Shown: positions 1 through 64,000 of the stretch, piece by piece | How the letters are laid out: each line of letters opens with the position of its first letter | Position numbering within the stretch: the first letter of the stretch is position 1 | Source of the DNA: a virus | Length of the DNA: 64,000 bases | Reading direction: 5' to 3' (one strand) | IMG/VR virus record: IMGVR_UViG_3300008111_000001 | The notes under the pieces: generated by a model | What the model was told of the DNA's origin: nothing | What the model saw: the letters and a program-made list of their open reading frames with translations, nothing else | The model's database searches: none | Made by a program: the position numbers and the translations under genes

Positions 1-171
1 TGCGCACTATGCTCCTGCTAAATTAAATCCTTTTATTAAAGAAGGTATGATTTGTTCTAACTGTGTGTTCTTTATGGGCGGACAGGGATGCGAAATTGTA
101 GCTGGAAAAATAGAACCTAACGCTATATGTAAGTTATGGATTATTCCTGAAGATCTTATTGTAAAATAAAA

Positions 172-360
172 TCAATCAGAGTCATCCATTTCCTTTTTAA
201 TAACAGCGCCAAATAAAACTATAATTAAAGTAGCTACGCTAATCTTTATACCCCAAGATTGAACATCTCCAGACAAAGTGATGAGAACTAGTATTGTTCC
301 AGCTATTGTCCAAGCTTGTTCGTAAAGTGCAGCTATTAATTTCTTTAAAAATTTCTTCAT
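172..360 (-). CDS. small two-TM membrane protein (holin-like size/topology)
   Basis: 62 aa ORF with two hydrophobic stretches, charged termini and an upstream GGAG RBS. Confidence 0.55.
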   Translation of the reverse strand: MKKFLKKLIAALYEQAWTIAGTILVLITLSGDVQSWGIKISVATLIIVLFGAVIKKEMDDSD

Positions 361-376
361 TATATCTCCCTGTTTA

Positions 377-2815
377 TTATCTTCTTCTTGAAGCTCCAGC
401 TACTGGAGCAACTGCTATGACTGCACCAGCAGCTATAACGGCTCTTCTTTGTCCTACGTTTATATTTGAACCTAGTGGGACATAAGTGTTTAGACTTCCT
501 GAACCAAATATATTTATTTCTTCTTCAAATGAAGAACGGACTTCAGTTGGAGCATCTTGCACCGCAGCAATAATTTCCAAAGCTTGCTCTTCTGTTATTT
601 CTTCTATGGGGATCTCAGCAAAAATTTCTGCTGCCTGTTCTCCATCGATAGATGATAGTACCTCTGCGCTGGTCGCAATCTCAGTTGCTTGCTCCTCTGT
701 TATTCCATTTTCTATAATTGCATCGACAGCTTCTTGGACTTGCTCATCAGTAACTGTGTCACTACTTAACGCGTCAACTAGATTTTCGAATTGTTCGTCA
801 CTTAATGGTTGATCCAAAACGGCATCAATGACTGCAGTAAATTCTTCATCACTCAGTGGTTCTTCGAACACGGTATCCAAGACTTCAGCAAAGGCTTCGT
901 CACTTAGTTCTTCTGCGAATACTTGATCAATAACTTCGGTGAATTGTTCTTCCGAAAGGTCTCCTGATAATAATTCTGTAGCAGCTGCAACTAATTCTTC
1001 TTCACTGTCAGCTGAAGTTAGTATTTCGTCTACGGCATTAGCAAATTCTTCTTCAGTTAAATCACCAGATAAAATTTCATCTACTTGATTTTGTATGTCT
1101 TCTGGAACTGTTTCTTCAGGTTGGGTATCTTCTGGTGTGTTAGGCTCTGGTTCTACTATTTCTGGTTCAGTTGTTGGTGGATCAGTGTCTGGTGGTATAA
1201 CGACTGGAGGAGTTGTTTCTGGTTCAGTCACTGGTGGTTCAACTATTTCTGGTTCAGTTGTTGTAGTTGTTTCCGGTTCTGTTGTTGGTGGTTCTGTTGT
1301 TGTAGGTCCAGTCGTTGTGGGCACTGTTGGCATGGAAATTAAAACTTCAGCAACAGATGCTGTCTGTGAGTACACGCCAAACGTGTCATTGTCTGCTCTT
1401 ACTGAGATCGTGTATTCAACATCAAGTCCACCAGTAGATTGAAATAATGAATAATTTAAAATAATTGAAGTATTTAATGCAGTCTGATCGCCCACATTAC
1501 CAGTAGCAACACCCCAACCAGAAGTGCCATTACTCCAAGAAACTGCATATCTTTCAGGGGACACTCCAACATTATCATCTGCTGCCTCCCAGCTTATGAG
1601 TAAGCCATCTTCGGTGAGCAAGGTGGTTAGATTGGCGGGCTGCCCAAGAAACTTTGGTAGTGTAGTGGTTGTGGTAGTAGTTGTGGTGGGCGTTGATGTT
1701 CCAAATATCTTAATATTAAATCCACACCATTCGCTATTCCAGTTGCTCATGGTTACTCCATTGCTAGTGCCGCCAATGTAAGAAGGGTAGTTATTAACAT
1801 CATACGGTTCCAGCCATGCGCTTTGCCCAGGTTCAATGAGTCCGGCAAAAACTGCTGCAGCGCCAAAGTTTGAGTCATCTGTAAACGGTCCACTTCCCCA
1901 TCCACCACCATTTATTGTACCCGTTACATAAATGGGTGAATATGGCCCACAACCTCCACCACTATAACTTCCCTGAGGAATGGTTGTGGTTGTAGTAGTT
2001 GTAGTTGGAGTAGGCGCTGAATATGTAGCAGTGACCGAAAGCCATTTACCGGTGCCTGGACATGGATCACCAAAAACGCTATTGTTCGCACCAATAACTA
2101 GAGTATTTTGTCCAAGAAATTGTGCCTGCTGTTCACCACTTAACGTTGCATGGCAACTTTGATTTACTGCATAGTTTTCATTTTCGCCAGTTGGAGTTCC
2201 ATAGGACATAAATGTTATGCCAGTAAACACTGATCCTTCTGGCGCCTCTAGTGTTAATATTTGGTTTTCCCAAACTTTTGCGAACATAGAAAGTTCAGTT
2301 GTTGTTGCTATGAGTGATGCATTTTTAATTACTGGCCCATAGCATCCAGCCCAAAAAAGAGAGTCTACGCCAGAAAAAGTAACAGTAACCAGTTCATTTT
2401 GTTCTGTTGTTGTTATTTGTAGAGTAGAAGCTTGAATCACTCCGGCGGTTAATACTCCGGTAGTATCTGACTCATTGGAGTCAGACAGGGTGGCACTGTA
2501 TGTTCCACCCCATTCACTACTAGCAAGAAATGATAGTTCTAAATTGGATGGAGAAGGAACAATAACCTGTTGTGTTACAGAGTTTTGGACATAACTAAAT
2601 GTTAATTGAGAAGCCGCCCAAAGCCCTAAGCTTGGAGAGCCACCAGAACATCCTGCTCCGCCGTTGGCTCCGGTCCACCCCCCACCATTTGCTGAAAAAT
2701 TTCCATTAATTAAAATGTTTTCCGATGTCGCCCTAACATTCATTGGTGCAAAGAATCCAACAATAGCAATACAAACTGTTGATAATCTAAGTAAATTGCC
2801 AATAAAATTCCGCAT
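377..2815 (-). CDS. secreted/virion multidomain adhesin-like protein (signal peptide, SUEL/Gal-lectin, LCCL, FN3, Pro/Thr/Glu linker, acidic helical repeats)
   Basis: N-terminal signal-like segment; SUEL motif SYGTPTG..CHA..FGDPCPGTGKWL; LCCL motif WGSGPFTDDSNFGAAAVFAG..Y.G.TSNGV; FN3-like PANL..LLISW..YTISVRADN; poly-Thr and TTEPE repeats. Confidence 0.7.
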   Translation of the reverse strand: MRNFIGNLLRLSTVCIAIVGFFAPMNVRATSENILINGNFSANGGGWTGANGGAGCSGGSPSLGLWAASQLTFSYVQNSVTQQVIVPSPSNLELSFLASSEWGGTYSATLSDSNESDTTGVLTAGVIQASTLQITTTEQNELVTVTFSGVDSLFWAGCYGPVIKNASLIATTTELSMFAKVWENQILTLEAPEGSVFTGITFMSYGTPTGENENYAVNQSCHATLSGEQQAQFLGQNTLVIGANNSVFGDPCPGTGKWLSVTATYSAPTPTTTTTTTTIPQGSYSGGGCGPYSPIYVTGTINGGGWGSGPFTDDSNFGAAAVFAGLIEPGQSAWLEPYDVNNYPSYIGGTSNGVTMSNWNSEWCGFNIKIFGTSTPTTTTTTTTTLPKFLGQPANLTTLLTEDGLLISWEAADDNVGVSPERYAVSWSNGTSGWGVATGNVGDQTALNTSIILNYSLFQSTGGLDVEYTISVRADNDTFGVYSQTASVAEVLISMPTVPTTTGPTTTEPPTTEPETTTTTEPEIVEPPVTEPETTPPVVIPPDTDPPTTEPEIVEPEPNTPEDTQPEETVPEDIQNQVDEILSGDLTEEEFANAVDEILTSADSEEELVAAATELLSGDLSEEQFTEVIDQVFAEELSDEAFAEVLDTVFEEPLSDEEFTAVIDAVLDQPLSDEQFENLVDALSSDTVTDEQVQEAVDAIIENGITEEQATEIATSAEVLSSIDGEQAAEIFAEIPIEEITEEQALEIIAAVQDAPTEVRSSFEEEINIFGSGSLNTYVPLGSNINVGQRRAVIAAGAVIAVAPVAGASRRR

Positions 2816-2839
2816 ATAAGACTCCCATCCACTATTAAA

Positions 2840-2907
2840 ATAGTAAGACTTAACTACTTAAATCAAATCAGCTTTAACTAGCGCAAACATAAAAAATATG
2901 TTACTAT
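2840..2907. promoter_or_regulatory. two divergent TTACTAT motifs (candidate phage late promoters)
   Basis: CTTACTAT on - (2840-2847) 25 nt before ATG 2815; GTTACTAT on + (2900-2907) about 45 nt before ATG 2953. Confidence 0.4.
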
Positions 2908-2952
2908 TGTTGTATAAAGCGCTTACTTTATCTATGTTTATAGAGGTTTTTA

Positions 2953-5900
2953 ATGGCCAATACTCTTGTTCTAAAAAATTCAGGTACCTCTACGTCCGTA
3001 CCCTCCAGTTTAACTCATGGTGAAATAGCAATAAACTATAACGATGGAAAAATATTTTATAAAAACGCTTCCAATACTATAGTTACTGCAAAATTAATTA
3101 CTGGAATTACTGGAACAACAGATCAGATTACTGTTACTGAAACCTCTGGTTCTTTTGCGATTAGTTTACCTTCGACAGTTAAATTAACTACTTTATTTAT
3201 TGATAATATAGAAGTAGATACAACTGGTGCAACTAATGGTCAAGCATTAGTTTATAATGGTACAAAATTTGCACCGGCAACAGCAACTGGCCCTCAGGGA
3301 GCACAAGGAGCACAAGGGGCTCAGGGTCCACAAGGCTCCGCTGGGGCACAGGGTCCCCAGGGGGACGCTGGTCCACAGGGCGCTACAGGTGCCCAGGGGG
3401 CAACTGGCCCACAAGGAGATGTGGGCCCCCAAGGCGCTACAGGTGCCCAAGGCGCTACAGGTGCACAGGGACCACAGGGTGACACCGGCCCTCAGGGAGC
3501 TCAAGGTGCTCAAGGCCCCCAGGGTGCTAGTGGTGTAGCTGGAGCATTGAATGATTTATCTGATGCTGTTATTACGTCTCCTGAAGAGTTCCAAGGTCTT
3601 TCTTATAATGGCTCATCATGGGTAAACAGTCATCAGCCGTTGGTGTCATATGTCCGTAACGCAGAATCCACAACCATTACGACCGGTACTTGCGTTTATC
3701 TATTTGGCGCCACAGGAGACCATGCCACAGTAAAAAGGGCTGATAACAACAGTGATACTACTTCGGCAAAAACTGTTGGTATAGCCGGTGCTAACATTAC
3801 CGCTGGCAACAACGGACCTGTTATTACCCGTGGCTATGTTGATGGTATTGATCTTTCTGTTGGATATACGGCTGGCGATATCTTGTGGTTGGGAGAAAAT
3901 GGGGCATTTACTACTACTAAACCCAGCGCCCCTGACCATTTAGTTTTTATTGGTGTTGTTGTTCGAGCTACTAACAACGGTATTATCTACGTTGCTACTC
4001 AAAACGGTTACGAACTTGATGAACTTCATGACGTAAGTTTGCCTTCACCTAACTCTGGGGAGTTTCTTAAGTACAACGGATCACTGTGGGTTGCTGATGC
4101 TATTGATCTTGGAACCGATACAACCGGAAATTATATGGTTGATGTATCTGCTGGCACGGGAGTGTCAATAACGCATACGCCATCGGAAGGCAGCACTGCT
4201 ACAATAGGTATTGGTCAAGCAGTAGGTACGACCGACAATCCAACTTTTGCTGGAGTCACAGCTGATGCCATTAGAATAGGTGTTACAGCATCTAATGAAA
4301 TAGATACTTCGACTGGTAACTTAACAATTGATTCCGCCGGTGGCACAACAACAATTGATGATAATTTAATTGTATCAGGTGATCTCACAGTATCAGGCAC
4401 AACAACCACAATCAACAGCGAAACAATTAATTTAGCTGATAATATAATTACCCTTAACAGTAACTTTTCTACTGGCTCACCAACAGAAAATTCTGGCATT
4501 GCGGTGTTGCGTGGATCATCTCCAACAGTTTCAATGCGTTGGAATGAAAGTCTAGACAGGTGGGAATATACTGAAGATGGCACAAACTTTGTTCAATTAG
4601 ACGGAACTGGACCCCAGGGTGCTCAGGGTGCAACTGGCCCACAGGGCGATGTTGGTCCCCAAGGGTCAACTGGGGCAACTGGTTCGCAGGGTCCACAGGG
4701 AGCAATTGGAGCTACTGGCCCACAGGGTTCCCAGGGATCCACGGGATCTCAAGGTCCGCAAGGTGATACTGGTCCACAGGGAGCAACTGGAGCCCAAGGT
4801 GCTACCGGTGCCCAAGGGTCACAAGGAGATATTGGCCCCCAGGGCCCACAAGGCGCGCAAGGAGCTCAAGGGGCAACTGGTCCTCAAGGTCCCCAAGGTG
4901 ATGTTGGCCCACAAGGAGCTACAGGAGCTCAGGGTTCAACGGGTCCACAAGGAGACATAGGACCCCAAGGAGCTCAAGGACCAATAGGTCCTCAAGGTTC
5001 TCAGGGAGCTACTGGAGCGCAAGGTCCGCAGGGTGCAACTGGCGCCCAAGGTGCAGTTGGCCCACAAGGTGACACTGGCGCCCAAGGCGCAACAGGTCCC
5101 CAGGGTTCCCAGGGAGACACTGGCCCCCAAGGTGCAACCGGTCCACAAGGAGCCACTGGCGCAACTGGATCACAAGGTTCCACAGGCGCCCAAGGAGCTC
5201 AAGGAGCCCAAGGCGCTGCCGGATTATCTTCCAGCTTCTACAACTATACTGCAAAAACTGGAACGACAAGTGGCAATCCTGGTTCTGGATATTTAATTTG
5301 GAATAATAATAGTCAAACAAGCGCAACACAAATAAATGTTAGTCATTTAGACAACTTGTCAAATGACGTTGATGTGTTCCTTTCTGTTATTAAATCTGGC
5401 GACACAATAATAATTCAGTCTGTTTCTGATTCAGATGATTATCAAAAATGGACAGTGTCTTCAACTATTACTGTTAATCCAAATAGTTATGTAGAAATAC
5501 CAGTAAGTTTAATTACTTCTGGGGGAGACGGCACCACTGGTTTTGCAAATGATGCGGGGTTATTATTCATATTTTCCAGTATTGGCCCTCAAGGTGCTCA
5601 GGGAGCACAAGGCGCAACCGGAGCGCAAGGCGCTACTGGCTCTACTGGTCCTCAAGGCCCTCAAGGTGACGTTGGTCCCCAAGGGGCTACCGGAGCACAG
5701 GGTTCCACCGGGGCACAGGGTGCCACTGGAGCACAAGGGGATACTGGTCCCCAGGGAGCAACTGGCCCCCAGGGATCAACTGGCCCTCAGGGTGATATAG
5801 GCCCACAGGGAGCAACTGGCCCCCAGGGAGCAACCGGCCCACAAGGGGCAACTGGCCCGCAGGGAGCTCAGGGTGATACCGGTCCACAAGGAGCCACCGG

Positions 5901-7137
5901 CCCTCAAGGTGACACAGGTCCACAAGGAGCCGCCGGCCCTCAAGGTGCAACCGGCCCTCAGGGCGACATTGGTCCACAGGGGTCTACCGGCGCCCAAGGT
6001 GCAACCGGCGCCCAAGGTGCAACTGGCCCACAGGGAGCTACCGGTCCACAAGGAGATGTTGGTCCCCAAGGTGCTACAGGAGCTACTGGACCACAAGGAG
6101 ATATGGGTCCTCAGGGTGCTACAGGAGCCACCGGTGCCCAAGGCCCCCAAGGTGCAACCGGCCCACAAGGAGCAACTGGCCCACAAGGAGCAACTGGAGC
6201 TCAGGGTGCAGAGGGTCCTCAAGGCTCCCAAGGCGCCCAAGGCGCCGAGGGACCTCAGGGCGCTCAAGGTGCAACAGGCCCAGTTGCAGGCTCCGCTAAT
6301 CAAGTCGTATACAAAGACGGGACAAATGCTGCCGCAGGCAGTGCAAACCTCACATTTGACGGAACTCGCTTAACTGCTGCAGCATTAACAGTAGATACAA
6401 ATACACTATATGTTGATGCAACAAATAATCGTGTTGGCGTAAATACAGCATCTCCAGCGACAGCTTTTGATGTTATTGGCACTGCGACCATTCGTACGGC
6501 AGCCACACAGGATGGCGTTGCACTTGCGGGTCGCGCTGGTGGTACGAGTACGTATGAAGTTACGCTAACTCCCACAACACTAACTGCAGATAGAACACTA
6601 ACTCTTCCAAATGCTTCTGGAACTGTAGCAACTACAGCAAATTTGGGGCTTGTATATATATCTAGCGGAACATTTTCTGGCGCTACACAAGTAAATTTGC
6701 AGTCTGTTTTTTCTGCTACTTACGAAAACTATCGACTAGTTTTAACTAACTTACAGGCAGCTAGCACAGACTTCTACCTATTCCTCATAAACATGCTATC
6801 AAGCAGCACTGCAGCTACAACAAGTTACTATTATGCAATGCAAGGGTTGACTTTCGGTGGAACTACTGATAATTACACTGGACAGAACTCTTCACTTGGG
6901 GTTTGCGGCGCAATATCCAACTCCGACATTCACATAGTCATGGATATTTCTCGTCCGAATGTTGCCGATAGGACAATAATTTCAGCACATTGCGCATCAG
7001 CGTGGGGTAATTATACAGCGACTGTGCAGCATACAACGGCAAGTGCGTATGATGGAATACAATTAAATAATTTTAGACTTGGTTCTAGCTCAGTCAATCT
7101 ATCTGGAACCTGGAAACTTTATGGGTACACAAATTAA
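2953..7137 (+). CDS. collagen-repeat tail fibre / receptor-binding protein
   Basis: three long Gly-X-Y tracts ([12 protein letters not shown]); N-terminal [21 protein letters not shown] motif typical of phage fibre proteins; beta-rich spacer domains. Confidence 0.85.
3292..6285 (+). repeat. 9-nt-periodic collagen coding repeats in three blocks (about 3292-3530, 4610-5220, 5581-6285)
   Basis: ggccctcagggagcacaa-type degenerate triplet repeats; protein-level G-X-Y. Confidence 0.9.
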
Positions 7138-7149
7138 TAGGAGACAACA

Positions 7150-7335
7150 ATGCCAAGAGTAAGATATGTCTATGATGGCACAAATCAAACTGAAACAACA
7201 GGTAATTTTAGTGCCGGAGAAGAAACAGCGCAAGATGCACAAGACGCTACTAATGAATCAACTTATAAAACTAATTCAAAAGCGGTTAGTCGCGATATAG
7301 CTGACAATCGTAGATTTATTATGGAGGTAATTTAA
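7150..7335 (+). CDS. hypothetical small virion-module protein
   Basis: 61 aa ORF with AGGAG RBS, tightly packed after the fibre gene. Confidence 0.65.
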   Translation: MPRVRYVYDGTNQTETTGNFSAGEETAQDAQDATNESTYKTNSKAVSRDIADNRRFIMEVI

Positions 7336-7709
7336 TGCCTATTCAAATGAAGAGGTTATCTGGTCCAGACAATTTTGCCTCTGCAGATACCGAAGAAGAT
7401 TTATATACAGTTCCAAGAAATACCGGTTACACAACTACAACTGTTATTAAAGAAATTATCCTCTGCAATACCGCAGCTTCTGCTGCAACTGTCACTTTGT
7501 GGTTAAAGCCAAAAAATGTTACGGTTGCAACGGATCATGTATTTATCAATGCGCTTTCACTAGCGGCAAATGAAACTGTTACTTTATCTACATCTTTAAT
7601 ATTAACAAATGATGATAATACGGCTGGAGATACATATTCTGATAAAATTCGTGGAAAAGCAAGTGCAACTACAGTAAACTATATAATAAATGGTTATGAA
7701 GAGTACTGA
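7335..7709 (+). CDS. hypothetical beta-rich virion protein
   Basis: 124 aa, GGAGG RBS, LYTVP..VIKEIILCN..ATVTLW pattern common in phage minor structural proteins. Confidence 0.7.
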   Translation: MPIQMKRLSGPDNFASADTEEDLYTVPRNTGYTTTTVIKEIILCNTAASAATVTLWLKPKNVTVATDHVFINALSLAANETVTLSTSLILTNDDNTAGDTYSDKIRGKASATTVNYIINGYEEY

Positions 7710-7714
7710 TATTT

Positions 7715-8503
7715 ATGGGAAAGTTTATTAGGGCAAATAATACTACAACAGGAATTAGTTTTGTTGGCGGTACTTCGTCCACACATTCTGACTTACTTAC
7801 CATGTCAAACTTAGTTGACGTTCCTGACTCAATTTATGGATCCGCAGCTGATGGATCAGTAACCTTTGATGGCTCAAGTACCGTTTTGTCAATGGCGCCA
7901 GCATCTTCTGTATACACAATGACTAGGGATATATATTGTTACAACTTAACTTTATCGGCAAACGTGCGCTTAAATCCAGCTGGTTATAGAATTTTTGTAC
8001 AAAATTTATTAACATTTGGTAGTGGGTCTACTATTGGTTTTACCACAGGTTTTTCTACCGCTGGATCAATACAACAGGGCGGAGCAGCAAACAATGTTTC
8101 GTTGTCGCCAGTGACACATAGCCTTGGGGGCTCAAGCGCAACATATAATGCGACAGCACCAACAGCAGCTACAGGCGGAACCAACTATTACAAACAACCA
8201 TTTCAGGCAATAAAAGGATATTCCATTACTGGGTCTTCGACTACTCCAACATTTTTAAAAGGTGGAGCTGGCGGAACAGCTGGTGCTGGAGGCGGAGTTG
8301 TAATCTTAGCTGCTAGATTTATTGGCGTTTCCAGTGGCACTGGTTACATTAAAGCTCCTGGAACAGCGGGGGCTGGCGGTGGTGGCGGTGGTGTTATTAT
8401 TATTATTTCATCTGCAGCAACATTAAATTCTGGTGTTTCCACTGATGTTACTGGTGGGACCAGCTGCGTTGCTGGAACGGTAATTTATTCACAGGTGGCA
8501 TAG
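7715..8503 (+). CDS. glycine-rich virion/tail protein
   Basis: DSIYGSAADGSVT..LTLSANVRLNPAGYRIFV and GAGGGVVILAA Gly-rich repeats; paralogue of next gene. Confidence 0.7.
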   Translation: MGKFIRANNTTTGISFVGGTSSTHSDLLTMSNLVDVPDSIYGSAADGSVTFDGSSTVLSMAPASSVYTMTRDIYCYNLTLSANVRLNPAGYRIFVQNLLTFGSGSTIGFTTGFSTAGSIQQGGAANNVSLSPVTHSLGGSSATYNATAPTAATGGTNYYKQPFQAIKGYSITGSSTTPTFLKGGAGGTAGAGGGVVILAARFIGVSSGTGYIKAPGTAGAGGGGGGVIIIISSAATLNSGVSTDVTGGTSCVAGTVIYSQVA

Positions 8504-8505
8504 TT

Positions 8506-10239
8506 ATGGTTGGCAGGATTCGAAGAATAAATAAAACAATTACACAGCGTGATGATTCAATTTTTGGCGAAGGCACTGACGGTGCTGTGACAATATCTAG
8601 TGGTACAACATATTTAACAAAAGATATGTATTACACTAATCTAACAATCAACTCTGGCGCAACATTATTTACTAATGGTTTTAGAGTTTTTGTTAATGGA
8701 ACATTAACTAATAATGGAACACTAGGAATGCCAACTTTAACTGCAGCTACTGTAGCAGATGGTTCTGGCACAGTAGCTGGCAGACAAAACGCTCTTAATC
8801 CAGCTAAAGCATGGGGCACAAGCACAGACGCATTATCTGTAACAGATATGCACGATATGGACGATGCTGTATCAGGTTGGTTTATTACTTCAGCTGGGGC
8901 AATTACCAAAATAGGATCAGGCTCACTTGGGGTAGCTGGTTCAAGTGGAAATGTTGCGGCTGCAACTGCTGGTAATTATCCTGGTCATTCCAATACGGTT
9001 GGTGCTGCCGGTGGAACAGGCAATGCGGCGACAGCTGGTACTGGTGGAGCAGGAGGTCTTGGTGGTGGATTGGTTATTGTTTTAGCCAAAAATATCTCTG
9101 GCACTGGTTATATAGTTAGTTATGGATTTGCTGGAAACCCAGGAAATCCTGCGGTGCAAGGTAATCCAGCTCCAAATATTAGCGGATATCATACTGGCGG
9201 ATTCTATCATCATGCTATTAATGGACACAGGATAAGTCCTGCTACTAGTAATCAAAATAGCCCCCATCATAACCATGGAAACCATAATCATAATGCCGGA
9301 GTCCTTCCTGGAAATCCAACAAATGCAACAGGAGTAGTCAATGCTGGGCATCATCCTGCAACTAACAATCACGCACATGCTTCACATGGTACTAATCATA
9401 ATAGTGGCAGCAATTTTAGCAATAGTCCTCCTTATGTAATTTACGTATTAGCACATAATGGTGGGACGAATCATAACTCCGGTAACGGTCATCATCATCA
9501 TCCAGCTAATGGAAGCAGGCCTTCGCCTCATCAAGCGAATTCAAACGCTGCGCATCATAGCCATGGTTCACATACGCATACTCCAGTTCACATTTTTGGG
9601 CATGCGACATCAAACCATAATGGATCTCATTCTTGTGATTGTAATCATGGCGCTCATCATCACAATCCTGGACATGGTCATCACGCTGGCAATCATAATG
9701 CCGGAAATCATCCCTATCCACACGGGGTGGGTGGGCATGGATCTGGGCCTAATCCAACGTCACACAACGCCCACGCTGTAACTCATCCTGGTCATGGCCA
9801 TCATCATACGGCAGAAACTCCCCATGGTGCATCTAATCCGCATTCATATGGTGGAGCAAAAGGCATACCTCACTCAGCATTGGTTTTGGGTCATAATGGA
9901 AGCAATCCGCATACAAGTGGAAGCCACCCTCATGGAGCTGGAAGTACTGGGCCAAGTCCTAATGCAACCATAACTGCAGGCAGCCACAATGCAGGTGACC
10001 ACACACACACGGCTGCCACAGTAAACCACAGCTCCGGAGCAGTTACCAGCAATAGAACAGCAGCTCCAACTCACACTGCAACAAATGCAAATTATACTGG
10101 TGGGTCTGGAGGTACAGCAAATCCGGGTAATACTGGTGCAACAGGGAGTACCGGTGGTATAATTGTCGTTACAAGAAACGCCGGAAATGCTGCTAATCAA
10201 CTAGGACATTCTAATTATTCTAAGATACTAGATATCTAA
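8506..10239 (+). CDS. glycine-rich virion protein with ~300 aa His/Asn/Gly/Pro-rich insertion
   Basis: N-terminus aligns by eye with 7715-8503 (DSIFGEGTDGAVT..LTINSGATLFTNGFRVFV); about 60 His counted between nt ~9180 and ~10080. Confidence 0.8.
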   Translation: MVGRIRRINKTITQRDDSIFGEGTDGAVTISSGTTYLTKDMYYTNLTINSGATLFTNGFRVFVNGTLTNNGTLGMPTLTAATVADGSGTVAGRQNALNPAKAWGTSTDALSVTDMHDMDDAVSGWFITSAGAITKIGSGSLGVAGSSGNVAAATAGNYPGHSNTVGAAGGTGNAATAGTGGAGGLGGGLVIVLAKNISGTGYIVSYGFAGNPGNPAVQGNPAPNISGYHTGGFYHHAINGHRISPATSNQNSPHHNHGNHNHNAGVLPGNPTNATGVVNAGHHPATNNHAHASHGTNHNSGSNFSNSPPYVIYVLAHNGGTNHNSGNGHHHHPANGSRPSPHQANSNAAHHSHGSHTHTPVHIFGHATSNHNGSHSCDCNHGAHHHNPGHGHHAGNHNAGNHPYPHGVGGHGSGPNPTSHNAHAVTHPGHGHHHTAETPHGASNPHSYGGAKGIPHSALVLGHNGSNPHTSGSHPHGAGSTGPSPNATITAGSHNAGDHTHTAATVNHSSGAVTSNRTAAPTHTATNANYTGGSGGTANPGNTGATGSTGGIIVVTRNAGNAANQLGHSNYSKILDI

Positions 10240-10247
10240 AAATAATA

Positions 10248-10256
10248 TGATATAAT
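10248..10256 (+). promoter_or_regulatory. extended -10 promoter element TGATATAAT
   Basis: TGnTATAAT 22 nt upstream of ATG 10279, followed by AAGGAG RBS. Confidence 0.5.
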
Positions 10257-10278
10257 TGTACAAACTTAAGGAGAAAAA

Positions 10279-10524
10279 ATGTCATTTTTTAATTCAATTA
10301 GTTCAGAAAGAAAACTTCAAATTGTTGAAGCAAGAATATCTTCATTAAAAGAACAACTATGGACACTTTTAATCGACGCAGAAATTGACCCAGACACATT
10401 AGATGTTAATACTTTTGATGCAGCTATTGATATAGCTGAAAAGTTCTCTTATTTAAGAGAACAGTATGTAAATTTAACATCTATTATTGAAAAAATGGAA
10501 CAAGTAAAATCAGGATTAGAATAA
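10279..10524 (+). CDS. hypothetical helical protein (paralogue of 14330-14581)
   Basis: 81 aa, strong RBS, shared S.E.K...AR..L...I...IDP..L pattern. Confidence 0.7.
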   Translation: MSFFNSISSERKLQIVEARISSLKEQLWTLLIDAEIDPDTLDVNTFDAAIDIAEKFSYLREQYVNLTSIIEKMEQVKSGLE

Positions 10525-10527
10525 TTT

Positions 10528-11118
10528 ATGAAATTTAAAGAACACGCTACGTGTGTAGTTGAATATGAAAATGTTTTTGACGCACAAAAATTTATAATTC
10601 TTCTAGAAGAAGAATGCAGTGAATCATGGGGATATTTGTCTTGGCAAAGATCTACTGTTGGCACTGGTCAAGTTTCTGATATTAGAACATCTCTAAGTTG
10701 TGAGCTAGAGCCAATTAATAGCAAAGATATTCAAATAGAGCGAGTAAAGCCACTTGCCGCTGAATGGATCTCTATGTGGGAGAAAGTGGACCCCATAGTA
10801 TGGGACTATAGAAATTATTTTGAGCTAGACCTAGATGCCGACGAAGGATATAGGGTGTTAAAATATTCTGCAGGAGCGGAATATGGCATTCATCACGATC
10901 ATGCTCCAATGAACGCAAGAACGTTAAGTTTAGTTGCCTTTTTGAATGATGATTATACTGGAGGCAATTTAGTATTTCCTAAGTTTAATATTTCAATTAA
11001 GCCAAAAGCTGGAAGTGTTATTCTTTTTCCATCCAACTTTCCATACGCTCACATCGCAGAACCAGTAGGTGAAGTTGATGGTACAACTAAATATTCATTA
11101 GTTACATGGTTTAGATGA
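10528..11118 (+). CDS. 2OG-Fe(II) oxygenase, prolyl-4-hydroxylase-like
   Basis: HHD..LSLVAFLNDDYTGGNL.F..KPKAGSVILFPSNFPYAH..KYSLVTW (HxD...H...K/R). Confidence 0.9.
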   Translation: MKFKEHATCVVEYENVFDAQKFIILLEEECSESWGYLSWQRSTVGTGQVSDIRTSLSCELEPINSKDIQIERVKPLAAEWISMWEKVDPIVWDYRNYFELDLDADEGYRVLKYSAGAEYGIHHDHAPMNARTLSLVAFLNDDYTGGNLVFPKFNISIKPKAGSVILFPSNFPYAHIAEPVGEVDGTTKYSLVTWFR

Positions 11119-11372
11119 TTGAGGAAATAATGGGATATAATCTGCAAAAAGATTTTGAATATGTACAAAGTAAACTGTGTGAAATAATAATTTTTATTGG
11201 TGGAGAAACTGATGTGATTTCTTCTTATAATATAAATACATTATTGCAGATGTGCGTAGATGTATATGGCCAAAATAACTACAATGACGCAGAATTGCTT
11301 AGCTTACAGCAGAGTCTTAGAAGACTTTGGTATATGTATACCGTATTAAAATGGAGATTAGAAAATGTCTGA
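11115..11372 (+). CDS. hypothetical helical protein
   Basis: 85 aa ORF overlapping both neighbours by a few nt. Confidence 0.65.
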   Translation: MIEEIMGYNLQKDFEYVQSKLCEIIIFIGGETDVISSYNINTLLQMCVDVYGQNNYNDAELLSLQQSLRRLWYMYTVLKWRLENV

Positions 11373-12072
11373 AAATTATGCTAATCCAGAAATATCTAAT
11401 ATTTATTCAAAAACCAAAAGTTTTGAGCTATCGCACGATGATTTAAGACAATCTTTTTTAAATGTTCTTGATAGCGAAATACAGACTGGGGTAGATAGAA
11501 GTAACGATGCAAGAGGTATGTCTCAGCAGCTGAACTGGCACTCTGCGGTATTGGGAAATTTATGTCACGACAACAGCTCTGGACTAGATGCTGAGTTATT
11601 TGTTAGATCTTTAGCTGAGTTTGTAACTAGGTTAAAAAATCCAAATACAGCTTTGTGTGGGACAATATGCCATCTAGTTATGGCGGAGATAAAAAAAATT
11701 GTTCCAAATATTGACTATATAAATACAGTGCACCTAGATTATTTAGAAAAATATTTGAATGAGTCTATCGATAGCAGCAATGTCATCCTAATGCAGGATA
11801 TTGAAACTTCTTCGTTAGATAAGTTTTATGATCTTATTTTTATAGACTTTGAAATATTTAGTCACGATCTGTCTTTAGTAGACAATCTTTGGGCAAAAGT
11901 AGCCCCAAATGGCTTAATGTGTTTATGGAATGTTAATGATTTTCACAAAGTCTATCAAAGAGGCACTGGGCATGCCTGGACTCAATACCTAATGTCATTA
12001 ACTGAGCGTGAAGACATGTACACTTTCCACATTCCAATTCTAACAGGATTTACGTTGGTTATTAAAAGATGA
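11365..12072 (+). CDS. putative class I SAM methyltransferase-like protein (degenerate N-terminal motif)
   Basis: DLIFID...LWAKVAPNGLMCLWN resembles the MTase motif IV-VI region; glycine motif I not clear. Confidence 0.4.
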   Translation: MSENYANPEISNIYSKTKSFELSHDDLRQSFLNVLDSEIQTGVDRSNDARGMSQQLNWHSAVLGNLCHDNSSGLDAELFVRSLAEFVTRLKNPNTALCGTICHLVMAEIKKIVPNIDYINTVHLDYLEKYLNESIDSSNVILMQDIETSSLDKFYDLIFIDFEIFSHDLSLVDNLWAKVAPNGLMCLWNVNDFHKVYQRGTGHAWTQYLMSLTEREDMYTFHIPILTGFTLVIKR

Positions 12073-13544
12073 ATCAAAAAAAAATTATAGTAGTAGGTTC
12101 AGGAACAGCTGGGCTTGTAACTGGATTAATTATTAAATCTTATTTTAAAGATTATAGTGTAATCAATATATCTTCCAGTAAACGTGGTATTATTGGAGTA
12201 GGAGAAGGCTCAACTGAGCATTGGCGCATATTTCAAGATATCATCGGCATTCATCCTCATGATATGATTAAAAATGTAGACATTACCCATAAGTATGGAA
12301 TTAGATATGAAAATTGGACAAATCATACTCCTGATTATTTTCATAGCGTTGGTGGCACTGGGGTTCATTTTGGTAGCTTTTGGGCCGGATACGCAACTGC
12401 GCTAGAGAACAATAGATTGTTAACAAACACCTATTCTTGGCGCGGAATAGTAGAAGATAAAATTATTGATCTTGGTGAAAAAACACATTATGGATCTAAT
12501 CAATATCATTTTGATACATTTAAGTTAAATGAGTATCTAATTAAATTGTCTAAAGAAAAAGGAATTATTTTTATAGACGATGATGTAATTGATGTTTTTG
12601 TATCAGAAAATGGATACATTGAAAGTGTACTTACTAAAGAAAATAATCAAAATATATCTGCAGATTTTTTCGTCGATGCAACTGGATTTCATAGGCAGGT
12701 TTTAAGCAAAATTGCCGACCAAACATTTATTCCGTATAGAAAATATTTACCGTGCGATAAGGCAATAGCCTTTCCTACAGAAGCTGATCCATCAGGAAGA
12801 ATACGTCCATATACTAGAGCACGAGCGCTAAAAAATGGTTGGATGTGGGAGATACCAACGTTAAGCCGTAGAGGAAATGGTTATGTATTTTCTTCTGATT
12901 TTTGTTCAACCGAACAAGCTATCAAAGAGGCTTCTGAAATTCATGAATTTGAAGTTACTCCAGCAAAAGTTATAGATTTTACTTCTGGATATTTTAAAGA
13001 AACATGGAAGAATAACTGTATTGCTGTCGGACTTGCTGCGGGATTTGTTGAACCATTAGAGGCTACTTCAATTTCTACAACAATTCAACAAGCAAGAGTT
13101 CTATGCTCATATCTTCCAACCTTCTCTGAGAATAGAACATATGGGATAAAAGAATATCATAGAATAATGGATTCTATTATGAATAATATTCTATGTATGA
13201 TTTCTCTGCATTATATTTCAGATAGATCAGATACAGAAATGTGGAGAGCTCAACAGTCAGCAGAAAAACCAGAATTGTTACAGCATCTTATTGAGTTGTG
13301 GAGTATACGTTGTCCGGAAACGCACGATGTGCCATCTACAGGATATGAATTATTTGGCGCACCACATTTATGGCATGTTGCTCAGGGGCAAGGTGTGCTA
13401 AAATCAGATATTGCATCAATGCAATTGGATGCTTACGGTGCTAGATCATCTGGAATTGAAAATATAAAAAATATAGCTAAAGAATTTTTATCTCATAAAT
13501 TGGTGGATCATGGTGAAGAACTCAGAAAAATTAAAAATAGTTAG
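12069..13544 (+). CDS. flavin-dependent (tryptophan-halogenase-family) halogenase
   Basis: GSGTAG FAD motif, GVGEGS, catalytic-Lys context THKYGIRYENW, GWMWEIP (WxWxIP), FVEPLEATSI. Confidence 0.92.
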   Translation: MNQKKIIVVGSGTAGLVTGLIIKSYFKDYSVINISSSKRGIIGVGEGSTEHWRIFQDIIGIHPHDMIKNVDITHKYGIRYENWTNHTPDYFHSVGGTGVHFGSFWAGYATALENNRLLTNTYSWRGIVEDKIIDLGEKTHYGSNQYHFDTFKLNEYLIKLSKEKGIIFIDDDVIDVFVSENGYIESVLTKENNQNISADFFVDATGFHRQVLSKIADQTFIPYRKYLPCDKAIAFPTEADPSGRIRPYTRARALKNGWMWEIPTLSRRGNGYVFSSDFCSTEQAIKEASEIHEFEVTPAKVIDFTSGYFKETWKNNCIAVGLAAGFVEPLEATSISTTIQQARVLCSYLPTFSENRTYGIKEYHRIMDSIMNNILCMISLHYISDRSDTEMWRAQQSAEKPELLQHLIELWSIRCPETHDVPSTGYELFGAPHLWHVAQGQGVLKSDIASMQLDAYGARSSGIENIKNIAKEFLSHKLVDHGEELRKIKNS

Positions 13545-14328
13545 TCCAAAAGTATTCAATGACATTCCAAAAATAAAAGAAGGTCAAGTATTTCTTTCTC
13601 CTCAAATCATGCAATTGATGGATGATGATTGTAGACCTTATGTCAATCTTGGTAATTGGCCAGATTGGTGGAAAGAATTAAGTGGAAGCGAGGGCAGCCT
13701 GAAGAGATGTTCTGGCACATCGGATTATCTTGCTACAGGATTTACGATCCCTTTGTGGGCTAAGGCAATGTTTAGGCCATCAGTTGATTATAAGTCGTGG
13801 GAAGCGCAATTTGATCTATCTAATGATATTGGAAATTTTGGTATAGAAAGCTTTAACTATGGACAAACGGGAGAATGTCCGGTAACAAAAGTTAGAAAAA
13901 TTGAAAAAGCTAATTATGTAAAAATAATAAATCCATGGCTAACTAAAACAGCACCAGGATGGTCAAGCCTATTCTTGCCACCATTATGGGATCCTAACCC
14001 AAACTACACAATGCTACCAGCCGTAGTGAATACTGATTACTATCATAATGCCCACATGGTTATTAATATCTTAACAGATCAACCATTTGAATTAGAAATC
14101 GGTAGACCAATGTGGCACGTAATTCCATTTAAAAGAACAAAGTCTTTAGAGGCTATTTGGGGAGATGAGTCTGCATATAACCTATTGAGATATAGGGGTT
14201 TCGGTGGGCCTTTTTCCCCAAAAAGACAAAAAAGTAAATATAAAAAACTTCAAAGAGAAATAGATGAATCTATTGTTTCTGAAAAGAAAAAACTATTAAA
14301 TAAAATTTTTAATAAAAATAGGAGTTGA
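13510..14328 (+). CDS. conserved phage hypothetical protein of oxygenase clusters
   Basis: KRC..DYL.TGF.IPLW..PW..KT.PGWS.LF.P..GRPMWHVIPFKR pattern recurrent beside phage 2OG genes (recognition only). Confidence 0.65.
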   Translation: MVKNSEKLKIVSPKVFNDIPKIKEGQVFLSPQIMQLMDDDCRPYVNLGNWPDWWKELSGSEGSLKRCSGTSDYLATGFTIPLWAKAMFRPSVDYKSWEAQFDLSNDIGNFGIESFNYGQTGECPVTKVRKIEKANYVKIINPWLTKTAPGWSSLFLPPLWDPNPNYTMLPAVVNTDYYHNAHMVINILTDQPFELEIGRPMWHVIPFKRTKSLEAIWGDESAYNLLRYRGFGGPFSPKRQKSKYKKLQREIDESIVSEKKKLLNKIFNKNRS

Positions 14329-14329
14329 A

Positions 14330-14581
14330 ATGGACTTCATATTATCTGACAATGAAAAAATGGCACTTAAGTTAAGTGCTCGTAAAAAATTAGAACTAGA
14401 AATATATTCAGCTGCTATAATGGTGGGAATAGATCCAGAGGAATTGGAGATGGTTGATGGTAAATTTACATGGACACCAGTTTTTTCCGGAAATGAAGTA
14501 ATGGGAGACTCTTGGAAAACTATTACTGAAAAACGTTTAAAGCAAGTTTTAAATGCATATGAAAAATTGATAGGTTCCTGA
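14330..14581 (+). CDS. hypothetical helical protein (paralogue of 10279-10524)
   Basis: 83 aa, AGGAG RBS, shared IDP..L motif. Confidence 0.7.
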   Translation: MDFILSDNEKMALKLSARKKLELEIYSAAIMVGIDPEELEMVDGKFTWTPVFSGNEVMGDSWKTITEKRLKQVLNAYEKLIGS

Positions 14582-14595
14582 TAATAAGGATTGAT

Positions 14596-15306
14596 ATGGA
14601 TCAAGCTAGTTTCTATTGGCCAGCTGGCACAGCTTCTGCAATAATGGTTGCAGACAATATTGTTGATAAAGAAATATGTGATTTAACTTTAAGTGAGTTA
14701 AAAAAATATTATAGTCAAGTCGCTTCACCAGGCCCAACCATTAGTGGGCTAATGCCATCTATTAAAAGTAGCATGGATATAAACTGGTCACATCAAGCGA
14801 TGGTTTGTCAAAATATTCCAACTGATAAATTGGATGCATGTGAAGTCCATATTGTTGAAAAACTATTTCTCTGCATTGCTAAGTATAGGGAGCAGTTTAG
14901 GTGGCTATGGGAATGGAATGATATATCTGATACAGGATTTAGAGTGCAAGAATACAAAAAAGGTGTTGGATACTACAGAGAGCATATAGATGGTGGTATG
15001 GGTGATAAGACTTATACCAGAGACAGAATTCTTGCTGCTATAATATATCTAAACGATGTTGAAATGGGTGGGGAAACATACTTTAGGGAGCATGAGTTGA
15101 GAGTTCCAGCAAAAGCTGGTTCGATATGTTTATTTCCAACACATTGGACATACCCGCATCAAGGATGTCTTCCAATATCAAATGACAAGTGGATCATATC
15201 AACCTTTATACAAACACAAGCTAATGATATAGTTGAGTCTCTTGATGCACAAGAGGAAAAAGAAATTGTATTATCTTCTACGAAAATGCCAAAAAATGAC
15301 AAGTAA
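14596..15306 (+). CDS. 2OG-Fe(II) oxygenase, prolyl-4-hydroxylase-like
   Basis: YYREHID..RILAAIIYLNDVEMGGETYF..KAGSICLFP..YPH..KWIISTF. Confidence 0.9.
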   Translation: MDQASFYWPAGTASAIMVADNIVDKEICDLTLSELKKYYSQVASPGPTISGLMPSIKSSMDINWSHQAMVCQNIPTDKLDACEVHIVEKLFLCIAKYREQFRWLWEWNDISDTGFRVQEYKKGVGYYREHIDGGMGDKTYTRDRILAAIIYLNDVEMGGETYFREHELRVPAKAGSICLFPTHWTYPHQGCLPISNDKWIISTFIQTQANDIVESLDAQEEKEIVLSSTKMPKNDK

Positions 15307-15946
15307 AACCGTATACGATTATTTTACTGGTAGACTATTGACAGTTAGACCAGACCCATTTGTGTTAGATAATGTATTATCTGAAGAAGATTTTAATAGT
15401 CTTAAGTATGATATTGAATTAGAAAAAAATAACTCAAACTTAAACTATGATCGCACCATGGGTAGATTCACTATTTCTGATGAAAAATTATTTCAAAAAG
15501 AAAAAGAAAAACTTACCAGCCTTGCTAGAAAAATATTTAACTCAGAAACATTAGTTCCATCATATTGTTTGTACGCTGTTTATAGAGGTCACCGGGCAAA
15601 TTTGCCTCACCACATAGATGATAATGCCTGCACATATACTATTGATTTATGCATTTCATACAAAACGCAGTGGCCCATTTATGTAAACGATATTGAGTTT
15701 AAATTAGAGCCGAATCAAGCAGTGTGCTATTATGGGGAAGATCAGTATCATTGGAGAAATAAATTTCCTGATCCAGCGAACAACGAAGTTGAAATGATTT
15801 TTTTTCATTTTATTGAACCAGATCATTGGTCAATAATAAATGGTCAAGAATATAGAAAAGAAATATTAGGCAACTGCATTCAACATCAAAAAAAGGTTCT
15901 AAAATACTTACTTAATAGCCCAAAGGTAAATAGTGATGGTAGATAA
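15233..15946 (+). CDS. 2OG-Fe(II) oxygenase family protein (likely true start 15296)
   Basis: LPHHIDDNACTYTIDLCI..WPIYV..L.PNQAV.YYG..HWR motif. Confidence 0.75.
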   Translation: MSLLMHKRKKKLYYLLRKCQKMTSKTVYDYFTGRLLTVRPDPFVLDNVLSEEDFNSLKYDIELEKNNSNLNYDRTMGRFTISDEKLFQKEKEKLTSLARKIFNSETLVPSYCLYAVYRGHRANLPHHIDDNACTYTIDLCISYKTQWPIYVNDIEFKLEPNQAVCYYGEDQYHWRNKFPDPANNEVEMIFFHFIEPDHWSIINGQEYRKEILGNCIQHQKKVLKYLLNSPKVNSDGR

Positions 15947-16235
15947 TATTAAAATATTTTTTTCTAAAGTTATAGACGCAGTAAAAGAAATGTCCAATAA
16001 ATCCTATTGGAATAAACCTAACTCTGTTGAGGCTTGGGGTTTTGCTACAAAAATAGCTATTATATTTCCTGGCTTATTATTTGGCAAACAGTGGTGGTGG
16101 TTGTATATTTTCGCCATTGCGTCAAGCCTAAGTTTAATATGGTCTTCTACTAAAAAAACCCTTCCAACAATTATTATCTTTAATCTATTATGGGTCGCCT
16201 TAGCTAGTGCAGCGATAATTAAACACTTTGTATGA
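15933..16235 (+). CDS. small multi-TM membrane protein
   Basis: three hydrophobic segments. Confidence 0.7.
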   Translation: MMVDNIKIFFSKVIDAVKEMSNKSYWNKPNSVEAWGFATKIAIIFPGLLFGKQWWWLYIFAIASSLSLIWSSTKKTLPTIIIFNLLWVALASAAIIKHFV

Positions 16236-17005
16236 TTTCAATAATAACACCTACGTATAACACAGATAAAAATGTGCTTGCCCGCACATGGGCTTCTCTA
16301 AAGGGGCAAACATTTAAGGATTGGGAGTGGGTCATTATAGATGACTCAACCAACGACAACGTTTGGCATCAAGTCTATGGTTTTGCTTCTGATGAAAGAT
16401 ACAAAATCCAGATGCACAAAAGTCATGTTCATTCTGGAAATATAGGTCGCAATAAAAGACGTGGATTCATGCTCTCAGAGGGCTCAATATTAGTTGAGCT
16501 AGATCATGACGATGAGCTAACTCCAGACGCTCTGACAGAGATTTACGAGGCGTTCCGGGCAAATCCTGAGGTTGGCTTTGTTTACTCGGACTGGTGCGAA
16601 ATACTGCCCGATGGTCAATCGGGTATTTATCCTAAAGGTTGGGCTTTTGGCTATGGTTCAGAGTACTGGTCTCAAGAGTATGGCGTTTGGGTTATGTCTT
16701 CTCCGGAAATAAATCCAACCACCATGAAGCATATTGTTTCTGCTCCCAACCACGTTAGGGCATGGAGAGCTAACGTATATCATCAGTTGGGTGGGCATAA
16801 TCCAGATTATGAAATTGCCGATGACTACGAATTAGTCGTGAGAACTTTTCTAGCCACTAATTTTTATCATATTAAGAAACTATTGTACAAACAATATACT
16901 AGTCCAGCCACAGCGCAGCGTCAAAAGAATGATCTCATACAAAAGTATGTTGCTGAGATATCAGCTAGATATTCTAGCGATATAGATAAAAAATTTGGTA
17001 TATAA
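16232..17005 (+). CDS. glycosyltransferase family 2
   Basis: ISIITPTYN..Q...DWEWVIIDD; ELDHDD (DxD); DDYEL. Confidence 0.9.
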   Translation: MISIITPTYNTDKNVLARTWASLKGQTFKDWEWVIIDDSTNDNVWHQVYGFASDERYKIQMHKSHVHSGNIGRNKRRGFMLSEGSILVELDHDDELTPDALTEIYEAFRANPEVGFVYSDWCEILPDGQSGIYPKGWAFGYGSEYWSQEYGVWVMSSPEINPTTMKHIVSAPNHVRAWRANVYHQLGGHNPDYEIADDYELVVRTFLATNFYHIKKLLYKQYTSPATAQRQKNDLIQKYVAEISARYSSDIDKKFGI

Positions 17006-17253
17006 GTTATTTTTTTTGAGAGTGCTCTTGAACAAAACGTTCAACAGCTCTATTAATTTTTTGTGTTAAATTTTCTACTGGTGTGACCATTTCTGAGCAG
17101 TCAATATCATAGTATTCCTCAGCGCTAGTAGCGTACGGATCTGAGCAGTATAGTGTACCTTGGTTCATTTTATTCCTTTTCCAAAACTAAACTTTTTTCA
17201 AAAATGAAAACGGGCCTCAAAATTTTTTTCCAAATTTACCCTATATAGGGATT

Positions 17254-17580
17254 TCAGTCCATAGGGGGTCTACGAATTTGTAGGGAACTACTGCGACCAC
17301 CCATCCCAAAAAGACCTCTTTTAGTATCTGTTCTTAAGAAGCTTGGATTGTCATAGGTTGTAGTGGATCCAAACATCCCACCTCGACCACGTGGAGTTCT
17401 TGTCATCATTGTATTGGGGCTCATGGGTGTTCTTGGCATTTTCCTGGACTGAGCTGCTGTTTGACCTAAAAAGTCGTTAATAGCGCTTCCTCCGCGACCT
17501 CCAGGTGACATAGTGTCTTGAAATGCCCCTAACATTCTCATTCCAGCTCTTGATAATCTGCTATTTCCAAAACCAGGCAT
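17254..17580 (-). CDS. basic, disordered Arg/Gly/Met-rich protein
   Basis: 108 aa low-complexity sequence with RGG motifs; AAGGAG RBS; GTTACTAT motif at 17622-17629 upstream. Confidence 0.7.
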   Translation of the reverse strand: MPGFGNSRLSRAGMRMLGAFQDTMSPGGRGGSAINDFLGQTAAQSRKMPRTPMSPNTMMTRTPRGRGGMFGSTTTYDNPSFLRTDTKRGLFGMGGRSSSLQIRRPPMD

Positions 17581-17602
17581 TTGTCTTTCTCCTTAAGTAA
17601 AA

Positions 17603-17941
17603 TTAACTTATACTATAATCTATAGTAACGACATTTCCGTCGGTAAACTTTCCTATAAAATCTATATAGTGAACGATATCGCCATCCCTATATGTTGTAT
17701 AAAAATTCAAAAATCCATGAAAATTAGCGTCTTTATACGAAGATAGCTCAATTGTTTGCTTGTCTAGCCAGCTAAATTCTTTATATAAAAGTCTTCCAGA
17801 ATCAGCTATCAAATAACTGTCTAGCATACAGTGCAGGTCTTTTGTCTGAAACTCATGACCAGGGGAAAATGATACTTTTTTATTTTCCAAGGTTATTTCT
17901 GGAAGATTATATTCTACGTATATTGAATCATACATTCCCAT
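17603..17941 (-). CDS. conserved phage hypothetical protein
   Basis: MGMYDSI..FQTKDL.C.L..Y.I...G.L..F.DG pattern. Confidence 0.75.
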   Translation of the reverse strand: MGMYDSIYVEYNLPEITLENKKVSFSPGHEFQTKDLHCMLDSYLIADSGRLLYKEFSWLDKQTIELSSYKDANFHGFLNFYTTYRDGDIVHYIDFIGKFTDGNVVTIDYSIS

Positions 17942-18092
17942 TGGGGCCCCGATCTTAGGTCTATTTTTTTTTAAAAATATATATATGTAATTATAATGCT
18001 TTTTTGTATGAATAATAAAAGTTTATTCTTTGGACATAATTAAATATGGAATAAGTATCATCATTGCTGCTAGAAAGAAACCAATTATAACA

Positions 18093-18386
18093 TCAAACAT
18101 TCTGTTCAATTCCTTTAATGTTGTTTTTAGTGTTAATTCTAGAAAATAAAAGTTTAGATTGGGAGAAAATGCAACCAAAATTGATTGGCATATCTACAAA
18201 GTCTTCACGGAAAAGAGGTCGACCTAAACGTTTTTCAAAGCAGCTAACACAAAGCATTTCAAACTTTGAAGCTACAGAACACCATATTTTATCGTGAAGC
18301 ATATAGTATTCGTTTTTGATGAAAGTATTTTCTTGACAATCTGCACAATCAAATCCTTCTAAGAAGTAATCGTCTAGATTAGTCAT
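18093..18386 (-). CDS. Zn-binding hypothetical protein
   Basis: CADC..YML...W..LCVSCFEKRLGRPL...DF. Confidence 0.7.
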   Translation of the reverse strand: MTNLDDYFLEGFDCADCQENTFIKNEYYMLHDKIWCSVASKFEMLCVSCFEKRLGRPLFREDFVDMPINFGCIFSQSKLLFSRINTKNNIKGIEQNV

Positions 18387-18660
18387 TAGTTATAGGTCCT
18401 CTACAGGTTTTTTTATTTAATTCTTTTTTGAGATCCGGAATAGTTTTTGCACGTAATTTTTGAGTGCGGAAAAGAAAAAGGTCATGTTTAGTCCATTTTC
18501 TGGTCATTATTAATATCTTCTTTAAAGACAGAGGATAATATTTTTATAAGTATTCCAGATGTAAAAAGAATAGCAAAAAATGTTAAAAACATACTAAACA
18601 AATTGGGTGCTTGCTGAGCGATCATAATACCATCCTTTACATAAAGATAGTAACATTATA

Positions 18661-18876
18661 TCACAGTGTTTGACTTTGATAGGGAATTATTTCAAACTCG
18701 TCAATTTCGGGAATAATTCCCAATATAGATCCAGAATCCCAGTTAACATGAATTGTTTCTAGGTCATCAATAAAATGTATTGTACCGCATTCGCCAGATT
18801 TGATACGAGTATATGGATCATTTATTTGAATTGCCCGAACTCTCTGGCCAACTCTCAAATTTTTCACTAAGTTCAT
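18661..18876 (-). CDS. DUF4314-like small beta protein
   Basis: G.RVR.I.I.DPY..I..G..GTI.FIDD..TIHVNWDSGS.LG.I...D. Confidence 0.75.
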   Translation of the reverse strand: MNLVKNLRVGQRVRAIQINDPYTRIKSGECGTIHFIDDLETIHVNWDSGSILGIIPEIDEFEIIPYQSQTL

Positions 18877-19033
18877 CTTGGTTTAGCAAAACCTTTAAAT
18901 TATAATAAAGTGGATGAATACCATCAAGATACTCAGGGTACATTGTCGCATACAAGGACATCGTTGTAGCCTCCTCCGGCGTTTCCGCTTCTACAACGAG
19001 TGTCCTTGTAATGCTTATTACATATTTAGTCAT
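18818..19033 (-). CDS. hypothetical protein
   Basis: 71 aa, TLVVEAETPEEA motif, GGAAG RBS, ATTACTAT motif upstream. Confidence 0.6.
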   Translation of the reverse strand: MTKYVISITRTLVVEAETPEEATTMSLYATMYPEYLDGIHPLYYNLKVLLNQDELSEKFESWPESSGNSNK

Positions 19034-19085
19034 ATATCTTCCCTAAATTAGAGATTCAAGAAAGATAGTAATGACAAACATGCGA

Positions 19086-19427
19086 TCAGCCAAGCATGAC
19101 CCAAAGATCAAACATCTTTGTATTCTCATTGTAAAGAGAAGCTGTTGAAAGGGTCAAGTTGTCTTTTTTGGCGCGGGTATAAAGAGATACACGCAAGGAG
19201 GAAAGCTGTTCTTTTGACGTAACAGGTATGTTCACATGGAACCACTGATTACGATTAGTGATAAGCTCATTATATATATTGGTGATTACCGGGTTGCGAC
19301 GGCGACCTTTACCACTATTCATGGGAGGCTCACCTTTAATTCTGGTGAGAAGCTTTGTAGGCTCGGCAATAGCAAACTTACGAGGGTTTGCTTCTATCTG
19401 AGTTTCAAGACTAGGACGAACAGGCAT
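19086..19427 (-). CDS. hypothetical basic protein
   Basis: 113 aa, AGGAG RBS. Confidence 0.7.
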   Translation of the reverse strand: MPVRPSLETQIEANPRKFAIAEPTKLLTRIKGEPPMNSGKGRRRNPVITNIYNELITNRNQWFHVNIPVTSKEQLSSLRVSLYTRAKKDNLTLSTASLYNENTKMFDLWVMLG

Positions 19428-19771
19428 TATTTTCTCCTTGTAAATTGGTTTGTTCAGATTTTTGTTTAAACAATAATGTAATTAAACTCTCTTTTTAAGA
19501 AGATCAAGAATTTCATTAAGTATTATTTTGATTTCCTTAAGGTTGTCATTAACCTGATTTAAGGGAGCTGTTGTGGAATGATAAGCAATGCTTTCTTGGC
19601 GAATTCTGTCATTTGCACGAGCTGCAGCATCCTTTTCAGCCTGTCTAAATGCGTTCATTTCTTATTGCTCCAAAAATCATCTTTGCCCAAAAAATGCTTG
19701 ATAACAAAAATATTAGCAAGCACTATTGTTGTACCGAAAAAGAATCCAGCAAAAAAACTCATTATAATCTC

Positions 19772-20494
19772 CTAATCTTTTTTCCAAGGGGCCACATCTT
19801 GATCTCCAATAACAAGCGCTTTTTCAATAACGATATCAGCTTTTGAAGAATAATAGCCTTGGCGAACAACTTTTGCTGGAGCACCATGAGGAGACCAAGA
19901 GTCATGGTAATAGTGATAAACAGAAACTTCTTCGCCTAATTCACCAATGCGCTCAATTCCAAGCTTAGTTAAGTTATGGGTTAACGTACCATAAGCTTGT
20001 TTATATATATCACTATAATCATAGCCATTATGATTATCACCAAGATCAATTCCTTGCTCAAGCTCTTGATGATGTTTAATCAACATGCGCAAAAGATCCC
20101 AACGAGCTACTTCAATTTCTGCATCTAAAGCTTTTCTGCGATGAGATATTAAATCAACAATAGTATTTTTATATTTTTCAATATCTTGTTTTTGCTGCTC
20201 TATGGTTTGAAGAGCATCTTCTAAAGCTTGAGAAAGAATAGAATTTGTTTCCATAACTTCAGCTGCATTATCAATAATAGCAGTCGTTGGATACTTGGGG
20301 AAGACCATTGCTTTGCCATCTTTAGTGCAGGCATCGGACGTGCAATATCTAAAAAGGCGTTCTGGATGAATATTTGGTTTACCGCAATAAACACATGTTA
20401 AATATGTTTCAGTCATATTATGATTTGATGGCCTCTGCGTATAAAGTATTATATTGTTTTGCGAGCTTATGTATCTCTTCTTGAGGTGCGCCAC
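19772..20494 (-). CDS. GrpE-like protein with N-terminal Zn finger (likely start 20416)
   Basis: coiled coil then LTKLGIERIGELGEE..H..G..AKVVRQGY..VIEKALV, matching the GrpE C-terminal signature; CVYC..C..C at the N-terminus. Confidence 0.6.
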   Translation of the reverse strand: MAHLKKRYISSQNNIILYTQRPSNHNMTETYLTCVYCGKPNIHPERLFRYCTSDACTKDGKAMVFPKYPTTAIIDNAAEVMETNSILSQALEDALQTIEQQKQDIEKYKNTIVDLISHRRKALDAEIEVARWDLLRMLIKHHQELEQGIDLGDNHNGYDYSDIYKQAYGTLTHNLTKLGIERIGELGEEVSVYHYYHDSWSPHGAPAKVVRQGYYSSKADIVIEKALVIGDQDVAPWKKD

Positions 20495-20615
20495 CCTCTA
20501 TTGCCATAGCTAGTTGAGATCCAAGAACACCTATTCTTTGCCATTTTTTAACTAAGAAGTCTGGAGGTATAGGTTGTGGTTTATCGTACTTTGAAGGATA
20601 TTTACTATAAGCCAA
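20418..20615 (-). CDS. hypothetical protein
   Basis: 65 aa ORF in a packed operon. Confidence 0.6.
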   Translation of the reverse strand: MAYSKYPSKYDKPQPIPPDFLVKKWQRIGVLGSQLAMAIEGGAPQEEIHKLAKQYNTLYAEAIKS

Positions 20616-20864
20616 TTAGTTATCCTCAAATATTTCTTTATATATTAAAGACATTTCGTGATCGATAACTTCTTGAGTTATAGGAGCGTCATGAAGATCT
20701 TCATACCACATAGTAAAATATCTCTCGGCTACTTGTTGCCAGCGACTAGATTCTCTTTCCCAATACTTTAAATCTTGTTGAGCGCGAGAAAGAGAAACTT
20801 GAAGATCTTGAATAATAGCATGAGACTCACTCACCAGGCTACTCCTTGAGCTACTTCTTTGCAA
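20616..20864 (-). CDS. hypothetical coiled-coil protein
   Basis: 82 aa ORF in a packed operon. Confidence 0.55.
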   Translation of the reverse strand: MQRSSSRSSLVSESHAIIQDLQVSLSRAQQDLKYWERESSRWQQVAERYFTMWYEDLHDAPITQEVIDHEMSLIYKEIFEDN

Positions 20865-21133
20865 GTTTCATACTCTGCATCTGCATATTCTTTTTTGCCA
20901 AGTTGTGTAGCGAGATTTTCTGCGACTTCTTTCCATAAATTACGGTCAGCTCGCATGCTGTCAAACATTTCTTTTAGAGCATGAAAGTCATTTTCACAGT
21001 CTTGAATATCACTGATCAAAGAAGAGATTATTGCAGACTGATCTTCAGCTGGAATTATCGGGTTGATGTACTCTGGCTCATCAATTGGTTCACGGAACAT
21101 CAATTCTCCTTTATAGTGGACTATATTATTCAA
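20831..21133 (-). CDS. hypothetical coiled-coil protein
   Basis: 100 aa, ends overlap neighbours. Confidence 0.6.
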   Translation of the reverse strand: MNNIVHYKGELMFREPIDEPEYINPIIPAEDQSAIISSLISDIQDCENDFHALKEMFDSMRADRNLWKEVAENLATQLGKKEYADAEYETCKEVAQGVAW

Positions 21134-21441
21134 TCGTTATACCTACTGACTAGATTAATTATTTGATTGTGAAGATCTGCAACTTTATCAACTGTCGACA
21201 AATCGTTAGTATATCTAGTGTAAATTTTAAGAACTTCACGAGAGTAAGCTATGTCACCTTGTGAAACGAAAAGATCATTGTCATGTGAATTCAGCCAAAT
21301 ATGCAGAGCAGCAGCAAGAGCATTCATTATAATATTAGAGTCTTCTATTTGTATAAAATAGTTTTTATTATTTTCTTCCAAAATAGAAACCTTATGTGAG
21401 AGAGCATTAACCATGGCTGTTTTCATTGCGAGATGATCCAT
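21130..21441 (-). CDS. hypothetical protein
   Basis: 103 aa, AAGGAG RBS. Confidence 0.7.
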   Translation of the reverse strand: MDHLAMKTAMVNALSHKVSILEENNKNYFIQIEDSNIIMNALAAALHIWLNSHDNDLFVSQGDIAYSREVLKIYTRYTNDLSTVDKVADLHNQIINLVSRYND

Positions 21442-21543
21442 TAGTACTCCTTAGCGGTAGCGATCAGGCGAATAGTAACAGTAGATACTAGCAGAATAAT
21501 CGCTGAAATAAAAGCAAAGGAGTAAAACTTTTGGGCGCTATTT

Positions 21544-21816
21544 TCAGTCATCAGGAGTAACCTCCATTAAAAATCTAGTTTTCCAACGTTCTGTAGCCAT
21601 TTGTGTGGCCGGATGTTCATATTGAACTATAGGCCACTGGTCTGTATCAATTAAAGCAGTGATAGCTTCCTCTTGGCCACAATCGGAACAAATTTCAGTT
21701 TTATTATCTATACGAGATATGGCTCCTGGATATTCTCCAGCAAAAGCATTACTTGGAATAAACCCCAAACAACGAGGGCAAACAGGTTTAGTTAACATAT
21801 TTGAAAACCTCCACAA
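21544..21816 (-). CDS. Zn-ribbon hypothetical protein
   Basis: CPRC..YPGAISRIDNKTEICSDCG. Confidence 0.7.
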   Translation of the reverse strand: MWRFSNMLTKPVCPRCLGFIPSNAFAGEYPGAISRIDNKTEICSDCGQEEAITALIDTDQWPIVQYEHPATQMATERWKTRFLMEVTPDD

Positions 21817-22298
21817 TCAAATAAAAATTGTGAAAAATTAGATATATTATCTAAAGTAAGAAAGTAAGAAGATTCGAAATTAGGAGCTTGACCGGTACCT
21901 TTGCACTGATGACATTCGGGTTTCGGTGCTTTAGTTTCAGACTTGGGAAATGGTATTTCTCCCGCAAAATCATAAGATTCAAAAAGAGAAACGCCAGTAC
22001 AAAAACATGTTTGAGTAGGAAGATTATCTATATACTCTTGACGTTCATCTATATATTTTTGAGCAGCGCCTGAATCTATTGATTTACGTAAAGCAAAAGC
22101 AAGTTTGCGAGAATCAACAAAACCAAGACCATCACCATCATTACTATGAGCATTTTCGACTTTTCCGGCTACATCGGGAAGAACGTGAACACAGTACTCC
22201 CATAAAGGATGCCAATACCAAACGTTATTACGAAAATAAGCTCCGACTTCTGTTTTTGGCTTTTTGCCATAAACATCCATTCCCATAATTACCTCCAA
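21792..22298 (-). CDS. conserved phage hypothetical protein
   Basis: MGMDVYGK..YFRNNVWYWHPLW..C..C.GTG..F.QF...CGGF.IC; GGAGG RBS. Confidence 0.75.
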   Translation of the reverse strand: MEVIMGMDVYGKKPKTEVGAYFRNNVWYWHPLWEYCVHVLPDVAGKVENAHSNDGDGLGFVDSRKLAFALRKSIDSGAAQKYIDERQEYIDNLPTQTCFCTGVSLFESYDFAGEIPFPKSETKAPKPECHQCKGTGQAPNFESSYFLTLDNISNFSQFLFDCGGFQIC

Positions 22299-22305
22299 TG
22301 TTGTG

Positions 22306-22378
22306 CTCCGAGAGCAGGGCTCGAACCTGCGACCCGCTGATTAACAGTCAGCTGCTCTGCCAACTGAGCTATCTCGGA
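22306..22378 (-). tRNA. tRNA-Asn(GUU)
   Basis: TCCGAGA/TCTCGGA acceptor, GCTGA-CTGTTAA-TCAGC anticodon arm, GGTTCGAGCC T arm; CCA not encoded. Confidence 0.95.
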
Positions 22379-22384
22379 AAGATT

Positions 22385-22675
22385 TCACAATGCTTGATCG
22401 TATGCTTCAGCTAAACTATTGTATGGATTAACACAGTCATGAGCTACGATAAGTACGTCATGATTGTTTTGCTTAGGAGAGCATTCCATGCATTCGATAC
22501 GAGATATGTTTTGCTGCGGCACGGGGAGCATAAGGTATAGTGAGCATTCGTAGACTGGATAATCATCTGGCAAGTTAAACTTGTCAACCATATTAATCCA
22601 GGCGCGAATATCGCCTAGTCTTATGTCTTTGCCGTTAGAGGGACTAACGGCAATGTCGATATTAATTTCTGTCAT
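22385..22675 (-). CDS. hypothetical protein
   Basis: 96 aa, GAGGA RBS. Confidence 0.65.
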   Translation of the reverse strand: MTEINIDIAVSPSNGKDIRLGDIRAWINMVDKFNLPDDYPVYECSLYLMLPVPQQNISRIECMECSPKQNNHDVLIVAHDCVNPYNSLAEAYDQAL

Positions 22676-22865
22676 TAGTCCTCAATAATATTAGAATAAG
22701 TTTATGAAAAAGAAATTTTTTTACGAGTAAGATAAATCATAATTATGGAAGCAAGAGTTTCCATAAGCTTAAGTAGAGATTGAAACTCTTTAATACTTTT
22801 CATCAATCTGGTTAAAAATAATTTAAATTTTGACGAAAAGTTTTTAAACATTTTATCCTTTGTGA

Positions 22866-23246
22866 CTATTCAATTCTCTGCATGGTTTTAACACTAACAG
22901 TATTAGGTGTGCAACGATGAGTAGGGACAGCATTTAAAGGTAAATACATTACAAGAGTAGCATTGCATCCTGGACATTGCCATTTAGAACCCTTCTTAGT
23001 GGATTCGCGGAGATCCAAATAATCAGAAGATCTAGGATGAAGCTGACGATGAACTTTAGAAACAGATAAATCGGAAATTTCCGAATTAAGTACCTTGGGT
23101 TCAGATTGTTGAACTTGAGGTTCAGATATTTTTATAGATGTACTCTCTAAAGAAGAGCATTTAGGGCATAGCAGTGGTTTTCTTCCACGGAGTTTTGTTC
23201 TTTTCCAAGTGGAAGAGCAAGAAGTGCAAGTAAGTTCTTCCTCCAT
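22866..23246 (-). CDS. Zn-finger hypothetical protein
   Basis: CTSC..CPKC..CPGC..HRC. Confidence 0.65.
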   Translation of the reverse strand: MEEELTCTSCSSTWKRTKLRGRKPLLCPKCSSLESTSIKISEPQVQQSEPKVLNSEISDLSVSKVHRQLHPRSSDYLDLRESTKKGSKWQCPGCNATLVMYLPLNAVPTHRCTPNTVSVKTMQRIE

Positions 23247-23259
23247 AAGAATCCTTTAA

Positions 23260-23643
23260 CTAACGAGAAAACGATATCTTTTCCTTTGATATTACCATGG
23301 CCTTGGGTATGTTTATGACCATGCAAAAATAATCATCTTCAGTAATAGTAGAAGCTATTGTGTAATAATTAGATTTTCCATTATCAGAAATAAGGTATCC
23401 AATCGTATGGCAGAGATAATCTTCTCTTTCTATGGAGGAACTATCGTGCCACTCATCAGTTTCAGAAAAAGCGTCTCTCCAAATAATATAATATACAGGA
23501 GCATTTTTTACTAGTGGTTTTGTATTGTCTTTTTTAGTAAAAGATTTTATCTTTTTTTCTTTTACCTGTTCAATTTCTTTTACCTGTTCAAGAGGAATGG
23601 CTTCATTCGCAGGAGACTGCGATATTTCAACTCTCTTTGACAT
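23260..23643 (-). CDS. hypothetical protein
   Basis: 127 aa, IIWRDA..W..C.TIGYL pattern seen in phage proteins; AGGAG RBS. Confidence 0.7.
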   Translation of the reverse strand: MSKRVEISQSPANEAIPLEQVKEIEQVKEKKIKSFTKKDNTKPLVKNAPVYYIIWRDAFSETDEWHDSSSIEREDYLCHTIGYLISDNGKSNYYTIASTITEDDYFCMVINIPKAMVISKEKISFSR

Positions 23644-23678
23644 ATTAATCTCCTAGGCTAATATAGCTACAGGAATAC

Positions 23679-23710
23679 ATTATAGCATCAAGTTAGTAGG
23701 TTTTTGTCAA
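23679..23710 (-). promoter_or_regulatory. host-type promoter (TTGACA ... TGCTATAAT)
   Basis: extended -10 TGnTATAAT plus TTGACA; the 20-nt spacer is longer than canonical. Confidence 0.45.
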
Positions 23711-23816
23711 AGATTCATAATTTATATAATGAGTTGTGCCAAAAACAGACACTGCTATATCGTGAATTTGATCAGAATCACTAAAGTTTAAAGAGGGAAG
23801 ATGAGGGTGATGATAT

Positions 23817-24101
23817 TTAGATTTGTTCTTGTTTTTTCGCTTCTTGCTCAATGTTCACCGGCCCATGATTCTCAGATGCAAAAGATAGTCTTTCGCAAGA
23901 ATAAATATCTCTTATAGATATATTGAAATAATTACCCATGGACTGAGAAGTAATAAGAGAGTTATAAACGTTTTGAGGAACTCTGTGATAAGCCCAAACA
24001 GAACCGCTCTTGAACTCTATGACTAATGTCATAGCAACAGAGCTCCAGCCAACTGATTTTATAAAAGAACTATCTTTAGTTTGATGAGTATAAATAGTCA
24101 C
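23817..24101 (-). CDS. KTSC domain protein
   Basis: SSFIKSVGW..TLVIEFKSGSVWAY..VP..VY..L..S.S.G.YFN..IR. Confidence 0.85.
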   Translation of the reverse strand: MTIYTHQTKDSSFIKSVGWSSVAMTLVIEFKSGSVWAYHRVPQNVYNSLITSQSMGNYFNISIRDIYSCERLSFASENHGPVNIEQEAKKQEQI

Positions 24102-24109
24102 TTAAAATC

Positions 24110-24577
24110 CTATGGGTAATTGTGCAAAGTTTTAGTTGTGTGATCAACATATAAAACTCTTTGATATATTTCAAACGGAGAAACGTATTCGCCATTAATT
24201 ACTTTGACATCCTGACGAACTTGATAAGCTAAACCATTAGACCAAGAAAAACCTTCAACAACATAACCTTCCTTTTTTCTAACAGCGTAGTAGGGAGAAG
24301 GTGAACCATCTTCCAACATTATATAACGAAAAGTAAAAAGGGGTATTGGTGAAAGTAAATATTGACCAGATTTGTCTTGAACTTTGCCAAAAAATAAACA
24401 AAATTCAGAAGACATTTTATCAAGTTCATCAAAAGTATATATATCTGGAGCACTATATCTGTAGTACAAATAATTGTTTAGATAATTGTGCTGAAGATAA
24501 ACGTACGAATCCTCTTCATCTATATCAGATTCAACAAGATGCACGGTATGCAATGTTCTAATGAGAGGATCTGTCAT
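24110..24577 (-). CDS. hypothetical protein
   Basis: 155 aa ORF, operonic. Confidence 0.65.
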   Translation of the reverse strand: MTDPLIRTLHTVHLVESDIDEEDSYVYLQHNYLNNYLYYRYSAPDIYTFDELDKMSSEFCLFFGKVQDKSGQYLLSPIPLFTFRYIMLEDGSPSPYYAVRKKEGYVVEGFSWSNGLAYQVRQDVKVINGEYVSPFEIYQRVLYVDHTTKTLHNYP

Positions 24578-24581
24578 AGTT

Positions 24582-24953
24582 TTACTCTGATGAAATAATA
24601 AGTTTTACATATAAAGTTTTACGTTCGATGGCTGTAAGAAATTTTATAGCGTTATTTCGCCACTGATTCTCTTCAATGATATACTCTTCAATTTGATCTT
24701 GGGAAGCATAGTTGTCACGCATATTTTTAACTTCAGCTTTAGTATTTGCTTTGAACTGAGTAAGCTGAAGTTCTAGTTCTCTACGAAGGTTACGGAGACA
24801 AAAAAGCCAAAGATCAAGATTATTAAGAAGTATAGTTTTTTCTTCAGAGGTACAAGGTTTATTTTTTACGTCACGCAAAACTATTTCTTGAAAAGATTTA
24901 AGTTCAGTATCTGTTAGATCAGATACTTGAGATGTACTCCATATGTCGGTCAT
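24582..24953 (-). CDS. hypothetical helical protein
   Basis: 123 aa ORF, operonic. Confidence 0.7.
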   Translation of the reverse strand: MTDIWSTSQVSDLTDTELKSFQEIVLRDVKNKPCTSEEKTILLNNLDLWLFCLRNLRRELELQLTQFKANTKAEVKNMRDNYASQDQIEEYIIEENQWRNNAIKFLTAIERKTLYVKLIISSE

Positions 24954-24961
24954 AGCTTACC

Positions 24962-25696
24962 TTACCGCTTATGTATAAAATCATAAGCTTGTTTTATGTC
25001 AATAGAAAAGTGTTCCGGTGTATTTCCACCAGACTTTAGTATATACATTGGAGAATATGTAACAAGTATTGGCCAGTATCCTAGCCACATAATATTTCCT
25101 CTTGACTCTTTAATTTTTATTTGAGAGCCAAAAAGAACAGAAGCTGGCGTAGAGCCGAGACATAAGATCAACTTAGGATTTAACAATTGAAGCTCTAAAT
25201 GAAGATATGGAGAACAGTTAATTATTTCTTGTTCTTCATACTTTCTTCTTACTGGGCATCTATTTACGTAAGTTAAGCAAAGTTGATCTGAAGAAAATCC
25301 AGACTCTTTAAAAGCGTTAACCATTAACGTTATCGCCTCAGGAGATATAGAAGGTGAGTCAACAACTATAGCAACATCTGGATTTTCAACATTCCATTTT
25401 GGCAGCTCAGGGACAGTATCAATCTTGCATTTTCTACAATTTTTAGTGACAGTATGTAAGTCTTTAATATTTGTAGAAATTTTTCTAGACAAAATATCTA
25501 CACGAATATCATGAAATAATTGAGTTATTTCAGATATACTCATTCTATTCTCTAAACGAGAATATATTGTAGATAATATGTCTGTTTCGGCAAGTCCTAG
25601 ATATGCCTCTGAGCTACCAAATGGATGCTGATTCGGCTTTTGGGCTAACGCACTTTCGATAAGCTTTTGAAGATCTAGCTCATCGAAATCTTCCAT
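24962..25696 (-). CDS. family-4 uracil-DNA-glycosylase-like protein (catalytic motifs degenerate)
   Basis: CRKC..RCP..NCSPYL..EL.LLNPKLIL.LG (4Fe-4S Cys set); GE(A/G)PG replaced by VDSPS and HP by SP. Confidence 0.75.
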   Translation of the reverse strand: MEDFDELDLQKLIESALAQKPNQHPFGSSEAYLGLAETDILSTIYSRLENRMSISEITQLFHDIRVDILSRKISTNIKDLHTVTKNCRKCKIDTVPELPKWNVENPDVAIVVDSPSISPEAITLMVNAFKESGFSSDQLCLTYVNRCPVRRKYEEQEIINCSPYLHLELQLLNPKLILCLGSTPASVLFGSQIKIKESRGNIMWLGYWPILVTYSPMYILKSGGNTPEHFSIDIKQAYDFIHKR

Positions 25697-26121
25697 CAGA
25701 AGCTCGAAGGAATAGAAGCGCTAGACTGAGGAGCGGAAGCCTTCGGTGTAGAATCGGAAGAAGTCTTAGCAGATCTACCAGAGTAGGTGAGATGCTCAGC
25801 AACTATCACGATTCTGGAACGAGCTTGATCGTCCTGCTTCCAACGCTCTTGAACAAGTCTGCCTACAATAGAAATTGTAGAACCCTTCTTGAGCTTGGAC
25901 TGATCAAGCTGAGTGCCAACAAAAGAGGCATTCTTGCTAACAAATCCAGAATTATCCTTCAAGTAGTAAACTACATCAAAGTAACCGGAATTGTTATCGG
26001 TATCTTTATCTGAACCGGAGTAATCGACGCCTATTCTGATCTTGAGTATTTTTCCGTTAACGAGTTCTGGATCTGCGACCAGACCTCCTGTAATATTAAT
26101 TAAGTTGTTGGGGTCTATCAT
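25696..26121 (-). CDS. ssb: single-stranded DNA-binding protein
   Basis: N.I.ITGGLVADPEL..KKGSTISIVGRLVQERW..RSRIVIVAE OB fold; short tail ending in F. Confidence 0.85.
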   Translation of the reverse strand: MIDPNNLINITGGLVADPELVNGKILKIRIGVDYSGSDKDTDNNSGYFDVVYYLKDNSGFVSKNASFVGTQLDQSKLKKGSTISIVGRLVQERWKQDDQARSRIVIVAEHLTYSGRSAKTSSDSTPKASAPQSSASIPSSF

Positions 26122-26354
26122 GGTTTCTCCTGTTCATTGGTTTGTATTGCTTTCTCAAAGTGATCGACAATCTGTTTGAGATAATTAACTGATATTGCTA
26201 CAGCTTTTTCTGGACCATGTTCCATTATATTATGATTGATCATGGAAACAAATAAATTGTAAATACCAGATTTAAGATCCATAATTATATCAGTAGGAAC
26301 ATAGTCAGACTGTTCGTCTATCAGAGAATATTTTTGATCTTCGTTTTGCTCCAT
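26118..26354 (-). CDS. hypothetical protein
   Basis: 78 aa ORF, operonic. Confidence 0.6.
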   Translation of the reverse strand: MEQNEDQKYSLIDEQSDYVPTDIIMDLKSGIYNLFVSMINHNIMEHGPEKAVAISVNYLKQIVDHFEKAIQTNEQEKP

Positions 26355-26695
26355 TATTTAACTCTTTTCGAAAGGGCATTGTCAATCATTTGGCCTAAAG
26401 CTTTTATATCATTATAGCCTTTATCATAAAGTATGGATATGATAGGCTTAGGATCAACATGATTATAGGTTATTAGCTGAAGATTGAATATATCGTTAAG
26501 AGTATAAATTCTATAATTGTTTAAATCTCTACGAGGAGGAGGATACTTTTTATTTTTCTCTCTGTTAGAAACGGTAAGAGTTGTAACATTGAGAATTTGA
26601 GCAACCTCAGATCTTGTAAAGATTGGTTCTGAAGTGTTTATTTTAGTCAAGTTTTTTCTACCTTTATTTATGTTTATATAAATATATAGTAGCAA
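26354..26695 (-). CDS. MerR-type HTH DNA-binding protein
   Basis: FTRSEVAQILNVTTLTVSNRE..YPPPRRDLNNYRIYT. Confidence 0.8.
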   Translation of the reverse strand: MLLYIYININKGRKNLTKINTSEPIFTRSEVAQILNVTTLTVSNREKNKKYPPPRRDLNNYRIYTLNDIFNLQLITYNHVDPKPIISILYDKGYNDIKALGQMIDNALSKRVK

Positions 26696-26715
26696 AAAAT
26701 AGGAAATAATTCAAG

Positions 26716-27855
26716 TCAAATGAGAGAAGAAAGATTCAGAAAAACATCAGACACAGCTTTATCAAAAGATATAGAAACGTCAAAATTTGTATGAGAATTA
26801 TCTATAAATCTTTGGACAGCCTCACTAAAAGTCAAGGGAGGAGACTGAAGTTTTCGAAGATATTTATAGTATTTTGTTTCACTATAATTGTATAAATTGC
26901 CAGTTTCTTCTTGTTCCTGGGAAGAAACACGAACGTCATCTGGATCAATACCATAATAATCAAAATAATCCAAAAGCTTTTCTGTGCCTATGAGCTGTAT
27001 TTCGGAATGAACTCTTTCAGAAATACAAGGATTAGGCCAAGGAATAGAAGAGATATCATTTATAGATATCTTCTCCCAGTTTGAGAAAGCATTCTGTATA
27101 TAAGAAAAGTCAATGTAAAAAGTTAGAGGATTTATAGGACCAGGAAGATCATAAAAAGGATTAGTGGAAAAATTAGGATTTTTATGGATCTGGAACAAAC
27201 ATTCAGGAATATTCATTGTTAAATCAAGATTGGAACCAGAATTCCAAATCCAATTATACGCAGCGTTGATTATTCCCGAAACATTGTTCTCATATCGTGT
27301 AATCTCATCCATGCTGTCAAACATGGGATTACACAGAGTAGCATTATTATAGAAGTTAAGAAGTGGTGGCAAATACACTTGAGCGGAAGAAAAATCTACA
27401 CCTTGAAGTGAATGCGACATAAAATACATGGTTATCTGATTAGGATAATGAACATCATTATATACAGAATAAGAAACTAGATAAACAGTCCAAGGCATTG
27501 GAAGTCTGTATATGTAGTTTTTAGAATTATCATAATCTATATTGTCAACCACAGCTGGTATTACTTGAATATTATGATAAGTAGGAGGACGTTCAAAAAT
27601 TACAAGTTTATTATCAACATGAATTAGTCCGGGAGGAACAATTCCAGTATCAGAGTGAATAGTGCCTTTGGTAAAAGCAGTTTGAAGATGTTTAATAATA
27701 GGATTAATTAAATCTTTTGAAATTGTCGTTTCAGAACCATTAACGTTTAAGCCATTTCTAGAATCTAAAATAGATATTACATCTTCGTAATGAGGATGTT
27801 TTATGTTTGAATAGTTATGAGATGATGAAATATAATTAAAGTTTGACATATTCAT
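26716..27855 (-). CDS. prokaryotic E2-like (Prok-E2_D/PRTRC-B-like) protein, paralogue 3
   Basis: IFERPP..LPMPWTVY..MYF..YLPPLLNFYNNATLC: N-x7-C spacing as in UBC HPN-x7-C. Confidence 0.6.
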   Translation of the reverse strand: MNMSNFNYISSSHNYSNIKHPHYEDVISILDSRNGLNVNGSETTISKDLINPIIKHLQTAFTKGTIHSDTGIVPPGLIHVDNKLVIFERPPTYHNIQVIPAVVDNIDYDNSKNYIYRLPMPWTVYLVSYSVYNDVHYPNQITMYFMSHSLQGVDFSSAQVYLPPLLNFYNNATLCNPMFDSMDEITRYENNVSGIINAAYNWIWNSGSNLDLTMNIPECLFQIHKNPNFSTNPFYDLPGPINPLTFYIDFSYIQNAFSNWEKISINDISSIPWPNPCISERVHSEIQLIGTEKLLDYFDYYGIDPDDVRVSSQEQEETGNLYNYSETKYYKYLRKLQSPPLTFSEAVQRFIDNSHTNFDVSISFDKAVSDVFLNLSSLI

Positions 27856-29419
27856 CCTGAGAAATTATTTGATAAGAGGAAGTGGATGAAAGTGGGAGAA
27901 AATAATTATTATCTGTATAAGCTTTCAACATTTCCAAATACATTTGATGAGGGGTCATTTCAGAGGTAGCAAAATATATAGCGCTATCGGGGTAGTTATA
28001 AATGATAGTGGGATAATTTTGAGAATTTAAAACAGCTTCGTTTATGTCTAAGCCTTTAGAGTATCTTAAAAGATTTCTAAAGTGAGTCATAGGATTGCTA
28101 TGAGCAGGAGAATTAGCAAAAATAATATTTTTACTAAAAGAAGTATATTCGGAGAAAATCATATTATCAGCACAAGATTTGTTAATAATTCCACGAATAT
28201 AATTAGAGTTTAAAGTGTAAGAAGAAGAGAGTTGTTTGGTAGAAATTTGCTTAAATGTATAAGTATAAGCGGAGAGATGATTGAAATCATTAATAAAGTA
28301 TATTGAATTTTTAGCTTTGGCGGATAAATCTTTAGCAATGATATCATATTCCTCTTGACAAGCTAGAACTTCAGTAAGAGAAAATGTAGAAATGATAGAT
28401 AAGAAAGCGTAATGAAAATATTCGTGACCAAGATAACTAAAGAATTTTTTAGCACCGTAGTTTTTGTATACATTATAGATTTTAGTAATTTTATTTAATC
28501 CGGACTTTTCAATTGTTTCAGAGTCAGGAAAAAACAACTTATGCAAATGAGGAATAGTTGAAAATATTTCTGAAGATTTTTCTTTATTTAGCAAAGAACA
28601 AAGAATTGAACTATAGAGATGTGACCAAGGATTCATAAGATCTGAATTCCAAGATCCAGCAAAGAACTCGTTGATCATATAAGAATACATAGAAGCAGGA
28701 GTTAGATTGCTTTGATCTAAGGGGAGATCATTTAAGCTATTTGAATAACATATTCTTCCATCTTGATAGGTATTGGGAAGAAAAGTCGGATAATAGTTAT
28801 CTGACATTGAAGTCAAAGACTTGTGAGAAAAATACATGTAAGAACTTGAACCAGGATAAAGTGGATTAAAAGAGTAAATAGTCCAAGGTATCCATATTGT
28901 TATAGGTGGAAGCTTTTTCCTGTAGCTACTTGCACCAGATGGTTTATAGTCTACAGTGGCTTGAAAAGGTGGACGCTCAACAAAAATAGTTCCATCAGAA
29001 GAAACATATCTAGTAGCAATAGGATAAGAAGAAGTAGGACAAACAGACTGTAAAGATTTAGAATAGTTTTCAGAAAATTTTTCCATAGATATTGAAGCAG
29101 AAAGAACAGCTTTTGCCTCAATAAAATGAGGAGTGGAATAACAGTAGCCTGAAACAGAATCTATATTTAGTTGTTCAGGAACACTAGAAAAGATTTTGTC
29201 TACGGCATCGAAGTCATAAGGACCGGAATTGTATGAAAAAAAATCTTTTGGAGTGTAACGATTATCCCATTTGGCAACAGAAGATGCGGAAGAAAAAGCG
29301 TAACGAGAAAGTATAGAACTTTCTCCAAATCCATCGGAGTACTCTATCTGATAAGATGAAAGAGAGTCTGAATTAATAATGCTGTGATCGACATGGGAGT
29401 ATTGAGAATCTAAATACAT
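27836..29419 (-). CDS. prokaryotic E2-like (Prok-E2_D/PRTRC-B-like) protein, paralogue 2
   Basis: FVERPP..IWIPWTIY..MYF..YYPTFLPNTYQDGRIC, matching the PN-x7-C / NxYxDGxIC E2 motif. Confidence 0.7.
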   Translation of the reverse strand: MYLDSQYSHVDHSIINSDSLSSYQIEYSDGFGESSILSRYAFSSASSVAKWDNRYTPKDFFSYNSGPYDFDAVDKIFSSVPEQLNIDSVSGYCYSTPHFIEAKAVLSASISMEKFSENYSKSLQSVCPTSSYPIATRYVSSDGTIFVERPPFQATVDYKPSGASSYRKKLPPITIWIPWTIYSFNPLYPGSSSYMYFSHKSLTSMSDNYYPTFLPNTYQDGRICYSNSLNDLPLDQSNLTPASMYSYMINEFFAGSWNSDLMNPWSHLYSSILCSLLNKEKSSEIFSTIPHLHKLFFPDSETIEKSGLNKITKIYNVYKNYGAKKFFSYLGHEYFHYAFLSIISTFSLTEVLACQEEYDIIAKDLSAKAKNSIYFINDFNHLSAYTYTFKQISTKQLSSSYTLNSNYIRGIINKSCADNMIFSEYTSFSKNIIFANSPAHSNPMTHFRNLLRYSKGLDINEAVLNSQNYPTIIYNYPDSAIYFATSEMTPHQMYLEMLKAYTDNNYFLPLSSTSSYQIISQDEYVKL

Positions 29420-29420
29420 T

Positions 29421-30605
29421 TTAACCTACTAAGAGAGAGTTAATATAGCTTTCTTTTTCCAAATCTTTTGTTGAATCAGAAATGTTACTCTTTTCATTTT
29501 CTGAAACAGTATGAAAGTTAGAAAGATACGGATTGATATACTCATGATATACAGTGGTAGCTTCGGTAAGACACTGGTCATAAGAGTACGAATAAGGATA
29601 GACTAAGACATTAACATCTTCATTAATGGTATTATTTGTTATAGCAAACATGTGCTTGCCTGAACAGGTTAACGAATATGTCAAAGAAAAATCTATTTCA
29701 GAAGAAGAATGATCTGAAGAAATTTTATTAGATAAAAGTTCAGTTTTTAGAGGAGAGTAAGAAGGGCAGGATGAAAGAGAATTAAAGTTAAAACATTGAG
29801 AAGAAGATTGAGATAGAACAGGATGAGAACATGAATGCATGCCGCTAACAACATTAGCGTATTTGTAATGAGAAGAAATTACAACAGGTACGGAATTGTC
29901 AATAGATTGATGAGTGTAATATTCACAGATAGGAAGATCTTTAGGAGTGGGATTATAATTAAAGAACTTCTCTAGAGGAAAAGACCAAGCTATTGAGTCA
30001 GGATTTGTGGGAGACTTGCAGGTGACAGCATAAGATAATTTAACTGAAGTGTATCCTATTGGAAGGGTGGGATTAATAAAATCACCTGCATTTAAATAAC
30101 TACGATACAATTTACTTAAAGTAGGTAGAGCGTGGTTGATGTGAACGTAAGACATGTTACAGAAGAGCTCACCTGAATTGACATAATCTATAACGATAAC
30201 ATTTGGAGGCAAAGAAGGATCGTGATTAATAAAAAGATTAAGATCAAGAGGTGTGCCTTCGGGAGAAACAAAAGGCTGTATTGTTGTTTTGTATACATTG
30301 GAGGAAACAGGAACAACTGGATATTCAGACATGGTAATATTTGCCTTTTGAGGATAAGTATATTCGGGTAAAGAAAATAGTTTTTCAGGTTCTGAAAGCT
30401 GTTGTATGTCAACGTTAACAGATTCAAAAACAAAAGGATTAGAAGTTAAAATCTTCTTTAACTCATCAATACTGTTTTGGGTAACAGATTTTTTTATGTA
30501 AGAAGAAATAAGTTTATTATATTTTTCGAGGCTTTCTGATGTGAAGCCTTCTGAAGGATAATTTTCGGAAACAGGATGATCTTCAGACATAAATATCAGT
30601 ACCAA
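29421..30605 (-). CDS. hypothetical protein, possibly a degenerate E2-like paralogue
   Basis: 394 aa; YANVVSGMHSC has N-x7-C spacing but little other recognisable similarity. Confidence 0.55.
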   Translation of the reverse strand: MVLIFMSEDHPVSENYPSEGFTSESLEKYNKLISSYIKKSVTQNSIDELKKILTSNPFVFESVNVDIQQLSEPEKLFSLPEYTYPQKANITMSEYPVVPVSSNVYKTTIQPFVSPEGTPLDLNLFINHDPSLPPNVIVIDYVNSGELFCNMSYVHINHALPTLSKLYRSYLNAGDFINPTLPIGYTSVKLSYAVTCKSPTNPDSIAWSFPLEKFFNYNPTPKDLPICEYYTHQSIDNSVPVVISSHYKYANVVSGMHSCSHPVLSQSSSQCFNFNSLSSCPSYSPLKTELLSNKISSDHSSSEIDFSLTYSLTCSGKHMFAITNNTINEDVNVLVYPYSYSYDQCLTEATTVYHEYINPYLSNFHTVSENEKSNISDSTKDLEKESYINSLLVG

Positions 30606-31138
30606 GTTATAAGTTTAGAGTTTTGAATTTGAGAAAGAAGATCAGCGTTTTGCTGCTCAAGTTCAAAGCATTTTGACTCTAATGATTTAATGTAATCAAT
30701 GTAATATTGATTATCGGCAGACACATTGGAAAAGTTATCCATGATCTGATTAAGTATTTTAATATTATCTATATTAGAACCGTTGTTGATTGAATCAAAT
30801 AGTTCTTCGGTAAATGGTATAAAATGTATGAGAACTATTGATCCAGAAGCTTCACGGATAATATTAAATATCTTTAAGTTGTTATAAAATCTTTTGTAAA
30901 GAACGTTGGGAAGATGAGGATGAACGTTTTTTCTGTAAGAAGTTTTAGAACAAGTATAAAGATAAAAAGGGTATGGAGACTGAGATACTTCATTAATAAT
31001 AGATGAATGAAGGGAATAGGTCTCAGCATAAAGTTGAACATTGTCTTCATTAAGCTTTATGGGATTACCGGAAGATAAAGATGATTCAACATAATTGAAA
31101 AGATGAGTTGAATCATTAAAGCGTTGTATCATGGTCAT
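30596..31138 (-). CDS. hypothetical protein with C-terminal coiled coil
   Basis: 180 aa ORF, operonic. Confidence 0.65.
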   Translation of the reverse strand: MTMIQRFNDSTHLFNYVESSLSSGNPIKLNEDNVQLYAETYSLHSSIINEVSQSPYPFYLYTCSKTSYRKNVHPHLPNVLYKRFYNNLKIFNIIREASGSIVLIHFIPFTEELFDSINNGSNIDNIKILNQIMDNFSNVSADNQYYIDYIKSLESKCFELEQQNADLLSQIQNSKLITWY

Positions 31139-31422
31139 GAGTTTACCTCTATGGAATATAGTTCAACTTTACCAGTTTTTATGAACTCTTGAAGAGTAGT
31201 TGAAGCTACGTGCAAGGACGTGATTGTGGGATAGAAAGACTTAGCCAAAGGATATATTTGGCTAAGATAAGTTATATTTTTTAATATAGTATTAGAATAG
31301 TTATCTACAAATAAAACGCAAGAAGAATCAGGCGTTTGTATCAGATAGCTTTTCTGAAGCCAAGTTGTTAACGGCTGAGGCAACTCTCGGATTTTCGTCA
31401 GCCAAGATTCCTTTTGATGCAT
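31135..31422 (-). CDS. hypothetical protein
   Basis: 95 aa ORF; the 5' part overlaps the previous gene, so the true start is uncertain. Confidence 0.45.
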   Translation of the reverse strand: MHQKESWLTKIRELPQPLTTWLQKSYLIQTPDSSCVLFVDNYSNTILKNITYLSQIYPLAKSFYPTITSLHVASTTLQEFIKTGKVELYSIEVNS

Positions 31423-31714
31423 TCTGCATTACCTCTAGCATTTGTTTGCGCGATTGCTGCAAAGTTTCATGGAAAGCTCTACGAGCCTCATCGGTAGCAA
31501 AAGCAATCTGACCAACTAAGGCTTCAGTAAAAACTGCTTGCTCACCATAGCTAAGAACAAGTGTGGCGACTTGTTTCTCTATGGCTTCGAGAGATGTTTC
31601 AAGGTTTTTAAGACGGTCTTCAACCTGAGCTGCTAGACCGTTTATAATATCTTGAAAAAATTTTGTAAGAAACTCTGCGGTTGTTTTATCTAGGTATTCG
31701 TTGCTATCTGTCAT
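31328..31714 (-). CDS. hypothetical coiled-coil protein
   Basis: 128 aa heptad-rich. Confidence 0.7.
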   Translation of the reverse strand: MTDSNEYLDKTTAEFLTKFFQDIINGLAAQVEDRLKNLETSLEAIEKQVATLVLSYGEQAVFTEALVGQIAFATDEARRAFHETLQQSRKQMLEVMQNASKGILADENPRVASAVNNLASEKLSDTNA

Positions 31715-32352
31715 ATTTCATACCAATCCTGATTGTTAGTGACATAAGAAACTAAAGATAAGTCCATAAGATATGAAATGGAACAAATATCTTGACGAGT
31801 TACCTTAATCTGATCAACAGATAAAGGAGACTTCATATCTGGAATAAAAGCTCCACTGTCAGATTTGCGGGCAGCAAAGTGACCGCATTTCCAAACAAAA
31901 GCGGTACTGTCGTATGACTCACTGGACTGCCAATAGTGTGCTTTAAATATTCTAGATATAGGCTTACCGTCGATAACGGCTCCGCCGTAAGAAACAAAAC
32001 CTTCGTTTGTAGGAACGCCCATCTTTTCGTTTTGAGGATAATTAGTTACAGCATTTCCGGTGGCAATAGACTTTAAATAAGCGGAGAAATCTATTGCATC
32101 AACAAAAACAGCAGTACTGCTAATAAGCTTACCCTCAGGAGAAGTCTTGCCAATATCAATCTTCATCTTCAAAGCTTGATGCCAAGGACGAATAGCTAAA
32201 AATCCTGATTGAGTCTTAGATCTAAACCACTTTTTATAAAGTTCTTGATGAAATTCTTTATTATCAGAATTCTTCAAAGTATCAGTAGGAGAGCCGTCTT
32301 CGTCAAGAGAAGATAGAAAATCTTCCACATTACTGTAAGCGTTATCAGTCAT
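31711..32352 (-). CDS. hypothetical protein
   Basis: 213 aa, AGGAG RBS, directly after the AAA gene. Confidence 0.75.
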   Translation of the reverse strand: MTDNAYSNVEDFLSSLDEDGSPTDTLKNSDNKEFHQELYKKWFRSKTQSGFLAIRPWHQALKMKIDIGKTSPEGKLISSTAVFVDAIDFSAYLKSIATGNAVTNYPQNEKMGVPTNEGFVSYGGAVIDGKPISRIFKAHYWQSSESYDSTAFVWKCGHFAARKSDSGAFIPDMKSPLSVDQIKVTRQDICSISYLMDLSLVSYVTNNQDWYEI

Positions 32353-32364
32353 TTTTTCTCCTTT

Positions 32365-33969
32365 TTATTTCCATGTTACTGAGGCTGGCTGTTTTTGGGG
32401 TGATGTTTTCGAAAGCATTATTATAGCATCATTCATCTGCTCTGTGGATGCCCAATCCCACTGCTCTAAGGCATACTTGTACATTGAGACAACTGTTTCA
32501 TTGTGTTTCATCCATATGATATTCTTCATTTTTGGAGCATAAGTAAGAATATCATTAGTTTCAATGGGTCTTAGGGATTCGGAAACAACATAAAACTTTG
32601 TTTCTCTGATAAGAGAAACTATCTCTGCACCAGTCATATACTGGGTGGCTTGAGCAAGAGAATCATAATCATAAGAATGATCAGTATCAATCTTGGAAAG
32701 ATGTATTTGGAAGATGTGTTTGCGCTCTTCAAAAGAAGGTAGACCAACAAACATAATTTTGTCAAAGCGATCAGCACGAAGCATCTCTGGTCTCAAGGAA
32801 TCAAGAGAGTTTGCGGCACACAACAAGAAGGTGTCCTCTGGAAGTTCTTGCAAGCCGGTAAGAAACTCGCCATGGACACGATCAGTAGTGCCACCATCTA
32901 CATGAGAAGAGCTGGATCCACCGGAAAGGTCACGACCAAACTCGTCAATCCAAACACATAGAGGAGACATAGCTTTAATTTGCTTGAAGACAGAACGCAT
33001 ATTGGCCTCTGATTGACCAATGAAAGAATTCATCACTTGACTAATGCCGGTTCTGGCAAGATCAAGATCGAGTTCTTTAGCAGTTGCTTGACAGATGGCC
33101 GATTTGCCAGTGCCCGGTACTCCAACCATAAGAAGTCTTCTAATTGGAGTAACACCAAAGGAGGCGGTGCGTTGCTGATCTTTGCGCAACACAGAGGTAC
33201 GGCGAATGATATCTTTAATATTATCAAGGCCACCAATATCAGCAAAAGATATTGCAGGCTTAACTATTTCAAGAATACCATTCTTCTTTATATTGGCCAT
33301 CTTGACGTCATAAATATATTTGGGATCAATCTTAGAATGATTGACGACAGACATCAAGCAAAGGTCAATAAATTGAGATTCAGAGAGACCAATGCCAGCG
33401 TTCACGACATCTTTTATTGAAGTATCAGGTAAAAGACGGTCATGAGCTGCTTCATTGATATGGGTAACAATCGTAGAAAGTTCTTGAGGAGTTGGATAAG
33501 AATCTTCTAAGATTGTAAAAAGATGGGCAAAGTCTTCTGGGCATTCGAGAGCAGAAACAAATATAAACTGCAGAGGCATTGCAGCAATATCGTCAGACCA
33601 AAACGCTGTACGATAAAGAGATTTGAAATGAGAAAGTACAGAAGAATAAGGTGAAATGGCCTCAGCGGGGGAAGAAGGAATATTGACAATATAAGTAGAA
33701 CGAGTAATGGACTTATCTGTCATAAGATAATGTAAGGCTACTTGGGGATCAAATGTAGTTGTGTGAGACTCAGTACTCATATCAGGAAAAGCAGGATTTG
33801 GTACAAGCACAGGTTTCCATTGTCCATCAACAAACTTAGAAAAGCCGTTAACAAAATCTATAGAATAAAAGTTGCGAGATATAGTAGATGTAATGATATC
33901 AGTAACTCTTGAAGGATCAGAAGACTGAATCCAAAGGTTAGGATATCCGAGTTTAATTTTGTCGAACAT
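32365..33969 (-). CDS. AAA+ ATPase (Ycf46/Cdc48-like; degenerate N-terminal plus active C-terminal AAA module)
   Basis: Walker A GVPGTGKS, Walker B CVWIDE, sensor/SRH CAAN..L.PEMLRADRFD. Confidence 0.92.
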   Translation of the reverse strand: MFDKIKLGYPNLWIQSSDPSRVTDIITSTISRNFYSIDFVNGFSKFVDGQWKPVLVPNPAFPDMSTESHTTTFDPQVALHYLMTDKSITRSTYIVNIPSSPAEAISPYSSVLSHFKSLYRTAFWSDDIAAMPLQFIFVSALECPEDFAHLFTILEDSYPTPQELSTIVTHINEAAHDRLLPDTSIKDVVNAGIGLSESQFIDLCLMSVVNHSKIDPKYIYDVKMANIKKNGILEIVKPAISFADIGGLDNIKDIIRRTSVLRKDQQRTASFGVTPIRRLLMVGVPGTGKSAICQATAKELDLDLARTGISQVMNSFIGQSEANMRSVFKQIKAMSPLCVWIDEFGRDLSGGSSSSHVDGGTTDRVHGEFLTGLQELPEDTFLLCAANSLDSLRPEMLRADRFDKIMFVGLPSFEERKHIFQIHLSKIDTDHSYDYDSLAQATQYMTGAEIVSLIRETKFYVVSESLRPIETNDILTYAPKMKNIIWMKHNETVVSMYKYALEQWDWASTEQMNDAIIMLSKTSPQKQPASVTWK

Positions 33970-34004
33970 TGTCGTATCACCGTAATACTAGTTGTAGGCT
34001 TTCT

Positions 34005-34056
34005 AAAAAATATAGTGAGTGGGGGGAGGGCACTCATAAAGAGTAACCCTCCCCCC
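34005..34056 (-). terminator. rho-independent terminator-like hairpin after the Ubl gene
   Basis: GGGGGGAGGG/CCCTCCCCCC 10-bp stem with inner ACTC/GAGT stem; T-run on the minus strand. Confidence 0.65.
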
Positions 34057-34096
34057 GCCGAACAGCGTTATAAAACAGCTGTTCGTAGATGGGTAA

Positions 34097-34351
34097 TCAG
34101 CCCTTCTCGCCAGCACGACGATGGAACTCGACGTTCTGGCCAGGCTGGACTACCGCGTTCTCGTCAAGCTTATCCTTGCCACAGTAGGCGACAGCATCGC
34201 TTGGGATACCCCAAATCTTGCTGAACTGCTCGCGGATTTCCTTGATTGACTTACCAGCAATGTTGCTGGGCTGGTTGTAAACACCATAGCGGATATTAGC
34301 CATTCCGGTGGGACGATTTGGCTGAGCTCCGCTGTTGCTTGAGGTTTCCAT
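34097..34351 (-). CDS. prokaryotic ubiquitin-like protein (Prok_Ub/PRTRC-C-like)
   Basis: 84 aa beta-grasp-like (GKSIKEIRE..IPSDAVAYC..LDENAVVQPGQNVEF) ending RRAGEKG-stop; strong AGGAG RBS; adjacent to E1. Confidence 0.8.
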   Translation of the reverse strand: METSSNSGAQPNRPTGMANIRYGVYNQPSNIAGKSIKEIREQFSKIWGIPSDAVAYCGKDKLDENAVVQPGQNVEFHRRAGEKG

Positions 34352-34371
34352 TTTGTTATCTCCTATTTATA

Positions 34372-35181
34372 TTATACGGTAACTGTTTCATTTAGGGCTG
34401 AATGCATTCTATTGTAGGGTTCAGATTTGCCTATGCCCAAATCGAAGAAGATCTCTGTCTCTTCTGGACTCTGGTTGGACACTATTGTTTTCTGAACTCT
34501 ACCTAGAATGAAAGATGCAACCGCCATGTTAGTGGCAAGAAGCTGTGTTCCACCTTCAATTTCAGAACGCTGTTGGCAGCTGAGTTCACCAGGATTCTTG
34601 TCCGGAGGATTATGATATTCTGGATGGAATTCAGCAGGGTGAGAAGTAATCTCTACGCCGTCACGCTTCTGATAATGATAGATAGAACCAAACAAGGCGT
34701 CGTCATTACCGCCTGTAAACACATCAATATTATTAAGTTTTGCTGCAGCGTCAAATAAAATCTTTCTTGCAGCAAAATTATCTACAACTGCAAAGACAAC
34801 ATCGTTTTCTCGAATGAGATCACTTGCTTTAATTTTGGGACTTTCTTCGTCTGCAACACCAGAAAAGTTGTCATCTACAACCCACTTTGCAACAGGGATA
34901 ATAGTAGTTTTTGGGAACTGAGGAACTAGCTCAGTAGCTTTAACTACAGCTTTGTTGCCAAGTTTAGTAAAGTCTTGACGTTCTTTATTCTTCTCTTCAT
35001 ATGTGTCACCATCTACAATAATGAGAGCAGAATTAGGAAACTTCCATTCAAGAAGACGAACAAGGCCAGCGGCAAGCCAAGTGCCGATGCCTCCAGCTCC
35101 AACAAGAATAAAACGCTTGCTATCAGTAGGATTCATAAGTATCTCTTTCATAAATATATTCTGAATAAATTGTGCATCCAT
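34372..35181 (-). CDS. E1-like ThiF/MoeB adenylyltransferase (likely start 35136)
   Basis: ILVGAGGIG, DGDTYEEKNKERQ, VVDNFAAR, putative catalytic Cys in GELSCQQR..QLLATN. Confidence 0.9.
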   Translation of the reverse strand: MDAQFIQNIFMKEILMNPTDSKRFILVGAGGIGTWLAAGLVRLLEWKFPNSALIIVDGDTYEEKNKERQDFTKLGNKAVVKATELVPQFPKTTIIPVAKWVVDDNFSGVADEESPKIKASDLIRENDVVFAVVDNFAARKILFDAAAKLNNIDVFTGGNDDALFGSIYHYQKRDGVEITSHPAEFHPEYHNPPDKNPGELSCQQRSEIEGGTQLLATNMAVASFILGRVQKTIVSNQSPEETEIFFDLGIGKSEPYNRMHSALNETVTV

Positions 35182-36823
35182 CAGAAGTTATGGTGTCAGC
35201 ATAGTGTTCCGGTTCTTTGTCTTTAGGTGAAGATATGTAATTGACAATTCTGGAAGAATACCTAGGACAAATTGCAGTATAATAATGTTCGCACTTGTAG
35301 CAATCAGAATCTTTTGAGTAAACATCATATTTACCCATAAAATTATCAAAATCAAATGCGTCTAAAGATGTTACTTGAATGGCGCAATAACAATCTTCTT
35401 TTTTCTGAGAGCAGCAAAGAGTAAGTTGCTCATCATTAGTGGGTAGATCTTTATCTAACCATTGGTCCTGCAAATAAGAGCTTATTAGATCTGGGGTAAG
35501 TCTAAGAAGCATAAAGTTGTTTTCTATGTCTTTGGTAAGCATGTAAAGTGCTGCATCCTCAGAGATATTTCTGTCTCGACAGTACTCAGACATGTTATAA
35601 ACTACTTGGTCTACTGGCGTGTCCGGTTCACATAAGGGAACGTCACAAAGAGCGCAACAGTGGTCAACATAGATAGAATTAATAGGGACATACGCAAAAC
35701 AGGATGGGCAGCTAAACTTGCCTTTTTCGCTAGAAGGGTTTGCTTCGCAAACAAGAACGACTTGATTTTCATATCCTATAGCCTCTTCTATCATATCTAA
35801 TATATGAGTAGAATAATTTATGAAACCAATTAATTGAGTATTAGTGCGTCCAGCCGCTGTAGTAGTTTGAGTACGCGCCTGGGGCTGGGGCAGTACCTGT
35901 CCATGAAGATCCGTGCGAGTACCCCCCATATTGGGGGGGCTGACTTTTTTTACTTTATCAGTCCACCCTACAACTTCAGCATCGGGAGCTTTATCAAGTG
36001 TGTATCCTTCAAATACATCTTCGGGATCAAGCTTGTAAGCTTTACCTGCCATCTGCATTTCGATATAATACTGAGTAGCACCGTTGTTAACAGACTTCTG
36101 CCAACCAAAGGTAATATGAATTCCGTCAAAGTCAGCTTGATCAGCGTGATCAGTTCCCGAAGCGTAGGCGCTCATTCCGGGATGACTGTGAACAGATCCA
36201 ACAATTAGAACATTGTCAGGCTTAATCTGAGCGATGCTATCTGGATCATAGTTGCAATGAACAGAAGTATTGGTTTGGTCAGGAACGAGAATTCCCCATC
36301 CATCAGAACCTTCTTTATTCTGATCAAAGGTCAACATGACGATAGACTCAGTGCCGTGCTGAGCCTCTACAAGCCTAAAGAATTGATCAAGCTTATCTAT
36401 AAGAATATAGGGAATTGGTGGCATATCATAGATAGCTTCTTCTTCGACACTAATGAAGTCAGAGCCTAGTTCTGGACGAGCAATAGTTACTGTGCGACCA
36501 ACAAAATTGTTGACAACTCTATAAATTTGAGAAGACTTAACAATAACAGGGGGAGGAGCAACAGTGGCAGTCTTGTTGTTGTTATTGTAAGTAACAGTGC
36601 CTGTATTAGAGGAGGGGGTGTTTGTGGGTTTAATTTCTTTTTCCTCGTTGGCAATAATATAATATATATTAAAACCAAAAGATTCGATGCATTCGCAGAT
36701 ATCAGATCTATCTGCTACGAAAGTAGGAAGACCATCAGATGTAATCCAAAGTGGATTAAGGTCTTCTAGTGTAAGATATTCTTCCTCATTTTCTTCGAGA
36801 GGAAGAGTCTGTTGATCGGACAT
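35123..36823 (-). CDS. JAB/JAMM metalloprotease (deubiquitinase-like) with Cys-rich C-terminus
   Basis: E of ESIVML plus VHSHPGMSAYASGTD (HxH-x7-S-x2-D); C-terminal CPSC..CCALC..CC..CYC..CYKC. Confidence 0.88.
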   Translation of the reverse strand: MSDQQTLPLEENEEEYLTLEDLNPLWITSDGLPTFVADRSDICECIESFGFNIYYIIANEEKEIKPTNTPSSNTGTVTYNNNNKTATVAPPPVIVKSSQIYRVVNNFVGRTVTIARPELGSDFISVEEEAIYDMPPIPYILIDKLDQFFRLVEAQHGTESIVMLTFDQNKEGSDGWGILVPDQTNTSVHCNYDPDSIAQIKPDNVLIVGSVHSHPGMSAYASGTDHADQADFDGIHITFGWQKSVNNGATQYYIEMQMAGKAYKLDPEDVFEGYTLDKAPDAEVVGWTDKVKKVSPPNMGGTRTDLHGQVLPQPQARTQTTTAAGRTNTQLIGFINYSTHILDMIEEAIGYENQVVLVCEANPSSEKGKFSCPSCFAYVPINSIYVDHCCALCDVPLCEPDTPVDQVVYNMSEYCRDRNISEDAALYMLTKDIENNFMLLRLTPDLISSYLQDQWLDKDLPTNDEQLTLCCSQKKEDCYCAIQVTSLDAFDFDNFMGKYDVYSKDSDCYKCEHYYTAICPRYSSRIVNYISSPKDKEPEHYADTITSDGCTIYSEYIYERDTYESY

Positions 36824-36877
36824 TATTTCTCCTAAATATTAATATTTCCAGTTATTTGTATATTTATGTTTTTTAAA

Positions 36878-38245
36878 TTAGAAAGGTGATTCATTATCTT
36901 GTGCATCATCTGCATTTTGGCAGGATTGACATATGCCAGAATATTTTTCGCTCATGATAAAGGTATCAAATTCGGGATGGGTATAATAAATACCATTATC
37001 ACACTCTCCACAATATTTATATGATACACCAGGCTCAGATGGTAGATAAATCCACACATCAGAAAGAGACAACCAAAGAACACTGCCACCTTCAGGGTGA
37101 TGATATTCGTTAGTATTTATGGCTAAAACATAACCTTCAAAACAAGAATCGCATATGAAAGGTGAATGAGCAGAAGAATTAGGACATATGTCTGTTGTGA
37201 AATATTCTTCACAGTCTTCACAGCTCCAACAGTTTTCTGAATCTTCTTCTTCATCAACGAAAACAGGTGCAGCAGTACTCTGGTTTAGTTTAACGTTTTC
37301 AGAATTTTCAATAACATTGATAACAGGAGGCTGAGTAGTAGAAGAATTGTAAGCCATTTTAAACCAATCAAATACTTTTGCCGCAGGAAGTGTGTAGTCG
37401 GAACGAAGTATTTGATTAACAGGCTTAGGGATTGTTGTATCAGTATAATATGCTTGATAGTTGCCGGAGATGGCATCTGCCAAAGTTAATGGCTGACCAT
37501 TGGAATAATGCTTATCTTGATGGTCGCGATCTTTAACTAAAACTGGAATCCAAATATTAGGATCTAAAGTCCATTCGTATCCATTTTTATCAGAATAGTT
37601 TTGCCATGCTATAGGATCGTGAAGATGCAACTCTTTACTATTCTCGCGGTAAAATCGAGGGCCATCAGTTTCGCTCATATTCTGATCGTTATAAGCTTCT
37701 GTTCCAGAGCAACGATCAAGAACTTTTGCTAGCTTTTCACCGAAAGGATACTTGGATATATCTTCGTTGTGATACAAACAAATCCAACCAACACCATTGC
37801 CACGATAGCCTTTGCAGTTGATGTTTGGAAGATTAACATGATACAAGGGAGCATGAGGATATGTGATGGGAACTGGGGAATAAAACGTTCTAGCACCATA
37901 AATATTGCCGTCCATAAGATCGGCAATAACTATTCTGTATGGTTGAGCAACATAATATTTTGTGGCATTTTTGTCACCTTCGTATTGTCCCCAGTTAATG
38001 TAATACATTCCGGGTTTGTGTTGATAAACAATTTGAGTGTGATTGCCAGCAGAACGAAGAGCTAACAAACCTGAGCCATCAACAGGCATGAGACCAGTAT
38101 CAATGTAGGAATAGTTAGAAAAAGAAGTGTAAAAAGAAGTCAGATCTTTATCAGTGACATGATCTAAACCAAAAGAATTAACTGAAGAACGGAAAGTAAG
38201 ATTTCCCTCTTCAGTGTTAATGAAAGAGTATTGAACGTTGCTCAT
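36878..38245 (-). CDS. prokaryotic E2-like (Prok-E2_D/PRTRC-B-like) protein with C-terminal Zn fingers, paralogue 1
   Basis: QPYRIVI..RTFYSP..APLYHVNLPNIN..GVGWICLY; C-terminal CEDC, CDSC, CGEC, CQSC. Confidence 0.65.
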   Translation of the reverse strand: MSNVQYSFINTEEGNLTFRSSVNSFGLDHVTDKDLTSFYTSFSNYSYIDTGLMPVDGSGLLALRSAGNHTQIVYQHKPGMYYINWGQYEGDKNATKYYVAQPYRIVIADLMDGNIYGARTFYSPVPITYPHAPLYHVNLPNINCKGYRGNGVGWICLYHNEDISKYPFGEKLAKVLDRCSGTEAYNDQNMSETDGPRFYRENSKELHLHDPIAWQNYSDKNGYEWTLDPNIWIPVLVKDRDHQDKHYSNGQPLTLADAISGNYQAYYTDTTIPKPVNQILRSDYTLPAAKVFDWFKMAYNSSTTQPPVINVIENSENVKLNQSTAAPVFVDEEEDSENCWSCEDCEEYFTTDICPNSSAHSPFICDSCFEGYVLAINTNEYHHPEGGSVLWLSLSDVWIYLPSEPGVSYKYCGECDNGIYYTHPEFDTFIMSEKYSGICQSCQNADDAQDNESPF

Positions 38246-38266
38246 TGTTAAATCCTTAGATATAGT

Positions 38267-38671
38267 TTATTCTTCTATTTCTTTGAAGATGCTGTCGATA
38301 CTTTCGTCAACGTCTTTGGAGAAATCACCAAAAGCCCAAGCAAACCAATGCGGGTCATCATTAATGACTTTGATTAGGCTAAGCTTGCCTTCTAAAGTTT
38401 CGTGAATTTCAACGAGATCAGCAAGACGAGATAGGGCTTTGGAAAGTTTTTTGAGATCATTCTTATTTCCGCCAAGCATAAGAATATTCTTGAGAACAGG
38501 AATACCAGATATGTAGAACTTTTCAGATTCTACAATAGCTGTAATTCTATCTGTGATGGCATCGTAAGATTCTTGTATTTCATTGCTAGCTTTACCGGCC
38601 ATGGAAAATGAAAAGTTAAAATTGTCCATACCAATTTTAGAGGATGGAGAAAATTTATCAGGATACGTCAC
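38267..38671 (-). CDS. hypothetical helical protein, first gene of the Ubl operon
   Basis: 134 aa, GGAG RBS. Confidence 0.7.
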   Translation of the reverse strand: MTYPDKFSPSSKIGMDNFNFSFSMAGKASNEIQESYDAITDRITAIVESEKFYISGIPVLKNILMLGGNKNDLKKLSKALSRLADLVEIHETLEGKLSLIKVINDDPHWFAWAFGDFSKDVDESIDSIFKEIEE

Positions 38672-38933
38672 GTTTGACTCCCTTAGTAAGTTTACGAAGA
38701 ACTATAAAATCTTTGACTTCTAGGATAGACCACCATACTGTAGCTGAACCTATCGCTAGCTTTGTAAGAACCCTAGCTAGATATTGTTCATCTATAGAAG
38801 AAGCTGTTCCAGGAGTAAGACCTTGGACATCAAAATAAGAGTCTTCTAGAAGATCAGATATTTTAGTACGAATTTTCTCTCTTTCGTGTTGACGTTTCAA
38901 TTTCATCTTTGATGTCTTCATTAAATTCCCCAA
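38658..38933 (-). CDS. hypothetical protein
   Basis: 91 aa ORF, operonic. Confidence 0.55.
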   Translation of the reverse strand: MGNLMKTSKMKLKRQHEREKIRTKISDLLEDSYFDVQGLTPGTASSIDEQYLARVLTKLAIGSATVWWSILEVKDFIVLRKLTKGVKRDVS

Positions 38934-39072
38934 AGTGTTGTGGTGTTACTGTCGTGAAAAAACTGGCTAGTATAATATCAATCTGTTTTTCTGGGGTTTT
39001 GTTCTTTAATCTATTATTAATAACTTTAGCGCTGAGGCCAAGTAAAACAACTGGAAGTATTAAGAGGTGCAT
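38863..39072 (-). CDS. small membrane-anchored hypothetical protein
   Basis: N-terminal hydrophobic segment. Confidence 0.5.
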   Translation of the reverse strand: MHLLILPVVLLGLSAKVINNRLKNKTPEKQIDIILASFFTTVTPQHFGEFNEDIKDEIETSTRKRENSY

Positions 39073-39521
39073 AATGCAATATTCCTTTTTGCGGATCGGT
39101 ATTTTGCGCCATCAGTTCCTACAAAATTTAGGAAAAGTTCACTAAGAGCTAATATACCGAGACCTAGTGTATTGGTGAAGTTAAAAATAATATTTAAAAG
39201 GAACAAAGTAAAAGCGGTTAAGAATCCTACGATAGGACCCGAAAGAGCAACTTTTATTTTTGACTCATTGGATAAACCAGGAGCCTTAACAAATGCTACA
39301 GCAAATAATGGAAATGGAATAAAAATAGGCAATGATGCTTTAGAGCCAAGTTTTCTGGCCATAAAATAGTGAGATATCTCATGAGCAAAAAGAACTAGTA
39401 TGGCAAAGAAAACAAAAGAACTATGAACTATAGAGTAGTTGATTGCAGCTACAGCAGATGCGCTAGCTATAGTCCATGTGATTTTTGGTATCTTACGAAA
39501 AAAAGATTTTATCTTGTTCAT
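39060..39521 (-). CDS. minimal M50 (site-2) membrane zinc metalloprotease
   Basis: HEISH in a TM segment, IALSGP-like VALSGP, LNFVGTDG (N..DG). Confidence 0.75.
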   Translation of the reverse strand: MNKIKSFFRKIPKITWTIASASAVAAINYSIVHSSFVFFAILVLFAHEISHYFMARKLGSKASLPIFIPFPLFAVAFVKAPGLSNESKIKVALSGPIVGFLTAFTLFLLNIIFNFTNTLGLGILALSELFLNFVGTDGAKYRSAKRNIALCTS

Positions 39522-40471
39522 TTATTGACCACAAGGTTGAAGGGAATATTGTAGAAATCGGCAATGTCTTTGAGAAGACCATCGTTTGCCATATCAATAA
39601 ATGCATTAGCATACATAGTAGATAGGTGTTCATCTGAAACAGATTCGTTAAGTTGAACCAAAAACTTATCTGGATCAGTAATGTAAGTATCATCAATCAA
39701 ATCTTGATTAATAGGAAGGTTAAGCTTTTCGCCCAAATGCTTGTAAATTAGTCTGTCAACATTTAAGCAAAAGAGTGAAATGTTGACACTGGAAAGATAG
39801 AATGTTTTAACATGATCAAAAGAATATTCCATTTTAAGAATATCAAAAAGTTCTTTGAGAACATTTTCGTCAGGATCAGTACTAGAAAAAATTTTGTTCA
39901 TCATTGAAAGATAACGAAGTCTTTGAAGTATAAGAGCTTCTTTATGATTGAACATTTGAATTTTAGAAAAGTCTCCATTGGTTAAAGTATTGAGAACAAT
40001 GGAGATAGATTTCATGTAAGAAGGAGCCTGAATCTTTTGATAATAAGCTGCAGTAGCCTCATGGAAGCTAGCAGCAAGCTTTACCTTTTGTTCGTCAATA
40101 GGAGAATTATTATCTAAAGAAATTTCATCTACAAATTTCTTAGCAGAAGAAATAAAATCTTCTACATTTTTATTTCTATTGGAAGATGATGGAGCGTAAG
40201 CTTCAGATTGGAGTGAAACAGAAGAGGTATCTTCAGTATCTGTTTCTGGATCATAATCAAAAAGATCATCATCATTCTGAGGGTGATTCATCTTTCTTTG
40301 CAGCCTTTCTGTAGTATCTGCGCTTAGGATTAAGAAGTCTAAAGTTTTCAACTCTGGCCATTTGAACAAACTGTTTAGCTTTTTCAATGGTAAGATTAAG
40401 AAGATCGTTATCAAGATACTGTCTGATGAAATATAAACGCTGGCGATATATCGTGCCACCCCAAACGCCAT
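39518..40471 (-). CDS. hypothetical acidic/helical protein (likely start 40291)
   Basis: long ORF; the first 60 codons overlap WhiB in another frame. Confidence 0.7.
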   Translation of the reverse strand: MAFGVARYIASVYISSDSILITIFLILPLKKLNSLFKWPELKTLDFLILSADTTERLQRKMNHPQNDDDLFDYDPETDTEDTSSVSLQSEAYAPSSSNRNKNVEDFISSAKKFVDEISLDNNSPIDEQKVKLAASFHEATAAYYQKIQAPSYMKSISIVLNTLTNGDFSKIQMFNHKEALILQRLRYLSMMNKIFSSTDPDENVLKELFDILKMEYSFDHVKTFYLSSVNISLFCLNVDRLIYKHLGEKLNLPINQDLIDDTYITDPDKFLVQLNESVSDEHLSTMYANAFIDMANDGLLKDIADFYNIPFNLVVNK

Positions 40472-40733
40472 CGTAATTATATTTCATTGCTTCGTAAAGA
40501 CAGTCAACTTGAACAGGGCAAGCTGTGCACATGCCAATTGCTTTAACAGCAGAAGAAGCAGATTTTCTATCACTGTTGATGGAAAAGAAGTCCTCCATAG
40601 TAAGAGAACTATTTCTACACAAAGCCTTGTCTCTCCATTGAGAAGTCAAATCATCAAAACATTCATAAATATTGGCAACGTTTTTGGGGGAGCCCCTACG
40701 AGAAGTAACAGGAGAACCAGGATTAGAAGTCAT
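40272..40733 (-). CDS. whiB: WhiB-family Fe-S transcription factor
   Basis: WRDKALC..FF..A.GMCTACPVQVDCL..A..GVWGG. Confidence 0.92.
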   Translation of the reverse strand: MTSNPGSPVTSRRGSPKNVANIYECFDDLTSQWRDKALCRNSSLTMEDFFSINSDRKSASSAVKAIGMCTACPVQVDCLYEAMKYNYDGVWGGTIYRQRLYFIRQYLDNDLLNLTIEKAKQFVQMARVENFRLLNPKRRYYRKAAKKDESPSE

Positions 40734-41004
40734 TAAGTTCCGATCTAAAAACTATTGAAGATTTAATTTTTTCTAAAGAAGATAAAAGCTCAGAAGATAA
40801 AGATGATAAAACGGATAGCTCGTCTAGAAAATGAGAGACTTCATCAACAGATAGCTTGTTATTTTTATCGACAGCTTTGATTCTTTTTTGTATGCTCTGT
40901 ATCTTTCCATAAATGTCATGAGATTGCATGAGAATTGAAAGAACTGTGTTTATAGATTTGTTAAATGAAGAATACTCCTCATCAAAATATTGAAGTGGAT
41001 CCAT
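40723..41004 (-). CDS. hypothetical coiled-coil protein
   Basis: 93 aa; the A of its ATG is the terminal A of the tRNA-Ile CCA. Confidence 0.65.
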   Translation of the reverse strand: MDPLQYFDEEYSSFNKSINTVLSILMQSHDIYGKIQSIQKRIKAVDKNNKLSVDEVSHFLDELSVLSSLSSELLSSLEKIKSSIVFRSELNDF

Positions 41005-41078
41005 GGTACCCCCGGGTGGAATCGAACCACCTTTGAGACTTTATAAGAGTCTTGTCCTAACCAGTAGACGACGAGGGC
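41004..41078 (-). tRNA. tRNA-Ile(UAU)
   Basis: GCCCTCG/CGGGGGT acceptor, AGACT-CTTATAA-AGTCT anticodon arm, GGTGG-TTCGATT-CCACC T arm, A73 and encoded CCA. Confidence 0.88.
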
Positions 41079-41089
41079 TAGCAAATGTT

Positions 41090-41347
41090 TTAAATGCTAG
41101 CCTGGGATATTCGGTCGTCTTTGAAATAGATATATTTAACATTAGAAACAGAAACTCCACAACGGAAGTTTTCCTCTTTATTCCAATAATAATAAAAAGG
41201 TGCTTCTTCGTCAGGCCATTCTGCGTTATCATCAAAATATAGAAGCTCATCAAATTTAACAATGGAATTATCCATTAAAAATAGATAACCTGGTTTACGA
41301 TGAGAAACGATAGATGGATGATTAGGTGCGTCAGTAATAACAATCAT
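41090..41347 (-). CDS. hypothetical protein
   Basis: 85 aa ORF, operonic. Confidence 0.6.
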   Translation of the reverse strand: MIVITDAPNHPSIVSHRKPGYLFLMDNSIVKFDELLYFDDNAEWPDEEAPFYYYWNKEENFRCGVSVSNVKYIYFKDDRISQASI

Positions 41348-41556
41348 TGAGAAATACTTTCTTTAGCGTGAGCTAAAAATGAACCATATAAATACCTATT
41401 GTCGAGAAGAACACATTTAACATAATGGTTTTTCTCTTCTTTTAGTATAGAGATAATAGTGCGAAAATGCAAGTCAGCAGAAGGATTGTTTTGGATGTAT
41501 TGAACAAGCCATGCAATAGTTCTTTTGTAGGGTGTAGATTGGATAAAATTTTCCAT
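41344..41556 (-). CDS. hypothetical protein
   Basis: 70 aa ORF, operonic. Confidence 0.55.
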   Translation of the reverse strand: MENFIQSTPYKRTIAWLVQYIQNNPSADLHFRTIISILKEEKNHYVKCVLLDNRYLYGSFLAHAKESISQ

Positions 41557-41602
41557 TAGAAATTAAGCTTAGAGTGAGAATTAGTTAAATGAATAATCAT
41601 TA

Positions 41603-42079
41603 TTATTCCTCAGGAAGAAAAGATCTAAGTGCGATCTCTTCAGACTTATGAGATTGACTAGGGCAAAGCTCTAATATAGCAGCATTTACAATTGAAAAGT
41701 GCATATGGGCATCGTCGTTATCAATAGCACCTTCATGGATTCTATTGATAACATCGTCAGGTTGCATGCCGTCAATTAGTAAATCACACCACTGCTCACC
41801 AAATTCCATAACAACCTGATCAGAAACTGATGGAGTTCCTTGATAAAAGAACTCAACAGTTTTAATATAATCATTGTTTATAGTTCCAGTAAGAGATGGA
41901 ATAATTTGTGGAGGAGTAATAACCACGGTAACATTAGTGGGACGCATGGGCTTTACTGTAGTACTTGATTCGTTTTGTGTGACAGCGCAGCCAGTTAAAA
42001 GTATAATAGCTGCTATAAGAAAAAATATAAAAGCAACAGCGTAAAGAATTTTATTTAAAATAGAATCAACTTTGTTCAC
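41603..42079 (-). CDS. DUF732-like lipoprotein (paralogue 1)
   Basis: lipobox LLTGC; G..WCD.L..GM....VI.RI.EGA.DNDDA..IV.AA...LCP. Confidence 0.75.
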   Translation of the reverse strand: MNKVDSILNKILYAVAFIFFLIAAIILLTGCAVTQNESSTTVKPMRPTNVTVVITPPQIIPSLTGTINNDYIKTVEFFYQGTPSVSDQVVMEFGEQWCDLLIDGMQPDDVINRIHEGAIDNDDAHMHFSIVNAAILELCPSQSHKSEEIALRSFLPEE

Positions 42080-42563
42080 TATGAACTTCCTGGTTAGCTA
42101 AATAATTTTTCATTTTATAAATGGCGAGAACGATGCTATCGACAATAGCACCTTCGGGATTCATCTGAACTTCTTCAATGGGTTGGCCCATAATCTGATA
42201 TGAATTTAGAATACTTTCACCATTAAGATAAGTGAAAGAACGAACTCGCATTTTTTCAGGATGCTGAGAAGGACGAGTATACTCACCGGTATACTTATCA
42301 GGCTCCTCATAAGGCGCTGCCCATCCATGGACTACATACATAGCTTTACCATGGTAGCCATGGACGACAAGCGTTGGAATTAAATCATATGGATCTCCAT
42401 AAGAGTCTTCAACACACTGCCATTCAGATTGATCGTCATTCCAAAACCAAACGGAAGCGGGACTATCCCATCCATCTGTTTTAGTATAGCAATCAGAAAA
42501 TGCGTGGAAGATATCCAATAGAGTATTCATATAATTATCCTTTAGATATCTACATTCGGACAA
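42066..42563 (-). CDS. hypothetical protein
   Basis: 165 aa ORF, operonic. Confidence 0.7.
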   Translation of the reverse strand: MSECRYLKDNYMNTLLDIFHAFSDCYTKTDGWDSPASVWFWNDDQSEWQCVEDSYGDPYDLIPTLVVHGYHGKAMYVVHGWAAPYEEPDKYTGEYTRPSQHPEKMRVRSFTYLNGESILNSYQIMGQPIEEVQMNPEGAIVDSIVLAIYKMKNYLANQEVHSEQS

Positions 42564-42991
42564 AAGTATAAAATAGCTGATGAAACAATTGCACGCTGAA
42601 GAGCAGCGTCGTCGTTATCAACTGCGCCTTCATTAATACGTTCTTCAATATCTGATGATTTCATACCAAGATTAATGGCATCGCACCATAAGAGGCCGTA
42701 ACCTACAATATCTTGATCAGATAATGGAGTGAAAGAGCTACCATATATCTGCTTAGTTTTTGCAAGGAAATAGACTTGCAGTTCTTCTCCGGATATGCCA
42801 ACAGGTAGATCTTCCAAAGAAGGAACTGCAGTAGTAGTCGGAGCAGAGTTAGTTAAAGTGTTAAGAGGGGTAAGGCTGGTAGTAGTAGTAGATGAATTGA
42901 CAGAGTCAATAGAGGTTAAAAATAAAAGAGCCATTGTTGTAACAACAGTGGCAAAGAACAATGGAAATATAATAAAAAGATACTTTTTCAA
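42542..42991 (-). CDS. DUF732-like membrane-anchored protein (paralogue 2)
   Basis: N-terminal TM, Thr linker, GLLWCDAINLGM..RINEGAVDNDDA..IVSSAILYFCP. Confidence 0.75.
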   Translation of the reverse strand: MKKYLFIIFPLFFATVVTTMALLFLTSIDSVNSSTTTTSLTPLNTLTNSAPTTTAVPSLEDLPVGISGEELQVYFLAKTKQIYGSSFTPLSDQDIVGYGLLWCDAINLGMKSSDIEERINEGAVDNDDAALQRAIVSSAILYFCPNVDI

Positions 42992-43002
42992 TTCCTTATC
43001 CT

Positions 43003-43416
43003 TTAAAGGGGAAAGTTAAGAGAAATATATTCTGCGTTTGCTATATGAGAACGACACAGAGTTGTAGTAGCAGCTATGGCGATGGAAAAATCAATTCGTC
43101 GTTGATGAGCATCTGTGCCAGCTTCATTGATTCTTTCTACAATATCTTTATCTGTCATTCCTTCGTCCATTAATTGACACAAAAGATAACCAGTTTCAAG
43201 CATTATAATCTTTTGTTCGGGACTAGGATTAATAGAATAATAATATTCTGCGTCATCAAAAAAAGCATACTCTACAGGAGTATAGGTAATGTCTTCATAA
43301 GGAAGAGTATTAACAAAATTGCTAGATGTTGATGTATTGTTTAGAGTGGTTCCCTCCTCGCTGATTGCCCCCGACGAGCAACCAGCGAGGAGAAGAATCG
43401 AGAGAACTCGTTTCAT
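43003..43416 (-). CDS. DUF732-like lipoprotein (paralogue 3)
   Basis: lipobox LLAGC; GYLLCQLMDEGM..ERINEAG..A...LC. Confidence 0.75.
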   Translation of the reverse strand: MKRVLSILLLAGCSSGAISEEGTTLNNTSTSSNFVNTLPYEDITYTPVEYAFFDDAEYYYSINPSPEQKIIMLETGYLLCQLMDEGMTDKDIVERINEAGTDAHQRRIDFSIAIAATTTLCRSHIANAEYISLNFPL

Positions 43417-43832
43417 CAGAGTCCGTTGAACTTATAAGCTTGACTGGGGCAGAAGTTTGCCACTGCGGACAAAGCCACCAACTGAACAAACTCAAGGTCT
43501 CCACCAGCGTTTTCAATAGCCCATACAACCTCTTGTCCCGTCATTCCATCAAGCAGAGATTGACAAACCACTCGACCAGTCTCAATCATTTGGTCACGAC
43601 CAACATAGATAGTTCCCGAATAGTTGCTCTCGATGTCGTAGATAAACTCGTCTTCTTCTGTGTAGACAGGTTCAGGAGCAGGAGTTGCAATGGGTGCGTC
43701 AGTTGTCTTGACAACCGTGGTAGTTTTTTCGGGGCTATTGGGTACTTCGGTGTCTGTTACATAGACAGTTTTTGTTCCACCACATGCAGCAAGGGCGAGA
43801 ACAGTAATTGTTCCAATAATAATTCTTTTCAT
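43416..43832 (-). CDS. DUF732-like lipoprotein (paralogue 4)
   Basis: lipobox LAAC; GRVVCQSLLDGMT..VALSAVANFCP. Confidence 0.78.
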   Translation of the reverse strand: MKRIIIGTITVLALAACGGTKTVYVTDTEVPNSPEKTTTVVKTTDAPIATPAPEPVYTEEDEFIYDIESNYSGTIYVGRDQMIETGRVVCQSLLDGMTGQEVVWAIENAGGDLEFVQLVALSAVANFCPSQAYKFNGL

Positions 43833-43950
43833 TTTGTTTTATCCTTTCAAGATAAAGACAGTAGTCGTGCGGAGGATATGTGTCCACCAACATTATACAC
43901 GATTTTGTCGTTCCCACTCATCCAGTAAGTAGATGTTGGCTACTGTCTAG

Positions 43951-44022
43951 AGCCGGATCTCAGGATTGAACTGAGGACCTACCGCTTACAAGGCGGTTGC
44001 TCTACCACTGAGCTAATCCGGC
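43951..44022 (-). tRNA. tRNA-Thr(UGU)
   Basis: GCCGGAT/ATCCGGC acceptor, ACCGC-CTTGTAA-GCGGT anticodon arm. Confidence 0.95.
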
Positions 44023-44450
44023 TAGGAGACTATTTGTTATTGTTTTGTTTATCGTCAGTATTTTCGGGAGAAACCTTCGGTGAAGGGGGGTTTGGCTTCT
44101 TATTGCCTTTAAATACTTTTCTAAATTTGGCAAGTGACATATAATCTCCTAAAGTTTAGCTATTGCAAGAACGCTGCAGTTCTATTATAAATATTACTTT
44201 CGCCCTAGGCTTCTTCATATATTTAACAGGATTTACGCATTTTGCAATAGCAGGGAAATATTGTAGACTGCATTTCCACAACTCTTGATTAGTCTTTATA
44301 AAAAAGAAAATCTCATGTGGGTGTGGCATCGAATATTTCCAAAGTTAAGGATGCCATTATGATGCGAGCGCCCCGTAGTAGGCTCAACCGTGCAATAGTA
44401 GTTGTGTTTACTTGCGCTCTTATTTTTTTTGATATCATAATAGCATCCAG

Positions 44451-44524
44451 TGGGACGAGCAGGAATTGAACCCGCGACCCGGGGATTATGAGTCCCATGC
44501 TCTAACCAACTGAGCTATCGTCCC
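44451..44524 (-). tRNA. tRNA(CAU), elongator Met or Ile2
   Basis: GGGACGA/TCGTCCC acceptor, CTCATAA loop; paired G1-C72, so not initiator. Confidence 0.9.
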
Positions 44525-44594
44525 ATGAAATACAGATTCCATGTCTCTGCATAAGATTAATCTGCAAAAGAACAGTATGAATTTTTAATAACAT

Positions 44595-44786
44595 TTATTG
44601 CATTGAGGCGAGCATATCTGTAAGATACTCAGATTCATTTTTAAATACTTCAATATCATATTTAATGTGTTCACGAATCTGAGGAGATAAATTATCAAGA
44701 GCTTGAGAAATTGTATCTACCATAACACGGATGTTGGTAATTTGCTCTTGTTCTTGCTGAGTGATTACAAAAATGGAATCAGGCAT
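44595..44786 (-). CDS. hypothetical protein
   Basis: 63 aa helical ORF. Confidence 0.6.
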   Translation of the reverse strand: MPDSIFVITQQEQEQITNIRVMVDTISQALDNLSPQIREHIKYDIEVFKNESEYLTDMLASMQ

Positions 44787-44991
44787 TTTGAATTTTTCCT
44801 GTTATTACTTTGTACATTCTAATATCAAGTTCTTCAATAGGAAGAACATCATCCATATCGTCATCGTCAAATTCTACACCAACATAAAGCTGGTCACGAA
44901 GGACTCGATTAATGAGCTTAACAGCATCATGATCGTCCTGGAATTCTCCAGGAATATGCATAACAAGATCTAAGTTTACTTTAACTTTCAT
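44779..44991 (-). CDS. hypothetical acidic protein
   Basis: 70 aa, AAGGAG RBS. Confidence 0.65.
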   Translation of the reverse strand: MKVKVNLDLVMHIPGEFQDDHDAVKLINRVLRDQLYVGVEFDDDDMDDVLPIEELDIRMYKVITGKIQNA

Positions 44992-45144
44992 ACAGTTAGC
45001 TCCTTTGAAGATTCTTGGTCAAGCATGATATGCAAACGAATGTCTAAAAGTAGGTCTGTCATTTCATCAGTAGAAATAAGTTTTCTACCAGAAATTTCAT
45101 TGATTGCTTTATCAACAAGATCTGTTATTTGTTTGACTGTAGAA

Positions 45145-45327
45145 CTATTCATTTTCATACCATTCAGTTGCTAGTTGGACAGCTGGGTCATAGTTATCCC
45201 AAGTGTCATCGTCACCAGTTTGTATTCCATATGGAACAACACCGGTTTGACATAAATAATTAAAAGCTTCTTCGATGAGCTTATTCTGCTCATCTTCAGG
45301 TAAATTGATAAATTCCTTTTTGTTCAT
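45145..45327 (-). CDS. hypothetical protein (MNKKEFINLP...), starting 2 nt after tRNA-Lys
   Basis: 3' part of track ORF 45145-45474; the upstream part runs through tRNA genes and is not credible. Confidence 0.6.
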   Translation of the reverse strand: MNKKEFINLPEDEQNKLIEEAFNYLCQTGVVPYGIQTGDDDTWDNYDPAVQLATEWYENE

Positions 45328-45329
45328 AG

Positions 45330-45402
45330 TGCCCCCTGCAGGGCTCGAACCTGCGACCAATGGATTAAAAGTCCACTGCTCTACCAACTGAGCTAAAGGG
45401 GC
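45330..45402 (-). tRNA. tRNA-Lys(UUU)
   Basis: GCCCCTT/AGGGGGC acceptor, GTGGA-CTTTTAA-TCCAT anticodon arm. Confidence 0.95.
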
Positions 45403-45447
45403 AGGGCGGGCAGCGGAGCCAGAAAGGAGTAGAACTCCGCTGCCCTG

Positions 45448-45520
45448 TGGGCCTGGTGGGTTTCGAACCCACACTGGAAGGATTTTAAGTCCTCTGCCTC
45501 TGCCGTTGGGCTACAGGCCC
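45448..45520 (-). tRNA. tRNA-Leu(UAA), short variable arm
   Basis: GGGCCTG/CAGGCCC acceptor, GAGGA-CTTAAAA-TCCTT arm; 73 nt type as in actinobacterial Leu(UAA). Confidence 0.9.
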
Positions 45521-45541
45521 GAGACCCTTGAAACCCTTAAA

Positions 45542-45766
45542 TCATTCCTGATAAGTAGGGAATGAATTAGGATCAGTAAGAAGATTGTGAATGCCAGTAT
45601 ACCAAGTAATAATATTATCCAACTTTTCTGAATCAATATTATTATCGTTAGGCATTGAGAGAACACTGTCGGAAACAATGTTCTTTGTAAATTTTAGAAG
45701 TTCAATAGTGTTTTGAATATTAGTGATATCCTCAACTTCTGAACCAATGATTACTGCAAGTGACAT
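45542..45766 (-). CDS. hypothetical protein
   Basis: 74 aa, AAGGA RBS. Confidence 0.6.
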   Translation of the reverse strand: MSLAVIIGSEVEDITNIQNTIELLKFTKNIVSDSVLSMPNDNNIDSEKLDNIITWYTGIHNLLTDPNSFPTYQE

Positions 45767-45822
45767 GATATTTTTCCTTATTGTTGTTTTGTTTGTTACC
45801 CCCTCTCTTGTCTTTGAATGTA

Positions 45823-46017
45823 CTAATCGATATCCTTGCCTTGGCGTATTTGGGCAAGAAGATTACTAGTTAAACAATCTAAGCAAAGACTTTTTTTAAA
45901 TCTGTTAGAATAATAGACTTCCTTACTTTTTAATGAACAATCAGAACATTGTCTGATCTTATTAAATGTCCTTGGAATATTGTCTGGAATTTTCATATAT
46001 TTTTGTAACCTGTTCAA
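45823..46017 (-). CDS. small Zn-finger protein (start uncertain)
   Basis: CSDC..CLDC. Confidence 0.45.
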   Translation of the reverse strand: MNRLQKYMKIPDNIPRTFNKIRQCSDCSLKSKEVYYSNRFKKSLCLDCLTSNLLAQIRQGKDID

Positions 46018-46417
46018 CTATATGATATGGAACAGAATGAAAATTATCATCATGCATTTGGGCTTTATAGTTATAAGAACCAAAAATTAAAACATCTCCA
46101 TAAACAGCATCAGTAACTGTTGCGCCAAAATAAGTAGAGAAAGAATATCTCAATAATTGAGTCGCAACATGATTAGCATAAAATATAGAATACTGCAATA
46201 GAGGATCAAAGCATATCAAAAAATCTGGATGGGGATGTATAATTTTTATTTTCTCTGAAGGGAAAACATATGAAAGAGCATTTTGATAAGTGTCGTGTAT
46301 AACATTTGGTACATATTTTATTGATGGAGATATATGTAAAGACTTTATCTTACCAGAACTATCATAAGATTCTGGAGATATGATTGGGTGAGGTAGATTA
46401 TACGGCACAAGAATCAC
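45962..46417 (-). CDS. hypothetical protein
   Basis: 151 aa, N.VAT.LL..VYGDVLIFG pattern. Confidence 0.6.
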   Translation of the reverse strand: MILVPYNLPHPIISPESYDSSGKIKSLHISPSIKYVPNVIHDTYQNALSYVFPSEKIKIIHPHPDFLICFDPLLQYSIFYANHVATQLLRYSFSTYFGATVTDAVYGDVLIFGSYNYKAQMHDDNFHSVPYHIVEQVTKIYENSRQYSKDI

Positions 46418-46832
46418 AGAGTGTTTTGCGCCAATAGGAAGAAGTTAATCTACCTGGTTCTCCACATTGTTCACAAGTATGTGAAGATAAATTTTCAGCG
46501 TTTGCAATAAGTATGCGAACAATATGAGAAGGAACATAATCATCTTTATGAAAAGATAAATCTATATAATATCTCAAAGTTCCAAATTTCTGTTTTATTT
46601 GAGCGATCTTATAATGAGGATCAATATATGATATTTGCTCGTTTAAATCAGAAATAATATAAATCCAACCTGGACCTATATCTAGAGACATAGGAAAATC
46701 AGGATTAAATCTTGACAATAAGTCAAGAATAGATTTATTATGGATATGTAATTGTTGACGTAAAGTTATAGAATCAACACGAGATAAATATGATTGCCAG
46801 TATTCTTCATGAGTCATGAGTGTGAGGTTCAT
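46398..46832 (-). CDS. conserved phage hypothetical protein
   Basis: GPGW..II..L..QIKQKFGTLRYY..S..TCEQCG.PG..W..TLC. Confidence 0.75.
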   Translation of the reverse strand: MNLTLMTHEEYWQSYLSRVDSITLRQQLHIHNKSILDLLSRFNPDFPMSLDIGPGWIYIISDLNEQISYIDPHYKIAQIKQKFGTLRYYIDLSFHKDDYVPSHIVRILIANAENLSSHTCEQCGEPGRLTSSYWRKTLCDSCAV

Positions 46833-47295
46833 CTTTCCAGGTAATCATATCAGTGTAGAATGATGAACCAATATTATCGTTTGTTGTAAAAACAACTCTA
46901 GATATTCCGGCTTCAGCTATTTCTTGCATACACCAAGAACATGGTCTAGCTAAAGCAGGAATATCTTTTGAACGTAGACGAGCAACATAGAGAGTTGCTC
47001 CTCGTACGTTACGTGTGTTTTTAAGAACCCGAATTTCGGCATGTGTGCTCACTCTGTTTGGAGGGGTGCTAGGTGAAATCTTTGGCATGTTTACATCAGC
47101 ACCCAATACTCTACCCGACTTAACAACCATAGCTGCAATACGAAAACGATATTGAGAAGTTGTAGCAATCTTAGCAGTAGCTGATAAAAAAGAAATATCG
47201 TTATTACTGAGTGTATCTTGAATGAAAAGATAATCAGTATAAGGATTATTTACTTGACGAGAATAATAGTTTGTAAACCTTGACATGTATTCCAT
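46807..47295 (-). CDS. CMP/dCMP-type zinc deaminase
   Basis: HAEIRVL..LYV..RPCSWC..AGISRVVF. Confidence 0.85.
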   Translation of the reverse strand: MEYMSRFTNYYSRQVNNPYTDYLFIQDTLSNNDISFLSATAKIATTSQYRFRIAAMVVKSGRVLGADVNMPKISPSTPPNRVSTHAEIRVLKNTRNVRGATLYVARLRSKDIPALARPCSWCMQEIAEAGISRVVFTTNDNIGSSFYTDMITWKDEPHTHDS

Positions 47296-47304
47296 TATAT
47301 CAGA

Positions 47305-48999
47305 TTACCACTTAGATCGTGAATATTTAATTTTGTTATCCAACCATGCTGGACGAGGATTAGCTTCATAATATTTAGAAATAATTTGGCTAGCAGTTCC
47401 CTTAGTCATATCAGATGTGACAGGAACACCAATTCTTTTAAGAAGCTTTTTCTGTGCGTCAGTTGGACCATCAGATCTCCAAGCTGCATCGGAATCAATA
47501 AGCTTTGTATCAAATCTTTTCATTATCCATTTGTCGCTACGAACAAAGGCGTCTCGCATATCTTCAGGATGTCCAAGAAAAGTTGCTTTTAATCCTTCAG
47601 AATTACGGAGCCTATGTTCAACAGTCCATCTTCCAAGAGTATCAACATAAATTCTAAGAGAATTATTATTATCAATACCAAGATGGTAATCGTTTTCTGC
47701 AACCTCGGCCCACACAAAACGAGAATATTGTTGAACAAATTCGTTTGGTGGAGGCGGCATGAAAAGATTAATACGCTTATAAGCTAATTCTATGTCTTCT
47801 GGTTGCAATACTCTAACAGCTTCACCTGGACAATAGTCTTCAAGTTCTCTATATTTCTTTGCTACGTCTGTTAAGGATTGGCCTTGTAAATCGAACTCTG
47901 GAGGTAGACCTAGAAGAGAAGGTAGGCCAATAGGTTTGCGACCCTTTGTGGTGTCGGCAAAATCCAAAATAGTACAATGGGGCTTCCCTTCATATAGCCG
48001 AGTGCCTCGGCCTACAATTTGAGTATACAATAATGTAGAGCGCGTAGGTCTAGCAAGTAAAATTGCTTCTACGGAAGGTTCGTCGAATCCTTCCGTAAGT
48101 ACTCCAACGTTGATGAGCACACGTGTTTGACCGCTAGCAAAACGCGCCAGAATATCTCTACGAGCATCTGAGTCAGTATCACCTAGAATTACCTCTGTAG
48201 CTATTTGCGCTTGCCCAAAGGATAGGGCCAAGTTGTTTGCGTGTTTGACTCCGGCAGCGAAAACAATGGCTTTCGCATTAGGGACCAAATCATTGTAAGC
48301 AGCAACAATGGTAGCGTTACGGCTAGGATTATCAATAGCATCTTGAAGTTGTGATTGAACGTAGTCTCCGTCATTTGTTTGCACTCCTGAAATATCTGTA
48401 TCGGTTTTAATTCTATATCCTACCAAAGGTGATAGGTATCCGTCTTCAATTAAATCTTGAATAGTTTTATAATAAACTATTTCTTGAAAGACGTCTGTAA
48501 GTCTAACACTGTCGCTGCGCTGAGGAGTTGCAGTAACACCAAGAATAAATTCTGTAGAAAAATAATCTATAATACGTCGATAAGACGGAGCTGCTGCATG
48601 ATGAGCTTCGTCAATGACAATAGACTTAAAATAATCTTTAGGATATTTTTCTATGCGTGTTGATTGAGATCTTCCAAGAGTGGGAACACTAGCTACAACA
48701 ACGTCGGCATAACCTGCGTAATTTTCACCTTGTTCAATTTCAATAGAAATATCAGGATTAGACCATGATATTTTATCTTTAGCCTGGTGCAGTAGTTCTT
48801 CTCTATGAGCAAGAACTAGCATAGGGAGGCTGTTTTGTTTAAACTGTGGAAGGTGGGAAAAGATGACGGTTTTGCCTGCACCGGTTGGGAGGACAACAAG
48901 TTGACGGACTGTTCCCTTATTAGCAAAAGAAACAATAGATTCTAGTGCTTCTTGCTGGTATGGTCTAAGCTGCAACATGTTGCCCCCCTTCCGGTTCAA
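47305..48999 (-). CDS. SF2 DEAD/DEAH-box helicase (likely start 48978)
   Basis: LRPYQ, LPTGAGKT, DEAHH, TATPQR, LTEGFDEP, QIVGRGTR. Confidence 0.95.
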   Translation of the reverse strand: MNRKGGNMLQLRPYQQEALESIVSFANKGTVRQLVVLPTGAGKTVIFSHLPQFKQNSLPMLVLAHREELLHQAKDKISWSNPDISIEIEQGENYAGYADVVVASVPTLGRSQSTRIEKYPKDYFKSIVIDEAHHAAAPSYRRIIDYFSTEFILGVTATPQRSDSVRLTDVFQEIVYYKTIQDLIEDGYLSPLVGYRIKTDTDISGVQTNDGDYVQSQLQDAIDNPSRNATIVAAYNDLVPNAKAIVFAAGVKHANNLALSFGQAQIATEVILGDTDSDARRDILARFASGQTRVLINVGVLTEGFDEPSVEAILLARPTRSTLLYTQIVGRGTRLYEGKPHCTILDFADTTKGRKPIGLPSLLGLPPEFDLQGQSLTDVAKKYRELEDYCPGEAVRVLQPEDIELAYKRINLFMPPPPNEFVQQYSRFVWAEVAENDYHLGIDNNNSLRIYVDTLGRWTVEHRLRNSEGLKATFLGHPEDMRDAFVRSDKWIMKRFDTKLIDSDAAWRSDGPTDAQKKLLKRIGVPVTSDMTKGTASQIISKYYEANPRPAWLDNKIKYSRSKW

Positions 49000-49177
49000 C
49001 TATATTCTAATTCTGTTAAATAATATTCAGAGTCCATCAGACGCTTAATTTTTTCTTCAAACTCTTCATCTAAAACAACATGTGATTTTACCACATGAGG
49101 AGTCTGATATTTGTTTGCGCTGCAATTAGTTACAGCAATGTATTTAATATTTTTGTCTTTCATGTTTATTTTCTATA

Positions 49178-49858
49178 TTATTCATAGACTGCACTATAAT
49201 ATGCAATCTTTAGGGAATCAAATATCTGGAGAGATGCTCCAGAATAGCTAAGATAGGATAGGCACTCGTGCACTGTATAGGCAGAAGAGTCTAAGTGGGT
49301 AAACATAAAAAAGAGATTAATCATATCTCTGGTTGCACCTTCATAGTTTGTAGAAAGAAGATTTTCAGTTTCAAACTGATCAGTGCACCATGTAATAGTA
49401 TTATCATCATTTTTGATGTAGGGGAGCTGAATGATGTGACCTTGATATTCAGAAACAACAAAAATCTGTAGACAATCAAGAGTTTGATTTTCAGAATTTT
49501 GAATGATTGAATCTAAAGAAATGATAGCACAACTTGAATCTAAACAGGGGTAAAGATACAGTGCTTCAGCAATTTTAGAAAGAGTGTCAGGAAAAGACTG
49601 TTGAGGAGCTGGAGTAACAGCTACTTGACGAGTATTTTCATTTTTAAAGAATGTTATCATAGGATGATATTTTGCATTACGAGATGTAACTTCCATTAAA
49701 ACATTCTGAAGAATATTAATTTCTTCATCAATGATGGAACATTCTTGTTTAATTTTTTCAAGATCGTATGTCATACTTTTCCTATAAAAGAACCATAGCA
49801 GCACTAAAAAGTGCGTAGGTTCCATAAAGATAAAGAAATAGAGCGGAGAAGAAAACAA
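49178..49858 (-). CDS. hypothetical protein (likely start 49774)
   Basis: long ORF; the first 28 codons overlap the upstream gene. Confidence 0.65.
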   Translation of the reverse strand: MFSSPLYFFIFMEPTHFLVLLWFFYRKSMTYDLEKIKQECSIIDEEINILQNVLMEVTSRNAKYHPMITFFKNENTRQVAVTPAPQQSFPDTLSKIAEALYLYPCLDSSCAIISLDSIIQNSENQTLDCLQIFVVSEYQGHIIQLPYIKNDDNTITWCTDQFETENLLSTNYEGATRDMINLFFMFTHLDSSAYTVHECLSYLSYSGASLQIFDSLKIAYYSAVYE

Positions 49859-50096
49859 GAGGAGTAGGAGCTGTTAACATGATGACAGCAAAAAGGACAG
49901 TTTCTACTGCCCAATAGCTAATCATGGAAGCTGCTTTTGTTTCGTCTTTGCGAAAGAAGGCTACAGACTTTCCTAGAGCTTTACCAAGTTTGTGAAAAAT
50001 ACCTTTCTTTTTCTGAGCAACAGGAATAGCATATGTGTATTTGTTGTCAGAGAAAATAAGAGGTAAATATATAGATATCGAAGAATCGATACTCAC
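49782..50096 (-). CDS. membrane protein
   Basis: two C-terminal TM segments. Confidence 0.6.
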   Translation of the reverse strand: MSIDSSISIYLPLIFSDNKYTYAIPVAQKKKGIFHKLGKALGKSVAFFRKDETKAASMISYWAVETVLFAVIMLTAPTPLVFFSALFLYLYGTYALFSAAMVLL

Positions 50097-50296
50097 GAAA
50101 TATCCTTTCGTTTTTCAATAATTATTTCGTTCAAAGGAAGCCATCCAAACCAGTTTGTTTTAAGGCTTCTGAGAAGAATAGATCCCGGACGATTTGAATT
50201 TTCAATGAATTCAAAATCGGGACCTGTTTCATTAATTCTATTACGGGTACGGCCACTAGCCGTTTGGCCATTCTTCTTGATTGTTAAAATTTTCAT
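50093..50296 (-). CDS. hypothetical protein (3' part of track ORF 50093-50425)
   Basis: in-frame ATG at 50296 avoids a large overlap with 50256-50720. Confidence 0.45.
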   Translation of the reverse strand: MKILTIKKNGQTASGRTRNRINETGPDFEFIENSNRPGSILLRSLKTNWFGWLPLNEIIIEKRKDIS

Positions 50297-50720
50297 GTAA
50301 AATTTGATTGAAGGTTTTTCGTTCTTGCTGTTTACGAGTAATGATTTCATTAATGCCTTCATGAAGTTCTTTAAGATCATCATAAAGTTCATCAGGAATT
50401 TCGATGTCTTTATCAAGTTCATCAATATAATTTTGACGCTGCTGATCGTTCATGTTAATCATCTCATCATATTCGTCAAGCCAAAGGCCAATGCCTAGAG
50501 CATGAGAAAGATCTTCGTCGGTCATTCCACATTCCTGTTGAAGATATTCGAAAGACCTAATAATAGGTTGTTTCTTGCGAAAATCATCTGGATCAGTAAG
50601 ATCAACTTCAAGCAAGAGTTGACGAAAAATCTCTTGCTTGCGACGATAAAGATATAGCATCTTAAATGCATTCATTTTATCTTCATCGAAGTTATTTGGA
50701 ATATATCCATTAATGTCCAT
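50256..50720 (-). CDS. hypothetical acidic helical protein
   Basis: 154 aa, AGGA RBS. Confidence 0.7.
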   Translation of the reverse strand: MDINGYIPNNFDEDKMNAFKMLYLYRRKQEIFRQLLLEVDLTDPDDFRKKQPIIRSFEYLQQECGMTDEDLSHALGIGLWLDEYDEMINMNDQQRQNYIDELDKDIEIPDELYDDLKELHEGINEIITRKQQERKTFNQILHENFNNQEEWPNG

Positions 50721-50721
50721 T

Positions 50722-51330
50722 TTAATATCCTGCTACTTTATAGTCGAGCTGTTCTTCTGTGAGATTTCCATTGGCGCGATCTTGCATAAATTGCTCGTAT
50801 TCATCACGAGTATTTTTAGAGATCTGCCAAACATTAATTCCCCATCGTTCTGGATGAGCATTCTCTACCCAATGAGGATTTTTAGTGTTAAACATGAATA
50901 CTTCACCGCCGGTCAAATCATAACGAGCCGGAGGGACAGACTCGTATAGATTTGGCTGCCAAAAATATTGGTCATTAGAACGCTCATAATACCATGTAAC
51001 TTTACCAAGGTTAATGGACATTCCTTGGTAATCGGCGTAACGCGCATCACGATGACGCTTGATATTACCACCTTTAGTTACAAGGACTGCTTCAGGAGTA
51101 AATCCTTCAGGTGCAATAGAACGAACGTAATTCATAATACGCTCATCTTCGTATCCAACGTGCCATTGAGCGCTAGAGTTAAGAGGAGGAGCAGTTTGTA
51201 TCCACAACTGACGACGACCTTTAGCGGAACCTTTGGGATTAATAATCATATGAGGTAAAATATTTTGATTAAGATAATCAATAATAAGGTTTTGATTTTG
51301 CAAAGAAATTGTCTTAATATATTGTTCCAT
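50722..51330 (-). CDS. 2OG-Fe(II) oxygenase (AlkB-like fold)
   Basis: IKRHRD..SINLG..LTGGEVF.FN...PH.V..RW.I. Confidence 0.7.
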   Translation of the reverse strand: MEQYIKTISLQNQNLIIDYLNQNILPHMIINPKGSAKGRRQLWIQTAPPLNSSAQWHVGYEDERIMNYVRSIAPEGFTPEAVLVTKGGNIKRHRDARYADYQGMSINLGKVTWYYERSNDQYFWQPNLYESVPPARYDLTGGEVFMFNTKNPHWVENAHPERWGINVWQISKNTRDEYEQFMQDRANGNLTEEQLDYKVAGY

Positions 51331-51376
51331 GATTTAGGTCCTAAGGTCTATTGTTTATTTTTTAAATAAGATTGAG

Positions 51377-51420
51377 AAAAGTGTGGAGGGACCCGATAGG
51401 GCGAGTCCCTCCACACTTTT
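51377..51420. terminator. bidirectional terminator hairpin downstream of the polymerase-like gene
   Basis: AAAAGTGTGGAGGGAC ... GTCCCTCCACACTTTT inverted repeat. Confidence 0.8.
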
Positions 51421-51436
51421 GTATGGACAATGTCGC

Positions 51437-54019
51437 TTAGTACAGCGACTTTTCCAGCTTTGTGGAAACAGGCTTGGGGCTGACGAAGACGATAGGAGAC
51501 TGTTCTGCGTGAATCTGTTGGAATTCAAGCGGATCAGTGTATTCGACTTCGATGCCTTCGGCATTCTTCCAGAGCCAGCTCTTCTTGATGTCCGTGACAA
51601 TAGTCATGCGATCTTTGACAAGCTCGCGACGAACAGAAGACGCCATTCCATAGTATTGAAGAGCTTCTTCAAGATACGGAAAGACGAATCGGTTCATCAC
51701 AACCTGATCAGTGATCTTACCAGTAGAGGTGGGATTCTTGATGGATTCCGAATAGAGAGCAATAACAAAGTCATACGAGTCGAGAATTCGCTCATATGAA
51801 TTGATCTTGTCAACAATATTGGAATACAAATGTTCCCACGAAGAGCGCTGGATTGCTCCAGAGCTCTTTGTTACCTCTGTGGAATTGGTATTGTACAGAT
51901 TCATTCTGAACTGACGCAAAACTGGATAAGCATGATGGCGAAGACGATTACCAAGCTTGTGAATCATCTCATCAGGACGTGCGTTCTTCTGAGACCAATC
52001 ACGAATGCTGTTGACATAACGCTTGAAGTAAACGTCACATAACGCATTAAGCTGCGAGATCTTACCTTGATAAAGCTCAACGGTTTCACCACGCTTGAGG
52101 AATCGCTTCATTCCACGCTTGTACCAGAAGTCCTCGTCAATCGGTTTGCCGGATTTGATGACTTCACGCATCATCTGTTCGGCTTCACGATCAATAGCGA
52201 GGACGTCTGCGGCATTGTCGGGGTTGATGCACTTATCGATTGCAGTTTCCAAAGTGCACAATTGGACAGGTCGATGCTTACCAATGACCATGGAATGGGC
52301 CATTGAGGCATTGACGAATCCACCGACGTTGCCACCAGCCATAGCAATCTTGATATCACGAATGACATCATCTTGGGTGTATGGTCCAGTGCGCTTGATC
52401 TTAGGCGCTGCTTCGGAAGGCAATCCAGTATACTGGATCTTGTTCGCAAAGATCGAACTAGACAAGCGAGTGGGCCAGCCACGACCGTTAACTTCGGGGA
52501 ACATGACGGGAGTGCCATCAGCCTTATGCCATGTCGGAGCCCAAGAGCCTTCGACATAGCGGAAGATGGTGTACTCGCCATAGCCGTTCGGTGAACGAGT
52601 AGCTACGACGACTTTCTCTCCGTCAAATTCACCACCTTGCATGGTACGGTAGAAGAGTTTGAAGAAATCATCCTCATCCATGCCACCATGGCTCTCATAC
52701 ATTTCGAGCCAATCAAGGTCATTAACGACGTGACAACCAAGTTCGTTGCAACGAACGATTGTTTCTTCTTCAACGATCATATCATAACCAGCCATGCGAG
52801 CAAGGCTTTCGGGAATGATCTGCTCATATACTGAACAAGGAATAACAATCTTAGATTCCAACGGCTTTGCGTGACTAATAGCAACGGTTTCGAACAACCA
52901 AGGAGATTGAGTAACCTTAAATCCAGCAGCAGTCCAACGATAGCCTACATAGGCCATACGGGCTCGAGCTTCATGCTCTTCTGCTAAATCAACGTTAGAC
53001 TCGGCCTTCTTGGGGTCCTGCCACTTGCGTTGATAGATGTACTTCCAGTTGGTAAGGAGGTTTCCGCTGGTAGCTTGAGCAAACAGCTTCTTGTACTCCT
53101 CTGCAAGCCACATTTCCATGTCACTCTTGCGGAACAATTTAGGAAGGTTGATGACCGTTTGGTCATCTGTAATTACCCGAGACTTAGGTCCTTGCGGTTC
53201 TGCGAGGAACCGATAACCATTGTCGTAGGTAACTTCCTTCTTGATGTTCTCGCGTGAGGTAATGACGTCAATTCCTTCGGGCAAGTCTGCAATAAATGCA
53301 TTACCCTTGAGAATTCCGTCAGCGAAAATGAGTCGAGCATTAACAGCAGTCGAATTGAGAAGATCGTTTACCATCTGCTGGTAAACACGAGGATCATAAT
53401 AATAATCATGATCTTCCATCTTATCCATGGAAAGGTGGAACGGAATGTTCTTAACCGATTCCTGGATAATTCGACGGCTGATAACAAAGCCACCATCTAG
53501 AAGTCGCGCAACGGTCTCAGGCTTAGACAGCCAAGAAGCAACACCGTTTTCGGCGTTGGGATCTTGGAAATCGTAGCGACAATATTCGGTAGACTCAACA
53601 TAACGAATGTTAAGAGTATCGAAGTGAGCGTTGAGCAAAGTGGGGCGATGAAAGGACTTCAATCGCTTGTTAGTCTTGTCGCCGGCATGAACGTTGTAAC
53701 CAAGTTCATTGATAGCGCTCATCCAACCAGTATGGTTGTCCAAGGTGACAAAGACAAGTTTGTTCTTGTCAACAAGGGCATACTGAACCTTAGGGTTGTG
53801 GATGAGAGATACAGCGTAGTCAAACTGCTTCTCATTTGTAGGAATGGGAAGAGTATGAACCTTGTATCCACAAGGGGTTCCTGTAGCTTCAGAAATGTGA
53901 TCAACTACTTGACGAAGGACTCCAGCGTCATAGAAGCCGAAACGATAACGTTCCCCTCCACGGAGAGGACCGTTATATTCGGACTGAAGACGCAGCTTAG
54001 GTGTGTAGATTTCTTCCAT
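51437..54019 (-). CDS. putative single-subunit two-barrel RNA polymerase (YonO/QDE-1 RdRP-like)
   Basis: LLDGGFVIS, NAR..ILKGNA, TSRENIK match the DGxGxIS / QxR..KG / SxxK motifs; acidic GGMDEDD followed by VVVATRSPNGYGEY. Confidence 0.6.
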   Translation of the reverse strand: MEEIYTPKLRLQSEYNGPLRGGERYRFGFYDAGVLRQVVDHISEATGTPCGYKVHTLPIPTNEKQFDYAVSLIHNPKVQYALVDKNKLVFVTLDNHTGWMSAINELGYNVHAGDKTNKRLKSFHRPTLLNAHFDTLNIRYVESTEYCRYDFQDPNAENGVASWLSKPETVARLLDGGFVISRRIIQESVKNIPFHLSMDKMEDHDYYYDPRVYQQMVNDLLNSTAVNARLIFADGILKGNAFIADLPEGIDVITSRENIKKEVTYDNGYRFLAEPQGPKSRVITDDQTVINLPKLFRKSDMEMWLAEEYKKLFAQATSGNLLTNWKYIYQRKWQDPKKAESNVDLAEEHEARARMAYVGYRWTAAGFKVTQSPWLFETVAISHAKPLESKIVIPCSVYEQIIPESLARMAGYDMIVEEETIVRCNELGCHVVNDLDWLEMYESHGGMDEDDFFKLFYRTMQGGEFDGEKVVVATRSPNGYGEYTIFRYVEGSWAPTWHKADGTPVMFPEVNGRGWPTRLSSSIFANKIQYTGLPSEAAPKIKRTGPYTQDDVIRDIKIAMAGGNVGGFVNASMAHSMVIGKHRPVQLCTLETAIDKCINPDNAADVLAIDREAEQMMREVIKSGKPIDEDFWYKRGMKRFLKRGETVELYQGKISQLNALCDVYFKRYVNSIRDWSQKNARPDEMIHKLGNRLRHHAYPVLRQFRMNLYNTNSTEVTKSSGAIQRSSWEHLYSNIVDKINSYERILDSYDFVIALYSESIKNPTSTGKITDQVVMNRFVFPYLEEALQYYGMASSVRRELVKDRMTIVTDIKKSWLWKNAEGIEVEYTDPLEFQQIHAEQSPIVFVSPKPVSTKLEKSLY

Positions 54020-54068
54020 AATAGCCCCTTAAATGTAGTGTCTTGTATTTTGTATGAACAAATAAATA

Positions 54069-54530
54069 CTATGCTTGGTTACGGGAAAGATGGCGAGCTT
54101 TAAAAGCACGATACTTTTCCATATAAATGCGAAGCTTCTCAAGGATAGAACGAGAAGCCCAAATAGGGAAAGTGATGATTCTTAAAATCTTGTAGATAAG
54201 ATGAAGAGTATCTTTGGTGACAGTCTTGGTTTTGTCAGAGTAATACTTGATAAGGTTACCGCCTTTGGCTTGGGCTTCTGGAGAATCATAAGCCCATTCC
54301 AATACGGCATAACCAGGAACTGCGATGACAGTAGAAATGATTGCTGCAGACATGGCAATAAGGCCAGCTGCACCGAACATTATACCCAAGACAAATGACA
54401 AAGAAATAGAGATTGCAAGGTTGACAGCTTTGTTCTTCTTTGCTGCTCTGCGCCAAGCGGGAAACTTGGATGCAAAGGTAAGCTCCACAACCGCTGAAGC
54501 GATTGCGAGCATCATCATAAATGCGAACAT
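54069..54530 (-). CDS. membrane protein
   Basis: three TM segments plus a basic amphipathic C-terminus; GGAG RBS. Confidence 0.7.
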   Translation of the reverse strand: MFAFMMMLAIASAVVELTFASKFPAWRRAAKKNKAVNLAISISLSFVLGIMFGAAGLIAMSAAIISTVIAVPGYAVLEWAYDSPEAQAKGGNLIKYYSDKTKTVTKDTLHLIYKILRIITFPIWASRSILEKLRIYMEKYRAFKARHLSRNQA

Positions 54531-54567
54531 TGATCTCCGATCATAAGTGGTGTTTTTTTGGATATAG

Positions 54568-54615
54568 AAAAAGACGAGGACATCCCCCTCAGTGAGAGGG
54601 CTATCCTCGTCTTTT
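54568..54615. terminator. terminator hairpin
   Basis: AAAAAGACGAGGA ... TCCTCGTCTTTT inverted repeat with inner stem. Confidence 0.75.
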
Positions 54616-54632
54616 GTTTGAACTGTGGATTA

Positions 54633-55145
54633 CTATTTACATCTTGTTGACCATGGTCGCCATCCACAACCGTTACGTTCTTGACTGTATTGCCACATTG
54701 CCCATCCTGCACGCAGATTGGTGTATGGATCAAACAGATCTTCACAGTTGTTTAATATGGATTTTTGTTGCAGCCAACCGTTAGGGTTGTACTTATTCTT
54801 TCTGCACCAATATCCATTTATTTGGATGAGACCACGACTACCTCCATTGGGATCAGACTTATTGAAGGAAAAGGTATTACAGCGAGATTCACGATACATT
54901 ACTTTACTAAGGGTTGGCCATTGAGATTCTGGCCATCCTGCCTGAATAGCAAGGTCGTGATATTCGCCACATTTTCCATAAATAAGTCTGCCTAATTCAG
55001 TCCAATTTACTTGAGAAAAGTCAATCGGAGGATTTGAATTTGCTGGAGAGTAAGCAGATGTGGATTGGTTTGATGTAAATAAAATTCCGGTAGATAATAT
55101 CAATGCGGAAATGATTACCACTAATTTGTTGTTAGTCATAATCAA
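54633..55145 (-). CDS. secreted lytic transglycosylase (SLT/lysozyme-like), paralogue 1
   Basis: signal/TM; VMYRESRC..N..D..GSRGLIQIN..W..LFDPYTNL.A. Confidence 0.85.
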   Translation of the reverse strand: MIMTNNKLVVIISALILSTGILFTSNQSTSAYSPANSNPPIDFSQVNWTELGRLIYGKCGEYHDLAIQAGWPESQWPTLSKVMYRESRCNTFSFNKSDPNGGSRGLIQINGYWCRKNKYNPNGWLQQKSILNNCEDLFDPYTNLRAGWAMWQYSQERNGCGWRPWSTRCK

Positions 55146-55708
55146 TCACCCCATGTTGTTCCAGAAAATCTCCAGGGCTTCCATCCTGAGGTTTGCCACA
55201 GGCGGAGAGCAAATGTTAGATTATACTCTGGGTTAAACATATCGTTGGGGTGGGTCCATCCCATGTCGGAAAGCCACTCTGAATGGATCTGATTAATCTG
55301 GGTTAAACCAGCATCGTGTCCATTCCATGCTTCAGTTGTGCAACGTGACTCACGCCACATTACTTGCTGAAGACGAGGCCATTCCTCTTCAGGCCAGCCA
55401 ACTTTAATGGCAAGATCGTGGTATTCACCACACTTGCCGTATGTTGCTCTGGCCAATGCAACGAAATCTACGCCAGATAAATCTGGAAGTGTAGTCGTTG
55501 TTTGTGGTGGGATGGTTGTTGTTTGTATAGGCGGATTTGTTGTGGTTGTGGCAGGGACTGTTGAAACTGAAGTTAGGGTTTCGCTGGAACCTTTGTCTGA
55601 AGAAAAAGAGACCAGCGTAACAGCAGTTAACAGGACTGCCATGAGACAAGCAAATCCTAATCTATACTGTGATATGTATTGATATATGTGTTTGAACCGA
55701 ATATCCAT
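55142..55708 (-). CDS. secreted lytic transglycosylase (SLT/lysozyme-like), paralogue 2
   Basis: signal/TM, Thr linker; VMWRESRC..N..D.GLTQINQ..MFNPEYNL..GWKPW. Confidence 0.85.
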   Translation of the reverse strand: MDIRFKHIYQYISQYRLGFACLMAVLLTAVTLVSFSSDKGSSETLTSVSTVPATTTTNPPIQTTTIPPQTTTTLPDLSGVDFVALARATYGKCGEYHDLAIKVGWPEEEWPRLQQVMWRESRCTTEAWNGHDAGLTQINQIHSEWLSDMGWTHPNDMFNPEYNLTFALRLWQTSGWKPWRFSGTTWGD

Positions 55709-55885
55709 GGTTCGCTCCTTTCGGTAAGCGGTTCTCGGAACTTCCGAGGACCGTATATCGCAGGTTGCGAAACAAGGTCTACATGCCTAGCTAATTGGCA
55801 GCGGTAAGTTTTTCCTCATTTCACAAGTATCCTTGTTACATGTGGGAATTAGTATCCCGTGCCCGTTAGGGCATGTGTTATTATA

Positions 55886-56071
55886 TCATGGATTAGGTGG
55901 TGTAACAACGTTTTCAGTGGAGTTCTCCTTGTTAAGATTTGTACGGAGAATATCATTAACTTCACTGATTTCAGCAGTGAGGTCTTCAATTCTCTTAGAG
56001 ATCAACACTAAAGACTTTAGCAAATTGGTAAAGTCTTCTCTGAATGCTTTAGTGCTAAAGTAATCAGTCAT
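55886..56071 (-). CDS. small coiled-coil protein
   Basis: 61 aa, AAGGAAG RBS. Confidence 0.55.
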   Translation of the reverse strand: MTDYFSTKAFREDFTNLLKSLVLISKRIEDLTAEISEVNDILRTNLNKENSTENVVTPPNP

Positions 56072-56099
56072 GTTGCTTCCTTATGTACAAATCAGTAGA

Positions 56100-56148
56100 A
56101 AGGAGTGGCATAAGGGTTCCGCCCGCTTATGCACAGCCACTCCTGCGC
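56100..56148. terminator. hairpin, probable terminator
   Basis: AGGAGTGGC-ATAAG...CTTAT..GCCACTCCT inverted repeat. Confidence 0.55.
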
Positions 56149-56198
56149 TTCGTCTTTTTTGAGACGATAGCACAAATAGTACTGAATATATTAGATTA

Positions 56199-56423
56199 TT
56201 ACCAGTCGTGCTGGGTTGTGTTTGGTGTTATTGTGTTGGATGTCACAGCAGCGCGGACAGTGTAGGTTCCACGCTTAACCTTCTCGAAGCGAGAAGGGTT
56301 ATTCTTGATATATGACAACACAGTTGGAAGACTGCACTTTGTAGCCTGCACAAGTGCATTAGTTGTGACAGTCGCTCCAACAATTGTATTGATATACTCT
56401 TCAATAACTTGCTGCTTGGACAT
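56199..56423 (-). CDS. small winged-helix-like protein
   Basis: 74 aa, TTNALVQATKCSLPTVLSYI..FEKVKRGTY; AAGGAG RBS. Confidence 0.65.
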   Translation of the reverse strand: MSKQQVIEEYINTIVGATVTTNALVQATKCSLPTVLSYIKNNPSRFEKVKRGTYTVRAAVTSNTITPNTTQHDW

Positions 56424-56585
56424 AAATACTCCTTAAGTAGGTATATAAGGTTGTATAAAATTGCAAGTGTAATTATAAAGTTTATCAAATTTGTTGCGAT
56501 ATTTATATATGTTGATTACAAATTATATATTTATATGTATGTTAGAGGTTGAACATATATAAATCTGAGCACTCAACAAATTTTG

Positions 56586-56831
56586 TCATTTGTATTCACT
56601 GTCATGACACTCACAAAGAACTCGAAAAAGTTCGGCGGTCTTTAAGTTCATGTCATTCATGATGTTAAGTAGAGAGTAAAATGTCTTCCTAAAGTTAACA
56701 GCTGCGTCAGTGTCAGATGTGAAATTCAGAAGATGAGAATACTGTTGAAGCAAAGATGCTTTATCAGCAATCTGAGAAATGGAATCATAGAAAGTAGATT
56801 CTGATTCCATGAGGGTCATATCGTTTACCAT
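56586..56831 (-). CDS. hypothetical protein
   Basis: 81 aa, AAGG RBS. Confidence 0.6.
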   Translation of the reverse strand: MVNDMTLMESESTFYDSISQIADKASLLQQYSHLLNFTSDTDAAVNFRKTFYSLLNIMNDMNLKTAELFRVLCECHDSEYK

Positions 56832-57001
56832 AAGAACCTTTCTGATTCACATGTTTGTATGAACCAGAGCTGCCGGTTGGTCCCTGCTTGCTTAATGAGA
56901 AGCAAAATGATCTTCGTAAAAGGAGGCTAAACTTAGATCATGAGCATTCTCGCTGGGGGGCAGTGGAGAACGCTCACAGAGACCAACCGACATCTGTTAT
57001 G

Positions 57002-57562
57002 TCAAGCCTTCTTACCGCTGAGAATGGTAGATGCATTCACGTCAGCGGGAGTCTTGGCAAGGGGGTTGATAGCTTTGGGAGAGTAAGAACGCTTGCGCGG
57101 TCGATACTTCTTGTTGGGGACAGACACCAAGGTGTAAGTATGGTTGACAGGGTTGGGAGAACGGTCGTCAACCGTAATGACAGCGCCAGCGCTAGAGAGA
57201 AATTTAATCATATTAATGATGCTAGCATAGCTGGACTTGGAAGTCTTGGTGATTTGTGAAATACTGTGAGGCTTTCCGTCGACAAGCATTTCGGCAGCAT
57301 AACGGGTTCGTCCGTGAGCGCTGTTAAGGTTGGACTTGTAGACGTAAAGGCTTGCAATGAAGAGACGAGCGTTGTAAACTTCGCCTTCAATGGCAGAAGC
57401 AATGCTAGAAGCAGGTGCTTCCTTGCTGGTAACAGTAGGGAGTGACAAGGAAATAGGCTGAGAGATTTGCAGAAGCATGGTAACAATGCTCTGCAGTTCA
57501 GCCTGTGTTCCTTCGATGGTGATCTTGGTGCTGGTGTTTGGGATGTTTAGGGTGATGTTCAT
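57002..57562 (-). CDS. winged-helix DNA-binding protein
   Basis: MLVDGKPHSISQITKTSKSSYASI..M..FL..AGAVI..TYTL. Confidence 0.65.
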   Translation of the reverse strand: MNITLNIPNTSTKITIEGTQAELQSIVTMLLQISQPISLSLPTVTSKEAPASSIASAIEGEVYNARLFIASLYVYKSNLNSAHGRTRYAAEMLVDGKPHSISQITKTSKSSYASIINMIKFLSSAGAVITVDDRSPNPVNHTYTLVSVPNKKYRPRKRSYSPKAINPLAKTPADVNASTILSGKKA

Positions 57563-58023
57563 GAAGTGGCTTTCTTGTTCTTGAAATTCTTCAGGGACTG
57601 GTTTACTTTGAGTGTTTGAGGGTCTTGCTTCTTGGTAGTAGACAAGAGGGCTTTCTTCTGAGCTTGCTTAGTTTCGTGCTCGGAGATTGTGAACTTATAG
57701 TTCTTGTCTCCACGACGAATGATGATGTAAGCATCTCGGGACTTGACAAGCTTAACTCCCATTACTTCGATGTCTTCGAAAGGCATAGCAGTCAGCTTGA
57801 TGGGGTTTTCGGGATCGGAAAGATCAAAGACGCCAATGTGAGTGGCGTTCTTGGTGAACCTAATTCCGTATCGGGAAGAGCCCTTTGCTCCAAGAAATTT
57901 ACCGTTGAAGTCGTTGGAAAGTTCCACGAGAGTGAAAGCTTTGACGACTTGCATCGTCTTATCAGGGTTGATGTAATAGTGAACGAGATAACAGTTTTTA
58001 AATGCTTCTGAAAGATGAGACAT
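57559..58023 (-). CDS. hypothetical basic protein
   Basis: 154 aa, AGGAG RBS. Confidence 0.7.
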   Translation of the reverse strand: MSHLSEAFKNCYLVHYYINPDKTMQVVKAFTLVELSNDFNGKFLGAKGSSRYGIRFTKNATHIGVFDLSDPENPIKLTAMPFEDIEVMGVKLVKSRDAYIIIRRGDKNYKFTISEHETKQAQKKALLSTTKKQDPQTLKVNQSLKNFKNKKATS

Positions 58024-58116
58024 GATTATCTCCTATTTATAATGTTTACAATGATGTTGTTTAAGTTTGTGTTGGCGTATAAGACGCCAGATTTTTGTAT
58101 ATACAGTTTCTTCGAG

Positions 58117-58190
58117 CGCTCCCGGTACGATTCGAACGTACGACCGATGGATTAGAAGTCCATTGCTCTATCCAGCTGAGCTACGGAAGC
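58117..58190 (-). tRNA. tRNA-Arg(UCU)
   Basis: GCTTCCG/CGGGAGC acceptor, ATGGA-CTTCTAA-TCCAT arm; TGGTATAAT extended -10 at 58200-58208. Confidence 0.95.
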
Positions 58191-58222
58191 AACCGGTATA
58201 TTATACCAGATTTGCAGAAAAT

Positions 58223-58474
58223 TTAGAAGGGGGATTCTTCAGAATTTTCTGGAGTTTCAGTGTTGGAAAGGTATTTGATTGACTTCTCCACAATGTCAGC
58301 CAAAGACTTGGTAAAGTCTAGAAGCTGGACTTTGTCTTGGAAGAAGTAAGTGATAGTGTTATCAGCGCAGTTTATAGAGATAGTTGTGAATTCACTTGGG
58401 GCAGTGTAAACCTGAAATTGGGATTTGATGATTGGGTTTTGGACGGGGAGATGTACATTAGTTGTAGTTGACAT
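58223..58474 (-). CDS. hypothetical protein
   Basis: 83 aa, AAGGA RBS, ends ESPF. Confidence 0.65.
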   Translation of the reverse strand: MSTTTNVHLPVQNPIIKSQFQVYTAPSEFTTISINCADNTITYFFQDKVQLLDFTKSLADIVEKSIKYLSNTETPENSEESPF

Positions 58475-58621
58475 TTTTGATGTCCTTTAGTGGTGTAGAG
58501 GTGGGGATATGGTTGGATAAACATTGGGACTTATCTCTGGCAGGATGCCAGGAAATGTCGCAGATGATACAGCGACGTTTGTTGTCCATGTTTATCCAGA
58601 TATGTGATTGGTGTTGTGTGG

Positions 58622-59038
58622 TCATGTTGGGGGATTTTGGTTAAGTTTGAGGAGTTCCAAACTTTTGATCATACCGGGAGTGAGATCCCGGTATCCGACG
58701 ACCATTAGTCCTGCGTAATTCTCTTCTAGTACTTTTTCACAGTCCTGAAGAGTTCCACGATATAGGACGAAGTCGTCTTGGATGTCGATCACAAAATATT
58801 GTCGCATAGAATGCTCCTTAATAATTGAGCGTGTACGCTCGTATGTTAGACCATATTTTCGGGAAATTTTGATAATAGATCTCCCAGAAATATGTTCTTG
58901 AACCATAGCGTTGTTGCGATGGACACGCTGAAGGATGGTTAGATTGTCTTTAGGCATGTTGTCACCAAGAATATTGGCAGCCATCCATATGGCTGGTGGA
59001 CTGCTCTTTGCAGACTGATATCGGGTGTCCGCCGGCAA
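58622..59038 (-). CDS. HTH (sigma-70 region-4-like) protein (likely start 58957)
   Basis: GRSIIKISRKYGLTYERTRSII. Confidence 0.55.
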   Translation of the reverse strand: MPADTRYQSAKSSPPAIWMAANILGDNMPKDNLTILQRVHRNNAMVQEHISGRSIIKISRKYGLTYERTRSIIKEHSMRQYFVIDIQDDFVLYRGTLQDCEKVLEENYAGLMVVGYRDLTPGMIKSLELLKLNQNPPT

Positions 59039-59267
59039 AGAAGTTGTCTTTAAATTCCTGCGGGAACATATCGATAAATCTGATAGAGCAGTCGTGGCAT
59101 AGACAGATGGAGTCTAAAGCGTCACAGGACGCTTCGTCCATGGGGTCTGTCATCATGCCGTAGCCTGTATGGATGGAGATGTGTAGTCCGCCAATGGGCT
59201 GAATGCCGGTGTTATGATACCCAAATTCATTGGGGGTATCTTTCTGGCACATGGTGCATAAGGGCAT
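58962..59267 (-). CDS. Cys-rich hypothetical protein
   Basis: CTMC..GYG..D..LCHDC; AAGGA RBS. Confidence 0.7.
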   Translation of the reverse strand: MPLCTMCQKDTPNEFGYHNTGIQPIGGLHISIHTGYGMMTDPMDEASCDALDSICLCHDCSIRFIDMFPQEFKDNFFAGGHPISVCKEQSTSHMDGCQYSW

Positions 59268-59363
59268 ATTTAGTCCTTTACTTGAAAAAGCCTTTGAACG
59301 AGATGCGAATAATGAGATATATGAGGATAATGAATGATGCTGTATTGAAGAATTCCAGCATGA

Positions 59364-59567
59364 TTAGTCTCCGACGTATGTCCATAAGTGGGCATAATGA
59401 GTTTGCCCTAAGCTGTATTCTTCTTGAGAGATGATTCCAGCTTGTAGGGCAGAACGCCAATATACTGCACGGGAGTTATAAGAGTATTCATCTGGTACGT
59501 TGGTTTGGGCCCAAAGAGTAACTTTAATCATAAGTGCTTTGAATTGTTCTTGTTCTTGAGTGATCAT
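59364..59567 (-). CDS. hypothetical protein
   Basis: 67 aa, AAGGAG RBS. Confidence 0.65.
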   Translation of the reverse strand: MITQEQEQFKALMIKVTLWAQTNVPDEYSYNSRAVYWRSALQAGIISQEEYSLGQTHYAHLWTYVGD

Positions 59568-59610
59568 TGGTCTTCGTCTCCTTCAAGATGGGTAAATTGA
59601 TTTTTGGTAA

Positions 59611-59943
59611 TCATAATCTAAAGGTTATGTCCTTAACGGATTCTTGTAAAAGTGAATTTTTTGTATTTTGTAATTTTTCAATTACAAGATTGGCTTTATC
59701 CAATTCATCAATTTCTTGATTAATTTTATTTACTTCATCAATAAGATGAGGAAAATTTTGCGAAGCTGACTCAATTATTATGGAAACAATTGCACTAATG
59801 GACATTTTGTAAGATATACTTAGTTGTTCAAGCATGTCGCCAGTAGATAGTTTAAGAGTGGGACCCATAGTGATTTTTCTAGTACCCTCTTGTGTACGGA
59901 GAAAGTTTTTGCCAAGTCTGCTAGTTTTGTAATTATTAGTCAT
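59611..59943 (-). CDS. hypothetical protein (possible ribbon-helix-helix plus coiled coil)
   Basis: 110 aa ORF, operonic. Confidence 0.6.
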   Translation of the reverse strand: MTNNYKTSRLGKNFLRTQEGTRKITMGPTLKLSTGDMLEQLSISYKMSISAIVSIIIESASQNFPHLIDEVNKINQEIDELDKANLVIEKLQNTKNSLLQESVKDITFRL

Positions 59944-60263
59944 TGATCTTCATCTCCTTCAAGTAAACTTGGGATGTCTAATTCTGAATCCATGTTTTCC
60001 CAGATAGACATATTGGATTTCAGAACAGATTTCATCAGGTTCTGAATACCGTCCATCTGAAGCTGTACAATCTGCTCAGGGGTTTCCATGGCGTAGACTC
60101 GGACTCCAGTTGAGAGATAAACCATAGTCATAGGCATTTCAATGCCTTCCTCAGGTTCATAGGTGTCTCGGCGCATCATAGTGATGAATGCTGGATTAAC
60201 TTCGACCTTGTCTGCGTCAAGGTCTGTAAGGGTAATAAAGTTAATCATATTGTTTTGTGACAT
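59940..60263 (-). CDS. FlbD-like small beta protein
   Basis: FITLTDL..VEVNP.FI..TMVYLSTG.RVY.METPEQI resembles the FlbD pattern. Confidence 0.55.
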   Translation of the reverse strand: MSQNNMINFITLTDLDADKVEVNPAFITMMRRDTYEPEEGIEMPMTMVYLSTGVRVYAMETPEQIVQLQMDGIQNLMKSVLKSNMSIWENMDSELDIPSLLEGDEDQ

Positions 60264-60367
60264 GACTTCTCCTTAGAGTGTGAGTTTATTAGATTGATGA
60301 TTTAATGTATCCGTATAATGCTGAAGCAATGATACCGATTACGATTGAAGAGATAAAGAATAGCATT

Positions 60368-60577
60368 TTATTTAGCTCCTTCTTGAGAGGTGGGTTTGAT
60401 GGCTAGGATTGTGTAACCGATGTGATGGTCTAGTTCGACGGCATCATAATACAATCTTTTTACCATATCTTTGTGTCGAATATTGGTGGTATTCTTGGAG
60501 ATCTGGTAGAGAGAATTGCTGATGCTGGTCATCATATCGGTGATCTGTTGTAGGGTGAGTGTGTTTGTGTAGGTCAT
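60368..60577 (-). CDS. hypothetical helical protein
   Basis: 69 aa ORF. Confidence 0.55.
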   Translation of the reverse strand: MTYTNTLTLQQITDMMTSISNSLYQISKNTTNIRHKDMVKRLYYDAVELDHHIGYTILAIKPTSQEGAK

Positions 60578-60915
60578 AGGTGTGGTTGTGTAGGGTTAGA
60601 GGGATAGGGGTGTGGGTGTAAGAGAGGGGGGAGTATGCCTGTTGCGATAGAAAATCGCCGGCAAAACAAAATGAAGACAGAATATCCAAAGTAAAGATAA
60701 CCAATAAGATACTTATCTTCTCTTTATTGTATATACAAAAGTATAAGGATAATAATAATATGATATCCTGATGTGCAGAATGATATATTCTGACGTTATG
60801 TATGGGTTCCCCCACGAGAGGTCTCGTTTTTTTCGTTTGTGAAACAAAAATGCTAGAGGCCACGGTAGGGACACCACCTGAACCCTACCGTGACTCTCCA
60901 GTTGGTAGGAAAATC

Positions 60916-61131
60916 CTACACGGTCAACTCGACATTATAGAGTCTCTTGAAGTCTCGTCTCATGGGGTGCAGTGCGGATTCTGTTCCGTGAGTTGTGTAC
61001 ATTGGTCCTTGTATCGTGGAGGGAGGGTAGATACTGTAGGACCCGGACTTCTTATGTATCACATTGAATCCAAGTCTTTCAAGTTCTTTGAAGACTTGTT
61101 TCATGGATTTTGATTGATGCTGTCTAGGCAT
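60916..61131 (-). CDS. HicA-like (dsRBD-fold) protein
   Basis: KELERLGF.V..KKSGSY.IYPP..TTHGT. Confidence 0.55.
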   Translation of the reverse strand: MPRQHQSKSMKQVFKELERLGFNVIHKKSGSYSIYPPSTIQGPMYTTHGTESALHPMRRDFKRLYNVELTV

Positions 61132-61211
61132 CTTGTTGTGTACTCCTTCGAGATGTGTATTGGATTTTCCTTCCGGGCATCCAGTATATCATCTCTCTAT
61201 AGAAATGCAAC

Positions 61212-61433
61212 CTATCTTCGTAGGTTTTTTTCTGGGATAAGGTATTGGATTTCATATTTGGGCGCCGGCGAGAAAGACTCAAGCTTTGTCTTGTATACGG
61301 ATGCTCCATATTGGGAATGGAACGGTCCGTGTACGACTGTGCTTTCTTTGTCTTTTTCTACGATCACCCAAATCATAAAAATCCCGCTTGCAGCTATAGG
61401 TCTATTTGTTATTTTTTTTACACAAATAGCCAT
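61212..61433 (-). CDS. hypothetical protein
   Basis: 73 aa, VHGPF.S...A pattern. Confidence 0.5.
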   Translation of the reverse strand: MAICVKKITNRPIAASGIFMIWVIVEKDKESTVVHGPFHSQYGASVYKTKLESFSPAPKYEIQYLIPEKNLRR

Positions 61434-61573
61434 AGCTACTGCGCTTATAATATCTTATCATATGGGTCCCCCCCGGCTTCGCCGGGTCCCCCCCAAAAGT
61501 CTAATAAGATATTTTTTATTACATACATAGAGAGGAGTATACAGATACCATAAGGCACCCATATACTCCTCTC

Positions 61574-61611
61574 GCGTGTATATGTCATTTGTTGCGTGTA
61601 TATGTCATTTG
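61574..61611 (+). repeat. 18-bp direct repeat GCGTGTATATGTCATTTG x2
   Basis: copies at 61574-61591 and 61594-61611. Confidence 0.85.
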
Positions 61612-61835
61612 GCGAACATCTTTTTCCAGCATTCGGGATGAATGCCAGTCATGATTTGTTCGCGTTGTTCTGCATTGAGTGAGGGAAAGGCATCCTGAAT
61701 GAGGGCGCCTTGTTCCCACTTTTTGATGCCGGCGAAGTAGATGTCCGAAGAGATCTGTAGTTCGCCTGTTTTGCCACATTGCCAACACCTGGGAGTGTTG
61801 ATGGTGGCCATTCTGATGTCAGTGGTCACTGCCAT
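61605..61835 (-). CDS. Zn-ribbon hypothetical protein
   Basis: CWQCG..GALIQDAFPSL.AEQRE.IMTG.H..CW..MF; GGAGG RBS. Confidence 0.75.
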   Translation of the reverse strand: MAVTTDIRMATINTPRCWQCGKTGELQISSDIYFAGIKKWEQGALIQDAFPSLNAEQREQIMTGIHPECWKKMFAK

Positions 61836-62022
61836 CCTCCGTTTCTTGAATCGTAGTTGCTGAATGATGAGCCCGAATCCGGACTGTGTGTGAAACAGTA
61901 CGGTTCGTCATGGTACAGGATATGATAGTCACATCCTTCTTTTTCGCACTTGTGCCGGCAGGGTTCTGTTTCACAAAGATGAAATTCCATTAGATGTCTC
62001 CTATTCCGTAGGTGAATTTGAT

Positions 62023-62337
62023 TCAGTGGGGTTCCAAGCCCAGTCTGTGGCGACGGTCATTGTCGACCTTGCGCACGTGGTGCAACACCGTCAAGATGTC
62101 GTCTCGCTTGAAGTACTTCAACTTGTCGTTGATTTCCTTCAGCTCGGTGAGCGAGAACATCTTGTCGGCCTGGGCGACCATGTTCTCCACGAACTCCTTG
62201 GACTCCTTGAGTCCGGAGCCGAACACCTCGCGGGTGACCTTGATCATGGGGATCATGTTGGCGTTGGTGGGTCCGAACAGCGCCTCGTGGGTGTTGAGCT
62301 CGCACTCCACCGGGGTCATCAGGATGAACTTGGGCAT
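62023..62337 (-). CDS. ribosomal protein bL12 (L7/L12) C-terminal-domain-like protein
   Basis: MIKVTREVFGSGLKESKEFVE matches bL12 CTD [20 protein letters not shown]; GAGG RBS; very GC-rich third codon positions. Confidence 0.65.
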   Translation of the reverse strand: MPKFILMTPVECELNTHEALFGPTNANMIPMIKVTREVFGSGLKESKEFVENMVAQADKMFSLTELKEINDKLKYFKRDDILTVLHHVRKVDNDRRHRLGLEPH

Positions 62338-62393
62338 GACTGTACCTCTTTCTGTTTTGTATGAACTATTAAGAAATATTTTTTTATTATGAG

Positions 62394-62525
62394 TGGAGCT
62401 TAGAGGAATCGAACCTCTCTGAAATGGCCTTGCACTATGACACGGTGTCCATAATATACAGACTTTGATTAGAAATTAATCGTCTGTAATATGCTTTTAG
62501 CCAAATACTTGTAACCATTAGCCCC
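62394..62525 (-). ncRNA. 132-nt tmRNA/tRNA-Ala-like structured RNA
   Basis: 5' GGGGCT pairs with 3' AGCTCC-A (G3:U70, A73); canonical T arm AGAGG-TTCGATT-CCTCT; internal hairpins; no D stem. Confidence 0.5.
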
Positions 62526-62530
62526 TTGGG

Positions 62531-62555
62531 TGTCCGTTTTTGGCGAGAACGGACA
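62531..62555. terminator. hairpin between the 339-aa gene and the tRNA-like RNA
   Basis: TGTCCGTT/AACGGACA stem. Confidence 0.5.
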
Positions 62556-62573
62556 AACTCGTCTAACTGGGGG

Positions 62574-63593
62574 TCAGAAGGGGTCGGGATCGGCGCCGTT
62601 GTCGGAATCACCAATGGTGGTGTTCGACGTGTTGGCACGAGCCGAGTTGGTCCACAAGTCGACTTCGACCGGCGAACCATCCACGACCATAGTGAAACGA
62701 CCGCAAGGTGCGTTCACCGGATCCCAAACATTCTGGGTTTCCTGCTTGCCGTTTGGCTGGACAACGATACGCTGTTGCGCACCAGACCAGTTCGACACCC
62801 ACTGACGGGACATGGCTGCGAGCAGATCAGCGTGCTCACGAGCCTTCTGCTGCTTTTCCTGGCTCCAACCGGTAGTAGTGTCCACCTTCACTCGGAGAAG
62901 CTTGCTCTCCTTACGAAGCTGAACAACACGCTCAAAGTTGGCGACAGTTGCATCAATCAGGTTCAAGAAACCCTGCTTGGTGCGGGACTTGTCACGATTC
63001 ACGCTGCCAACCTCGAAGGCTGTGACCGGAACGCCATCGCTGTGCTGATACGCAGCTTCGATACGACCACGGTTGTTCATCGAGCCGATGACATCCTTGG
63101 CGCCTGCAGCTACGAAAGCCTCGCGAGCCTTCGTCCAGCCATCGATGCTAGCACCGAATTGCTGGAAGAAGTACGGCATGCCGTCCGTCAGGTTCAAGCC
63201 AATCTTGCGAGCGGTATCCAAGAACTGATCACGGGTGATCTTGTTCATGGACTTCTCGTTGATTGCAGCCGTGAGGACATCGATAAGATTCATCTTTTCG
63301 CCGTCCAACGTGACAAATAGGTCCATAGACACAGGACGCATGATGCCAGTGACCAGGAAGTATTCCTTGCCAGTGTTCGGGCTGATCTGCTTGAGCAGAG
63401 TCATGCGGGTCAACTTGGCGTCGTGAAGGACAGCAGAAGCAGGCACTTCGATGCCATTGATGCTGCCCTTGAACGACATTTCGCGACCAGCACGAAGCGT
63501 GACGGTCTTGCCAGTTGATTCGAACATGTCGGGCGTATCGGCCACGGCAGAGAACAAATCGAAATCAATGTTGAAATCAGTAAAGATACTCAT
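62574..63593 (-). CDS. hypothetical protein, probably highly expressed
   Basis: 339 aa, AAGGA RBS, strongly C/G-biased third positions; flanked by hairpins. Confidence 0.85.
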   Translation of the reverse strand: MSIFTDFNIDFDLFSAVADTPDMFESTGKTVTLRAGREMSFKGSINGIEVPASAVLHDAKLTRMTLLKQISPNTGKEYFLVTGIMRPVSMDLFVTLDGEKMNLIDVLTAAINEKSMNKITRDQFLDTARKIGLNLTDGMPYFFQQFGASIDGWTKAREAFVAAGAKDVIGSMNNRGRIEAAYQHSDGVPVTAFEVGSVNRDKSRTKQGFLNLIDATVANFERVVQLRKESKLLRVKVDTTTGWSQEKQQKAREHADLLAAMSRQWVSNWSGAQQRIVVQPNGKQETQNVWDPVNAPCGRFTMVVDGSPVEVDLWTNSARANTSNTTIGDSDNGADPDPF

Positions 63594-63667
63594 AGTGTTA
63601 ATGTTTCCTTTTTCTAAGTTTACTTACAGTGTTTTTCTAAAGGGACTATATGATTTTTGTTGTTTTT

Positions 63668-63712
63668 AGAAACCTGGAGAAGGGCCTGATATAGACCCAA
63701 CTCCAGGTTTCT
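63668..63712. terminator. terminator hairpin
   Basis: AGAAACCTGGAG ... CTCCAGGTTTCT inverted repeat. Confidence 0.7.
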
Positions 63713-63718
63713 GTATGG

Positions 63719-63937
63719 TCAGCTACCGGACGAGACGCCGGAGTTGAAACCACTCTTGAACTGGTTCTTTGCGGAAGAAAGACCATTCTTGGTCTTTGTA
63801 GGTGCTGCCTTGGTTGCAGACACCAACTTGCCGGTTACTTTGCCAGTCTTTTGGATGATGTTCAGCTTCATGCTGTTGCTCACTTTCTGTGTTGTGGTTT
63901 GGTTATTTTTCGCCGAAGATGGAATCGATGAGGTCAA
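63719..63937 (-). CDS. basic low-complexity hypothetical protein
   Basis: 72 aa Lys/Ser/Thr-rich; start uncertain near the window edge. Confidence 0.5.
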   Translation of the reverse strand: MTSSIPSSAKNNQTTTQKVSNSMKLNIIQKTGKVTGKLVSATKAAPTKTKNGLSSAKNQFKSGFNSGVSSGS

Positions 63938-64000
63938 AGAACCATCCGAATAGAATTTCGAACATCAGACACTGATGGGAGTGTTGCGTCGAGCCCAATC

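What the first reader, a model, noticed from the sequence alone, without database searches (positions are those of the whole stretch)
26716..33969. Downstream arm of the Ubl locus: AAA+ ATPase plus two or three additional E2-like paralogues
Seen: directly after the Ubl gene come an AAA+ ATPase (intact Walker A/B and Arg finger, degenerate N-terminal module) and, in the same operon, two large proteins sharing ERPP..(L/I)P(M/I)PWT.Y..MYF. Their motifs have exact UBC spacing N-x7-C: LPNTYQDGRIC (28748-28780) and LLNFYNNATLC (27331-27360). A weaker YANVVSGMHSC (29829-29855) lies in the 394-aa gene. Established: canonical E2s have HPN-x7-C, and Cdc48/p97-type AAA ATPases extract ubiquitylated proteins. 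Inference: several E2s give different substrate specificities without an E3, and the ATPase unfolds or extracts tagged proteins. The operon runs on into HTH-ssb-UDG, suggesting targets in replication or nucleoid takeover. PRTRC cassettes as I know them have one E2 and no such ATPase.
Basis: partly seen in the sequence, partly recalled or inferred. Interest (0 to 1): 0.78.

Follow-up and report, generated by a model that had tools for sequence, protein, structure and literature searches.

The report
Phage E2-like paralogues beside AAA+ ATPase
A roughly 194-kb lake phage encodes, just downstream of its own ubiquitin-like tagging genes, two fast-evolving proteins whose conserved core has the fold and the Asn...Cys signature of ubiquitin-conjugating (E2) enzymes, plus a protein-unfolding ATPase whose link to the tagging genes is not established.

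Summary
The window is part of a 193.9-kb IMG/VR phage that carries a WhiB gene, so its host is probably an actinobacterium. The AAA+ ATPase (32365-33969) is real: one classic-clade AAA module with an intact F-I-G pore loop. The 527-aa and 379-aa proteins are true paralogues (HMM E 6e-8; hhalign E 1.9e-6). They share a ~135-residue core. AlphaFold2 models that core at pLDDT 90. Two independent structure searches return almost only E2/UEV proteins, though weakly (Z 4-6). The nearest predicted structures are Prok-E2_D-like phage proteins (TM 0.76). Asn216 and Cys224 (N-x7-C) are present in 159 of 159 family members. The 394-aa protein shows no E2 signal; its N...C spacing changes in distant homologues and it has four invariant cysteines. 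A conserved strong hairpin plus U-run separates the Ubl gene from the ATPase gene, so "same operon" is doubtful. The ATPase family occurs in cultured phages without any ThiF gene. A Bacillus jumbo phage has an E2-like/JAB/ThiF cassette without this ATPase. Synteny holds in all 14 relatives, but they form one collinear phage clade. The scan has already noted this cassette in sister genomes. I found no paper describing it.

The parts
32365..33969 (-). AAA+ ATPase, 534 aa: unassigned N-terminal region (1-230), then one classic-clade AAA module (about 279-409) and AAA_lid_3 (434-475). Walker A, Walker B, F-I-G pore loop and Arg-rich SRH are present.
   Evidence: Pfam AAA 2e-23, AAA_lid_3 7e-7. NCBIfam CDC48 D2-like stretch, 119 bits against a cut-off of 802. 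phrog_8638 3e-65 over residues 10-481. 33% identity to the Agrobacterium phage JP1 AAA-ATPase.
34006..34056 (-). Terminator-like element between the Ubl gene and the ATPase gene: G/C hairpin 34021-34056, then a U-run 34006-34015.
   Evidence: Fold -33.6 kcal/mol, z -5.7, 0 of 200 shuffles as good. A hairpin with a different inner sequence lies at the same place in five diverged relatives, z -3.8 to -6.4.
31711..32352 (-). g213, 213 aa, unknown function. It starts 12 nt after the ATPase gene and is as conserved as the E1 (72-95% identity in relatives).
   Evidence: no family; conservation.
30596..31714 (-). Three small conserved ORFs of unknown function (128, 95 and 180 aa; 31328-31714, 31135-31422, 30596-31138).
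   Evidence: Conserved in the related loci; no family above threshold.
29421..30605 (-). g394, 394 aa (perhaps 389 aa from the ATG at 30590), unknown function. Its conserved core is residues 227-369, with invariant C227, N251, C259, S260, P262, C271 and C280. It was not shown to be E2-like.
   Evidence: Alignments A4 and A6. hhalign against the E2-like family, probability 0.15%. Atlas best feature score 0.76 and a poor model.
27836..29419 (-). g527, 527 aa: variable N-terminal domain (1-122), E2-like core (residues about 129-261 = 28637-29035) with N216 and C224, and a helical C-terminal extension (264-527).
   Evidence: Core model pLDDT 90.2. Foldseek top 50 are all E2/UEV. VIA Z 6.1 to Ubc8 and 5.1 to chain D of the Bub complex 9eav. 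The full-length model aligns at rmsd 3.0-3.7 A over 94-99 residues to E2s. Atlas TM 0.76 to a Prok-E2_D-containing cluster.
26716..27855 (-). g379, 379 aa: E2-like core (residues about 70-212 = 27220-27648) with N167 and C175, then its own C-terminal extension, which is Cys/acid-rich in some relatives.
   Evidence: hhalign A1 against A3, E 1.9e-6. HMM built without it, E 6e-8. It keeps all the family invariants in A2. A 379-aa viral Atlas cluster matches the core model at TM 0.75.
34097..35181 (-). Context outside the finding: ThiF-type E1 (34372-35181) and an 84-aa Ubl candidate (34097-34351) that ends in an invariant GEKG followed by the stop codon.
   Evidence: Pfam ThiF 1.9e-12; alignments A7 and A8.
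35123..38245 (-). Context outside the finding: JAB-domain protein (35123-36823) and g455 (36878-38245). g455 is a possible third, much more distant E2-like protein with a C-terminal region of four CxxC pairs.
   Evidence: Prok-JAB 7.5e-6. g455 against the g379 family: hhalign E 0.0048, probability 7%, collinear. g455 against the whole family: E 0.13. Not significant.

Best explanation
The 527-aa and 379-aa proteins are diverged paralogues. Each is built around a UBC-fold (E2-like) core of the Prok-E2_D kind, flanked by paralogue-specific extensions that evolve fast. Most likely each core accepts the phage's own Gly-ended 84-aa Ubl as a thioester on the invariant cysteine (C224 or C175) from the ThiF-type E1 encoded 5-7 kb upstream. 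Each would then pass the Ubl to targets chosen by its own extension, so it would act as a combined carrier and specificity factor without a separate E3. The 394-aa protein is not part of this; it is an unrelated protein with four invariant cysteines. The AAA+ ATPase is a single-ring, classic-clade unfoldase with an intact pore loop. It heads its own transcription unit behind a terminator-like hairpin. Whether it acts on Ubl-tagged proteins is open. Shown: paralogy, fold class, residue invariance, gene order, the hairpin, and the distribution of the ATPase. Inferred: thioester chemistry, use of this Ubl, target choice by the extensions, and any role of the ATPase.
For: Paralogy. Fold: the core model has pLDDT 90.2 and pTM 0.81. 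All 50 best Foldseek PDB hits are E2 or UEV chains. A Foldseek-independent search of 48,161 chains puts Ubc8 (Z 6.1), UbcH5c (5.4) and chain D of the Bub complex 9eav (5.1, rmsd 3.1 A over 91 residues) on top, and about 40 of 50 rows belong to the UBC superfamily. The independent full-length model gives the same list with rmsd 3.0-3.7 A over 94-99 residues. Nearest predicted structures: an Atlas cluster in which 19% of members carry Prok-E2_D, TM 0.76, rmsd 2.8 A over 141 residues. Atlas feature search: a Prok-E2_D cluster at 0.92 with 197 of 256 features shared. Prok-E2_D is the only Pfam family hit by more than one of 81 relatives (3 hits, best E 0.007). Catalytic-type residues: N216 and C224 are present in 159/159 sequences, with the same N-x7-C spacing as the HPN...C of E2s. 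The Cys lies just before a short helix that precedes the long helix, as in E2s. Context: ThiF E1, a Prok-JAB protein and a Ubl ending in an invariant GEKG-stop lie upstream. The gene order is kept in 12 IMG/VR loci and 2 more distant contigs. Extensions and cores evolve fast: 36-71% identity against 85-95% for the E1. ATPase.
Against: The structural scores are modest (Z 4-6, Foldseek E 0.05-0.5, TM to PDB E2s 0.2-0.36). The search tool itself warns that Z below 8 can reflect a common arrangement. The Pfam Prok-E2_D model finds nothing in this genome at E up to 10, and no PRTRC_B match exists. The His of the canonical HPN motif is absent (L-P-N or L-L-N). Five genes and a terminator-like hairpin lie between the Ubl gene and these proteins. 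All syntenic relatives belong to one collinear phage clade, so co-occurrence is not independent evidence. No residue-level superposition of the Cys on an E2 active site could be obtained. For the ATPase: homologues occur in phages JP1 and RcTiptonus, which have no ThiF. Bacillus phage vB_BceM_WH1 has an E2-like/JAB/ThiF cassette but no homologue of this ATPase.
Confidence: 0.55

Rival explanations
1. The two E2-like proteins do not work with the phage's own Ubl. They could be counter-defence or take-over factors that intercept or mimic host ubiquitin-like machinery (for example Bil, CBASS Cap2 or Bub-type systems). Or they could be UEV-like binding modules that use the UBC fold without thioester chemistry.
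For: They lie in a different, tightly packed gene run from the E2-like/JAB/E1/Ubl cassette, behind a conserved hairpin. They evolve much faster than the E1, the Ubl and the ATPase, as arms-race proteins do. g455, next to the JAB gene, may already supply a cassette E2 (weak).
Against: Strict invariance of Asn and Cys in 159/159 members argues for catalysis rather than mere binding. An E1 and a Gly-ended Ubl are always encoded within 7 kb. No host system is known for these uncultured phages.
Confidence: 0.2
2. The ATPase arm is functionally separate from Ubl tagging. The AAA+ protein and its tightly coupled partner g213 would form a general phage remodelling or unfolding module, for host take-over, replication or assembly, that merely sits next to the Ubl cassette in this clade.
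For: Terminator-like hairpin upstream. Homologous ATPases at the same kind of genome position (after the lysis genes, before the replication genes) in Agrobacterium phage JP1 and Rhodobacter phage RcTiptonus, whose complete genomes lack ThiF. Bacillus phage WH1 has the cassette without the ATPase. The ATPase belongs to PHROG 8638, so the family occurs in sequenced phage genomes.
Against: The ATPase is the immediate downstream neighbour of the Ubl gene in all 14 relatives. Its closest characterised kin (Cdc48, PAN, Mpa) do process tagged proteins (established knowledge). Earlier notes of this scan report AAA+/E2/JAB/E1/Ubl operons in bacteria; I did not check them.
Confidence: 0.5
3. The shared core is not an E2 relative at all. 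It would be another cysteine-dependent enzyme or a structural domain whose beta-meander plus helices resembles the UBC fold by convergence.
For: Z-scores of only 4-6 and Foldseek E-values above 0.01 against solved structures. No sequence-profile hit to any PDB chain and none to the Pfam Prok-E2_D model in this genome. The family-specific invariants (E148, P151, W179, N258) are not E2 hallmarks.
Against: Two independent aligners and two independent models return the same superfamily almost exclusively. The N-x7-C spacing is exactly that of E2s. The closest predicted structures include Prok-E2_D carriers. The genomic context contains an E1, a JAB protein and a Ubl.
Confidence: 0.1

Closest known systems
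Prok-E2_D (Pfam PF14460) / the E2-like protein of operon type 6d of Iyer, Burroughs and Aravind 2006 (PMC1779556), the type that NCBIfam calls the PRTRC cassette
   Same: UBC-like core without the canonical His of HPN but with an absolutely conserved Cys. It is encoded near separate ThiF-type E1, JAB and small Gly-ended Ubl genes. It is the nearest predicted-structure neighbour (TM 0.76; feature score 0.92).
   Different: The Pfam model does not detect these proteins (only 3 of 81 relatives give weak hits). The PRTRC models are not met. Here there are two tandem paralogues, possibly three, of 379-527 aa with long private extensions. They are carried by a lytic-type ~194-kb phage rather than a plasmid or ICE. 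No ParB gene and no alpha-helical PRTRC partner were identified.
Eukaryotic E2 ubiquitin-conjugating enzymes (UBC fold; e.g. Ubc8, UbcH5, Rad6, Ube2W)
   Same: Beta-meander, then a loop with Asn-x7-Cys, then a short helix and a long helix. These are the best solved-structure matches.
   Different: No N-terminal helix alpha-1 is evident. The His of HPN is replaced by Leu. There are extra strands, only 10-20% identity, and Z of only 4-6. The protein is embedded in a multidomain chain.
Bacterial Ubl conjugation systems of anti-phage defence: Bil, CBASS Cap2/Cap3, and Bub (Ye et al. 2024, PMC11601596)
   Same: E1, E2, a Ubl and a deconjugating peptidase encoded together. Chain D of the Bub complex 9eav (by its numbering probably the BubB E2; this is my inference) is among the three best structural matches, with the lowest rmsd (3.1 A over 91 residues). 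CdnG-E2 also appears (Z 3.5).
   Different: Those systems are host-encoded defence systems. Bub works through oxyesters and lacks the catalytic Cys (abstract of PMC11601596). Cap2 is an E1-E2 fusion. Here the genes are separate, Cys-based, multiplied, and carried by the virus.
Cdc48/p97, PAN and Mpa: classic-clade AAA+ unfoldases that process tagged proteins
   Same: AAA plus AAA_lid_3 module, an aromatic-hydrophobic-Gly pore loop, and Arg fingers. Best NCBIfam matches are CDC48 D2 (1.4e-34) and PAN (1.4e-33).
   Different: Only one AAA module. There is no recognisable Cdc48 N-domain, no PAN coiled coil/OB and no Mpa domain. Scores lie far below every curated cut-off. The closest real relatives are phage AAA-ATPases of unknown function (phrog_8638; JP1, RcTiptonus and mycobacteriophage proteins).
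E2-like/JAB/ThiF cassette of Bacillus jumbo phages vB_BceM_WH1 and Edson
   Same: A cultured-phage ThiF at 27% identity to this E1. It is preceded by a JAB-motif protein (Prok-JAB, E 0.003, below the Pfam cut-off) and by a 241-aa protein. That protein matches my E2-like family HMM (E 0.01 in a small search space) over HMM positions 16-125, including a Cys-bearing PFSN..YIC stretch.
   Different: One short E2-like gene rather than large tandem paralogues. No AAA534 homologue anywhere in the genome. A NADAR gene follows the ThiF gene.

Membership tests
UBC/E2 superfamily (fold level) | Alpha/beta core: antiparallel beta-meander followed by a long loop and helices | tested here: met
   AF2 core model with pLDDT 90.2: six strands, a loop, a short helix and a long helix. 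E2/UEV chains fill the Foldseek top 50 and about 40 of 50 rows of the VIA wide search. rmsd 3.0-3.7 A over 94-99 residues with the second model. The scores are modest (Z 4-6).
UBC/E2 superfamily (fold level) | Catalytic Cys in the loop before the short helix, with a conserved Asn 8 residues upstream (the Asn of HPN) | tested here: met
   N216 and C224 (g527) and N167 and C175 (g379). Both residues are present in 159/159 family domains and invariant in A2. No atom-level superposition was available.
UBC/E2 superfamily (fold level) | His of the HPN motif | tested here: not met
   The motif reads L-P-N (g527 family) or L-L-N / P-x-N (g379 family). The same loss is described for prokaryotic operon type 6d E2s (PMC1779556).
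UBC/E2 superfamily (fold level) | Forms a Ubl thioester in an E1-dependent manner | not testable with these tools
   Needs biochemistry.
Pfam Prok-E2_D (PF14460) | Match to the family HMM above the gathering score (25 bits) | tested here: not met
   No match in the whole phage genome at E up to 10. No hit for g527, g379, g394 or g455 at E 0.1. 3 of 81 relatives hit weakly, best E 0.007.
PRTRC cassette (NCBIfam TIGR03735-03741) | Matches to the PRTRC_A, PRTRC_B and PRTRC_ThiF models above their cut-offs | tested here: not met
   PRTRC_A 20.7 bits against 101.8. PRTRC_ThiF 26.2 bits against 144.75. No PRTRC_B hit for any E2-like candidate.
Classic-clade AAA+ ATPase | Walker A, Walker B, second region of homology with Arg fingers, and the AAA_lid_3 helical lid | tested here: met
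   Pfam AAA 83.7 bits (cut-off 21.2) and AAA_lid_3 29.1 bits (cut-off 27.2). The motifs can be read and are conserved across 11 homologues.
Cdc48/p97 family | Tandem D1 and D2 AAA modules plus the N-domain; NCBIfam TIGR01243 above 802 bits | tested here: not met
   119.5 bits, and only the D2-equivalent stretch 232-485 matches. The N-terminal half shows no AAA similarity.
E2-like family of g527/g379 (this report), candidate member g394 | Detectable profile similarity, and the E...PP / PW / N-x7-C / WN.D motif series | tested here: not met
   hhalign probability 0.15%. Family HMM -2.3 bits. Atlas features 0.76 with no E2 family. The N...C spacing varies (x7 or x6), and distant homologues have only about 45 residues before the motif.
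E2-like family of g527/g379 (this report), candidate member g455 | Detectable profile similarity to the family | tested here: inconclusive
   A collinear alignment runs from DTG..P..GLL to LPN...IC, but hhalign gives E 0.0048 at probability 7% against the g379 family and E 0.13 against the whole family. No structure model was made.

The most novel reading that the evidence does not exclude
A clade of ~200-kb lake phages, probably infecting actinobacteria, runs its own ubiquitin-style pathway. One E1 and one Gly-ended Ubl would feed three E2-like carriers (g455, g527, g379). The private, fast-evolving extensions of these carriers would pick different host or phage targets without any E3. The adjacent single-ring AAA+ unfoldase would extract or unfold the tagged proteins. 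This would be a virus-encoded analogue of the ubiquitin-Cdc48 axis, used for host take-over rather than defence.
Probability: 0.2. Interest if true: 0.85.

Novelty: new variant of a known kind. Interest (0 to 1): 0.6.

Why it matters
Ubiquitin-like conjugation in bacteria has so far been studied as host defence against phages (CBASS Cap2/Cap3, Bil, Bub). Here the virus carries an E1, a Ubl, a JAB peptidase and at least two, perhaps three, E2-like carriers. The family has about 365 clusters at 50% identity (E up to 0.001). I found it only in uncultured phage and metagenome sequences, and not in 50,697 cultured phage records. If the carriers are active, phages would be using Ubl tagging offensively. 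E2 multiplication with private extensions would be a simple, E3-free way to diversify targets. The work also narrows the claim: the third proposed E2 is not supported, and the ATPase link is weaker than gene order suggests. A cultured Bacillus jumbo phage with a related, simpler cassette offers an experimental entry point.

Tried and rejected
(1) A complex prediction of E1 (two copies) + Ubl + the g527 core gave no verdict (score 0.17, mark 0.32). It counts neither for nor against binding.

(2) Sequence-profile searches of the PDB found nothing useful. The g527 family gave no match. The g379 family gave no relevant match. g455 gave only insignificant zinc-finger or RING-like hits on its Cys-rich tail.

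(3) PADLOC, PHROGs and NCBIfam have no family for g527, g379, g394 or g455.

(4) megablast of the region and tblastn of g527 and g455 against 50,697 cultured phage records found no match.

(5) A pattern scan of 185,579 species genomes for the g527 family found no relative.

(6) g213 was compared with the genes that follow the ATPase in phages JP1 and RcTiptonus. BLASTP found no similarity.

(7) The sigma-70 promoter scan was no better than shuffled sequence: 68 sites against 59 expected.

(8) The test for a degenerate N-terminal AAA module was negative.

(10) Literature searches for a phage-encoded E1/E2/JAB/Ubl system found no paper describing it.

(11) Pfam did not assign the Bacillus phage WH1 gp214 to Prok-E2_D, so no transitive sequence link to that family was obtained.

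Full report
SETTING. The window is bases 129594-193593 of a 193,906-bp IMG/VR virus record that CheckV estimates to be 92% complete. It has about 35-40% G+C, seven scattered tRNA genes and collagen-like fibre and halogenase genes. It also has a WhiB gene, at about window 40437-40637. A distant relative carries a WhiB gene too, which points to an actinobacterial host.

All genes of the finding lie on the minus strand. In transcription order they are:
- g134
- g455
- JAB protein (566 aa)
- ThiF-type E1 (269 aa)
- Ubl candidate (84 aa)
- [127-nt spacer]
- AAA+ ATPase (534 aa)
- g213
- g128
- g95
- g180
- g394
- g527
- g379
- HTH (MerR_1, E 3.9e-4, below the Pfam cut-off)
- g78
- SSB
- UDG
.

THE ATPASE. 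Pfam finds one AAA domain (2e-23) and AAA_lid_3 (7e-7). The best NCBIfam matches are the D2 part of CDC48 and PAN, far below their cut-offs. Walker A, Walker B, an F-I-G pore loop and the Arg-rich second region of homology are present. They are conserved in 11 homologues. So this is a classic-clade, probably substrate-threading, AAA+ protein. It is not a Cdc48 family member, because it has a single AAA module. Its N-terminal 230 residues show no AAA similarity. The whole protein matches phrog_8638, of unknown function, at 3e-65.

THE TWO LARGE PARALOGUES.
- Paralogy. g527 and g379 match by BLASTP (E 0.002), by profile-profile comparison of their orthologue sets (E 1.9e-6, probability 89.7%), and with an HMM built without g379 (E 6e-8).
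- Family size and distribution. The family has 365 representatives at 50% identity with E up to 0.001. None is found in cultured phages or in species-representative prokaryote genomes.
- Conserved residues. In 161 domain sequences, E148, P151, P178, W179, N216, C224 and N258 occur in all 159 that cover the column. The N-x7-C spacing equals that of the HPN...C motif of E2 enzymes.
- Models. An AlphaFold2 model of residues 120-275 with 81 sequences has pLDDT 90.2. It shows six strands and a long loop carrying N216 and C224. The Cys lies just before a short helix, and a long helix follows.
- Matches to solved structures. Foldseek against the PDB returns only E2 or UEV chains in the top 50, at weak E-values of 0.05-0.5. 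A Foldseek-independent search of 48,161 representative chains ranks Ubc8 (Z 6.1), UbcH5c (5.4) and chain D of the Bub complex 9eav (5.1; rmsd 3.1 A over 91 residues) first. About 40 of its 50 rows are UBC-superfamily members, including UEV, Atg3, Atg10, Ufc1 and CdnG-E2. The independent full-length model (pLDDT 77.5) gives the same list, with rmsd 3.0-3.7 A over 94-99 residues spanning model residues 129-261.
- Matches to predicted structures. The nearest is an Atlas cluster in which 19% of members carry Pfam Prok-E2_D (TM 0.76, rmsd 2.8 A over 141 residues). The Atlas feature search also points to Prok-E2_D (score 0.92). The best BFVD hits are uncharacterised proteins of uncultured Caudovirales (E 3e-8).
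- Formal membership. It is not met. The PF14460 model finds nothing in this genome, and only 3 of 81 relatives give weak hits. No PRTRC_B match exists.

I conclude that the core is a diverged UBC-fold domain of the Prok-E2_D kind with a catalytic-type Cys. The individual Z-scores are modest. The consistency across two models and three search methods is what carries the argument.

THE THIRD CANDIDATE. g394 has no similarity to the family. The Atlas gives no E2 signal and holds only a poor model. Its motif Y-x-x-A-N-x7-C-S-x-P is invariant in close orthologues. However, the 189-195-aa homologues in distant relatives have N-x6-C, with only about 45 residues before the motif. That is too short for a UBC beta-meander. 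Four cysteines (C227, C259, C271, C280) are invariant, which fits a metal- or disulfide-stabilised domain better. The E2 reading is therefore unsupported, not excluded.

A POSSIBLE THIRD E2 ELSEWHERE. g455 lies upstream and belongs to another finding. It aligns collinearly with the family, from DTG..P..GLL through LPN to an I-C pair, but not significantly. Its family is large (463 clusters), highly conserved and carries no Pfam annotation. Its tail has four CxxC pairs.

IS THE ARM PART OF THE UBL SYSTEM?
In favour:
- The Ubl ends in an invariant GEKG followed by the stop codon.
- The E1 keeps its nucleotide-binding motif and an invariant Cys202.
- The order from g455 to UDG is identical in 12 IMG/VR loci and in two more distant contigs.
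Against:
- These genomes are one collinear clade, so synteny is inherited rather than independently selected.
- The 127-nt spacer after the Ubl gene holds a G/C hairpin (-33.6 kcal/mol, z -5.7) followed by a U-run. Hairpins with different inner sequences occur at the same place in five diverged relatives (z -3.8 to -6.4). This looks like an intrinsic terminator or a 3'-end stabiliser, so the ATPase arm may be a separate transcription unit.
- The ATPase family (33% identity over 392 residues) occurs in Agrobacterium phage JP1 and Rhodobacter phage RcTiptonus, whose complete genomes lack any ThiF.
- Bacillus jumbo phage vB_BceM_WH1 has a ThiF at 27% identity to this E1. Before it lie a JAB-motif protein and a 241-aa protein that matches my family HMM. 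That phage has no homologue of this ATPase.
So the ATPase and the Ubl cassette dissociate in both directions outside this clade.

EVOLUTIONARY RATES. Identity to the window protein across the loci:
- E1: 85-95%
- Ubl: 76-93%
- g213: 72-95%
- ATPase: 59-91%
- g455: 50-76%
- g379: 36-71%
- g527: 36-56%
- g394: 27-63%
The E2-like proteins and g394 are the fastest-evolving genes of the block. That fits target- or host-facing functions.

PRIOR KNOWLEDGE. Operons with separate Ubl, JAB, E1 and E2-like genes were predicted in bacteria in 2006. [quoted passage not shown] Bacterial Ubl conjugation has since been shown in anti-phage systems, and Bub works through oxyesters (PMC11601596). I found no paper on a phage-borne cassette with multiplied E2-like genes. 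This scan has already noted the same cassette, including three E2 paralogues, in sister genomes. I treated those notes as leads only.

VERDICT. There are two E2-like paralogues, not three, within the stated coordinates. The ATPase is real but of uncertain relation to the Ubl system. I class the finding as a new variant of a known kind (a Prok-E2_D-like UBC domain in a Ubl gene neighbourhood), notable for sitting in a virus and for the E2 multiplication.

Noticed in passing
window 34006-34056 (minus strand): Strong G/C hairpin plus U-run directly after the Ubl stop codon. It is conserved in position but not in inner sequence across diverged relatives, so it is probably an intrinsic terminator or a 3'-end protecting element that splits the block into two units.
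   Followed up: yes
window about 40437-40637, inside ORF 40272-40733 (minus strand): WhiB-family gene (PF02467, E 9e-13, above the cut-off). A distant relative (L016:164-547) has one too. This points to an actinobacterial host for this phage clade.
   Followed up: partly
L017:12956-14155: In a distant relative, SSB and UDG are fused into one 399-aa protein. Window SSB matches its residues 1-120 and window UDG matches 150-390. This suggests the two act together.
   Followed up: no
window 36878-38245 (g455), residues 342-442: Four invariant CxxC pairs (C342/345, C365/368, C412/415, C439/442) in the C-terminal tail of the possible cassette E2. They look like two zinc ribbons or a RING-like treble clef. 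The only PDB profile hits are insignificant zinc-finger and TRIM32 RING matches.
   Followed up: partly
L018:6719-9813 (Bacillus phage vB_BceM_WH1, gp214-gp216): A cultured 230-kb Bacillus cereus phage has a short E2-like protein, a JAB-motif protein and a ThiF in a row, followed by a NADAR gene. It has no homologue of the window's ATPase. It is a possible experimental model for phage Ubl cassettes.
   Followed up: partly
window 29421-30605 (g394): Fast-evolving protein whose conserved core has four invariant cysteines and a Y..AN-x6/7-CS.P motif. In distant relatives a 189-195-aa protein is homologous to this core. The fold and the function are unknown.
   Followed up: partly
window 31135-31714: The 128-aa and 95-aa ORFs overlap by 95 nt in different frames, yet both are conserved as proteins in relatives (45-92% and 54-91% identity). 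Either this is a real overlap or the 95-aa gene starts at a later codon.
   Followed up: no
window 39060-39521: Small (153 aa) protein with a partial Peptidase_M50 (site-2 protease) match, E 3e-7. It lies upstream of the cassette and is conserved in relatives.
   Followed up: no

Follow-up and report, generated by a model that had tools for sequence, protein, structure and literature searches.

The four-gene block and its carrier

The cassette lies at positions 34097-38245 of the window, the 64,000-nucleotide stretch of DNA analysed here, and consists of four co-oriented genes on the minus strand, the strand of every feature given with coordinates below. In the order of transcription they encode an E2-like protein (38245-36878), a JAB/JAMM protease (36823-35123), an E1-like enzyme of the ThiF family (35181-34372) and a small ubiquitin-like protein (Ubl; 34351-34097). 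An earlier note, made from the letters of this DNA, had placed the four reading frames at exactly these coordinates and had taken them for a complete operon. Their content was read correctly and their extent was not: the cassette is the 3' end of a longer, tightly packed same-strand gene run beginning at WhiB; beyond it lies a second unit that encodes an AAA+ ATPase and two Prok-E2_D-like paralogues.

The carrier is an uncultured, tailed lake phage of ~194 kb, the record of which is an IMG/VR virus. Its genome encodes terminase, portal, tail proteins, DNA polymerase and ribonucleotide reductase (RNR), and the ubiquitin-like conjugation genes are thus truly phage-carried, as had been proposed. 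The actinobacterial host suggested at the same time is not supported: its sole basis is the neighbouring WhiB gene, and the MAG contigs that bear the cassette fall in bins of unrelated phyla.

The E2-like/JAB/E1/Ubl block is strictly colinear in all related IMG/VR viral contigs (48/48). Gene identities, the conservation of catalytic residues, the structure of the operon and its retention throughout a large clade of lake phages of ~200 kb are established here. In comparisons with the two closest relatives, dN/dS is 0.03-0.13 for the four genes (E1, 0.03-0.04; Ubl, 0.05-0.08; E2-like protein and JAB, 0.11-0.13), and it rises to as much as 0.22 when the relatives are more distant. The block is therefore under strong purifying selection, with E1 and Ubl as its most strongly conserved genes, and the motifs and the Pfam matches of JAB and E1 far exceed chance.

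The three enzymes and the putative tag

The E2-like protein (455 aa; 36878..38245) begins with a Prok-E2_D-like core of the UBC type in its N-terminal part (residues ~25-230), continues with a helical extension and ends in a Cys-rich tail. It has no HMM match in Pfam, NCBIfam, PHROGs or PADLOC and none among 50,697 deposited phage records; its family comprises >460 metagenome homologues, forming 210 clusters at 50% identity. The family profile (A3), aligned by hhalign with that of genuine Prok-E2_D (A5), gave a probability of 94.2% (E 1.1e-7), so that an E2 call first guessed from motifs now has profile-profile evidence behind it. Prok-E2_D and PRTRC_B were confirmed in this analysis to be the same family, and the ESM Atlas clusters nearest to the phage protein carry PF14460. 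The AlphaFold model (pLDDT 80) is of low confidence in the active-site loop; E2/UEV enzymes account for ~30 of the top 50 VIA structural re-alignments, which are weak matches (Z 2.6-3.8, rmsd 4.6-6.3 Å).

The motif quoted in the earlier note, LYHVNLPNINCKGYRGNGVGWICLYH, is present. The active-site loop (residues 134-159; 37769..37846) is composed of YH136xxLPN141, a 7-residue insert and G153-W-I-C156. Across 48 sequences, with identities down to 26%, residues N141, G153, W154 and C156 do not vary, and H136 and C144 are conserved in at least 90%. The YHxxLPN...GxIC pattern is common to the E2-like protein and genuine Prok-E2_D, the insert being found in the phage protein. The hhalign match ends just short of the candidate cysteine because of this insert, so C156 (codon 37778-37780) is predicted as the thioester cysteine from the GxIC pattern and from invariance. 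The tail (residues 338-455; 36881..37234), of a zinc-ribbon or PHD-like type, has conserved CxxC pairs (C342/C345, C365/C368, C412/C415 and C439/C442), from which two zinc sites are predicted. It resembles PHD fingers weakly in structure (Z about 4) and PHD/FYVE domains weakly in sequence (E 0.1-1), and it differs in length between orthologues, with a conserved terminal [D/E]xPF-COOH.

In the JAB/JAMM (MPN+) metalloprotease (566 aa; 35123..36823) the N-terminal domain is conserved and the C-terminal region is rich in Cys. The protein matches Pfam Prok-JAB (E 7.5e-6) at 26.2 bits, above the cut-off of 25, and its best NCBIfam match is a weak one to PRTRC_A (E 2.5e-4). The catalytic motif, E159 ... 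H212-S-H214-x7-S222-x2-D225 (36149..36352), was checked on the translation and agrees with the one initially described; each of its residues is at least 95% conserved in 31 orthologues. The protein is predicted to be a Ubl-processing and deconjugating enzyme.

The E1-like adenylating enzyme is annotated with 269 aa (34372..35181). Its true start is most likely Met16, at 35136, giving 254 aa, since in orthologues this position is preceded by a stop codon; with this start the apparent overlap of the JAB and E1 genes therefore disappears. The match to Pfam ThiF (47.3 bits, cut-off 28.1) and the motifs GAGGIG, DGD..E..N..RQ, VVDNF..R and GELSC bear out the original reading, and in orthologues GxGGxG, DGD..E..N..RQ, GNKA, VVDN..AR and S-C-Q are invariant. 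The predicted catalytic cysteine is C202 (269-aa numbering; codon 34576-34578). The enzyme is a single adenylation domain of ~254 aa that has no rhodanese domain. Its best NCBIfam match is PRTRC_ThiF (E 4.3e-6), and its profile finds Uba4, MccB, UBA5 and SAE2 in the PDB (E 7e-4 to 3e-3), and also matches TcdA and MoeB. The enzyme itself weakly matches the Cap2 E1-E2 models of PADLOC (E 1.5e-5). The closest plasmid relatives sit within E2_D-JAB-ThiF cassettes.

The tag (84 aa; 34097..34351) is built of a disordered N-terminal tail, a β-grasp core and a free C-terminal end, RRAGEKG, found as the earlier note had given it. It has 101 homologues at 60-95% identity. The end AGEKG is invariant, the final Gly being the terminus in 35 of 38 sequences and followed by two extra residues in the other three. 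The β-grasp fold, originally a motif guess, is seen in the structural model (pLDDT 80; β-β-α-β-β-β topology), which Foldseek relates to ubiquitin, SUMO1, NEDD8 and FAT10 at a probability of 1.0 (TM 0.55-0.67); by hhalign the tag is linked to ThiS-family small proteins of distant cassettes (95.6% and 97.0%).

Directly after the Ubl stop codon there is a double hairpin with a U-run (34005..34096; MFE -46 kcal/mol, z -8.0), predicted to be an intrinsic terminator or attenuator closing the operon. A G-run/C-run hairpin is found at the same place in 33/33 distinct related loci, with stem sequences that differ, a median MFE of -35 against -19 for shuffles, and a T-run following in most.

Neighbouring genes

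A conserved gene of 134 aa (38267..38671) precedes the E2-like gene by 21 nt, is probably co-transcribed with it, and adjoins it in every locus reaching that far (L040 starts inside the E2-like gene). Its dN/dS is 0.09-0.25, and a family search returned no match. On the other side, the next transcription unit begins with a CDC48/FtsH-type AAA+ ATPase (534 aa; 32365..33969; Pfam AAA 2e-23, NCBIfam CDC48 1.4e-34, phrog_8638 3e-65), which comes after the Ubl gene at every locus, four of the loci having an insert of ~2 kb between the two. Many records of phages from unrelated groups, among them Mycobacterium, Pseudomonas and Rhodobacter phages, contain related AAA-ATPases.

The two Prok-E2_D-like paralogues (26716..29419; 527 aa at 27836-29419 and 379 aa at 26716-27855) are mutually homologous (hhalign 99.7%). 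Their joint profile aligns with genuine Prok-E2_D (probability 91%, E 1e-6) in such a way that the catalytic Cys is matched, and three of their orthologues match PF14460 at E 0.013-0.08. Both retain the Asn-Cys signature (PN...G.IC and N...LC), in which Asn and Cys are conserved, and both evolve fast (dN/dS 0.37-0.76).

Relation to known systems and proposed role

The cassette represents a divergent branch, carried by a phage, of the PRTRC/"6d" operon type, which is itself uncharacterised. In operon type 6d, a Ubl, a JAB and an E1 are combined with a stand-alone E2-like protein of the Prok-E2_D family (Iyer, Burroughs and Aravind 2006, PMC1779556). The PRTRC comparison made in the earlier note was right in kind, since the best, though weak, match of each of the three enzymes is a PRTRC component (TIGR03735 PRTRC_A, TIGR03737 PRTRC_B and TIGR03736 PRTRC_ThiF). 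Both have separate genes for the E2-like protein, JAB, E1 and small Ubl, both travel on mobile DNA, and the E2-JAB-...-E1 order is that of a Butyrivibrio plasmid cassette. However, the phage scores are far under the trusted cut-offs (20.7 bits for a cut-off of 101.8, and 26.2 bits for one of 144.75), and no PRTRC ParB, PRTRC_C or PRTRC_E was found in the phage genome. The phage proteins also differ in the 7-residue active-site insert, helical extension and zinc-ribbon tail of the E2-like protein, in the length of JAB (566 aa) with its Cys-rich tail, and in the two extra E2 paralogues and AAA+ ATPase after the operon; the carrier is a tailed phage of ~194 kb instead of a plasmid or ICE. In the papers that name them, PRTRC/6d operons exist as annotation only, with no demonstrated function.

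An identification with Bil or CBASS was rejected, as defence-system models fit only as weak Cap2 E1 matches, and the Bil parallel drawn earlier is an analogy. Bil (BilABCD, types I and II), an ISG15-like defence, likewise has four parts, with E1, E2 and a JAB peptidase acting on a Ubl that has a C-terminal Gly, and the same chemistry is expected of it (PMC11601596). The Bil E1 has tandem E1 domains (PMC11601596), whereas the phage E1 has one, and Bil is bacterial and aimed at phages while the present system is phage-encoded. Type II CBASS shares E1 adenylation and E2 thioester chemistry (Cap2) reversed by a JAB (Cap3), but Cap2 is an E1-E2 fusion and the tag is the cyclase C-terminus; the phage has separate E1 and E2 proteins, a dedicated Ubl, and neither CD-NTase nor effector. 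Among deposited phage records, tblastn with E1 matched only the Bacillus jumbo phages vB_BceM_WH1 (gp215-gp216) and Edson, at 26-28% identity. In WH1 the gene adjoining the ThiF gene has a weak Prok-JAB match, but in both phages no E2-like or Ubl gene was recognised beside this pair.

The four genes probably form a working ubiquitin-like conjugation cascade belonging to the phage, although until now only bacterial and mobile-element operons have been described as having this chemistry. The chemistry of every step, the selection of C156 and C202 and the purpose of the cascade are inferred. With ATP, E1 would adenylate the tag at its free C-terminal Gly84 and then hold it as a thioester on the invariant C202, from where it would move to the invariant Cys156 of the E2-like protein. 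The variable zinc-ribbon tail of the latter probably picks the target, to an amine of which the tag would be transferred. JAB would trim the rare Ubl precursors with residues beyond Gly, and remove or recycle the tag. The two paralogues of the next unit probably share E1~Ubl, reaching other, faster-changing targets. No E3 or target was identified in this analysis.

It is unlikely that the cassette serves mainly for counter-defence, with JAB stripping Bil-type or CBASS Cap2-type conjugates made by the host, or with E1, E2 and Ubl competing with or mis-tagging host defence proteins, in which case the activity that matters biologically would be a disruption of ubiquitin-like immunity in bacteria. 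Bacterial E1-E2-JAB-Ubl systems are anti-phage defences that tag phage proteins (PMC11601596), E1 weakly matches Cap2 models, and the extra E2 paralogues evolve as fast as an arms race would predict. A deconjugase alone would suffice for this, yet E1 and Ubl are the most conserved members, the full gene set is retained in 48/48 loci, and no component is closely like Bil or Cap proteins. That E1 and Ubl act as a sulfur-carrier pair or another acyl-adenylate pair (ThiS/MoaD/TtuB or MccB type), used for instance in thio-modification of nucleic acids or cofactors, is quite improbable, as is its corollary that JAB only matures the carrier and the E2-like protein is a non-catalytic partner. The profile link of Ubl to a Pfam ThiS-family protein, the E1 matches to Uba4, MccB, TcdA and MoeB, and the E1-JAB-ThiS sets with sulfur roles on record (Iyer 2006, PMC1779556) speak for it. 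It is counted against because the phage has no sulfur-transfer partners: E1 contains no rhodanese domain, and neither rhodanese nor cysteine desulfurase was found in the whole phage genome. The tag ends in K-G, not G-G, Pfam and NCBIfam searches of the window agree with the earlier observation that thiamine and molybdopterin (Moco) genes are absent nearby, and three E2_D-like proteins under selection, with invariant Asn and Cys, would be needless for sulfur relay.

Our best guess at the purpose of the conjugation cascade is a remodelling of proteins of the host or of rivals in the course of infection, not a contribution to virion building. Tagging or chaperoning of structural proteins, on the model of TAPI (Ubl) and TAPK (JAB) in lambda tail assembly, is very improbable, even though Ubl-JAB pairs are documented in lambdoid and T1-like tail modules (PMC1779556) and Ubl tagging of tail proteins affects assembly in the case of Bil (PMC11601596). 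Lambda-type systems have no E1 or E2, the virion genes of the phage are on the opposite strand, 5' of the cassette in the genome, and the cassette itself is located among WhiB, AAA+, SSB and other non-structural genes.

The four-gene block and its surroundings

The stretch corresponds to positions 129594–193593 of a single 193,906-bp IMG/VR virus record, for which CheckV estimates a completeness of 92%. The record represents a tailed phage and encodes a large terminase, portal, tail proteins, DNA polymerase and ribonucleotide reductase. The four ORFs of the earlier note lie on the minus strand and occupy exactly the span that it gave: an E2-like protein of 455 aa (38245–36878), a JAB protein of 566 aa (36823–35123), which matches Prok-JAB, an E1 of 269 aa (35181–34372), which matches ThiF, and an 84-aa ubiquitin-like (Ubl) tag (34351–34097), for which a beta-grasp model was obtained. 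On the same strand, 5′ of the E2-like gene, are found a conserved gene of 134 aa, one of 91 aa, a small membrane protein resembling M50 peptidases, a gene of 317 aa and a WhiB-family gene, the last being the sole basis on which an actinobacterial host may be suggested. The membrane protein (153 aa; 39060–39521, minus strand) has a partial match to Peptidase_M50 (site-2 protease), including an HExxH-like HEISH, and in many loci it is conserved 5′ of the cassette. A AAA+ ATPase of the CDC48/FtsH type lies 3′ of the four genes. No family match was obtained for the conserved flanking genes (134 aa upstream; 128 and 95 aa downstream), and the DNA of the 8-kb region has no similarity match among deposited phages.

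The Ubl stop codon is followed directly by a double hairpin and a U-run (34005–34096, minus strand; −46 kcal/mol, z −8). A hairpin built of a G-run and a C-run is found at the same place after the Ubl gene in all 33 distinct loci, with a T-run following in most, and what is conserved is thus position and structure without conservation of sequence. The Ubl gene therefore closes one transcription unit and the AAA+ ATPase gene opens the next. The G5–8/C5–8 design of the terminator stem is kept, the remainder of the stem sequence varying between loci. The region of the E1 and Ubl genes (34001–36000) has a G+C content of 0.42, compared with 0.32–0.39 around it. The Ubl gene uses G/C-ending codons and is preceded by a strong AGGAG ribosome-binding site, features that may indicate high expression.

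A scan of IMG/VR yielded 48 loci, the longest contig measuring 268 kb. Wherever a locus extends far enough, its genes follow one order: 134-aa gene, E2-like, JAB, E1, Ubl, AAA+ ATPase, 213-aa, 128-aa and 95-aa genes, then two large paralogues. In comparisons with the two closest relatives, dN/dS is 0.03–0.04 for the E1, 0.05–0.08 for the Ubl tag, 0.11–0.13 for the E2-like and JAB proteins and 0.37–0.46 for the larger paralogue, of 527 aa. When two more distant relatives are added, the values for the four cassette proteins stay at or below 0.22, and that of the 527-aa paralogue reaches up to 0.76. In the four most divergent loci (L042, L044, L045 and L047), an insert of ~2–2.3 kb separates the Ubl and AAA+ genes; it contains a variable gene of 350–390 aa and conserved genes of 172–196 aa and ~80 aa. 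The 213-aa protein (31711–32352, minus strand), encoded directly after the AAA+ ATPase, is constrained like the E1 (dN/dS 0.03–0.10) and has the invariant motifs LYKKWF, SRIFK and WKCGHF and a C-terminal DWY. It has no family match; leads from the ESM Atlas toward a capsid fragment were sub-threshold (score 0.89, 122 shared features) and were not trusted.

A more distant version of the E2-like/JAB/E1/Ubl order occurs on a few contigs of metagenome-assembled genomes (MAGs) that are binned to unrelated phyla, which suggests a wider and older lineage. The bins (loci L058–L068) are named Cyclobacteriaceae, Ectothiorhodospiraceae, Saccharibacteria, Limnohabitans and others, and one contig (L068) carries a compact set, with a 488-aa gene followed by JAB, E1 and Ubl, beside an aconitase gene. 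As a source of information on the host, these 11 contigs were set aside: they are most likely mis-binned phage DNA and give no usable signal.

The JAB protein, the E1 and the tag

The JAB protein scores 26.2 bits against the Pfam Prok-JAB model (PF14464), for which the cut-off is 25. Its JAMM (MPN+) zinc-site motif, described in the earlier note as perfect, consists of E159 and H212-x-H214-x7-S222-x2-D225, each of these residues being conserved in at least 95% of 31 JAB orthologues. The E1 reaches 47.3 bits against ThiF (PF00899; cut-off 28.1), and the nucleotide-binding loop GxGGxG, DGD..E..N..RQ, GNKA, VVDN..AR and the single Cys in S-C-Q are all invariant in the E1 alignment. Compared with the PDB, the profile of the family finds Uba4, MccB, UBA5, SAE2, UBA7, NAE and MoeB at E-values from 7e-4 to 0.06, and the adenylation motifs are aligned; the E1 motifs align to Uba4. 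C202 (269-aa numbering), which is invariant and lies ~67 residues beyond the DN motif, is inferred on these grounds to be the catalytic Cys. A stop codon is present upstream of the position equivalent to Met16 in E1 orthologues, so the true start of the E1 is probably at 35136, which leaves no overlap with the JAB gene.

The 84-aa protein has no match in the family libraries, NCBIfam being among those searched, and no member of its family matches the Pfam models ThiS or Prok_Ub directly. The beta-grasp fold that the earlier note had attributed to it is borne out as a prediction. The AlphaFold model, computed with an alignment of homologues, has the order beta-beta-alpha-beta-beta-beta (pLDDT 80), and the best matches of this model in a Foldseek search of the PDB are ubiquitin variants, SUMO1, FAT10, NEDD8 and the ubiquitin of Bacteroides fragilis (probability 1.0, TM 0.55–0.67). 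Homologues number 101, at 60–95% identity. Their last five residues, AGEKG, are invariant, and the protein ends at the Gly in 35 of 38 sequences, the other three having two extra residues (NW, TF or SL).

A link to ThiS was established through intermediates only. The distant cassettes, found through their E1, contain a small gene in the same slot after the E1 gene, and in one case its product belongs to the Pfam ThiS family (28.9 bits; cut-off 22.5). The profile of the phage tag matches small proteins of distant cassettes with probabilities of 95.6% and 97.0%, in an alignment that takes in the AGEKG/AGDKG end, after which one or two extra residues follow. By model and profile, the tag is a predicted beta-grasp protein of the ThiS/ubiquitin superfamily with an exposed, deeply conserved C-terminal Gly.

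The E2-like protein and its paralogues

The 455-aa protein was the most difficult to classify. Together with 47 relatives, down to 26% identity, it has no Pfam match even at E-values up to 1, and searches of Pfam, NCBIfam, PHROGs and PADLOC returned nothing for the protein itself. The Prok-E2_D model (PF14460) finds no match in the whole phage genome at E-values up to 10, so the Pfam gathering threshold of 25 bits is not reached and a direct assignment to Prok-E2_D fails at this level. A tblastn search of 50,697 deposited phage genomes gave no match either. The family is large but closed: clustering gives over 460 groups when identity is set at 90% and 210 when it is set at 50%. Across 48 E2-like sequences N141, G153, W154 and C156 are invariant, and conservation of H136 and C144 reaches 90% or more.

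Genuine Prok-E2_D proteins were gathered by way of the nearest plasmid relatives of the phage E1. Plasmids of Stanieria and Butyrivibrio encode above-threshold PF14460 proteins close to PRTRC-like ThiF genes; two members of the resulting profile score 83.7 and 40.7 bits against PF14460, and all others carry a precomputed PF14460 assignment. In NCBIfam, PF14460 corresponds to PRTRC_B (TIGR03737). The profile of the phage E2-like family aligns with that of the genuine proteins over 106 columns (hhalign, probability 94.2%, E 1.1e-7); for a second profile (A1), the probability is 62%. The alignment takes in a DTG(L/W)LP motif and LYHxxLPN, and it ends before the Cys. The spacing from Asn to Cys is 15 in the phage protein (YH136VNLPN141, G153WIC156) versus 8 in genuine Prok-E2_D (YHxPLPN, GxIC), and the 7-residue insert falls in a loop modelled by AlphaFold at low confidence. 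The order of secondary structure in the model fits the UBC/E2 fold (alpha1, beta-meander, active-site loop and C-terminal helices). After re-alignment with VIA, ~30 of the 50 best structures are E2 or UEV proteins, covering model residues ~42–230, a weak similarity (Z 2.6–3.8, rmsd 4.6–6.3 Å); with the full model, Foldseek finds nothing in the PDB below E 0.08 and a wide VIA search gives no Z of 5 or more. The nearest clusters in the ESM Atlas are viral, with PF14460 on 13–15% of their members (score 0.96). From these comparisons, we conclude that the protein is a divergent E2 of the Prok-E2_D type, though outside the Pfam family by the threshold of that family, and that Cys156 is its likely thioester site.

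In the C-terminal third, four CxxC pairs are conserved and PHD-like matches are weak; the matches of the E2-like profile to PDB sequences are only insignificant PHD/FYVE-like ones in this Cys-rich tail. Among orthologues, the length of the zinc-ribbon tail differs by over 200 residues, and in most of those from the 48 IMG/VR loci (L001–L048) the tail is followed by a C-terminal [D/E]-x-P-F-COOH (36878–36892), such as ESPF, EEPF, TEPF or DDPF. The EEPF end is also present on one orthologue of the 527-aa paralogue, and this type of ending looks like a docking tail for a partner.

The second transcription unit encodes, after the AAA+ ATPase (534 aa), proteins of 527 and 379 aa (26716–29419), which are paralogues of each other (hhalign, 99.7%). 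Their joint profile matches genuine Prok-E2_D with a probability of 91% (E 1e-6) and with the catalytic Cys aligned, and three of their orthologues touch PF14460 at E 0.013–0.08. Asn and Cys are retained in both. Direct comparison by hhalign of the E2-like protein with the paralogues is only suggestive (P ~0.003, probability 9–12%). Relatives of the AAA-ATPase of the unit are encoded in many records from unrelated phage groups, among them phages of Mycobacterium, Pseudomonas and Rhodobacter. A search of the genome with the proteasome-beta/Ntn peptidase model (PF00227) gave no match.

Relation to known systems and possible role

Operon type 6d is defined by stand-alone genes for a Ubl, a JAB, an E1-like and an E2-like protein in one predicted operon (PMC1779556, Table 1, row 6d), and the phage block contains this four-gene set. 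The type also includes a fast-diverging alpha-helical protein and an alpha+beta domain at the N-terminus of the JAB (Iyer et al. 2006); the phage has unassigned flanking genes and a conserved JAB N-terminal region, and weak matches to DUF2016 occur only in distant relatives of the cassette. Judged by sequence profiles, the best relative of each phage enzyme is a PRTRC component, corresponding to type 6d. The resemblance to PRTRC cassettes put forward in the earlier note holds in part: PRTRC_ThiF is the top NCBIfam match of the E1 and PRTRC_A the sole credible one of the JAB protein, but the scores (26.2 bits versus a cut-off of 144.75 and 20.7 versus 101.8, respectively) are far too low for membership. 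PRTRC_C (Ubl, TIGR03738) and PRTRC_E (TIGR03741) have no match in the phage genome at E-values up to 10, nor has the PRTRC ParB (TIGR03734) at E-values up to 1.

The architecture of the block sets it apart from the bacterial defence systems that use similar enzymes. The E1 of Bil systems, BilD, consists of tandem E1 domains and belongs to a bacterial defence locus (PMC11601596), whereas the phage E1 is a single domain of ~254 aa encoded in a phage genome; judged by this architecture and by a PADLOC search in which no defence-system model fitted, the block is not a Bil system. Type II CBASS combines a fused E1-E2 with a CD-NTase and an effector. In the phage, E1 and E2-like proteins are encoded by separate genes, and in PADLOC the E1 has weak matches to E1-E2 models, with no further component of CBASS being found; with separate genes and no cyclase, the block is not a type II CBASS either. 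The E1 and the tag could also be read as a sulfur-carrier pair of the ThiS/MoaD kind, for which the host could supply the partners. Such carriers end in Gly-Gly, whereas the tag ends in Lys-Gly; rhodanese and Aminotran_5 (desulfurase) are absent from the phage genome and no cofactor biosynthesis genes lie near the cassette, as had been noticed at the outset for those of thiamine and molybdopterin. Three Cys-bearing E2-like genes are moreover maintained, and a role in sulfur transfer is unlikely.

Conjugation by the standard relay is the most likely working of the cassette, all its steps being proposed from conserved residues and homology. The E1 would adenylate Gly84 of the tag, which would pass to a thioester on Cys202 of the E1, then to Cys156 of the E2 and finally to an amine of the target; the JAB protein would trim the rare extended precursors and reverse the tagging. 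To our knowledge, the chemical steps of the closest bacterial relatives (PRTRC/6d) have never been demonstrated, and this type, known from genomes since 2006, has never been given a function. The cassette is surrounded by regulatory and replication-type genes, not by virion genes, and this position favours a role directed, in the course of infection, at proteins of the host or of competitors. A more elaborate scheme, which we regard as rather improbable, would combine in these ~200-kb lake phages one E1 and one tag with three E2s serving as interchangeable target selectors and a CDC48-type AAA+ ATPase unfolding the tagged proteins; the operon E2 would select by means of its zinc-ribbon tail, and the paralogues, both evolving fast, would aim at changing host proteins. 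Were it true, a viral tag-and-unfold pathway would reprogram the host proteome or disarm defences, and would thus be the Bil defence of bacteria in reverse.

That ubiquitin-like conjugation works in bacteria was shown only recently, and all the cases shown to date (Bil, type II CBASS) are anti-phage defences. A complete kit that is encoded by phages and strongly conserved would mean that both parties use this chemistry. In the literature searched, no publication was found that reports a full E1-E2-JAB-Ubl set encoded by a phage, which is not proof that none has been published. With an 84-aa tag, an E1 of ~254 aa and an E2 with one invariant Cys, the phage cassette would make a small and convenient experimental model of the 6d/PRTRC branch.

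Partial counterparts were observed elsewhere. A ThiF gene is present in the cultured jumbo Bacillus phages vB_BceM_WH1 (gp215–gp216; locus L049) and Edson. The WH1 gene comes after one for a 460-aa protein that matches Prok-JAB weakly, NADAR and SPFH/Band 7 proteins are encoded nearby, and no E2 or Ubl was recognised at the locus. Plasmid pNP144 of Butyrivibrio hungatei (locus L050, 65562–78185) carries a PRTRC-like run of E2_D, JAB, Rad52, a 113-aa protein and ThiF, which adjoins genes for a helicase, a DNA polymerase III delta subunit and SSB and resembles the replication module of a phage-plasmid more than it does a conjugative cassette.
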